Source: Diadema antillarum
Taxonomy: Eukaryota
Length of the DNA stretch: 64,000 nt
Assembly (NCBI RefSeq): GCF_040938485.1
Contig: NW_027270935.1
Location: 992,001-1,056,000, forward strand
Direction of reading: 5' to 3'
The translations under genes and the position numbers were made by a program. Below the pieces are notes generated by a model. It saw only the letters and a list, made by a program, of their open reading frames with translations. It was not told where the DNA came from and made no database searches. Positions 1-64,000 of this stretch are shown here, piece by piece (position 1 is the first letter of the stretch; the number at the start of each line of letters is the position of its first letter).

Positions 1-642
1 AAGACATGTCATTGGCATCAACACCGCATTAAAAACTGTACTTAAAAATGTGAACAAAGCAGATATTTGTCAATCAATTGCTGCAATTAAGACACACCAT
101 GTTATATCACAGGATATGATAACAAAAACAAATGCGATCTCAGGGATCTCCTTCACCAGATAGATCTACTAATCGTATACCAGTACTAGTACTGTGTTGG
201 GCAGAGTGCCCTCATCTGGCAACTGAGTGAGTGGTCTAGAATCTACTATATGACACATAACCCCAGGGCGCTCCTTGTGCTCAGTTATCGAACGCTTTGC
301 GTTCGAAGGGCTGGTCATAGTTACATGACACACTAAAACCCCGGGGCGCTCCTTGTACACAGTTATACTGTGGGAGTGTAACGCTAGTCGCAGGTGATGA
401 CATACAGACTGCTTCCACACCAGGACAAGCAGGAAGAATGTTTATCTATTTAAATTGTGAACTATCTTTTCCCCTTAAAAAAAAAAAAAAAAAAAAAAAT
501 TACTGCTTGAAATTTAAAGTGAATTTAGATAAGTTAGTGTGTCGTTATATTGACAGTCTACCAAAGCACAAAGGCTTAAACATGTCACGTTAAACCTTTG
601 TTGACAAATGACAGATAAATTTATGCATCTTTTTTTTTTTAA

Positions 643-1053
643 AGGTGCATAGTCCCGGTAGTGTAGAGGGCGCTGTTGATGATACTGCCGATCACCGTTA
701 GCATTGATACGAAGATTACCGAAGTTGAGCTGTAATCAACTAGAGTACAGTGCATAGGTGTTGCTAAGTAACGTTGCCTTCGTTGTCTTCTCTGCGCATC
801 GCGCAGTCTGTGATGTGCTTGTTATTATGACATCACAAAAGAAGTTTGCTAAAGCTGTCATCCCCTTTAGCCGAATCATGAGCCGAACTATTATCGGATC
901 ACTGACTACAGTGAATCGGACTTCTTCGGACTCGGGGAAGTGGGCCACATAGTGTATAAGCGCTAAAGAGGAGTCGATAGCGTAGGTCTCTATAGGAAAC
1001 TTGCGCCATGCGCCCGCGTACGCATTTGACTAAAACACTGGGACTATGCACCT
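643..1053. mobile_element. Non-autonomous TIR element, Kolobok-like, in INTS7 intron 1
   Basis: Perfect 14-bp TIRs AGGTGCATAGTCCC (643-656) and GGGACTATGCACCT (1040-1053), with TTAA on both flanks (639-642, 1054-1057). TTAA target plus purine-purine termini is the Kolobok pattern. Confidence 0.7.
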
Positions 1054-1377
1054 TTAAAGCAACAAACCATCACTGCACTGCCAGTGGCATGGCACCACCC
1101 GCACCCGTAAGATCTCTGACTCTGTCAACATAACAATATTAACATTTGTATTAATGAAATGGACTGGAAAATAAGGTTAAAATACATTCTGCTCAGCAGA
1201 CTCAAGAGTTCACAACACTGGTCCAGTGCCAGTGGTGGTGAAACTGTAAAATAGATTTTGTCTAAAAGTGTAATTTTATGTTAGACCTAACGTTAGCTCT
1301 ATTTAAATTAAATTTAAATTTAAAGCTTTAAACTTTACTCAAATGTTATTGTTAGGAGTCAACAAGCGAAGGCTCAC

Positions 1378-1477
1378 CCTTGTCAAGTTCCAAAAGCGCC
1401 GAGTTTGCGTCATGTTCCTGTTCACCGTAGCCTACATCAGAACCAAAGCTTGTAATTCGTGATGTTGTGCTTGCCAT
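1378..1477 (-). CDS. INTS7: Integrator complex subunit 7, first coding exon; the rest of the gene lies left of the window
   Basis: Translates MASTTSRITSFGSDVGYGEQEHDANSALLELDKG and ends at a phase-1 donor G|gtgagc. It matches the INTS7 N-terminus as I recall it (human ...DAGYGEQELDANSALMELDKG). This exon is not in the supplied ORF track. Confidence 0.92.
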
Positions 1478-1968
1478 GTCTGTTTTCTGTTGATAGAGCC
1501 AAATAAATTCGGCTTGAAATTACAAATCAACTTTAGATTACATCAAGTCAGAGGTTGGTTTTTCCGTGTACGTGTGTGTGTGTGCTTTCCACACGTTGCG
1601 ATTACAGGTTGTACTTCCTGTATGTCAATAATAGAATTTTGTCAGACGTTCTATTGACGAGCCATAATATCAAGTGTAGCGTTCTCGGGGCAGAGCCAAT
1701 GTACATGAGAAATAATTATAGAAAACGTCTGGTAAAACGACTAAATCATCGAGCCCGCGCCAAACAAGGGACGCGTCTTCTTTAAAACCCCGTTCGTGCC
1801 CGTGCAAAAGCGTGCTTGAGTACTTCACTGCCCCGACGCCGCCCCACCGGATCGTTGATGTGTCCCGCTTGAAAGACTAACGCGTGGCATGGTGTGCCAA
1901 CTCGATAAAAAAGTGCTTGATTATATCTTGACTTCATGGGACTAAATCTTCTGAAGCCACAGTTCGCA
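1478..1968. promoter_or_regulatory. Bidirectional INTS7/DTL promoter with E2F and CCAAT motifs
   Basis: About 490 bp of CpG-rich sequence between divergent ATGs. Canonical E2F site TTTGGCGC on the minus strand at 1757-1764 and a CCAAT box at 1696-1700. DTL is a known E2F/cell-cycle target. Confidence 0.6.
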
Positions 1969-3357
1969 ATGTTTCCTTCAGTCTTCCTGCCAGGAGTCAC
2001 ACATGGAAGTCCAGTAACGTCCTCCTACACCTGGCGATGGAAAAGCCAGCAGTCAAGAAGAATCCGTGAGTCGAACATGCTATTGCCATTGCCAATTGCT
2101 AGCTCTAACGTAACACTGTCAATTTACTCCAGATAGAGTGCACAAAAGACTTGTCTTATTCTCTTAATTATATTTTACTAGTAAATCATCTGTGAAAGTA
2201 TACATCTTTACTGGCGTTTAGCCAGTGATTCAGTTATTATTCTCAGCATTGTTTAGTGCTGGCAGGTCTAACGGTTATTAGTAATATAATAGTGAAAAAT
2301 TGAGCAAAGAAAATGGGATTCCATCGGGATTCGAACCCGAGAGTGGGGCCGAGACCTCCAACTCCGGATTGCTAGCCCGTTGCTCTACCGACTGAGCTAT
2401 AGAAATTGCCCTAGTTCAGTGTTCGTCCCAGAAACCCTAAATTCTCAATGCTCGAATGGTCAGAAGCTATAGCAGTGTGTTTGTATGCGACACACACGTA
2501 CACACTTGAACCTGGCATAAACCCGAAGGATAATTCAACAACTTGGGGATAAATGCGATTGAGGCAGAGGGATCACCGAAGTGATGCATATGCGCATATG
2601 CAGCTTTTTGAGTATGTAACAAACGAAAACAGGAAAAACTGACCAGAAATTAGTAATATCAGTAGAGTATGGGCTGGGACTAGCGTAGGGATTTTGGTGC
2701 AGAATGTAATTTCATAAAAAATGTTGATTCCAGGCAGATTTCATGAGACTATTTAAATTAACGTGAACCTGCTCCCCAAAAAGCCTGTGATAACATATGT
2801 GTAAGTAATGCTGTAATTTGAAAAAGAAAAAGAAGATATCATGTACCACAAGAATTTCTATAGATCTACTAAATGCCATGTTTTATTGTTTATGGCCAAC
2901 TTTGCGGTTCTCATGAGGTCAATCAATTGTGGTAGTTTCTACTATAACATATAACGTTAAACATTTAACAGTGTACACTTCCGTTCCATTATGTTTCTTT
3001 TAGTTTCATTTTTTTTCCCATCTTGCTGCTTACTGTAAAACATGATATATTCACAGCATGAATTTTTCGCGAATTGGAGCCAACGGCCTTTTTTGCGGCA
3101 TGAAATTTTCGCGAACTGCCACTGGTATTCAGTGCATATAGTGTACAAAAGAACTTTCGCGTGCATTTTAATTTCGCGAATCTTCACACGCGAAATTCGC
3201 GAAATTAAAAAGCACGCGAACATTTCTCGTTTTACAGTATTTATGTGCTGCTGCTTCAATGTGATATAAATTAAGTCCTTGAAATGAATTTGAACTATCT
3301 TTGAAGAGAGAATGAATTTGCCAAAATTTTGGTCACTTCCTTTTTTCCCTCCCCTCC

Positions 3358-3389
<32 letters not shown>

Positions 3390-6300
3390 TTGTGGTCAAA
3401 CTGAACAGGGTCATCTCTTGAAAATTGCCTTGGAAGGCTGGAATGTCGAAAAGAGAATGAGTACCTATTCTCAAGCCCGGAGTTTGTGGAAGGAATACCG
3501 CCATTTGCCTGTGAGTTTGCTGTACAGACTGGGATTGACCACCTCTTGGCAGCAGCAGATGAGGATGGACATGTGGTCATTTATGATACATATCGCACTG
3601 GACAAGAGGCACAAGTAAAAAGTAAGGTTACCAGGCAGTATTGCTGTTGTTGCTCATCCACAGGCAGCCTAGTTCTTTATAATGAACTTTTAAAGATTGT
3701 CAAATGAATCTGATAGAAGTTTTTGTTTTTGTTTTGTTTGTTATTTTAATTGTTTTATAAATTGACAAATGATTTGCAGTGTTCGAATTTGGAAATAAGA
3801 TAAAAAATATGAATTTCAAGAAAAAAAAAGTTTTCAAGGCTGTCAAATTTGTATGTATTTCATCATGAAATTGGCAGTGCTTTCTTCAACAATCATGTGG
3901 AATTGTGTACAAATAGTATAAAGGAAGTACAACCTGCACATTGCTTTGTAAAGATTTTGATTTTGATTGAAATTGAATGGCGTACACATAAAGTTTTGGC
4001 AAATAGGTAATTTGCATACTTTTAGAGTAGATGACTTAAAATCTTGAATCTTGAGTCATAGTTTCATGTACACTTTAAAAAGCATATAAGTATATTCATT
4101 GCTCGTAGAGTACAGTTTGTACAAGGACACAAAATGTAACATTTGTTTGCAGTTTTCTGTGTGTAGATGTTGATTGAACAAAGAACATTCAAGTTACATA
4201 CTCTATGTCTGTTCATTTCTTCTTCTTTTTTTTCATATGATGTTAGTTTGGTCAGCCCACAACAATGCCATCTTTGACACCGCATGGTCACCCACTGACC
4301 CCCGTCTGGTGACTGCGTCAGGTGACCAGACGGCTGCCCTATGGGATGTGAAGACATCCACCAAAGTAGCCTCGTTCCAGCAACACAAGTGCAGCCTCAA
4401 GTCGGTTAGCTTCCGTCCCTGGGATGGCCACATATTTGCGACAGGCGCACGCGATGGCAACATCATGATCTGGGATGACAGACGCAACAAAGGAGGTACA
4501 TGCTGTACACACTATGCATTTCATGATTGATTAAATTTGTAAACAACCATTTTTACAGAATGAGAAAACACCACATAATATGTCATGTTCAAAGAATCAC
4601 CTTTTAGTTGGGACGATAATATGTACAGGCAAATTTTTTTTTTCGTTTATATGTTGACATTGTTATCCATGTGTTCCTAATGAGAAGATTAGTTTAAAGT
4701 GATCTCAATTTCCATTTTTGTGAAAAAATAATTATGGTGCCATTTCTAGCATGGAAGACAAAAAAGAACATACATATTGTAGCTACCACCCCTGCTGTAG
4801 GAGGCTTCTCATCTGATCAAACCTTAAGGCATAATTTACCATAGCAGAAGAAACAAAAACCCAGCATCAGTACTTTAAAATAGTTCTAAAATGCGAGTTA
4901 GGGATAGAAACAACCAAATTTGAATATGTATAATCGATGTTAAGTATTGTTAGATATACAATTTATGAACAATAGTTATAATAAAAATGTTTCCAGACTA
5001 AACTGTCTACAGTTGAGGTTTAATGAGAAAAATACTGCTATCTCCTTATGTTTTAGGCTTTATTTCAAAAACTTTATATGGTAGGATGTTTTGTGATATA
5101 ACAGACCTACACATATGTGATATCTTGAACATTTTTTAAATCACTGCCCCCAAAGGTAAACAGGACCTTTAAATGAGTTTGTTGTGTGCATATATCCACA
5201 TTGCTGTTCAGCATTATTGATGTCTTCTGCAGTGAATACTCAATTTGATGATATGAAATTGCACTCAGACTGCAGGTACCATTTATTTTTAAATACTATG
5301 ACTTTAGATTAACATGTCTACAAGACCAACAACATTGTGTGTTGGGATTGATATTGGGACATTGGGATGGTATACTTCAAATATCTGTGTAAGCATAGTT
5401 CTTCACACTTCATTGCTATTGTGTTTCTCTTGTTACAACCAGGTACCAATCAGCACAAACCAGTGTTGGTCATCAAAAGCGCTCATGCAGACGAGAACAA
5501 GGTGAAGTCGCAGCCTCGGCGACGTGGGAAGCTAGCACCAAACCTCCCTGCAATTGATTCCTCGCAGAGTGTTAGTGTCGTCCTGTTTCAAAAGGAGGAC
5601 ACCCTCCTATCAGCAGGTGCAGCTGATGGGTAAGGCAAATGAGATGTTTTCTTCCCCATTTCATACCCTGATACTGACTGTGTTCAGATTCTGTTTCTGG
5701 TTGATGCCCAATGAAGGTCTTTGCAATCTGTCAATTTCACAGCTAGAGTTTGATAATCAAGCAGTGAGCTGTGTAATGTCATGTGGCTGTTCCTCTGCAT
5801 ACAGTTTGTTTCTCATGTTTCAAGTGTTTGTATCCTCTATGAGCAACTCTCCTTTATCCGTTTATTTGAGAGTACTGCATTACCGATGGGTAAACTTTGA
5901 TTTAGTAGAGGAGGTTATCATATTCACAATGTCATGAACAGTTTCTCTCGCTTTTGATGCTCTCTCCACAATTTTTTATTGCATTAAGTTTGCTACAACT
6001 ATGCAGTATTTCAAGATATGTTTTTATACCCAATAAATCATCCCAATTAACGTGAATGGGGATGAAATGATCAATGCATAGGAATTTTGTAAATAAGATC
6101 TATGCTCAGTGTAGCCAAAAGCCTGCTCCTAGTCATAGCAATGCTCATAAAGCTTTTCTGATATTGATAGCACTCAACACTTAGAGAATTTAAAAAGAAA
6201 TATAAAAGGAAGCTGCTTTTTTTAGCAGAGGATTCATTTATGTTTTTCTCTCCTTTTTTTATTAATTTGTCTTTAATTACAAGCATTGTGAAAGTGTGGG

Positions 6301-9300
6301 ACCTGAGAAAGATGAAGTCATCTGGTACATCCAACCTGAGTCCATTGCATCAGTTCCCTTACAGTGGATCTAGGAAGAGAAAGAGGGGTAAGACTCACAT
6401 GTTATACTTCTAGTTTCCACCTGGGACGCAGTGGCAGGAAGATGCTAAGATGTTATCAGTGCAATTAATCCCATCATTATGCACTAGATGTGCAACTTTT
6501 CTACATTGTTTGAGTATTTTGTTCGTACAGTTGTGCTTATCTGGGATTCCACCTTATGTCATACATACATCAGTGTTTTTATGCATATTTCTAACTGTAT
6601 CTGTTTCGTAGATTCCTTTTAGCTCATATGAGCTGAATGGCTCAAGTGAGCTATTGTGATCGCTGTCCATCTGGTGTCCAATGTGTGCTGCCTGTAAACT
6701 TTTTCTTATTTTCAACTCTTAGAGAACTTAGATTAGCCAATTTTCATATTTTGTTTTAATTTTTTTCTTCCTTAAAACTGGTGCCTGGATTTTGACCAAA
6801 CTTTGCAGGACATGGCAGGAGGGGGCTATAGTTTGTACAAATGGTGATGTCCCAAGGGGGGGGGGGGGGGGGGGGGGGGGGGGCTCTGGGGCTCTGGGGC
6901 TGGGCCCAAGTACCCAAAATTAGGTGGATGTTGCCCAGGGGGCCTGCAGCAATCCCCAAGTCTCAAGATTGATTTATGTAAAAGCTTGCGTCTGGTAGAG
7001 TGCTATGAAGGTGAAGGACAATGTTCATGTGAGCATTAAACCCACTGGTTTTGTGTGTTTTCAGAGAAAAAGCTCTATCAAATGTCATGTTTCTATCTTT
7101 GTGGCCTCTGTTGATAGTGAAGTATTGGAGATTGTTGAATTATATTTTTGCAAATTTTATTCCCTTTTGTCAAGTTGCAGTGTGGGCAAGTATGGAGATG
7201 ATGATAACAATTAGAATGAAGGAATTTGTCCATTAAATTTATACTCAATCTAAAATGTTGCTCCTAGTCTAGTGTATGTTACATGTTTTTTTTTTTAACT
7301 TAACACATACTTGCCAACTAATAAGATTTTATCAGATTCAGTAAGATTTTTTACATTAAAAATAGCAAAATAAGATTTTCTGTCAGAGAAATAAGATTTT
7401 AAAAAAATATTTAGATATACTTTTCATGTGTATTTTCTGAAGATTTGACTGAAAGTAAGGTTTTTAACTTCAGTTTGCATATAAAATAAGATTTTTGCAA
7501 TCCATGAGTAAGATATTTCATCTTGAAATGTTGGCAGGTATGTTAACAGCCATCCATCCTTTTTTCCATTGATTCTTGATTTCACTGTTTAATTTGTACT
7601 TGTTCACAGGCTTTTCATCCTTGGCCCTCAGTTCATCACGAACTCGACTGTTTGCAAGCTGCACAGATAGTGTTATCTATGAATATGATCTTGGAGGAGC
7701 GCTATGCTCCATCCCATTGAGCCAGTACAGCGGTCACATGAACTCCACCTTCTTTGTACGAGCAGCTCTCTCGCCGAATGACCTCTTCCTTTTGTCTGGG
7801 TCCAGTGACAACCATGCCTATATTTGGAAGGTATGCTCTATGGTTTGCGGACATTCTGAGGGAGTAGTTAATGCATGCTAGCCAGTCATCAGGCAAGCTT
7901 CAGCTTGACAAAATATGTACTGTGGATTCCAGAGAGTAGATCTGTCCATGAATTGAACTACTTTCTTTTTAGTCAACCCTGTCAGATTAGGAGCTTGTGT
8001 TTCATCCTAATTTGTTTTTATGTTGATGTCAATGGATATCACATTAAATATATCACACTTGACAGCAAAGCTAAGGACTAATGGGAGAAAAGTAAATCAG
8101 TGTTCACATTCCTTGATTACATACAGAAATCGTTTGTTTTTGCCACCTGGTAGTCTGTTGGGTGTTTATATTTGAATGCTCAATTTCATTAGTGTTTAAT
8201 TTGGTTGCATGTTTGTTTTACGGTTTGCTGCAAAGTAGCCCTCTCATATACCGGTATACAAATGACGCACAGGTCTGAGTGCGTCAGTCGGAATTGTGTG
8301 CATAAGGTAACTATGGAATGCTTAACCCACGAGGCGAAGCCGAGTGGGTTTAGGCTAAATTCCATAGTTACCGCATGCACACTATATTCCGACTGACGCA
8401 CGAAAAGACATGTGCGTCATTTGATTTATAGAATGGGTAATTTTCTTGTCAAAAACCCAGTTTTCTATCGTGTTACCCGATGACAAAATTACTGGATGCA
8501 TTTCCTTTTGGCTTTCCGTAAAGGGCATGCATACCCGTACTTACGGTTTTTACTGGATGCATGGCCAGCCATGCATAAGTTTTTACTGGATGCATGGCCA
8601 AGCCGAGTGCGCGAACGCTTGCTTTAGTGCGCGAACCTTTGTTACAAGTACGCGTACTCTTGCTAAGTGCGCGATAACATATTTACCACTGTGACTCAGC
8701 GTGCGGCCAGTAAAAATGAACACACAGCTCTCGACCAATCAGATCGCAGCATTCTCGCTACCCATTCTATAATATTTGTTTGCTTCTGTGTAGATCGGAG
8801 AGCCAGAATGTCCGCCATTGACCCTGGTGGGTCATGAGGCTGAGGTCACAGCAGTGGCTTGGTGTCAGAGAGACTTCACGAAGGTGAGCATCTGTTTAAG
8901 GGTATGATTACGCAGATCACCCTTTCTATGGCCTAACAAACTGATCTCCAGTAATTGCACAAAATTTTGCATCAAAATAAAAAGATTGTAAATTTGTTGG
9001 ATTTCATAATTTAAGTTGTGCTTTTTCTTCTTCAAGGCAGGTAGAGGTTATGATAAGTGTGGGGTTTTATTGTATTGTGTTTTGTTTTTGTTTTTGTTTT
9101 TTGGATTGAATTGATATGAAAGACACATTTTTGAATTAGTCTTAAATTGGCAACAAATCACCCCCATATTGGTTCCTGTAGTGAAGTATCTTTGTTATGA
9201 AATTAACGTGAAAGGGACCATGTTTACCATCTAGTCCCAACTTTCTAGCTCTGATATTGAATCTTGCCCCTCAAAATTGATAACCAATGTGAATGATAGA

Positions 9301-11044
9301 GAATTTGAATGAAGAAAGGGTGTGATTGTCATTGAAAGTTTACCTCCGTGGTACAAGCATTTTCATGTTGTGCCTTCAAAGGTCTACTGTGGAACTTTCA
9401 CGCCAGAAACTTTTCACACTTGGCCACTTTCAGTGAATTCCACCTGTTTATGATTTTGTGGAGAAATATAAGTAGAGAAATATTCTCATGTTCTTATTTA
9501 CTGGCCAGTTGAGTAGAGTGTGAAAAAAAAATCTCTACCCTTCAAAGTATTTCATGTTTGCAGTAATTGAATTGATAACCCCCAATTTCCAACACATGCA
9601 GGTCGTGACTTGTTCGGATGATAACACCCTTCGCATGTGGAAGCTGAGAGGCCGGGAATCACCCATTGATGACCAGCTGAATGAGATTATAGGGAGAGCA
9701 AGGAGATGTGAGAGGGAGCCAGACATTGCAGGCCAGGGTAAGCTAATTCTTTCATCTCAGAATCATTGATAACTGGAGTTTCTATACTCTTTCTGTACTT
9801 TGTCCAGAATACATTCTAAAAATTCAAGGTTTTTTGATATATATTATATTATAAAAGTTAAAATAAGTAAAATGAACTTGATTTCATGACAAAGAAAATA
9901 CACAGATATTTCCAATGATAGCTCTCTTGTGTGATGTTATTCCCACGTAACTTTATTACATCTCCACAAGCGGAGTGTACATATTTAACCCGTTGAGGAC
10001 GAGTCCCGAGTACTGGTATACTTGGGGAAGCGTCTATGGGAAATGTGTGTCGTAACAAAATCAGAGCTTCCTCAATGGGTAAAGATGAATTATATTCTCT
10101 TTTTCTCATATCTCCAACACCATCCAGATGCAGTTGTGAAGAGTCAACCAGGCCAAACAGCTCAGAGTGATTTGAGCAGCAAGAACAGGTCCACCCCAAC
10201 CAAGGAAATACCACAATCTCCCATCCAGAGCCCATTGCCATGTAGCACCAAGAAGAGGAAATTTAGCCTTAGAGATTGGGCCACCACATCACCAGGACCA
10301 TCTCGGCCAACCTCGTCCCAGTCGTCCAAATCTTCTCCAAAGAGGCAGAAACAAGAGAATGCAGAAGACAACACTGCGGTGGTCCCCATAGCAACGGGAC
10401 AGGGCCATGTAAAGGAACTGGCCACAAACAAAAGGAAAGTCAGTGAATATATGAAGGGGGATTCCACAGACAATGCATCACTCTCCTCCAAGAAACTTAA
10501 AGTTGTCAATGGTGGATGCACACCTAAATCAAAGACAACACCAGTTCAGATAAAATTGAGTGACAAGTTGGTGCACCAGATTTCAGAGGTTACACAAAAT
10601 AGAGGTAAATCCAATCCCAAATCTAGCAGTGTACTCTCCATGTCAAGTCCAAAAGTGAGTAAGAGTGACAATCACAGAAGAGAGGTAGATCAGGAAAATG
10701 TTAATCACAGAAAGCCCAGAAAGGAATCAGGCAGGGAAAAGGTGACAACCCCTAACCTCCCTCATCAACGATCTCCCCTGAAGGATGACATTCCAATGAA
10801 TGAAGCAACGTCACATGCGCTGAACTCTGTCAAGAAGAACATTGCCTCTGCGTTTTCCGATTCTCCTAAGTCGGTTCTTCAGTGTGAGAAGAGGAAAGGT
10901 GATGGAGAGAAGTGTCGGACCCTTAAGGACAGCTTTGGGGAAAAGAAAGTTGGCAGACTCTTGCAAACAAAGAGAAGGAACAGCAGTGGGACCATTGATT
11001 CATATTTTCAGCCACTCCCAAAGAGGCACAAATCAGAGACATAA
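1969..11044 (+). CDS. DTL: Denticleless/CDT2, WD40 substrate receptor of the CRL4 ligase, 9 exons
   Basis: Phase-consistent GT-AG exons: 1969-2065, 3409-3621, 4247-4495, 5443-5629, 6284-6387, 7610-7830, 8794-8883, 9602-9737, 10128-11044. Motifs: PPFACEF, AHNNAIFDTAW, TASGDQTA, HKCSLKSV, ATGARDGNIMIWD, STFFVRAALSP, SGSSDNHAYIW, GHEAEVTAVAW, TCSDDNTLRMW, then a low-complexity tail ending in PIP-like TIDSYF. An in-frame upstream ATG at 1936 is an alternative start. Confidence 0.95.
2314..2406 (-). pseudogene. tRNA-Ala(AGC)-like sequence or SINE head with an extended variable region
   Basis: Minus strand shows a D arm GCTC-AGTCGGTA-GAGC, anticodon loop CTAGCAA, T arm TCGGG-TTCGAAT-CCCGA and a following T run. 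The acceptor stem is imperfect and there is a ~24-nt variable insert. Confidence 0.6.
3031..3239. mobile_element. MITE with TACTGTAAA...TTTACAGTA ends and internal TTCGCGAA repeats
   Basis: Short inverted termini with TA ends and several TTCGCGAA palindromes inside. Confidence 0.5.
6617..6995. mobile_element. Short HINE-like (non-autonomous Helentron) copy in DTL intron 5
   Basis: Starts TTTTAGCTCATATGAGCTGAATGGCTCAAGTGAGCTA, the same terminal hairpin family as the element at 26781-28205, in the opposite orientation. Confidence 0.55.
7306..7542. mobile_element. MITE with 13-bp TIR and 6-bp TSD
   Basis: TIRs CATACTTGCCAAC and GTTGGCAGGTATG (one mismatch), TSD TTAACA on both sides (7300-7305, 7543-7548), and an internal array of TAAGATTT motifs. 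Confidence 0.75.
8259..8423. repeat. Long imperfect palindrome (foldback) in DTL intron 6
   Basis: Nested inverted arms CAAATGACGCAC, GTGCGTCAGTCGGAAT, GTAACTATGGAAT and AACCCAC around a GAGGCGAAGCCGAG centre (8331-8344). Confidence 0.8.
8426..8772. mobile_element. TIR element abutting the palindrome
   Basis: 14-bp inverted repeats TTATAGAATGGGTA (8426-8439) and TACCCATTCTATAA (8759-8772). Confidence 0.6.
9989..10079. mobile_element. 91-bp piggyBac-like MITE
   Basis: TTAA|CCCGTTGAGGA at the left and TCCTCAATGGG|TAAA at the right; the right TTAA is decayed. Confidence 0.55.
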
Positions 11045-11901
11045 TAAGTTCCCCTTTTCCTCTTCATCTCATTTTATGTTTTGTTTTTCTCTCTTTGTTT
11101 TTTTCCAAGTCATCTGGCAGATGTTCTTTGTTTTGTTTTTTCCCACACCAAGTTAAAGTTAGCTTCAATGGATTGAGTAAAAAAATCAAATGAGAATGGT
11201 AGAGGTTTCTTCAGAATGGGACATAGAATAAGAAAGATACACTTGAGGGTCATAGCATGTTAAAATGTTAAAATCAATGTTGGTCAAGGATTTGCACTGT
11301 TACTCTGCATAATGAAGTAGTCGTTTTAACACCAAACAATACTAAATATTGTGAGAGCACTACCAGTCTTTGCTGCAGGCATAGGAGCACACACAAGCTT
11401 GTCAGTTGTAATGTAGAGCATACAGTGGCTGTAATGCAAACAAAGGATGTCAATGGTGTCGTGTTACTGTGACCTCTCTAAGAGATCAGTAGAACTTTTC
11501 TCGAGTCAGTGGAGCTTTTCCTGCCTCAGTAATCAAACAATCAGAGGCCATTATTCTGACAGTAAGGTTTGTAGGAAATAATGGTCATTATGCAAAGAAC
11601 ATCGCAGTAGAGGTTACATTGATGTGCTGTGCAGTGAGAAAGCAGTTTTCACTGCATACGTATTCAGCAATGTTTACATGAATATCTCAAGTCTCCGCTA
11701 GAAGTCAGTAGCAGTTAGTTGCTTTTACAAAGTAATACAAGCATACTGGAGGCAGAGTGATATATTTCAGAGATCTTCCAACCTTTCTTATCAATCTCTG
11801 CAGTGGTCTTTGTAACTGCCAAGTACTGACCATTCATAGATCAGGTATCTAGATCATTCTTCATGTCATTAAGTCCCTGGAGAGTCACAGCTGATAGATC
11901 A

Positions 11902-12036
11902 GGGCACCATTTCATGAAAGTTGTCAGCCCTGAAAAGTTGTCAAGTCTCTAACAACTTCAGTAAAATCCTTGGTTTTGATTGGCTGAGAAATTCTGATCA
12001 CTAACTGTTACTGTGATAATTATCTGAGATGGTGCC
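11902..12036. mobile_element. GG(C/A)CCATTTCA-family MITE, copy 1
   Basis: Ends GGCACCATTTCA and TGAGATGGTGCC, with an internal GATTGGCT core. Confidence 0.5.
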
Positions 12037-12995
12037 TAAATCTTCTAGTCTGAAATAAACTACCGAGTACCATATTTTGTCTGCATGTCATGTACTAGTT
12101 GGGAATATTCTTAGCTCTGCAGTGAAACACAGATTGTGTCAGAAATACTGTACCTGTTAAAGTGCAGCAGTATTCTATTCACATCAAGTCAGTATTATAA
12201 ATGTCACAGAAAAGAAAGAAAAAAAAATGCCCACAGTAGATTGCTGCATTTATATTGTCTGTACTTTGCACAATGTCTTTTACTGGTATTCATCATATAT
12301 CTGATTTTCATGTAAATTTATACCGAGCTTATAAATGCATTACAAATATTTGCCAAATACCTTAGACACCAGCAAGTACTGTGACATGATTTACATGTTT
12401 TTATCCTGTCCATAGTGTAGAACTGAACATGTATCCTTCAAATATAGTTTAGGAATGCTGTGAAACCAGAAATTTTGGCATGCATCAAACTTGCACGAAT
12501 ATTATGAGGAGCCAAAAATTACAAAAGTAAAAAGTGCACGTAAGTGTTAGTCTACACAGTGCATTGAATGGCAGTGGCAATCTGCAAAAATCTCATGGTT
12601 TTAAGATAGTGCTGTATATGAAGTACCTTGGTAGCATCTATTCTATGAAAGGGACGGAACCATTGTCAATCTGTGTTGAACATGAGAAGGAAAAAATTCT
12701 GTCAACATCAAATTTTAACACATTGTGAAGCAGAGGTAGTGCCGAAATGCAGATTTTTTTTACCACTTTACTTCCATTCCATGCAAATTTGATATTCTAT
12801 TTTTCATGACCTTCGTCCGTCATATTTGTTCCTGTTATGTAATTCTTTCCACAGCTGTACTCAGTTTGCCTTTTGTACAGTGTATTACCAGTGTTCTTTG
12901 AGATAAAGCATTACATGTGACTTGCTAGCTATATTTTCACGAGTGTTTTATTTCTTTTAATCTTTTCAAGATGTGTCAATTTTAGTTGACATCTG

Positions 12996-13152
12996 GGCCC
13001 CATTTCATAAAAAGTAGACATGATAGCAAGTCTTGTTGGAATGGCAATTGTCATGGTAACGACAAGAATCCAGCTTCCTGATTGGCTTGTGTTTTGGGAA
13101 GTTGCCATTCCAGCAAGAGTTGCCATCCTAACATCTTAAATGAAATGGGGCC
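12996..13152. mobile_element. GGCCCCATTTCA-family MITE, copy 2
   Basis: Perfect 13-bp TIRs GGCCCCATTTCAT and ATGAAATGGGGCC, with internal CTGATTGGCT and GCAAGAGTTGCCATC. Confidence 0.65.
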
Positions 13153-13369
13153 GTGGTCATGTGTTACATATTATTTAGCCCAACTCGGGCCAGGAGTATT
13201 GCAGTGAATTTGTTCCATGTCATCTCCACACTTGCATGAGAGGATAAGCATACCAATTACTTATAGCTACCAACGGTATTGTGTGCACTGATGAATTTCC
13301 ATCACTAATGAGAAACTCTTCGACACAACAAACACAGCCACAGCACAACAAAAACTGAGATATTCAGTC

Positions 13370-13375
13370 TTTATT
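13370..13375 (-). terminator. Candidate poly(A) signal of a long WDR26 3' UTR
   Basis: AATAAA on the minus strand followed by a GT-rich downstream element (complement of ACAACAAACACAGCC). Assignment to WDR26 is an inference. Confidence 0.3.
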
Positions 13376-14844
13376 TCTTCTTTTTTTATCTTTTAAATTC
13401 ATAGTCTCAAATAGGACTGACAACTCACTGCTCAAGACAATATTCTATCTCTTACTGACATATATGGATACCCTAAACAAATCCTTCCTAAGACACATAC
13501 AGAAGTGCTGCAATACCACTTCAACATACGCTTCGTCTAATTGTATTTTAGCCAAAAACTGCTGTAGTGTACCATGAATGGTCTCTGAGACACCCAGGGC
13601 ACACGTATCTGGTCAATCAACGTGTATCAAAAGACATTCCAGTTTGTGCTTGGGACTGGTTTATCAGTTCATTTTGCTGTTCATTACTTTGTTTAATTTT
13701 GAATTCTAGATAAGGAGCATGTGGTAAGGAATGTTGCACAGAGATTTCAAAATCTGGTGGTAAAGGAAAATACAAGTCTGAACACTGACCATTAAAGTTG
13801 GCTACCTTTGATCTCTACACATTTTCTCCTGGTCACAGTGAAAGTTGACATACACACTGCTAAAATGCTCTGTTTCCAGTACATTGTACCAAGAAAAAAT
13901 ACCAGTACACCAAACCCTGTTTTATAAACACCACTTGTCTTGACTAAGATCACAAAAATCATTTAATTGGTAGGTAAATTATATGTGGCATACCAGGAGT
14001 CAAGAGAAGGGGGAAACTATATCAGCAACTACCACAATATTCATATTATTGCTGACTTAAAAAAAAAAAAATGAAATGGGCAAAGTGACAAAGGGGTGGG
14101 TAGGGGAAGGGTAAGCACCAAGTGTAAAATTAAATGGTATTCAACTACACAGGAGTGACCAAATAAGTGCTTTGAGAGATTTAACCATCAAGAACGTAAA
14201 AATATGGCACAGTCATGGAGTTTCTAGCACAAAATCGAATGTGACATGCCCAGAGAAAATGTCTTGGATTAACTCCCCCCGAGGAAAAAAAGGAAGAACT
14301 ACAATGTTCTGGACTTGTTACTGCAACATAAAACAAAAATATCTGTACATACAACCCACACTCTGGACTGCTAAAATCTGTAAGCTCCTCAGCTTTGTCA
14401 AAAGTTTTGCTTAGTTTACTTATTTTTTATTAACTTTTTAAATTATAAGATCGTAATTGCAACTGCATACTTTCTCAATAGGGCCCTCTTTTCTTGTTGA
14501 CATGACACAGATAAGCACTTGGGGGGATATTGCAAAATATTACTACAAAATACTGCATGAGTCAAAAAGACATCTTTGGGAGGGCAATAACTATTAATGC
14601 CCCCAAGAAATGAAGGCCCGCTACCATAATGATCATTGTCGTTCAAAATATTGCCTCAACGATGATAAGAGGGAGTAGGCAATGAGTGGTATCACTTCTT
14701 ATACATTGAAACATAGGAGAGTGCACTTTTCACAGAAAAACTAACAAAATGACGAACAAAATGAAACAAAAAATAATATTCAAGAGTACAAATACCACAA
14801 TGTTGCTGCATATAAAGAACTGTATGCGGCATTGGTATACCCCA

Positions 14845-15003
14845 GGGCCCCATTTCAAAAGCGATATTATGATAGCAATTCTTGCTAGAATAGCAAATTC
14901 CAATAGTGACAGCCAATCAGGAAGTGGGATGTGTGTCATTACCCTGGCACTTGCTGTTGCAGCAAGAGTTGCCATCATGTCAATTTTACATGAAATGCAG
15001 GCC
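14845..15003. mobile_element. GGCCCCATTTCA-family MITE, copy 3
   Basis: Ends GGGCCCCATTTCA and TGAAATGCAGGCC; shares the GCCAATCAG core and GCAAGAGTTGCCATC with copy 2. Confidence 0.6.
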
Positions 15004-16095
15004 ACACCGCCAATTGGTATGACTCCCCTTGTACCACCAGTAACAATACTGCATTGTAAATCATTGGCATTTTAAAGAAATGGTCCTGAGAGGGGGTGAC
15101 CATACAGGCCAGGATCTCACATGAAACTTTAGAGGGGAGAGGGGTGCAAACTTTTACAACTGTTAAACCAATAGACCTTCATGAGATAACCATTACTTCT
15201 ACTTAACCCCATCATGACATGAGTATTTGATGCATAAATATCATGCACATAGACTGGAGGGAGCAGGAAAAAAAAAAAGAGAGCTCTTAAGTTGAGCACT
15301 AAACACAAGGTGACCATGAAATTACAATGATATCAAACACTTCAACCTAAAAACAATAAATAATAATGAATAAAGGCAGTGCTGTAGACACCACCATCGA
15401 CTCTGCCATTTTCACTGGCAACTCCATAGTGTGTAATGCTTAAGATTCATTTAAGTGTCAGTGACAAAGTGCCCCAAATAGAATTCCTTCCATACCTCCT
15501 AACCCTCCCCATCCATCCCCCAGCTCTTTTCCACTCCGATCCACTCCTCTTCCCTCTTTTTAGAATGGGGGAAGATTACCTCAAACAGCAGACTCTTCTC
15601 TATGAAAGTGGTAAAAATAAAAGGAACTGAGAAAACAAAAGTGGGGGGAAATTAGATATCTATTCAGAAATATCAAATCAGTAAAATCACTCAGAACAGA
15701 CAGCCATTAGTTGGTATGGACACAATAAAATGGTCAGATTTGTTCATGTGAATTTGTACATATACACAATGTACTTGTTATCACTTGTGCAGACTGTCCA
15801 CTTATTATAAAAAGAACAACAAATCTGAAAATCTTATTCTTGTCAGAGTTTCATGATACATGAATAACGAAAACTGTTTTTGGGAAGTGAACAAATATGA
15901 TGTACTCATACATGTGTATTACAAATTAAGATTTACTTCCTGTAAGAAAATATGACATCATAAACAAAAAAATAAATAGGAAGGAGTTACACACAGAAAG
16001 GGATTAATCTTAAATCATGATAAACATGTACTGATACATTTACATCATAATTTAAGATTAATCTTTCTCTGCAAGAATGATCTAACAAGACTCAT

Positions 16096-17292
16096 AGCTG
16101 TGCATTCCCTGAATACGACATAAATACCAGACATGAATAAACTGTCGTAAGAAGAAAAAAATAGACTCAAATTGTTCTTCCCCTTTTGTTAATTTCTTGC
16201 TGCCTCAACATCAGTAAGCTTTGATGGACGAGATAAATGGGAAGGATTACACACAGAGTCATCAGAGTCACACAACACAAACACACCTCAGGGTGGCTGA
16301 TGGGACACCAAATGGGCACAGGTAAATGGTGATACCTTTTGTAGTAAGTTTAGAGGGTCAAATATCAACTGATGTTTGCTATTCACAATCCTGTCCTGTT
16401 GAGTGCTTGCATTCAAATCGTTTCTTTCTCGGGAGTAAAAATTTCCTGAATCTGTTGAACTACTTTGACTTGGTTGCTCAGAGCACAAGAATAATGAGCA
16501 CAGAAGAGACACGAGATACAAAGACAGATGAGGTGATGACAGTAGGGACAGTGCGTGGGTTAAACTGTGCAGCATCATGGTTACCGTAGCAACGGAGGTT
16601 GGAGTTAAAAGGTGGAGGAGGAAACAGCATTGAAGAGCAAGAACAAACCACATATTTAGTGAGCACATTACAAATCCCCAACGGGACCTGGGAGGTGGAA
16701 GAGAGACTCTCTTCCACCTCCCCAAAAGGACAGCACTGCAGGTGGAATGTTTGGCATCTTGCGCTGTTCACTTACGACAAAGCCCGCCCTCTATCATCAC
16801 TTGCAGGGAGAGATGTCTACTTTGTCAAAGGAGGCAAGATGTGGAAACAGATGTGACATACATATTGGCATTTCACGTTTTCATCAACGCTGTTCATTAC
16901 TGCAGTGTCATTCCCAAATAAGTAGCTATCAAGAAATCTGTAATAATTTTCATATCAGCGCACAGAACACAGGAGCTGTTACCAGCAAAAAATGTTCCCA
17001 CTATGTAATGATCTACTGACCTGCTTATAAACAGACACAAGTAATACCTACGATATTGCCGTACCTCAAAACTCTTCGTAATCACTGAACCACAATGTTT
17101 GCCATGCATCTCTTGGCCGTCAAGCAATATACTGCTGTTTCTGTCATATTATACTTGTGCAACAGAACAATCTAAAAACTCCTACAGCTGTGCATTCCCT
17201 GAATACGACATAATTACATGACATGAATAAACTGTCATAAAAAGAAAAAAATAGACTCAATTTGCTCTTCCCTTAGTTAATTTCTTCCTGCC
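16096..17292 (+). repeat. Pair of ~110-bp direct repeats (16096-16204 and 17186-17292)
   Basis: Both start AGCTGTGCATTCCCTGAATACGACATAA and run to GTTAATTTCTT(G/C)CTGCC with few differences. Confidence 0.75.
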
Positions 17293-18025
17293 CTGAGAGT
17301 TGATATTTCAAATCAAGTCCTGCAATCAAAGCTGGAAATAAAAATAATCTTAACAATGAATCTCACTCAGAAGACCAATGATATTTTTACCAAAATTAAA
17401 AGCAAATGAAAAATAATGCAAATATCATCCACATCAGTGGTACAAATGGGCATCCTTAAATTCACAATGTGCTGTCTGAAGGTGACCATGAAATTTCCTA
17501 ATATTGGTTACTAAACAGAAGAGACACAATTGCCAGTAGAAGGAAGAGATGTGCTATAGCCAATGGTGATGACTAAATCCATCAGTCACATACTTTTTAG
17601 TAGTGTAAGTTGGGGTTGGTGAAAAGCACTCAATTGCTGAGTTCATTGCTATGTTTTTCTTGAATACCCACTGGAATATCTAGAGATTCTTTCATTTTGC
17701 ATGAATGCTTTTTACGTTCTGGAAATGGGAACGGAACTACTCTTATTCAAAACAATATATGAGGAACCTGAAACACTCAGGGTGGTCAACACAGGACAAA
17801 ATCTCTGTAACTAACCACAGACTGACCACAGTCCAGTGCTAGAATGTGTCCTGGTTCAGTTAAGATTCCACATCAGCATGCTAGCATGCAACATCTTTAT
17901 GAAATCAATGGATGGACCATGTCCAGTGGGCTCTCCATTTACTCTAGGAAAATACCGCTTGTATGCCAGCCACATCTCGTCTACATCTTCCAGAGATCAT
18001 TTCCTCCATAAATGGAGGGAGAGAT

Positions 18026-18026
<1 letters not shown>

Positions 18027-18058
<32 letters not shown>
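18027..18058. repeat. (AC)n microsatellite
   Basis: Pure AC run. Other simple repeats: (CT)n ~3368-3388, poly-G ~6856-6882 and ~19814-19846, (CA)n ~38045-38072, (TA)n ~46938-46988. Confidence 0.9.
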
Positions 18059-18060
<2 letters not shown>

Positions 18061-19476
18061 GAGAATGTACCAACCCTAATTTCTCCTCTACAGACAGTTC
18101 AGATAAGCAACAAAGTATGTAACAAAGAATAAGACTAGAAAAAGGACATTAATGTTTTAAAAAAAACAACTAAACAATAACTTCACATTCATCATTACTA
18201 CATGTCTAAAATTTCAGTATATTTGCACTCTTTCATACTTTTCAAAGTCCTAATAAAATTCCCATTTCCTTTGACAATACACATTACACATGCTCCATTC
18301 TCCTTCAATTCAAGACACTCGGGCAAATACTGAACTTTTCTGAGCCAACATTTTGTTCACCAAACATCTGAAATTGTGCTCTTTACAGCATCTGACACTA
18401 TGCTCAGTGCCAGAACAGATGTCTACACACAGTGGCAGCTAGCTGTGTTACACTCTGTGTGACTTACACATTGATGCCAGCTACTGATGTACACGCCTAA
18501 TTTCTCACCAGATGCAGAACAAGTTTTCATGCAACAATTTACATCAAACACTGGTTTTTCGCCACATGTCTGACACCTCCTGCACACACTTCTTGAATCT
18601 GGCCAGAATTTGTGTGTCAGAGGGCTTTATGTTCTCCCAACCATTCACTGGTCAATTTCTGTACATACACACCCATGAGCACGCACACATACAAACACAC
18701 ATACACACACACAAACACACACACACATGCACGTACACAATATCTAGCCATGGATTACATTTGAATCTTCTCCCATTCAGAATGGGAAGAGAGAGCAAGA
18801 CAGAGAGATAGAGAAAGAGAAAGAGAGGGACGTGTTGGTACAGCGATGTAAAGCTTTGAGTGTTGAGACACGAGTTATACACTTGCAACTGCCTGTATGT
18901 TCAGCACACATTTCACTCAGCACGTCAGATCATTTGTACAAACTTCTCTGACGCTCTATGACAAATGTAACACAGGTTTCCGAGATGAGTCAGTACACAT
19001 GAAATCTGCCTCCACTTTTTCTTTTTTCCAGTCGCTTACAGACCGGGAAATGCAGCAGCCACACGGGAGATGAAAGCGAACAGTCACAACATGCCACAGG
19101 CCGTAATGCTCCTCAGCAGAAATAAGAGTAGAATTGAGTGCAGTCCTTCCCAGTCGCATGGCAAAGCGAAAGTTTCACAACATTTTGTGCATCACATACA
19201 GGTCTTCCTGTTCAGAAAGTGTACCTCCCCTCTCGTCATCATTCTGACAATGAACACAGTATCATCGCCCCTCCTGGCCTCTCGTTTCCTCTCTGTCATT
19301 CCTGCGGAGGTGCCACGCCCTGTGTCCAGATCATGCAGCCAACCTAGCAGCTGGGCATCGGGGCGTGGGTTCCCATACACATGTCCTTCCTCCTGCACAC
19401 TGTGAGAGCATGTCACGCATAATATTACAATCCTTGGGGTATCTAGTCTCTCTGGTCATCCCGTCATCTGTCTCCG

Positions 19477-19812
19477 TCAAACCTCCGTGCTTCCGTCACT
19501 TTCTGCAAGAGATGCAAACAGAGGAAGGAGATACCCAATACTCATCACACTGCAATTCTCCACAAGTAATCTGATTCACAATTCAAAATCTCAATTTGTC
19601 CTCTATTGACCAGACCAACAGACTTCAAAGTATGACATCTGGGTCCCATTTTATCAAAAGATTAAATTGATTTTAAATTTCTTACCACACAGGCTGCCAT
19701 AGACTTACAGTTGAAATCAACAATTTTAACTCTTCATAAAACAGAGACCCTTGTGTGTTTGACATGATAGTCTGAGAATACAATATACTGATCAGGAAAA
19801 CTCAATAGTTTG

Positions 19813-19847
<35 letters not shown>

Positions 19848-22558
19848 GAAGGTCGTGAACAGCGGTGGACTCATGCCAGTTTGATGCTGACAGCATAAAA
19901 GCTAGAAATATCTCTTTTTAATTCCCAGTTGCATTCCACCAAAAACTGCACCTTTTCCTCCATATGAAAACCAAACAATGCCTTCCACAGTCAAAGAAAC
20001 TAAAAGCATGATCCGACAAACAAAAATTCTTGGCTCACTTCTAGATGCTTGCCTACAATGCGCCATTAAAACAAACAAGAAACACTACTTGCACATGTTG
20101 CGTTACATCATATGTCATTTCGAGATAAAGTTTAGTGAAATCAAGGAAACATGAAAAGAATAGCAACATCCTTACGAGCAGGCATTTGCTCTGTATCACA
20201 TTTCAGCATTTCTCACCCGAGGATTCGTCAGGTCCCCAAACCCTGATGGTGGTGTCGTCTGAAACGGAAACTAGCATGTTGGGAAGCACTGGATTCCACG
20301 CCACACAGTTGACTGTCCTGGTGTGGCCCTGCAATACTGAAATTGGCAACTCCTGCTTTGTGTGCCACACATATACATTGTTATCTGCAGAAAAGACAGG
20401 TAAGAAATCATTTGACATTGCAGGACTACATACATGCACACACATGTCTGTAATAGTGATGTTGTGACAATATATCATGCATAACAGTCACTGAGAAAAT
20501 AGCTGATAAAGGATGCCTATACCCACCTTCAAAACCTCAGATCTATCTCGACAGCGTTTCTCACATGATTATAGCAGGACCTCTTTTCATCGCACAGAAT
20601 TGATTGCATACATTGTTATACTTGCTACCTTGTCTGAATCCACGAATATTTAAGAAACTTCATATTGTTTTGTTTCTCACTTGATCAAGGTGAAATACAT
20701 GTCTGCATCTTGAATTTCTGTTGCAATTTCTGAAGTTTTGATGTTTACTTTTCCTTTGTTTTGAATGAATTCAGTTTATCTACATGGTTAAAATAAAGGC
20801 AGAAAACACATCCATTGTGGCAGGATGTAAAACATAAAATACATGACGGAGGGACTTCGCACTTAACGTTAAACCAGCCCATTTGAAATGTCAAGAGGCT
20901 TTGGATACAGTAGGTAAAAAAAATAACAACAGGACAAACCCCAGTGAATCTTACCCTCTGGTCCACCAACACAACATGCCTTTAGTTTACCACATGTGCA
21001 TTAAATAAAAATGAAAATTAATGAAATCAAACCAGCTTGAACACAAAATTCTTATCCATCACTCCAATGAACTTGCATTATAGAAAATATACACAAAGCA
21101 ATAAATAACTACTGCTAATTTTTTTGAAGTAGTGCATCACAGAAAATATACGCTAAGCAATAAAACAACCACTGCTGTTTGTTTGTTTGTTTAAGTAGTG
21201 GGTTCTCACCTTCACTACCACTTGCCACAAACTTCTCATCTACCCCGCCGAAGCAGGAGTGTATCGTGTAGAAGCCGTGCGTGACCCCCTGGAACTTGCG
21301 TATGAGCAGCTTGTCCTTGATGTCCCAGAGGTGGACGCCCTGGTAGGCCACGCTGAGCAGGGCCTGGCGCTCGTCTGAGCTGATTGTGAAGGACATGATG
21401 GAGTGGTCTTCCTGCAAACTGGGCGGGACAACAAACAAAGAGCAGGTTCAAGGAGTGACAGGAGATGATAACATTTATGTAGTGGAAAAACAGACACCCT
21501 TGATGATCTGCCACTGCAAATGATTATTTAAAGAAAAAAAAACTAGAAGCTTGCCACCACCATCTCCAGTTAAAGCCTCACAGTTAATGAGACATAGAAT
21601 CATAATCATAGATGTAACGTGACATTTTTTCTGTCACTCTTGACTTTGTTCCTCTTTGTCTATGACCAGCATCATCACATGATAACACCACTCAACAGGT
21701 TGATAAACTAAAAATTCTGAAATATTTGTCAGATACAGAATGTAATATAAGGACCCTATTTCACTTTCCCTTGAAGTAACTAGTTATTAATATACCAACT
21801 TCAGAGAAAAAAAACAAACATATTTCATGTTCATTTCCACCTCGGAACAGGAATCAAAACTTTGTGACAGATACACGGGATGATAAAAGAATATGGTCCC
21901 AAGCAAAACCTTACAATGGCTGCTGGTTTACACTAGACATGAACTTACACATGCTGGTCTGTGAGGTCATCAAAGTTGTACGCCCTGATACGATGATGAG
22001 TATCAGCTGCTAACACTGTCTTGCCATCTTTCTTCATACACAGACATTGGACTCGGACACCTTCCCAGGTATCCAGCACATTACCATCTAAGTCCTGGGA
22101 AGGGAGAACAAATTGCCAGCAAACAGGCATATTTAAACAAACAAAAAAAGGCAGATACATCAAATTTCCCATATCTATTCAGTGAGGAAAAAAGCATGCA
22201 GAAAGAAAAGAATAATAATTAACAGAAACAACAAAGTAAGCACTTGGCTATCAGATAATCTACTCATTATTTTTAACATCCTATGAATTGGTGAAGCAAT
22301 TAACAGCCATTCTGATCAGGGATCATGTAAGGTGTTAAAGGCAGCCGATCGCCATCCCTAATGGTACGTAAACTCCGAACGACCGAAGTTTGTGCATGCA
22401 ATTGCGCAATGGCAGACTCGATGCTATATCCATAAACGTGTGGGACAATGCTACCACTGAGACAAGTGTGTGTGTGTGCGTGTGTGTGTACGCATCATAC
22501 ACAAACATTGTCACCGCGAGCTGCGGTGATTGGAGGAGAGAGGCCAGAAGACGCTGCG

Positions 22559-22591
<33 letters not shown>

Positions 22592-25500
22592 GTGTGCGTG
22601 TGTGTGTACGCATCGTACACAAATATTGTCACCGCGAGCTGCGGTGATTGGAGGAGAGAGGCCAGAAGACGCGTGGCTCTTTTGGCCTCTCTTCATGCGC
22701 ATGCGCACTGAGAGTGTGCGTCCATTCGGAAGCTCTCGGGACAGCCATTTTGGGTTAGGAGATAAGCACAGGGAGCTCTCTTGTAGCCTACCGTATTTTC
22801 GCTGACCCATTGAGCCAGCGCTATTCTCATTCGGGGGTCACTACATTTGATACAGAATGGGGGAGGCAGCGTGTTGCGTTCGTCTCCGTGCCGCACAAAC
22901 CACTCGCCACGACTGAGTGTCTTTAAAGATACAAAGCATGCATCATCACATGCATGTGATAAATTCCACGGATGTGATCTTCAAGTGCATTGTTTTTCAC
23001 AGTATGAATCCTTATTGTGGATAATTAACAGCAGTCAACCCTACAGAGAAACTTCTCAACCAGCAAACTGTTCAAAATGGGATACAAAGGATGTATCTAC
23101 ACAATGGCAGCAATTCTCAGGATCAGTAGGCATACATTGATTATGCATTAACTGCAAGTACATATTAACAAAGCATTCTGTCTCTGTTGGAAGCAGATTA
23201 ATATGAAGACTGCACATTGATAATTCAATGAGTGACCAATCACACCTTCAAATATGAAAACACATACTGCATAGGTTGTTAATTTTGCAGTATTTTTATT
23301 TGGGTACATTTGGTGAGTCGACCAATATTCGCTAAATCGGCAGCTGTCGAAAATATTGCCTCCCATGACAAAAATGTGTTTGATATTGTATCCATGGTGA
23401 GGATGCTTCCTTTCCATTTGTCAATTTGGTTCTTGCCCACAAATTCAACCACTCGCACAGTTGCCCACATTGCGAAATGTTACACTCACAAAATACATGA
23501 TGTAGTTAGAATGACACAAAGTCACCCTGTGCTCACTACAGGACAAAACTCAAACAACCTATTTCTATGGTCGATCATAATTCCCATTTATTCATGTGTG
23601 CATCACAACCTTTAAAGAAGCAATAGATGAAAGTGGATGGAACAATGGACGATAATAATTTACTCACGCATTGATAGAATTGCCCTCTTGTCCCACCCGT
23701 CACAAATCTCCTGCAGTCAGCATTCCACGAGGCACTTGTCAAGCAGTCATCAGCTGACTGGCTCATCTTGGGTTTCACTTCACCTGTCTGTCAACAAATG
23801 AAACGGGCAATTATGATTTCATGGTGAGCTGCTACAAATAAAAATCAAATAAAAATCATACCGTAAAAAATCTTCACTGTGATCGGAGTGTTCTAGAAAG
23901 CCCAGCCTCATTGTCCATGTTACCCCAGCATAGCCAGGTACCCTTCTTTACACATGGGTTAAAAGACAGACAAAGTAGATAAAACTTTCATCCAAGGACA
24001 TTTGCACAGTAAGTGTGCTGGGCAGGACAATTTAAATTCCGAGATGAGTCAGTACATATGCAATCTGCCTCCACTTTTTTTTGTTTTTGTTTTTGTTTTT
24101 GTTTTGTTTGTTTGTTTGTTTGGTTTTTTTTGGGGGGGGGGTTCTGCTGCAATTACATGCACTGACTCTTGAATGGCAATAACTCTAATATTTTTAGATT
24201 TTCTTCTCTGAACTTTGATTCATTAACTTTACCCCTTGTAATATCACTGTTTGATCTACAACAACACTCTCATGAGTACCGTAAATAATGGTGTATTAAC
24301 GGCACCCCTTGTTTTGGCCATCAAAGGGGGGGGGGGGGGGGGAATATCTGCCTGGGCTATCTCCTCATATTTTTGTTTATGAACATTTGATCCGATTTTC
24401 CTCATGACATGATGAAGCTATCTTTTTGCAGGGTTGAACGAACATTTCATGCCTAAAATGATTTATCCTTATTTTTATTAGACACCAATTGAATAAAAAG
24501 AATACAGAATCATAACATTTGCAATCATACCAGTAGGTATTGGGTGTAGGTATTGGCTGTAACGGTGTATAAACCACACCCTGAATTTTAACCAGTTTAG
24601 TTGGGGGAAAAATGGTGTGGTTAATTCACCGTTATTCATGGTATGCATTTGCAATATTCCTTTGTAGATCAGTCATTTTACGTCTTCTACCCATTTCCTC
24701 ACCTCAACATTCCAGACCCAGAGTTCTGAGGAGTCCTCAGGACCACACACTATGAGGTATTTACTGTCTGGACTCCACGCCAGGAATGACACGCCAAATG
24801 CGTGACCTTCCAACGTCTTCTTACGCTTCAGCTCCAGTGTTTCCTGCATCACAGAAAAAAAAAAAGCATGAAGAGGTTTTCAAATTATTTGTAAACTTCA
24901 TTCATTGCCCTTACAGTGATAACTTTAAAGGCTAAAAGCTCCCATTGGCCCGAATTCACGAAGGTGGTACAAATGAAGCCATGGTTTAAACCATGGACAA
25001 AAACTATGGAGCGCCAAGTGTCGCATGGAATATTTCGTTACGAAATTGTTCATTTCGTCGACAAAATTACCCGTTTCGTTAATGAAATTATCATTTCGTG
25101 GACGAAATGTTCATTTAGTTACAAAATGTTGTTATTTCGTTACAAAATAATCATTTCATCGACGAAATGACTGATTTCGTAACGAAATATTCCATGCGAC
25201 ACTTGGCGCTCCATAGTTTTTGTCCATGGTTTAAACCATGGTTTCATTTGTACCACCTTCGTGAATTTGGGCCATAGAGACCACGGTTTATACGAGTTAC
25301 ATTTGCTGCAAAAAGCCATGTGAAGCTGATCCAAGAACAACAGATGCAGCTTTGACATTAATGCCTTAAAAGTCTTGGGTATTGACATCAAACTTCAGTG
25401 AAGTGTCAGAGAACAAGACAGTTCCTAATTTTGTAGTGGCACAACTACCATTTCACCATAAAGATATGGCAAAAATCTTGATTGATCCACCTGAAAATGA

Positions 25501-38076: not shown

Positions 38077-41000
38077 ATTTGACATCTATCCTCATTACCT
38101 GCTACAGGGTCATCTTTGCTGATGTCGACACAGGACTTGTGATACCATTCATGCTTTTTACAGTGCTCTGCTAGGTGGCATTGCACCATCCCCTCATCTC
38201 CAGTCTGACACTTCTTATGGCAGAAGCAGTAGATGTACGAGTCACTGTCTTTACACCCTTGAGAGCAGTACCAGTCTTCGTCAGAATCTGGTGCCTCTTG
38301 GAGTCCCACACAGCTTAAATGGAACCATGCATGTCTACATGTCTTAGAGCAGCACATGACCATTTCATCTGACTTCTCTGTTGGTATATAAGCAAACATA
38401 CAATGGCAAATAAACAAAAAAACACTTTAGGGTTATAAAGTGTTTATAGTAACTGTGTGCACAGTTGTATGTGAACTGAATTCAACTTGGTATTATCAGA
38501 TCTTAATATTTACATTTGAAATCATGTCAGCTGTTAATGCTTCAGTAAAATGTTTCATTTTATTTGGAGAGTGCCACATCACTGCAGTGAGCTTTAATGC
38601 CTCGTAAGACAAATATAATAGATTTTAAGTTATTGATATGTAGATTAACAATGAAAATCCTCCCATAAATAATTCATAACACACTAGTATATACTGTGGA
38701 CATGGAAGCTGTATTATCAACCCTTTTTCTCATTAGGCCCATTTCAGTAACTAGGGTAATGAATGGAGTGTCAACAGTAGGCATTTATGCAATCTGTTGC
38801 AATACAAAATGTCACTTCCAATTCCTTCAAGAGCCAGATCCATTCTTGCATCACAGAATATGTTTCTACTCGCAGACATGGTAACTAGACAATGATGAGT
38901 CACGTTGTCATGGCTATTTCAAAAGAGATGTTCATGAATTTCCTACCATCATATAAGATCTTTCTAGCCAAACATCAACCATTACACGAATATTCAGATT
39001 GAAGTTACCTTTTGTGTTGCAGAAACAGTACCGTAGAGCGTCATCAGGAACATCTCTTAATTTCTGATCAAAACCTGCTGCAGCTACTTGCACATCTCCT
39101 CGATCTGGCGGAGCCCAGCAGAAGTCCACCACCCGCTGTGATAGATTAGATAGCCACTTGAGCTGTGCTTCTACATCCTGCTCAGTTGGCAATCCTTTTG
39201 GCTGATCCTCTAGTGATGATACTCCGCATAGTTTCATTGCACACAGAACGATGTGTGATTCTGTCACAAACTAAAACGTTGAATGAGAGAATAAGAAATC
39301 TCTGAAACATGGTCTATTGAGAGTGAAACTAAGTAAATGTTATTTAGGATGGAAGGGGCAGGAATGATGAGTTAAGTAGCTGAATATCACCCAACGTCCA
39401 CACATAAAAAAGTAACATAGCCAATCCAAATGCAGTAATTATTTTTTTTCATGAATTGAAATCGTCACAATTTCATTTATGTTGCAATTATCAGTTGTAT
39501 GAGATTACTTAAAAACAACCAAAACTCAGTTGCAGTGAGCATCAACAAATAAAGAATTAGTAGTTCACACAAAGTCTATCATGGATTTATTACCTACACC
39601 AAGGAAGGAGGTTATGCTTTTGTCTGTTTTGATTTGTCAGAGTGCAAAATAACTCAAGTTGTCTACAGATTTGATGAAACTTTACTCACAGAAAAAGTTG
39701 AGAATGTCACAAAAAAACGCTGAAGAGGTAATCACATTTCAGCATTTTTTGTATATTTTTACTTACCTATCATTGGGAGTTATATGTGTATAAGTGGAAA
39801 TGAATTGCTTCGAAGAGGTCTATGCTCTCTGATTCCTTTTCTAGTTTTTGTATTTTCATACAAAAGTTTATATACACTTATATATACCTTATACAGATCC
39901 CAGACATGCTGAAAGTTCTCAACTGCATCTCTCTTGAATGACCTGTGATTGAACTCATTCTTCAGTTGAGCAATGGTTCCCCTGTCAGCCAGGCTGGATG
40001 CTTGGAAGAACTTGTTGTTTGAATCCTGTTTGTATGATAATGATTATGCATAGTTCATATAATAGGCACAGCTAGGATTGGGTTTGTAGGTGTTTCATGT
40101 TAGTGGCTTTGCCTCCCCAACACACTTTACATGTACAATAAAAGGGAGGCACCCGTGTTGGAAACTGTCACCCCCAATGCAGAGTGTTCAAATCAGATTG
40201 CAATTGAACTGAATGTTTAATTATTTCGTATTCATGAATGAACTACCTGTACATGAGGCCCTTTATTTTTATATGTGGCCTTTGGAAATCTACCATAAAT
40301 TTCAGAATGAAAGAAAAAAATCCTTTACTTTAACATACCATTACTGCCGTTGTCAAATTGAGCCAATATTTTTTTTCTTGTTTTTTTTTAAAGGCAGGTT
40401 GTGAATACAAAAGAAATTTTTTGCACACATATTTCTGACTATCTGCATCACTACTTCCATCCCCAAATTATCAGTTGCTTTTTTTTTTCACCAAACATTA
40501 TAAACATAACATAGGCCTACACAAGTTACCAAAATGGTATATCATTACCTGCACATGGAGGATTTCCTTGTGGAACTCTTGCGGGCAAGCGTAAAATGCC
40601 TCCAAACGGTCATCCCACTTTGCTCCATTACTCCTAGCCCGCTGTGCGTGGAGAATGCGCTCAATGGTGAGGCCATCACCACTCAGGAGACATGGTTTGG
40701 GATGATCATCCACAACAGGAACATATTTCTGCAAATGCTCCATCACTGAGATCATACCCTGAGTGGAGCCTGGATCAGCGTCAACAACTCCCAGAGTGAC
40801 CTATATTTCAAAAAAGAAAGGAAGGGAGGAACGAAGGAAGGAAGAAAGAAAGAAAGAAAGAGAAATTGAAGTAATGTTTCTTGCAAAAGTGATGTATTTA
40901 ATACTATGATTGCAGACCACAGGCAAGCAACATATGGGAGGGTTAATTTTTGGGCAGACTAGGTATTACAATGTATCTTTTTTCTCAGAGTGCTTCCTAC

Positions 41001-44000
41001 CCCAGTGGCGGATCCAGAGGGGGCGCAACCAGCACACGCCCCCCCCCTTTAATTTTCATTAGAAACAAAGAAAATAAAAAGGATAAAATGAAATGAAACC
41101 CAGAAGTGGCAATAGTAATATTAGTCACGCCCCCACCCCCCCCCCCTTTACAGAATTCCGGGATCCGCCCCTGCTACCCTCCCCTTCTTTAAAATTGCAT
41201 TCAAACCTACCATATCCCCACAATGATTACTTTAACCCCTCCTTATGATAGAATAGGAATAAACTACAAAAACATGTTTCAAGGAAGACAAGCACTCCTA
41301 TTTAATGCACATGCATTGAATAAAAACAATTGTGTTACCATGTTAAATAAAAACTTACACATTGAGATTTCTCATCCATTTCAGTAGTATGAGAATGAAG
41401 GATTCTGGAGGGAATCTTGTTCTGTAGATGCTTAAGTTGCGTCATGTGCTTGGGTAGCAGGGACTGTACCAGAAAAACTGCTCTTGCTCTCTGTCGCTCA
41501 AACACATCAGGAGATGGAAGGAATGTGTATGGATCAAGACTTGCTGCTGGTACTTGTAGAATTGCTGATCCCTCTTTGACTCGATCTTTGACAGCAAAAC
41601 ACATCGTTTGCAGGAGGAACTTGTTTCCATGTCCTTTCCTCTGATGTTTGGCTTCAGTTCCAACCTGTATGTTGTCAATACAGAAGCCATAGCTGTATCC
41701 GCCGGTGTCCTTGATCGTCTGCTGAGTTTCTGGTTTTTCCTAATAAGCAGAAAGAGGGGAAAAAGTTTGTCTTTCTTTAACCCAATAAGGCCCAAGCTTA
41801 TTTTGACCCCTTCCAGGGGGGGGGGGGGGGGCACACATTGTGCTCTATATAATCTTTTTACTATATGATGTATGACTGTCATATTTGGCACTTTATATCA
41901 ATCATTTTCATTTGCCACAAGTGAAAAGCAAGGAAACCTTCACTATTTTGTAATGGTTGAAATTTATTAAGGTCAACATGTGGGGGCGCTATTCATTACA
42001 AGGTAAAGAAAATAATGCATAAGAGCTACGCTGAATTGCTTGGGATAGTTTTAGATATTTGTATCACATTTCATATTTCCATAGTATTGATATTCTTTTG
42101 CAGATTTATAATATGATAAACAAATGATGTTAAAGGCAAAACACATAATAATAGGGTAATCTTAAGAAAATGCTGCATTTTCAATTATTTCCATTATATT
42201 TCTTGTTTGATGGCTATGTCACAGCGACCATTGTAGGGTAATTCACAACCATAATTACTTCACTTTTTGGTCCTTCAGCAAATTACAGCCAAGAAAACCC
42301 CATTTTATCTATTATCATAATTGTTAACTGAAATTGGAACAGAAAATCATGCAAAATCTGACGAACATGGTTGTCAGTTTATGGTTGCCCTGGCAGCTAG
42401 TAATACCTGACATAGTTAAATTATATATCAAACTGTTTGCAATAAGATTTTAGGAAAGGTCACCAAATATTGTTGAAATCAGGTAAAGGGTGTCGGAGTG
42501 GCGAACAAAAACATTGTGCCCCCCCCCCCCCTTGGGCTTTATAGGGTTAAAGTGTGCGGATAACAGGGGGACATGACATTTTCATCTCTTGCTTCTCATC
42601 TACAGATGTGTTTATTGGGTGTTGACACTTTAGAGATTCAAAATAATTTTCTTAAAATATTAGTTCTGCAGATCAAGTACATTTTCCAAGCTTTCTAACA
42701 AAATAACCCTTTGAGTAGCATTCTACAACTTTTCACTGAAATAAGTTTGCCCACCTGAGATTCTTTCCACTTCCACAGTTCATCATCATGTTTCTTCCCA
42801 ATGATGTCCACATTTCGTCTGGCTGTGTCCGCACTTTGAGATATCCCCATGTGGTTCAATGTGGTGAATACCTTGTGGCTCACTCGTTGTCTCCAGAGCT
42901 CTATCCCAATGCAGGATTGCACAAATTTGTAGATCGGACATTTTGTGTAGAGGACAATTGCAAGTATTTGACCAGCCTTTCGAGCCAGATCACTGCAAAG
43001 AAGATTTATTATATCATTTATAACATCTGTATTACCATTAATGACATAACTTTTATTACATCACTGTAATTTATGAAAAATGTGTTTGGTCTTGGTCACT
43101 TGTTGCTTGTTCCCAGTAATATTATAGGAAAAGGGAAAAGGATGTGTTTTAAGAACATTAGGCCTATCATTATGAACTGTTCAAACTGGTTATTTTTGTG
43201 TTTTATTTTGATATATATGTATGAAAACAGTTGATTGTTACCCGTTGAGACGAAAGAGGAACTTCAGTTTTTTTCTTTTGTTAACCAAATACATTTCATA
43301 CATAAATAGAACATTCTTTTTCACAGAATCTGTTAGCCATCATTTGTGAATATATTTTGATTTGATTTGATGTATTTTCCACTTTCAATCAGATACAAAT
43401 TGAAAACAAATTTCAAAAGCACAAAGACAAAGAACAGCAAGTGCAGTGATATTTAACAATGTAGTGTACAAACAGATACAAATGAGCAATTGCATTAAGC
43501 AGTATATGTGTATACATACACACAAAAACATATTTTTTTCAGTAAATAACAGAGACAATTGAATGCAGGAGACTGCCATCGTAAGCGATTTAACTTGAAA
43601 TGGATGGGGCCTCATTAAACTATCCAGTGACACAACTCTAAGATGAAAGTTAGTGCTCAGGTGGATCCAGTTACTGTATATAATTCATTCACTCATAATA
43701 TGTTATATATACACACATCTCTATTATATTGACATTATGTTCAATTATTATGTCTTGTTATGCTGCTATTATAGGGCCTACCCATAAACAGCCCTCAGGG
43801 TTCTCTCCGCAGTTCATAGGTAATTGTCAATAGTGTTGATTTTATCTTACATTATATTTACCTTCTGTTTTCTCCATTTTTCTTGACTGGCATCATTGCC
43901 CAGATGCAGCTTACTGTGGCTGGCATGCTCTGCTCTGCCTCCTCCAAGGCTTTTTCCCAGGAAAATGCAGCAACTGTAGTGTGGTTCACTTCTTGCTGAA

Positions 44001-46188
44001 ACGCTTCCAGCTTTGGTTTTGCTTTCATCTGACATTGAAGATGAAGTAACAATCTTTAAATAAATATGCATAAATTATTTTCTGCAGAAAATGAAAATCA
44101 GGAAGAAAAGCTGTGCTGAATTAAAAGTGTGAAGAAGAATGAAATTACTGTTTCCTTCTTTTCATCTCATTATCCATCTGTGAAAAGTAAGTGTTTTCTA
44201 TAGTAAAGGGAGGGTAAAATTTTGTCGTGATGGGGCTTTTGGTTTCCATCGTTTTTATTATGATGAACGGATGCTGATTCTTTTTTTAGTTAGAATCTCT
44301 TTGTGGTTATTTGCGTGTATTCAGTATAATGCGAGTCAAAGCACACCTCGAATACAACTAAACCAACTCTGTTCAGCCAAATATCATTACAACCTCAAGT
44401 AACAGTAAATGAATGGATAACTAAATAAATAGAATCAAAAAGAAATCCTAATTGAGGTGATAAATATTATTTACATATTTTATGGCTCGGTCACAAAAAA
44501 AAAAAAAAAAATTGATATCAAGATAAGAACTGCTACGAACGTAAGTTCGGATCCTGGTCGATGATCTAATGCAAAGGTTTTTTGTTTTGTTTTGTTTTGT
44601 TTTTTAACTTCGTGAAAACCCCACTCTTCGTAAGGTGGCCATTATTATGAACCTCAGAATTCGTATACGAACAGTGACATTCGTACGAGCGCTTCGTTCC
44701 AACGAACTTTTCAGTGACCCGATAGATGGCAAACTTAGTTGTTACGATTTCAGTGATCACCCCTCCCCCCTCCCCCCCAAAAAAAAAAAAAAAAAAAAAT
44801 GGAGAAAAAAGTAATTCCGAGGGTGAACATGTTGTGGGTACCTAGCTGCTGGTGATGAAAGAACTAATAGGCCCATATTTTGTGACCCGCTCCAACAAAA
44901 AGATCCAGAAGTCGTCGGAGGATTTTCTTAAAATGACATGACATTATCCCCTTACTCTCCTGCTTTAAGTTCGTATATAACAAGACTAATTAAAGTACTT
45001 GGTTGCGGAGATATCAATGATTTTATGAGACCATGTCGACTGAGTGGTCTAAGAAAAGCTAAGAAATCAGCGTTTTGAGAAAACCGCGCCTTCAATGTTT
45101 GTTTTGTTCTTTTTTTATCCCCCGATACATGCCATGCACGGATCGATAAGATCACTCCCTCGTTGCTAGGGGCGGGGCCTTTCTGCGGCGCTAAATCTAA
45201 ATCGTCGGACACTTCTGTTCAGTTGAAAGTCGCAAAATCAGGGCCAAGAAAAATTCTACTCTCTTGCCTTTCCTTTAATCATTTAGCGTCGAAATTTCGG
45301 CAGATGATAGACGATATATTAGACTACAAAACCATGTCAAAAACGGAAATTTGATAGTTTTGGCCGATTTTGACGATCTGACGTTAAACACAATTTTCTC
45401 GGCTCAGCCGTCAGCGATTCTAGAATCCTTTCGTTGTGGCAAGTCATATTTATTCTTAAATTGATATTAACAGCGATAATAATTCTACTACTAATAAATA
45501 TAATATACTGTATGCAGCAGCGTCATAATTGTGATGTTAACACATAGGCCTAAGAATGAAAACAGCGTACCTCATTTTTGATCATCTCTGCTGCGGCAGT
45601 AATCACTGCTCGCTTTGCGGGTGCAGAGTTCTTGGACATTGTCCGGATGCCCAGCAAATACCGATATGATTTTATAAACCCCACTGCTTTCTCTAGTGGT
45701 GTTGGCATAGAATCATCGGGATCCCCGGATGCACGCTCTTCTCCTTCTCCTTCTCCTTCTCCTTCTCCTTCTTCATCTTCCTCTTCATCGCTTGCTTCAC
45801 ATCCAGTGTTCTCAGCTTGACTTCCTCCAACATTGAAATCAAGCTGCTCTGTTTGACTTGTGGATATCTGTTTTTGTGGGGTCGCAAAAAGGGCCCTCTT
45901 TTTTGCCTTGGGGGTTGGGGATACTGGCTCCTTATTCTCGCGTAGTTGACTTCTCGGAGGGCGCCGACGAGCAGTCCGTTTTTTCCCTCGTTTCATAGTG
46001 TTTCGGAATATTTCGGTGCGGCATTTAGTGCACACAAAATTGTCTAGGTATACAGTCCTGCCACAAAGCTTGAAGGCTGTACCCGGAGATGTCACAATTG
46101 TGGCAAGTCTAGATCGATTGTACCCCTTCAGTCCTTTTTCAAATAAAGTCATGCACATAGCACATCTCGATGGATCAAAATGAGCCAT
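34173..46188 (-). CDS. DUF6589-type putative DDE transposase with two PHD fingers, 1018 aa, 11 exons (AcademHP-type)
   Basis: Exons 46188-45571, 44028-43862, 42992-42755, 41739-41359, 40800-40549, 40025-39888, 39270-39009, 38377-38099, 37255-37028, 36457-36326 and 34534-34173 total 3057 nt with consistent phases. Family-like motifs as I recall them: GFCIDNI, SGDGLTIER..AQ..R.N, QEFH, AVREGDG...WK...HPKY, WNRVAN.KG..GGNIGLDLVNEFMN. Two C4HC3 PHD-like fingers lie across exons 7-9. No HMM search was run. Confidence 0.87.
39587..39846. mobile_element. Degenerate non-autonomous Helitron/HINE-like insertion in transposase intron 6
   Basis: Starts TTATTACCTACACCAAGGAAGGAGGTTATG and ends GAGGTCTATGCTCTCTGATTCCTTTTCTAGTT, resembling a widespread short rolling-circle-type family. 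The assignment is from memory. Confidence 0.4.
41003..41173. mobile_element. MITE with CAG(T/G)GGCGGATCC TIR and 6-bp TSD, in transposase intron 4
   Basis: Ends CAGTGGCGGATCC and GGATCCGCCCCTG, with TSD CTACCC at 40997-41002 and 41174-41179. Confidence 0.8.
41781..42546. mobile_element. piggyBac-like non-autonomous element in transposase intron 3
   Basis: TTAA|CCCAATAAGGCCCAAG at the left and CTTGGGCTTTATAGGG|TTAA at the right; the TIRs match 14/16 and the TTAA TSD is intact. Confidence 0.8.
44880..45447. mobile_element. Degenerate TIR element in transposase intron 1
   Basis: Left TGTGACCCGCTCCAACAAAAAGATCC versus the reverse complement of the right end TATGACTTGCCACAACGAAAGGATTC, about 18/26 identical. 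Confidence 0.4.
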
Positions 46189-46952
46189 GACTCCGTCCAG
46201 CGGTTAAGAGAAAAAGGGGGAAAAGAGAGACAGGCTTTACCCTGCGTGCTCAGAAAAGTTTTCCCGCCATCGTGTGCAGCTTTGGTCAGAGCGACGAACT
46301 TAGCTGATCTCATACAGCCTAGAAACACGAGGAGGGAGCGCAAAAGTTACGCAAGTGTGGATTTACACCTGGGGAACGCATGCACGTGGTTAGTCAAGCC
46401 TAAGGCGGTTAGCACATACTGAATATGTGACAGGAAAAAAACATAAATGTCGCAATGATGAAAACGGTATACCCCGCTCTTCCAAAACTGTCTATACACA
46501 ACATATTGCCAATGTGAGGTGGTTTCATGACAAGCAAATAATCACACTCTGCAGTCTGTACGTACACCAATTTTCATGACAATAATACTTTCAGCCATTC
46601 TTAAAAGGTAGACGGAAAAAAGTGACATTTTGGCGTTTCATCTAGACTTTCAACTCAGAGCGGAAATATTTCCCGTATCGTATCATTTTGTCCAGAATAT
46701 GTTCAAATTAGTCCATAAACATCTGTCAATGTCTAAGGTACATGTTTGTGTGGATAAATTAGCTTAATTTCACAGTTCTATAGGTATAATCTTTGCATTA
46801 TAAACTGACTATTGACACTTGAACTTTGTCTTAATGACATAAACCTCTCGGGAAAATCATCAAGCAATACATGTATATGTGCTGTTTTATTAAGGATGTC
46901 TTGAGCATTTTTCAAAATATTATTATGTACATTATAACTATATATATAAATG

Positions 46953-46985
<33 letters not shown>

Positions 46986-49900
46986 TACGTGTATGGTGCA
47001 AAATGTTTACCTTTGATCTTTAGCCCATTGCATGGCCTCAAACTTTATTTATTATATGCAGAATCAACCTTTACCTGATAATACTTTCAATGTGTACATG
47101 TAGTTTCATGAAAATAAATTCAGAAATTGTACATGTTGATATATATAGAGATGTTGGGAAAATGGTGGACTTGTAGTATAACCTTGACCTAAGATCATTG
47201 CCTCTGATAGGCACAGCATATTAGTGCACTCATACAGTGTGCATGTAAGTGACACTGGGCTTGCATTATTGTCACCTTCCCTCCCCAGGTATATAGCATC
47301 ACGATCATGAGAATGAGTACTAGGGACATGACATAATAATTTAGTGCTTATTTTATTCCTAATGCGAATGAGAAGGAAGAGAATAAGTGTATGAATATGC
47401 TTGTACATTACCATCACCAATACATAAAAGGTGTAATCACACACTCGTATGTATAAATAACAATATCAATATGAAGCTATAATTGAGTGTATAGTGTTAT
47501 TAGATATAGTGTCGATAATAGTGCAAAAAAAGACACTAAATGTTTTGAAAATGACATATATATAGGGAGCAGTGGAATACAATCCCCATGACCATATGGA
47601 TGGATCTGAAAGGGTTACTTTCTAGTTTTTCATTAACCAATCCATCATACCGTTAAGATGAAAGCCAGTCTAAAACTTTATCTATATTTCATGAGAATGA
47701 AAAAAAAAATCCAGGAGAACACTGCAAAAATGATAAAATCAGATTTAAAAAAAAGGAAATAATGACATTCTGATATAAAAATTTCGGAAGACACTCCTTG
47801 TCCCGTTGCTATGAATGAATGAATGAATGAATGAAGAAAATGAAGGACTACTCAGAGTCAACTTTATTGATCTGTATATCACAGTACATAGAAATTTAGC
47901 TTCCAGTTCATCCAACTTGTTACACACAAATAATCATTAAACACACATGCGTGCAGACACACACACACAATCAAACAGCGAGTGACATGCCCGAAAGAAA
48001 AAGACAGGAAAGGATTCCCATACGGTGGAATTCTTTGAAAAAAGAAAGGTCTCTTTAATAAATAATCAAACAATCCTGAAACATTGAAAATAGACAAGAC
48101 ATGTATGTAACAGAAGTGTATTCAAATCAAATCACAGCAGATAATAAACATGAAGCAAAAATGAATATGAGTCCCCAAGAAGCAGAGCTTGTGAGTGGAG
48201 CCCATTGTGAATGTACAACATTTTACAGTGTGAAAGGAAACTTGATTTATAGATGAGACATCTGGGACATTGCCCCTGCAGACTGGGAAAAAACAAATAA
48301 ATAAAGAAACAAACAAAGAAACAAACATACCCTCTATCATGAAAATCACCTGTTATTTTCTTAATCCGTCATATCTCCAGATGTTCATTATGTGTGCACT
48401 TCCTTTATTGCAAATAAATAATGAACCACACATTCAAAATGTGCTTTAAAAACGAAATTAATAAGTGCCGGTAGGCCCGATAGTAAATCAGCGCCCAACA
48501 TGCGTTCTTTTTTGTTACATCTCATGAATATTCATTTCAGATCTCAGCGAGCCGTCCGGGTTTTTTTCCACACGCATACATTGCGTATTATAGTATGTGC
48601 TACGTTTTATCCATATTCGCGCATGCGCTGTGTAAGTCGTACCACAATACGAAATGCGGTAGGACTTTAAAACCCTCGGATAAACTCTTTCACAGGGCTC
48701 TCAAAACAGATCATATTGTAAATCGACTTCGCCTGCTGTGATTGTAAGTATCTTATCTAAGAGTAAGGCTACAAATTTCAGTATAAAACCCTGTATTTTG
48801 GTCTCTGGTCACCTAAATGCTAAGCCATATCAGGTGCTTCCGTGACAGGATAGGCCTTGCGGTGCGACCCCTTTACGGTACGTATTTGTCCGTATGGGGT
48901 CGCTGCTGCGGTTAGGGCCTAATTAAATTTACTACACTAAACTTACCGTTCTCCACTGTCGTTTCTCACACCTTGTTTGGTACGATTTCTTCCATTTTAT
49001 ATCACTTTATCCGTTCCCTTTGTACTTTGAAGTATTTTACGTAATTCTTTCAAGTGTCTCGCACTGCTATTTTCGTAACGGCGATTTTTCCGCTTGCTGC
49101 AATCACTTTTTCGAACCGAGGCGACGAAGTTTGATACCAGCCGCTTTAGTGTGCTGTGGACTGTCTTTCTAAATACATGTACCGGTATTTGGGAGGTGTT
49201 GATACTTTGTATTTGTTATTTTATTTTCCTAGGTGTTTGTCTCGAGGGACTACATTGTATGCGTGTTTCTTAATGTTGATAGGAAAAGGCTAAAATTGTC
49301 TGGGTGATGTCTGATGGTGGTGATGATAACTATGCTGGTGGAAAAAGACGGCTTACTGTGAATGCTGAGCGTACGTGCCGTTTGTTTTATTTCACTTTCC
49401 CTCTTATTCTTCTTTCCCCCTTACTCTTCTTTTCCCTCCCAAGAATGATAAAAAAAGAAATTACATACACCTCACAACAAAAAAGAACCACGTGCTACCA
49501 ACCTTCGTAAAGTTAAATCTAAATGTTCAACATCAGCAAAGAATAAGGGGAAAGCACGAATGACAATAAATCAGAGCGAAGAGATTGTGTTACATGCAGT
49601 CTCTTCGGCTCGAAGAAACTTGACACCCCACCTCTCTCCCCTTGTGGAAATTTCCACAAAAGCAGGTGCCACACCCAGGTGCGTGCCAGACGAAAGAATG
49701 CGCGCACTGAAATAAACAGCGTGTAAATATCCTGGAAATATCGATCGAAGAATCAGCTCATTAGTTGAATTAAAGGAATCATTGCAAAGATATCGTGATT
49801 CTATAGCCTTTCTTTTGGCGCATAGTAGGAAACATCAAACAGTCGAATATAGTGTACTTGATCGAATATCTTATGTTCCCTGAACACTAAAAAAAAAAAA

Positions 49901-51014
49901 GATCGATTAATCAGTCAATTAAAATTGCAATCACAGAAATAAAAAGGTCTCGTATGCCCAGAGAAATTCACTACGAGTAGGTTCAATGAGATGCAGTCAT
50001 CACCTGGTTAGACAGCAAAATCATGACAATTAATTTCAGTTCACGCTCATCATAACTGCTTATTACTTATCAAAGTTTTGGCTATCAACATTCGTTCGTA
50101 CGTGTTTTTTGTTTGTTTGTTTTGTATGTTTTTCCTCAAGTGAAAGACGTAATGATTTCTTTGTATCGAACGTAGACTGTATGTTTACCGTTTATCCAAA
50201 CAGTAGGCGCCTAGGCGTACTTTCTGAATATATTCAGAAATTTCTATCAACATTTTAAATATATTACAAGACTCCCAAATACCAGTTAAAAAAAAAATAA
50301 GAAATCAAATTTTTGAGATATGAACAACAACAAAAAATAACTAGACTCGGAATTTGTCAACACTGACAAATTAGGTGATCCGATCTCTTCGAAAGTCAAT
50401 GATTTGAGTCCTGATCCCAATAGGCATGACCGTAAAGGTTCATCTGTGGTTATGGACATTGGCCGTGTGATGTTTGGATTCTCATTTAAAAAAAAGGGAG
50501 TCGGGTTTGCCATCTTTGGTACCATATTCCGTATACACTATAACGAAGATACAGAATAAAGTATATTTGACCATTGACCCCACTTTGCACAGCCAAGATG
50601 GCATCTGAGAAAGAAATGGTTATTTTGTGAAATGATCCTGGTAACGTGATCTTTGTGTGTGCAAAATATTGGAAAGATAGGACATGTATTCACCAAGATA
50701 CAGGATGAAACATTTATGACCTTTGACCCTAATTTACATACCCAAGATGGTGTCTGATCAAGAAGTTGTTATTTTATGAAATAATGTAGGTGACATGAAC
50801 TAAACATGTGCAAAATATGGGATTGATAACCATTGTTGTTCTTCATCTATTGCACAGAATGTAGTAGAAAGAAAGAAAAATAAAGAAAAAATTATGTTAT
50901 TTTATAGAAATTTGAAGGAGAAGCATTAAAAAATCAGAAAAAGATAAAAATAGGAAGGGAGATTAAGACTAAATAAAGAAAAAGAAGAAAAAAAGAGTTT
51001 GAAAAAAAAAATAT

Positions 51015-51084
51015 TGGCAAGGGTGAGGCTCGAACCAGGGACCTTAGGATTACGAGTCGGATGCGCTATGCAATGACCTATTTC
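51015..51084 (-). pseudogene. Degenerate tRNA-like module (CGT anticodon position) in array unit 1
   Basis: Minus strand: A-box-like TAGGTCATTGCATAGCGC, loop CTCGTAA, B-box-like GGTTCGAGCCT, then a T run. Confidence 0.5.
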
Positions 51085-54000
51085 ATGCTCCATAGGCCCT
51101 GTGTATTAAGCAAAATGACGCTGCATCGAAGCCACGTGCCATTTTCAACCAAGTTTTTCGACGTGATGCCGGCCTCGTATGAAAAAATGGAGGGCACATT
51201 AACGATAGCCCAAAGTCTCAGCTACAACATACTAAAATCTGGGAAAAATTCACCGAAGCATAAGTGAGCTAATGCTCGAAAAAGATAGTCATGTCAATTT
51301 TCACTGCCAGAAAAACTGCTCTCCCATAGAGATAACACGTAAACTGGTCAAATTTGACAAGATTACATTTAATCCATTTTTACGAGGTGATGCCGCCATC
51401 CAATCAAAATGTTGTTATTACATTAATGAAAGAACATTTAATAAGCTACAACATACTGAAATCTGGGTGAAAATTGGCAAAGGATAAGTGAGATACGCCC
51501 AAGTAAACTTGAAAATTGATGACGTCATTTTGAAAATTTACTTTTTTTACTTTATTAAGAAATTTGATATCTTTGAATCACTTTTTCAGTATCGCCAACC
51601 CATAAACTGACATGTACAACTCATCAGCTTTCAGAATATGTAAAGAAAATTGGGGGTCACCGTCCATCCTGACGAGTAAAATCGGATTTAAAATTGGCGG
51701 TTTTGGGGCATTGTTGTACTGTATATCGCCATTGACGCGCGCGCGGAATTTCAACTTTGACAGTCCCGTATGACGTCATATTGAGTCGGATTGACTTGAA
51801 ACTTGCTAGAAATATTCCTTGACTTTTCAGACATCCGATAAATGTAAAAAATCGGGAAATTTCTGTTGCATATGAGCTGTACGTGCGTATATGTGCGCGC
51901 GCGTACGCGTCCGTCCAATTTTTTCAATTTTTCAAAAAATGCTCCAAATGGTCTGAAACGTATACAAAAAAAATTTGAGCTTGATTGGAGCATACAAATA
52001 TTTCAACGCGCGCGTACGCGCACGTCTTTACGATGCGAGGAATTCTGAAAATATGGGTAGAATTCCCTTGAATTGAAATTTATGTGACGTAAATTTCATT
52101 GAGAAATTCCACTCCATTAATGAGATATGATTGAAAATGTGTTTTCATATAATGACGTCATAGTGACGTCACGGTCGACTGATCACTACGATTTTACTTG
52201 ACATGTCGTCTTTGGGACATGATACACATATGGTATAAGTTTGACATTCATAGGCAATGCACTTTCTGAGCTAGTCTCTACACAACTTTTGCGGAGAAAT
52301 AAAGAAGAAGAAGAAGAAGAAGAAGAACTAGAGATTGTAATTTGTCATTACTGACAAATTAAGGTGATCCGATTTTTTTTTTCATCAATGATTCCAGTCC
52401 TGATCGCAATAGGCATGACCATACAGGTTTCGTCTGTTGTTAAAAACGTTGGCCGTGTGATGTTTGAATTCTCGTTTAGAAAAGGGAGTCATATCTGCCA
52501 TCTTTGGTACCAAATTCCGTATACACTAGATAACGAAGATACAACAAATACATATGACCTTTGACCCACCTTTACACTCGCAAGATGGCATCTGAGGAAA
52601 AGGTAGTTATTTTGTGAAATGATTCTTGCGACATCGTCTATACGTGTGCAAAATATGGGAAAGATAGGACAGGTATTCGCCAAGATACAAGATGAAACAT
52701 TTATGACCTTTGACCCTAATTTACATACCCAAGATGGTGTCCGATCAAGTAGTTGTTATTTTATAAAGTAATGTACGTGACATGAACTAAACATGTGCAG
52801 AATATGGGGGTGATAGGGCGTGTTTTTCTTGAGTTATTGCAAAGAAAGTTGATAGATAGCGCAAAGTCTCAGCTACAACATATTAAAATCTGGGAGAAAT
52901 TCACCGAAGGGTAAGTGAGCTAGTGCTCGATAAAGACAATCATGTCAATATTCACATTAAAAAAAATTCCCTCCCATAGAGATAGCACGTCATAACGAAG
53001 AAGTACATATGACCTTTGACCTCAATTTGGACAGACAAGATGGCATCTGAGTAAAAAGTGGTTATTTTGTGAAATGATCCTTGTAACATGGTCTTTGTGT
53101 TTGCGAAATATGGGAAAGATAGGACATGTATTCACTAAGATACAGGATGAAACACTTATGACCTTTGACCCTAATTTACATACCCAAGATGGTGTCCGAT
53201 CAAGGAGTTCTTATTTTATGAAATAATTCACGTGACATGAACTAAACATGTGCAAAATATGGAAGTGATAGAGTCCGTTTTTCTTGAGTTATTGCAAAGA
53301 AAGTTGCAGAAAGAAAGAAATATCTCAATACATCGAAGATAAGCCTGAATTTCAACCCAATTTTTTGAGGTGATTCTGACATCGTATGAAAAAACAAAGG
53401 GCACACTTACGGTAGCGTAAAGTCTCAGCTACAACATATTAAAATCTGGGAGAAATTTACTGAAGCTTAAGTGAGCTTGTGCTCGATAAAGATAGTCATG
53501 TCAATTTTCATTTCCAGAAAAACTGCACTCCCATAGAGATAACACGTAAACTGGTCAAATTTGACAATATTACTTTCAATCCATTTTTACGAGGTGATAC
53601 CGTTATCCAATCAAAATTTAATAATCTTATGTTTGAAAGAACATTAAATAAGCTACATCATACTGAAATTTGGGTGAAAATTGACAAAGGACTAGTGAGT
53701 TACGCTCGAATGAACTTGAAATTTGATGACGTCATTTTGAAAATTTACTTTTTTTACTTTATTAAGAAATTTGATATCTTTTAATCATTTTGTCAGCATT
53801 GCCAACCCATGAAATGACATGTACAACTCATAAGCTTTCAAAATATGTACAGAAAATGGGGGGTCACCGTCCACCCTGACGAGTAAAATCGCATTTAAAA
53901 TTGGCGGTTTTTTGGCATAGTTGCACTGTATATCGCCATTGACGCGCGCGCGGAATTTCAACTTTGACGGGCCCGTATGACGTCATATTGAGTCGGATTG

Positions 54001-55183
54001 ACTTGAAACTTCGTAGAAATATTCCTTGACATTTCAGGCAGCCGATAAGTGTGAAAAAACGGGAAATTTCTATTGCATATTAGCTGTGCGTGCGTATATG
54101 CGCGCACGCGTACGCGTCCGTCCGATTTTTTCAATTTTTTAAAAAATGCTCCAAATGGTCTGAAACGTGTCCAAAAAAATTTTGAGCTCGATTGGAGCAT
54201 ACAAATATTTTAACGCGCGCGTACGCGCACGTTTGAAGAGTACAGATGAATTTTGAGAACATGAGTAGAATCAACTTGATTCGAACTATATGTGAGGTAA
54301 ATTTCATAGAAAAATTCCATTCCATTAATGAGATATGAATGAGAATGTGTTTTCATATAATGACGTCATAGTGACGTCACTTTCGACTGATCACTATGAT
54401 TTTATTAGATCTGTCGTCTTTGGGACATGATACATATATGGTATAATTTTGACATTGATAGGATAAGGACTTTCTGAGCTAACCTCTACACAACATTTGA
54501 GGAGAAAGAACTTTTTTTTGTGACAACGGGAAGTTTAACACTAGAGATTGTAATTTGTCATTACTGACAAATTAAGGTGATCCGATTTTTTTTTTCATCA
54601 ATGATTCGAGTCCTGATCGCAATAGGCATGATGTTTGAATTCTCGTTTAGAAAAGGGAGTCATATCTGCCATCTTTTGTACCAAATTCCGTATACACTAG
54701 ATAACGAAGATACAACAACAAATACATATGACCTTTGACCCACCTTTACACTCCCAAGATGGCATCTGAGGAAAAAGTGGTTATTTTGTGAAATGATTCT
54801 TGCGACATCGTCTATACGTGTGCAAAATATGGGAAAGATAGGACAGGAATTCGCCAAGATACAAGATGAAACATTTATGACCTTTGACCCTAATTTACAT
54901 ACCCAAGATGTTGTCCGATCAAGTAGTTGTTATTTTATGAAATAATGTACGTGACATGTACTAGGCATGTGCAAAATATGGGATTGATAGCCATTGTTGT
55001 TGTTCATCTATTGCACAGAAAGTAGTAGAAAGAAGAAAAATAAAGAAAAAATTATGTTATTTTATAGAAATTTGAAGGAGAAGCATAAAAAAATCAGAAA
55101 AAGATAAAGTAAGGAAAGGGAGATTAAGATTAACTAAAGAAAAAGAAGAAAAAAAGTGTTTAAAAAAATTAAAAAAAAAATAT

Positions 55184-55253
55184 TGGCAGGAGTGAGCCTC
55201 GAACCAGGGACCTTAGGGTTACGAGTCGGATGCGCTACGCAATGACCTATTTC
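55184..55253 (-). pseudogene. Degenerate tRNA-like module (CGT anticodon position) in array unit 3
   Basis: Near-identical to 51015-51084: TAGGTCATTGCGTAGCGC, CTCGTAA, GGTTCGAGGCT, then a T run. Confidence 0.5.
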
Positions 55254-58200
55254 ATTCTCCATAGGCCCTGTGTATTAAGCAAAATGACGCTGCATCGAAG
55301 CCTCGTGCCATTTTCAACCAAGTTTTTCGAATTGATGCCGACATCGTATGAAAAAATGGAGGGCACACTTACGGTAGCGTAAAGTCTCAGCTACAACATA
55401 TCAAAATCTGGGAGAAATTTACCGAAGGGTAAGTGAGCTAGTGCTCGATAAAGATAGTCATGTCAATTTTCATTTCCAGAAAAACTGCACTCCCATAGAG
55501 ATAACACGTAAACTGGTCAAATTTGACAATATTACTTTCAATCCATTTTTACGAGGTGATGCCGTCCTCCAATCAAAATGTTGTAATTATATTAATGAAA
55601 GATCATTTAATAAGCTACAATATACTGAAATCTGGGTGTAAATTGGCAAAGGATAAGTGAGATACGCTCGAGTGAACTTGAAATTTGATGACGTCAATTT
55701 GAAAATTTACTTTTTTTACTTTATTAAGAAATTTGATATCTTTTAATCATTTTGCCAGCATCGCCAACCCATGAAATAACATATCCAACTCATCAACTTT
55801 CAGAATATGTAAAGAAAATGGAAGGTTACCGTCCATCCTGACGAGTAAAATCGGATTTAAAATTGGCGTTTTTTTGGCATCGTTGCACTGTATATCGCCA
55901 TTGACGCGCGCGCGGAATTTCAACTTTGACGGGCCCGTATGACGTCATATTGAGTTGGATTGACTTGAAACTTGGTAGAAATATTCCTTGACATTTTAGG
56001 CATCTGATAAATTTAACAAAACGGGAAATTTCCATTGCATATGAGCTGTGTGTGCGAATATGTGCGCGCGCGTACGCGTGCGTCCAATTTTTTCAATTTT
56101 TCAAAAAATGCTCCAAATGGTCTGAAACGTGTGCAAAAAAAATTTGAGCTCGATTTGAGCATACAAATATTTCAACGCGCGCGTACGCGCACGTTTTAAG
56201 AGAAAATATCAATTTTGAGAATATGAGTAGAATGCGCATAATTTGAAATGTATGTGACGTAAATTTCATTGCAAAATTCTATTCCATTAATGAGATATGA
56301 ATGAAAATGTGTTTTCATATAATGACGTCATAGTGACGTCACGATCGACCAATCACAATGATACAATAGATTTGTCGTCTTTGGGACATGATACATATAT
56401 GGTATGAGTTTGAAGTTGATACTCTGGGTACTTTCTGAGTACGTAGATACACAACTTTTGTCCAGAAATAAAGAAAGAAGAAGAAGAAGAACAAAGAATC
56501 CGTACAGATACAGAAGGTGATCCGAGAGGATACTCGGATCACCTAACTAGAACCGGAATTTGTCAACATTGACAAATTAGGTGATCCGATCTCTTCGAAA
56601 ATCAATGATTTGAGTCCTGATCCTAATAGGCATGACCATACCGGTTTCATTTGTGTCGAGGAGACATTGGCCGTGTGATGTTTGGATTCTCATTCAGAAA
56701 AGGAAGTCAGACTTGCCATCTTTGGTACCGAATTCCGTATCCACTAACAAAGATACAGAATGAAGTATATTTGACCTTTGACCCCACTTTGCACACCCAA
56801 GATGGCATCTGAGCAAAAAGTGGTTATTTAGTGAAGTGATTATTGTAACATGCCCTTTGCGTGTGCAAAATATGGGAAAGACAGGACATGTATTCACCAA
56901 GATACAGGATGAACAATTTGTGACCTTTGACCCTAATTTACCTACCCAAGATGGTGTCCGATCAAGTAGTTGTTATTTTATGAAATAATGTACGTGACAT
57001 GAACTAAACATGTGCAAAATATGGGGGTGATAAAGGCTGTTTTTCTTGAGTTATTGCAAAGAAAGTTTCAGAAAAAAAATCATAAAACATCGAAGATAAG
57101 CTTTAATTTCAACCAAGTTTTTTGACATGATGCCGACGTCGAATGAAGAAACGAATTGCACATTACGATAGCCCAAACTCTCAGCTACAACATATTAAAA
57201 TCTGGGAGAAATTCACTGAAGGGTAAGTGAGCTAGTTCTCGATAAAGACAACCATGTCAATTTTCACATCTAGAAAAATTCCCTCCCATAGAGATAACAC
57301 GTCATAACGAAGATAGAGGAAAGAAGTACATATGACCTTTGACTCCACTTTGCACAGACAAGATGGCATCTGAACAAAACGTGATTAATTTGTTAAATGA
57401 TTCTTGTAACATGGTCTTTGCGTGTGCAAAATATGGGAAAGATAGGACATGTATTCACCAAGAAACAAGATAAAACATTTATGACCTTTGACCCTATTTT
57501 ACATACCCAAGATGATGTCTGATCAAGTAGTTGTTATTTTATGAAATAATGTACGTGACATGAACTAAACATGTGCAAAATATTATGCTTATAGAGCTTG
57601 TTTTTCTTGAGTTATTCCAAAGAAAGTTGCAAAAAGAAAGGAATATCTCAATACATCGAAGATAAGCTTTAATTTCAACCAAGTTTTTAGACGTGATCCC
57701 GACATCAAATGAAAAAATAGAGGACATATTTACGATAGCCCAAAGTCTCAGCTACAACATATTAAAATCTGCGAGAAATTCACCGAAGCATAAGGGAGCT
57801 AGTGCTCGATAAAGATAGTCATGTCGATTTTCATTTCCAGAAAAACTGCACTCCCATAGAGATAACACGTAAACTGGTCAAATTTGACAAGATTACTTTA
57901 AATCCATTTTTACGAGGTGATGCCGTCATCCAATCAAAATGTTATTATTACACTAATGAAAGAGTATTTATTAAGCTACATCATACTGAAATCTGGGTGG
58001 AAATTGGCAAAGGATTAGTGCGATACGCTCGAGTGAACTCGAAACTTGATGACGTCATTTTGAAAATTTACTTTTTTTATTTTATTAAGAAATTTGTTAT
58101 CTTTTAATCATTTTTTCAGCATCGCCAACCCATGAAATGACATGTACAACTCATCAGCTTTCAGAATATAAAAAGAAAATGGGGGGTCACCGTCCATCCT

Positions 58201-61200
58201 GACGATTAATATCGGATTTAAAATTGGCGGTTTTTTGGCATTGTTGCACTGTATATCGCCATTGACGCGCGCGCGGAATTTCAACTTTGACGGGCCCGTA
58301 TGACGTCATATTGAGTCGGATTGACTTGAAACTTGGTAGAAATATTACTTGACATTTCAGGCATCCGATAAATGTAAAAAAACGGGAAATTTCAGTTGCA
58401 TATGAGCTGTGCGTGCGTATATGTGCGCGCGCGTACGCGTCCGTCCAATTTTTTCAATTTTTCAAAAATTGCTCCAAATGGTCTGAAACGTGTGCAAAAA
58501 AAATTTGAGCTCGATTGGAGCATACAAATATTTTAACGCGCGCGTACGCGCGCGTTTTAAGAGAAAATATGAATTTTGACAATATGAGTAGAATGCGCAT
58601 AATTTGAAATATATGTGACGTAAATTTCATTGAAAAATTCCATTCCATTGATGAGATATGTTTGAGAATGTGTTTTCATATAATGACGTCATAGTGACGT
58701 CACGGTCGACTGATCACTATGATTTTATTAGACCCGTCGTCTTTGGGACATGATACATATATGGTATAAGTTTGAAATTGATAGGAAGAACACTTTCTGA
58801 GCTAATCGATACACAAATTTTGTCCAGAAATAAAGAAAGAAGAAGAAGAAGAAGAAGAACACCCAACAAAGAATCCGTACAGATACAGAAGGTGATCCGA
58901 GAGGATACTCGGATCACCTAACTAGAACCGGAATTTGTCAACACTGACAAATTAGGTGATCCGATCTTTTCTGAAATCAATGATTTGAGTCCTGATCCAA
59001 ATATTCATGACCATACAGGTTTCATCTGTGTTTTGATTGGACATTGGCCGTGTGATGTTTGGATTCTCATTTAGAAATAGACCTGCTATCTTTGGTACCG
59101 AATTCCGTATACACTAGCGGAAATGCAGAATGAAGTATATTTGACCTTTGACCTCGCTTTGCACACCCAAGATGGCGTCTGAGCAAAAAGTGATTATTTT
59201 ATGAAATGATTCTTGTAACATGGTCTTTACGTGTGCAAAATATGGGAAAGATAGGACATGTATTCACCAAGATACAAGATGATACATTTATGACCTTTGA
59301 CCCTAATTCAAATACCCAAGATGGTGTCCGATCAAGTAGTTGTTATTTTATGAAATAATGAACGTGACATGAACTAAATATTTACTAAATATGGGGGTGA
59401 TAGGGTATATTTTTCTCGAGTTATTGCAAAGGAAGTTGCAGAAAGAAAGAAATATCTCAATACATCGGAGATAAGCTAATTTCAACCACGTTTTTTGACA
59501 TGATTCCGTCTTCGTATGAAAAACAAAGGGCACACTAGCTATAGCGCAAAGTCTCAGCTACAACATGTTAAAATCTGGGAGGAATTCACCGAAGGGTAAG
59601 TGAGCTAGTGCTCGATAAACACAATCATGTCAATTTTCACATCTAGAAAAATTCCCTCCCATACAGATAACACGTCATAACGAAGATACAGGAAGAAGTA
59701 CATATGACCTTTGACCCCACTTTGCACAAACAAGATGGCCTCTAAGCCAAAAATGGTTATTTTGTGAAATGATCCTTGTAACATGGTCTTTACGTGTGCA
59801 AAATATGGGAAAGATAGGACATGTATTCACCAAGATACAGGATAAAACATTTATGACCTTTGACCCTAATTTACATACCCAAGATGGTGTCTGATCAAGT
59901 AGTTGTTATTTTGTGAAATAATGTACGTGACATGAACTAAACATGTGCAAAATATGGTGGTGATAGGATATGTTTTTCTTGAGTTATTGCAAAGAAAGTT
60001 GCAGAAAGGAAGAAATATTTCAATACATCGAAGATAAGCTTCAATTTCAACCAAGTTTTTGGATATGATGCCGACTCCGTATGAAAAAACGAAGGGTATG
60101 AAAAAACGAAGGGCACACTTATGATAGCCCAAAGTCTCAGCTACAACATACTAAAATATGGGAGATATTCACCGAAGCATAAGTGAGCTAGAGCTCGATA
60201 AAGATAGTCATGTCAGTTTTCATTTCCAGAAAAAGTGCACTCCCATAGAGATAACACGTAAACTGGTCAAATTTGACAATGTTACTTTTAATCCATTTTT
60301 ACGAGGTGATGCCGTCATCCAATCAAAATGTTGTTAATATATGACTGAAAAACCATTTAATAAGCTACAATATATTGAAATCTGGACGAAAATCAATAAA
60401 AGAATAAGTGAGATACGCTTGAGTGAACTTAACATTTGATGACGTCATTTTGAAAATTTGCTTTTTTTTACTTTATTAAGAAGTTTGATATCTTTTCATC
60501 ATTTTTCCAGCATCGCCAACCCATGAAATAACATGTACAACTCATCAGCTTTCAGAATATGTAAAGAAAATGGGGGGTCACCGTCCATCCTGACGAGTAA
60601 ATTCGGATTTAAAATTGGCGGTTTTTTGGCATTGTTGCACTGTATATCGCCATTGACGCGCGCGCGGAATTTCAAATTTGAAGGGCCCGTATGACGTCAT
60701 ATTGAGTCGGATTGACTTGAAACTTGGTAGAAATATTCCTTGACATGTCAGGCATCCGATAAATGTAAAAAAACGGTAAATTTCTCTTGCATATGAGCTG
60801 TGCGTGCGTATATGTGCGCGCGCGTACGCGTCCGTCCAATTTTTTCAATTTTTCAAAAAATGCTCCAAATGGTCTGAAACGTGTGCAAAAAAAATTTGAG
60901 CTCGATTTGAGCATACAAATATTTCAACGCGCACGTACGCGCACGTTTAAAGAGAAAATATGAATTTTGAGAAATTGAGTGGAATGGGCATAACTTGAAA
61001 TATATGTGACGTAAATTTCATTGAAAAACTCCATTCCATTAATGAGATATGAGTGAGAATGTGTTTTCATATAATGACGTCATAGTGACGTCACGATTGA
61101 CCAATCACAATGATATATAAAATTTGTCGTCTTTGGGACATGATACATATATGGTACGAGTTTGAAGTTGATACTGTGAGTACTTTCTGAGTACGTAGAT

Positions 61201-64000
61201 ACACAAATTTTGTCCAGAAATAAAGAAAGAAGAAGAAGAAGAAGAAGAAGAAGAACAAAGAATCCGTACAGATACAGAAGGTGATCCGAGAGGATACTCG
61301 GATCACCTAACTAGAGATTGTAATTTGTCATTACTGACAAATTAAGGTGATCCGATTTTTTTTTATCAATGATTCGAGTCCTGATCGCAATAGGCATGAC
61401 CATACAAGTTTCATCTGTGTTTAGAGACATTGGCCGTGTTATGTTTGCATTGTCATTTAGCAAAGGGAGTCATATCTGCCATGTTTGGTACCAAATTTTG
61501 TATACATTATAACGAAGAGACAGCAACAAGAACATATGACCTTTGACCCACCTTTGCACTCCCAAGATTGCATCTGATGAAATAGTGGTTATTTTGTGAA
61601 ATGATTCTCGCGACATCGTCTATACGTGTGCAAAATGTGGGAAAGATAGGACAGGTATTCACCAAGATAGAAGATGAAACATTAATGACCTTTGACCCTA
61701 ATTTACATACCCAAGATGTTGTCCGATCTAGTAGTTGTTATTTTATGCAATAATGTACGTGGCATGAACTAAACATGTGCAAAATATGGGGGTGATAGGG
61801 CGTGTTTTTCTTGAGTTATTGCAAAGAAAGTTGCAGAAAGAAAGAAATATCTCAATACATAGAAGATAAGCTTTGATTTCAACCAAGTCTTTTATCGTGA
61901 TCCCGACTTCGTATGGAAAAACGAAGGGCAATTGAACGATAGCGCAAAGTCTCAGCTACAACATATTAAAATCTGGGAGAAATTCACCGAAGGGTAAGTG
62001 AGCTAGTGCTCGATAAAGACAATCATGTCAATTTTCACATTTAAAAAAAATTCCCTCCCATAGAGATAACACGTCATAACGGAGATACAAAAAGAAGTAC
62101 ATATGACCTTTGACCTCAATTTGCACAGACAAGATGGCATCTGAGTAAAAAGTAGTTATTTTGTGAAATGATCCTTGTAACATGGTCTTTTCGTGTGCAA
62201 AATATGGGAAGAGTAGGACATGTATTCACTAAGATACAGGATGAAACACTTATGACCTTTGACCCTAATTTACATACCCAAGATGGCGTCTGATCAAGTA
62301 GTTGTTATTTTATGAAATAATTTACGTGACATGAACTAAACATGTGCAAAATATGAAAGTGATAGAGGCCGTTTTTCTTGAGTTATTGCAAAGAAAGTTG
62401 CAGAAAGAAAGAAATATCTTAATACATCGAAGATAAGCTTGAATTTCAACCAAAATTTTTGACATGATCCCGACATCGTATGAAAAAACGAAGGGCACAC
62501 TTACGGTAGCGTAAAGTCTCAGCTACAATATAGTAAAATCTGGGAGAAATTTACCGAAGGGTAAGTGAGCTAGTGCTCGATAAAGATAATCATGTCAATT
62601 TTCATTTCCAGAAAAACTGCACTCCCATAGAGATAACACGTAAACTGGTCAAATTTGACAAGATTACTTTCAATCCATTTATACGAGGTGATACCGTTAT
62701 CTAATCAAAATTTTGTTATTTTGTGTTTGAAAGAACATTAAATAAGCTACAACATACTGAAATCTGGGTGAAAATTGACAAAGGACTAGTGAGATACGCT
62801 CGAATAAACTTGAAATTTGATGACGTCATTTTGAAAATTTACTTTTTTTACTTTATTAAGAAATTTGATATCTTTTAATCATTTTGTCAGCATTGCCACC
62901 CCATGAAATGACATGTACAACTCATCAGATTTCAAAATATGTAAAGAAAATGGGGGTCACCGTCCATCCTGACGAGTAAAATCGGATTTAAAATTGGCGG
63001 TTTTTTGGCATAGTTGCACTGTATATCGCCATTGACGCGCGCGCGGAATTTCAACTTTTACGGGCCCGTATGACGTCATATTGAGTCGGATTGACTTGAA
63101 ACTTGGTATAAATATTTCTTGACATTATACACATCCGATCAAAGTGAAAAAACTGGAAATTTAAATGGCATATGAGCTGTGCGTGCGTATATGCGCGCGC
63201 GCGTACGCGTCCGTCCAATTTTTTCAATTTTTCAAAAAATGCTCCAATTGGTCTGAAACGTGTGCAAAAAAATTTTGAGCTCGATTTGAGCATACAAATA
63301 TTTCAACGCGCGCGTACGCGCACGTTTTAAAGTAGAGATGAATTTTGAGAAAATGACTAGAATGAGCTTGACTTGAAATACATGTGACGTAAATTTCATT
63401 GAAAAATTCCATTCCATTAATGAGATATGATTGAGAATGTGTTTTCATATAATGACGTCATAGTGACGTCACGGTCGACTGATCACTTTGATTTTTGTTC
63501 GATTGTCGTCTTTTTGACACGATACATAAATGGTATAAGTTTGACATTCATAGACAATGCACTTTCTGAGCTAACCTCTACACAACTTTTGGGGAGAAAT
63601 AAAGAAAAAAAAGAAAGAATCAGTACAGATACAGAAGGTGATCCGAGAGGATACTCGGATCACCTAACTAGAGATTGTAATTTGTCATCACTGACAAATT
63701 AAGGTGATCCGATTTTTTTTTAATCAATGATTCGAGTCCTGATCGTAATAGGCATGACAATACAAGTTTCATCTGTGTTTAGAGACATTGGCCGTGTGAG
63801 GTTTGGATTCTCATTTAGAAAAGGGAGTCATATCTGCCATCTTTGGTACCAATTCTGTATACACTGAATAACGAAGATACAGCAACGAATACATATGACC
63901 TTTGACCCACCTTTACACTCCCAAGATGGCATCTGAGGAAAAAGTGGTTATTTTGTGAAATGATTCTTGCGACATCGTCTATATTCGTGTGCAAAATATG

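What the first reader, a model, noticed from the sequence alone, without database searches (positions are those of the whole stretch)
50339..64000. At least 13.6 kb head-to-tail concatemer of full-length HINE-like units, a rolling-circle-type macrosatellite
Seen: units of about 1987, 2213, 2006, 2375, 2389 and 2357 bp plus a seventh start. Each begins with an inverted repeat and the subterminal motif AGGTGATCCGA. Four junctions carry a 12-bp hairpin built from the same motif, followed at once by the next unit's AACTAG with no spacer or TSD. Known: this end structure matches Helentron-associated interspersed elements, and Helitrons/Helentrons can form tandem arrays. Inferred: it records rolling-circle concatemer insertion or repeated self-targeting, a stage in satellite birth from a TE. 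The two junctions without the hairpin (~52326, ~54539) suggest separate events.
Basis: partly seen in the sequence, partly recalled or inferred. Interest (0 to 1): 0.7.

Follow-up and report, generated by a model that had tools for sequence, protein, structure and literature searches.

The report
Self-nested Helentron transposon array
The repeat block is real: it is the first 13.7 kb of a 63.6-kb pile-up of non-coding rolling-circle (Helentron-type) jumping elements that keep landing in each other's A/T-rich spots, a clean and unusually large example of a known behaviour, not a new kind of element.

Summary
Observation confirmed. Window 50339-64000 holds six full units and a seventh start, at exactly the stated boundaries. 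The array runs on for 63.6 kb (about 30 units, all in one orientation).

The units are HINEs, the non-coding partners of Helentrons.
- Seven of 21 young copies sampled are solo, in A|A (= T|T) sites.
- The genome holds more than 100 open Helentron genes of 3381-3800 aa (OTU, Rep, helicase, AP endonuclease).
- One Helentron family shares the hairpin end and another shares the AACTAG end.

- Neighbouring units are only 82-93% alike, yet each has a 94-100% relative on another contig.
- Hairpin-less junctions are insertions into a resident unit's (AAG)n microsatellite. A filled-versus-empty pair shows this directly.
- The first unit's missing 55-nt tail lies at the far end of the array, 61 kb away.

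Rolling-circle concatemers or unequal crossover may explain a few 97-99.9% identical blocks outside the window.

Long-read confirmation of the assembly was not possible. Verdict: a new member of a known kind, of moderate interest.

The parts
48913..50338 (.). Left flank: the end of an unrelated 1.43-kb dispersed repeat with an A-rich terminus (...AACAACAACAAAAAAT). The array starts directly after it.
   Evidence: about 39 copies elsewhere, at 89-99% identity, match query positions 614-2039. Nearly all of them end at window 50338.
50339..52325 (+). Unit 1, body only (end type AACTAGACTCGG). It stops at the end of its (AAG)n run and has no hairpin.
   Evidence: It is 99.4% identical to the intact unit at extended 66011-67992. 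Its matching 55-nt tail lies at extended 113685-113739.
52326..54538 (+). Unit 2 (end type AACTAGAGATTG), inserted into the (AAG)n run of unit 1. It ends in the alternative terminus CTTTTTTTTGTGACAACGGGAAGTTTAA(C) in place of the microsatellite tail and hairpin.
   Evidence: Its nearest relative is on contig C562 (L019, 97%).
54539..56544 (+). Unit 3 (starts CACTAGAGATTG), complete, with the hairpin at 56515-56544.
   Evidence: Its nearest relative is C631:37036 (94%).
56545..58919 (+). Unit 4 (end type AACTAGAACCGG), a very young copy, with the hairpin at 58890-58919.
   Evidence: full-length copies at 99.8-100% identity on C1086, C433, C301 and at C47:1098721, and more than 15 copies at 97%. 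The C301 copy (L005) is solo in non-HINE DNA. No ORF exceeds 101 aa.
58920..61308 (+). Unit 5 (end type AACTAGAACCGG), with the hairpin at 61279-61308 and (AAG)n at 61227-61255.
   Evidence: It is 89% identical to unit 4 and sits on a long branch in the tree.
61309..63665 (+). Unit 6 (end type AACTAGAGATTG), with the hairpin at 63636-63665.
   Evidence: Its nearest relative is on C1270 (L015, about 98.7%).
63666..64000 (+). The start of unit 7 (end type AACTAGAGATTG). The unit continues to extended coordinate 66011.
50546..50822 (+). Internal central repeats of the units: a 149-bp period, 1.9 copies. A second example lies at 56750-57025, and each sits inside a roughly 560-bp internal duplication.
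   Evidence: Tandem Repeats Finder; u4 positions 201-758 against 761-1326, 86% identical.

Best explanation
This is a nest of non-autonomous Helentron elements (HINEs), built mainly by repeated insertion of new copies into copies already there.

How it works, as far as shown:
- The family inserts without a detectable target duplication between A|A. This is T|T on the strand that the HINE convention calls sense.
- Insertion has a fixed orientation relative to the A/T-rich strand.
- Every unit carries such sites itself: the A (T) at its ends, and an (AAG)n/(CTT)n microsatellite about 55 nt from the hairpin end.
- Resident copies are therefore preferred landing pads, and newcomers arrive in the same orientation.

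Two kinds of junction result:
- Insertion at a resident's end gives the spacer-less hairpin|AACTAG junction.
- Insertion into the microsatellite gives a hairpin-less junction and pushes the resident's 48-55-nt tail downstream.

Unit 1 came first, next to the A-rich end of another repeat. The following 61 kb sits inside its microsatellite.

Mobilisation in trans by the genome's young 32-kb-plus Helentrons (Rep-helicase-AP endonuclease) is inferred, not shown. So is the idea that the endonuclease or Rep picks the A/T run. Block duplications add to the array outside the window.
For: Identity of the units:
- The units are non-coding.
- Read as the reverse complement, a unit has a 12-bp-stem palindromic subterminal repeat at the terminus, with (CTT)n just inside it. 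The matching repeat lies 34 nt from the CTAGTT-3' end and a 9-bp-stem palindrome lies 12 nt from it. This is the layout described for HINE and DINE-1 (PMC4067079, PMC2374699).
- Seven solo copies sit in non-HINE DNA with A...A flanks.

Partners:
- There are 146 Rep hits; more than 100 lie in open frames of 3381-3804 aa.
- The 3444-aa ORF has OTU, Helitron_like_N, PIF1 and Exo_endo_phos domains. It carries the Helentron signature YFYRIEFQQRGSPHTH.
- At least 15 copies of that 32-kb element are identical up to their own (AAG)n. On C1161 the element then ends in the same hairpin, followed at once by AACTAG of a HINE.
- Eleven copies of the 3381-aa family begin exactly at AACTAGAGATTG...AGGTGATCCGA.

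Mechanism:
- Window neighbours are 82-93% alike. In a tree of 71 unit segments, each window unit with an informative nearest row (units 1-4 and 6) has its closest relative on another contig, at 94-100%.
- With its 2.37-kb insert removed, the C53 locus aligns at about 99% to an intact two-unit junction in this array. The insert sits between (AAG)n and the tail.
- Hairpin-less starts are matched by stacks of orphan tails, and the nesting depth never goes negative.
- The outermost orphan tail is the only one identical to the tail of unit 1's 99.4% twin.
- Fourteen of 21 young copies lie in HINE DNA, in at least five different contexts.
- A T-run on the plus strand received units in the inverted orientation.
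Against: - No empty allele of the whole nest was found.
- The only reads on hand were short contigs, so the 63.6-kb assembly has no independent support.
- Some blocks inside the array are 97-99.9% identical: three tandem copies of 1868 bp here (plus a dispersed copy of the unit) and four copies of 1822 bp on C631. These need duplication or rolling-circle read-through, not insertion.
- A two-unit block is shared between C47 and C53 at about 99%, so multi-unit copying also occurs.
- The nesting count ends at depth 2-3 rather than 0, because of truncated fragments.
- The hairpin end of the 3381-aa family could not be fetched.
- The 3444-aa family has a different other end, AATAAAGAGCCCTCGG.
- The 14-of-21 figure has no measured genome-wide baseline.
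Confidence: 0.72

Rival explanations
1. Rolling-circle concatemer. Replication ran past the terminator repeatedly, or copied a circle many times, and a ready-made multi-unit molecule was inserted in one event.
For: Head-to-tail order with no spacer at four junctions. Terminator bypass and tandem Helitron arrays are documented (PMC4067079, section 15; Xiong et al. 2016, as summarised in PMC12628747). Identical adjacent blocks occur outside the window: three tandem copies of 1868 bp at extended 88254-93866, and four copies of 1822 bp on C631.
Against: A concatemer is born with identical units. The window's units are 82-93% alike, belong to at least three end types, and have closer relatives on other contigs. 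The model does not predict bodies on the left paired with stacked orphan tails on the right. The pattern described by Xiong et al., many 5' ends with one 3' end in truncated near-identical units, is not what is seen here.
Confidence: 0.1
2. Classical satellite dynamics. A first dimer was expanded and reshuffled by unequal crossing-over or segmental duplication, and the units diverged afterwards.
For: Blocks repeated within the array at 97-99.9% identity: 50338-52328 = 66011-67992; 63862-65943 = 78797-80871 = 95752-97722; and 80871-84372 = 92099-95594.
Against: No pair of units inside the window exceeds 93%. In-place divergence cannot give unit 4 copies at 99.8-100% identity that are solo on other contigs. 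It does not explain the orphan-tail bookkeeping or the filled-versus-empty pair.
Confidence: 0.1
3. Assembly artefact. A high-copy repeat was mis-joined into an array.
For: The family is very abundant (4986-7241 first-look candidates; summed depth of about 10^5 in short-read contigs). Two 99.9% identical copies of unit 4 lie 50 kb apart on the contig. No long reads were available.
Against: There are no Ns. Neighbouring units are diverged enough to assemble unambiguously. The same junction types recur on many contigs. The exact body-and-tail bookkeeping across 61 kb is not what mis-joins produce.
Confidence: 0.04

Closest known systems
HINE / DINE-1 non-autonomous Helentrons (Thomas, Vadnagara & Pritham 2014, PMC4067079; Yang & Barbash 2008, PMC2374699)
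   Same: Non-coding. Subterminal inverted repeats, palindromic at one end. A microsatellite in the 5' block and central tandem repeats. A short palindrome close to the 3' terminus. Insertion in TT or T-rich sequence with no target duplication. Termini shared with Rep-helicase-endonuclease Helentrons.
   Different: The subterminal repeat is 11-12 bp and lies 0-2 nt and 34 nt from the termini, slightly outside the published ranges. The partner's ORF is antisense to the conventional element orientation; this is reported for Helentron-Da-40 only. The partners are very large, at 32 kb or more. The units form arrays of up to 63.6 kb.
Tsp transposons of the sea urchin Strongylocentrotus purpuratus (Cohen, Liebermann & Kedes 1985, listed as DINE-1-like in PMC4067079)
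   Same: A heterogeneous family of non-coding DINE-1-like elements with tandem repeats, in a sea urchin.
   Different: The paper is not held in the library, so no sequence comparison was possible. Any relationship is untested.
Tandem Helitron arrays from terminator bypass or rolling-circle amplification (Myotis and Bombyx as cited in PMC4067079; plant centromeric Helitrons, Xiong et al. 2016, as summarised in PMC12628747)
   Same: Head-to-tail arrays of rolling-circle transposons, and a possible route to satellite DNA.
   Different: Those arrays are near-identical, often truncated units with many 5' ends and one 3' end. Here the units are diverged members of several subfamilies, with bodies and tails that pair up.
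Transposon dimers formed through insertion-site preference as satellite seeds (McGurk & Barbash, as summarised in PMC12628747)
   Same: Insertion preference for the element's own sequence creates tandem copies during periods of activity.
   Different: That work describes mostly dimers of other transposon classes in Drosophila. Here it is about 30 units of a Helentron partner, with the target inside the element's own microsatellite.
Satellite-like repeats carried by Helentron or HINE elements in oysters and Drosophila (Cg170/Cg_HINE, DINE-TR1; PMC8268682, PMC12628747)
   Same: Helentron partners linked with tandem repeats, and complex 'shuffled' loci of nested and truncated elements.
   Different: There the expanding repeat is the short internal central repeat. 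Here the repeated unit is the whole 2-2.4-kb element.
IS200/IS605-family HUH transposons such as IS608 (my own knowledge, not tested here)
   Same: Single-strand HUH transposition, in which the target is a short sequence that also flanks the element's own end. Insertion next to a resident copy is therefore natural, and orientation is fixed.
   Different: These are bacterial elements with a different enzyme architecture and no endonuclease domain. This is an analogy of mechanism only.

Membership tests
HINE (non-autonomous Helentron) | No coding capacity | tested here: met
   The longest ORF in unit 4 is 101 aa. Across the whole 63.6-kb array only two open frames reach 150 aa or more (153 and 184 aa). 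tblastn with the 3444-aa Helentron protein finds nothing in the window plus the next 60 kb.
HINE (non-autonomous Helentron) | 12-15-bp subterminal inverted repeats, about 2-4 nt from the 5' terminus and about 38-60 nt from the 3' terminus, palindromic in mite-type HINEs | tested here: met
   Read as the reverse complement, AGGTGATCCGA(G) lies 0-2 nt from the terminus and is part of a 12-bp-stem palindrome. TCGGATCACCT ends 34 nt from CTAGTT-3'. The length (11-12 bp) and the distances sit at the edge of the published ranges.
HINE (non-autonomous Helentron) | A 5-10-bp palindrome 8-35 nt from the 3' terminus | tested here: met
   AATTTGTCA-NNNN-TGACAAATT, a 9-bp stem, ends 12 nt from the terminus. 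It folds at -9.2 to -9.5 kcal/mol.
HINE (non-autonomous Helentron) | Insertion in TT or T-rich sequence without target-site duplication, with variable terminal Ts | tested here: met
   In 7 solo copies the flank next to the hairpin end always starts AA, and the base before ACTAG is A in 6 of 7. The filled-versus-empty comparison shows no loss or gain beyond the ambiguous A run. No true allelic empty site was obtained.
HINE (non-autonomous Helentron) | Microsatellite and central tandem repeats | tested here: met
   (AAG)n at 52302-52327 and 61227-61255. A 149-bp repeat of 1.9 copies at 50546-50822 and 56750-57025. An internal duplication of about 560 bp.
HINE (non-autonomous Helentron) | Termini shared with an autonomous Helentron that encodes Rep, helicase and AP endonuclease | tested here: met
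   The hairpin end and about 3 kb next to it are shared with the 3444-aa family (L009). The AACTAG end and about 1 kb are shared with the 3381-aa family. Domains are and the Helentron Rep signature. No single family was shown to carry both ends, because fetching was exhausted.
Canonical Helitron | 5' TC and 3' CTRR ends, a hairpin about 11 nt from the 3' end, insertion between A and T | tested here: not met
   The ends are AGGTG... and ...CTAGTT in the conventional orientation, and the flanks are T...T (= A...A).
Rolling-circle concatemer array (Xiong et al. 2016 type) | Near-identical, often truncated units, with many 5' ends and a single 3' end | tested here: not met
   The window's units are 82-93% alike, full length, and mostly carry both ends. 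Their closest relatives lie on other contigs.
Satellite or macrosatellite DNA | An array homogenised by amplification in place, with units closest to each other | tested here: not met
   In the unit tree, array units are interleaved with dispersed copies: the label 'C47' needs 16 changes. Only some blocks outside the window are 97-99.9% alike.

The most novel reading that the evidence does not exclude
Self-targeting is a built-in strategy of this Helentron lineage. On this reading the element-encoded AP endonuclease or Rep nicks the element's own (CTT)n microsatellite and terminal T-runs. The family thereby makes its own safe landing pads. The resulting arrays of many terminators also let the 32-36-kb autonomous elements carry off variable numbers of HINE units. 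That would make these arrays a directly observable early stage of macrosatellite formation from whole transposons.
Probability: 0.2. Interest if true: 0.6.

Novelty: new member of a known kind. Interest (0 to 1): 0.4.

Why it matters
The locus shows, at base-pair resolution, how a rolling-circle transposon family can build a tandem array tens of kilobases long by insertion preference alone. It needs no satellite-type amplification, and the displaced ends still pair up across 61 kb. The genome also holds many near-identical, open-frame Helentrons and HINE copies at 99.8-100% identity. This sea urchin therefore looks like a good natural system for a superfamily whose transposition has never been studied biochemically. 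For annotation the lesson is practical: such arrays should be read as nested transposons, not scored as satellites. The hairpin end is the conventional 5' end.

Tried and rejected
- Tandem Repeats Finder does not see the array, because its longest period is 500 bp. BLAST self-comparison was used instead.
- A search for Helentron coding remnants in the window and the next 60 kb found none. This array is not the tail of a resident autonomous copy.
- The first autonomous copy examined (C631, 3444-aa family) lacks AGGTGATCCGA in its first 32 kb and has a different left end. I first took it for a non-partner. Its right end then proved to be the HINE hairpin.
- The empty-site test for the whole nest failed. 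The left flank is itself a dispersed repeat.
- Read laying gave only 85-280-nt short-read contigs, so it offers no test of long-range order.
- The Tsp paper (PMC367020) is not held.
- RFX X-boxes, reported by other notes for a related family, are absent from the window's units.
- The idea that the hairpin-less junctions are deletions was rejected, because the missing tails are found downstream.
Full report
**1. The observation**

The window is G000:C47:992001-1056000 of a 1.75-Gb assembly in 2963 contigs. Earlier notes of this scan call it the sea urchin Diadema antillarum. I did not check this. It fits with 'echinoderm metagenome' runs holding part of the sequence.

BLAST of 50000-64000 against the window shows a head-to-tail series of 2.0-2.4-kb units that are 82-93% identical. 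Nothing similar lies upstream of 50322.

- AGGTGATCCGA occurs 15 times against 0.53 expected.
- Four junctions read ...AGGTGATCCGAG-AGGATA-CTCGGATCACCT|AACTAG... with no spacer.
- The 12-bp stem folds at -13.4 kcal/mol (z = -6.4). The 9-bp palindrome at the other end folds at about -9.5 kcal/mol.

**2. Extent of the array**

I fetched the next 60 kb of the contig. The array continues to extended coordinate 113936 (C47:1105936). That makes 63.6 kb and about 30 units, all on one strand. Two insertions of other DNA interrupt it, at about 74.9-78.8 kb and 109.4-112.2 kb. It ends ...CACCT|AAAAATGCATAGG in non-HINE sequence. On the left it abuts the A-rich end of an unrelated 1.43-kb dispersed repeat whose copies nearly all stop at window 50338.

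**3. What the units are**

The units have no ORF longer than 101 aa. Unit 4 (56545-58919) has full-length copies at 99.8-100% identity on four other places and at 97% on more than 15. I examined 21 such copies.

- Seven lie in non-HINE DNA. Their flanks are ...A|ACTAG...CACCT|AA....
- Fourteen lie in or against other HINE sequence.

The genome has 146 Helitron_like_N hits. More than 100 sit in open frames of 3381-3804 aa with no stops. One of these ORFs (C631:12229-22560, 3444 aa) carries OTU, Herpes_teg_N, DUF6570, Helitron_like_N, PIF1 and Exo_endo_phos domains. It also has the Rep motif YFYRIEFQQRGSPHTH. Thomas et al. (PMC4067079) give the Ser between Gly and Pro, and the F/Y-x-R just before, as the marks that separate Helentrons from Helitrons.

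**4. Shared ends**

*The 3444-aa family.* At least 17 copies begin at the same base, C631:86. At least 15 are identical up to C631:31979, the end of the element's own (AAG)n run. In most copies about 75 nt then follow before a HINE unit starts. On C1161 this stretch is in hand: (AAG)n, AAAGAATCCGTACAGAAACAGA, the hairpin, then AACTAG of a HINE (L009). The last 3 kb or so of this 32-kb element is 84-91% identical to HINE units. Its other end, AATAAAGAGCCCTCGG..., is not the HINE end.

*The 3381-aa family.* Eleven copies begin their mutual homology exactly at AACTAGAGATTGTAATTTGTCATCACTGACAAATTAAGGTGATCCGA. About 1 kb of HINE-like sequence follows.

**5. Orientation**

Thomas et al. describe HINEs as follows (PMC4067079):
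- 12-15-bp subterminal repeats, 2-4 nt from the 5' terminus and 38-60 nt from the 3' terminus;
- a 5-10-bp palindrome 8-35 nt from the 3' terminus;
- T-rich flanks.

DINE-1 has its microsatellite in the 5' block (PMC2374699).

- TT|AGGTGATCCGAG...CTCGGATCACCT, a palindromic 5' repeat at 0-2 nt;
- (CTT)n about 25-55 nt further in;
- central repeats;
- TCGGATCACCT, 34 nt from the end;
- the 9-bp palindrome, 12 nt from the end;
- CTAGTT-3'.

The partner's ORF is then antisense to the element. Thomas et al. report this arrangement for Helentron-Da-40.

**6. How the array was built**

Six lines of evidence point to stepwise insertion into resident copies.

(a) Neighbours are 7-18% diverged and belong to at least three end types. 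In a tree of 71 homologous 1.17-kb segments, each window unit with an informative nearest row has its closest relative on another contig: unit 1 at 100% (C53), unit 2 at 97% (C562), unit 3 at 94% (C631), unit 4 at 100% (C301, C433, C1086), and unit 6 at about 98.7% (C1270). Unit 5 sits on a long branch. The label 'C47' needs 16 changes on the tree.

(b) A filled-versus-empty pair exists. On C53 a unit-4-type copy lies between the (AAG)n run and the 57-nt tail of a unit. That unit's counterpart in this array (66012-68044) is intact and is followed by the same neighbour. With the insert removed, the two loci align at about 99%.

(c) Parsing the array into unit starts and hairpin ends shows the expected bookkeeping. 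Every hairpin-less start is followed later by orphan tails of 48-55 nt, stacked one after another (88308, 88362, 90230, 92098, 97768, 113684, 113739). The nesting depth never goes negative.

(d) Unit 1's body stops exactly where its 99.4% twin continues AACAAAGAATCAG...AGGATT-loop hairpin. The only orphan tail with that exact 55-nt sequence is the outermost one, at 113685-113739. The 61 kb in between is therefore nested inside unit 1.

(e) The strand rule holds in every junction I looked at. The hairpin end is always next to A on the plus strand, which is T before the conventional 5' end. On C83 a T-run on the plus strand of a unit received units in the inverted orientation. The same is seen on C631.

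(f) The junction at 54539 follows a recurrent alternative terminus (CTTTTTTGTGACAACGGGAAGTTTAAC). Elsewhere this terminus is followed by different unit types, so it too is a landing site or a variant end, not a deletion.

**7. What insertion does not explain**

- Outside the window the array holds blocks at 97-99.9% identity. One example is three tandem copies of a 1868-bp block made of a unit plus an orphan tail. C631 has four identical 1822-bp copies.
- A two-unit block is shared between C47 and C53.

These need block copying. Unequal crossing-over and rolling-circle read-through to a later terminator are both possible, and the data do not separate them. The nesting count ends at depth 2-3, because truncated fragments and a 197-bp mini-element add starts without tails.

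**8. Limits**

- The only runs offered were short-read contig sets. They show a very abundant family present under three organism labels, but cannot test long-range order.
- No allelic empty site was obtained.
- No single autonomous family was shown to carry both HINE ends.
- The enrichment of young copies in HINE DNA (14 of 21) has no measured baseline. Even if HINE DNA made up 10% of the genome, the binomial probability would be about 6e-10 (my arithmetic, no tool call).
- The roles of the endonuclease and Rep in choosing A/T runs are inferred from Thomas et al.'s hypothesis, not tested.

**9. Comparison and verdict**

The following are all published (PMC4067079, PMC12628747):
- HINE/DINE-1 architecture;
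- Helentron partners;
- tandem Helitron arrays;
- Helitrons lying directly next to one another;
- transposon dimers formed by insertion preference as seeds of satellites.

A note of this scan (s1-220773) reported a four-element nest of the same kind on other DNA of this genome. My analysis agrees with it and extends it to a 63.6-kb case.

The finding is a large and well-resolved new member of a known kind. It is not a concatemer inserted in one piece, and it is not yet a satellite.

Noticed in passing
G000:C631:86 to about 32050 (L039, L037, L038, L040); Rep hits listed: A giant, apparently active Helentron. It is about 32 kb long with a single 3444-aa open frame (OTU x2, Herpes_teg_N-like, DUF6570, Rep, PIF1 helicase, AP endonuclease). 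At least 15-20 copies are 99-100% identical over the 4-6-kb stretches searched across the element, and more than 100 open frames of 3381-3804 aa exist genome-wide. Copies often lie head-to-tail, 29-44 kb apart, with HINE arrays of variable length between them.
   Followed up: partly
G000:C631:55160-55650 (L042): A second, related HINE family with a different palindrome (AGGTGATACGC-N6-GCGTATCACCT). It shows at least six stacked palindromic ends about 55-75 nt apart, each preceded by T-rich sequence. This is the same nesting signature, in the opposite orientation.
   Followed up: no
Extended coordinates 74923-78800 (L032:923-4800), outside the window: The array is interrupted by an element that starts with the same AACTAGAGATTG end. 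It carries two perfect RFX-type X-boxes (GTTGCCATGGCAAC) 150 bp apart, at 75563 and 75713. The window's own units have none. This is probably the X-box-bearing HINE family reported in other notes of this scan.
   Followed up: partly
window 48913-50338: A 1.43-kb dispersed repeat with about 39 copies at 89-99% identity, nearly all ending at the same A-rich terminus directly before the array. Its type was not determined.
   Followed up: no
G000:C631:86-130 (L039) compared with window 50339-50360: The octamer CTCGGAAT lies 7-12 nt from the end both in the 3444-aa Helentron (AATAAAGAGCCCTCGGAAT) and in type-C HINE units (AACTAGACTCGGAAT). It resembles the hairpin arm CTCGGATCACCT and may be a shared recognition motif. 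This is untested.
   Followed up: no
against coordinates (C280, C433, C83, C53, C631, C203): On six contigs the HINE arrays found with unit 4 lie 7-50 kb from a Helentron Rep hit. In all six they are on the same strand and on the side of the ORF's 3' end.
   Followed up: partly
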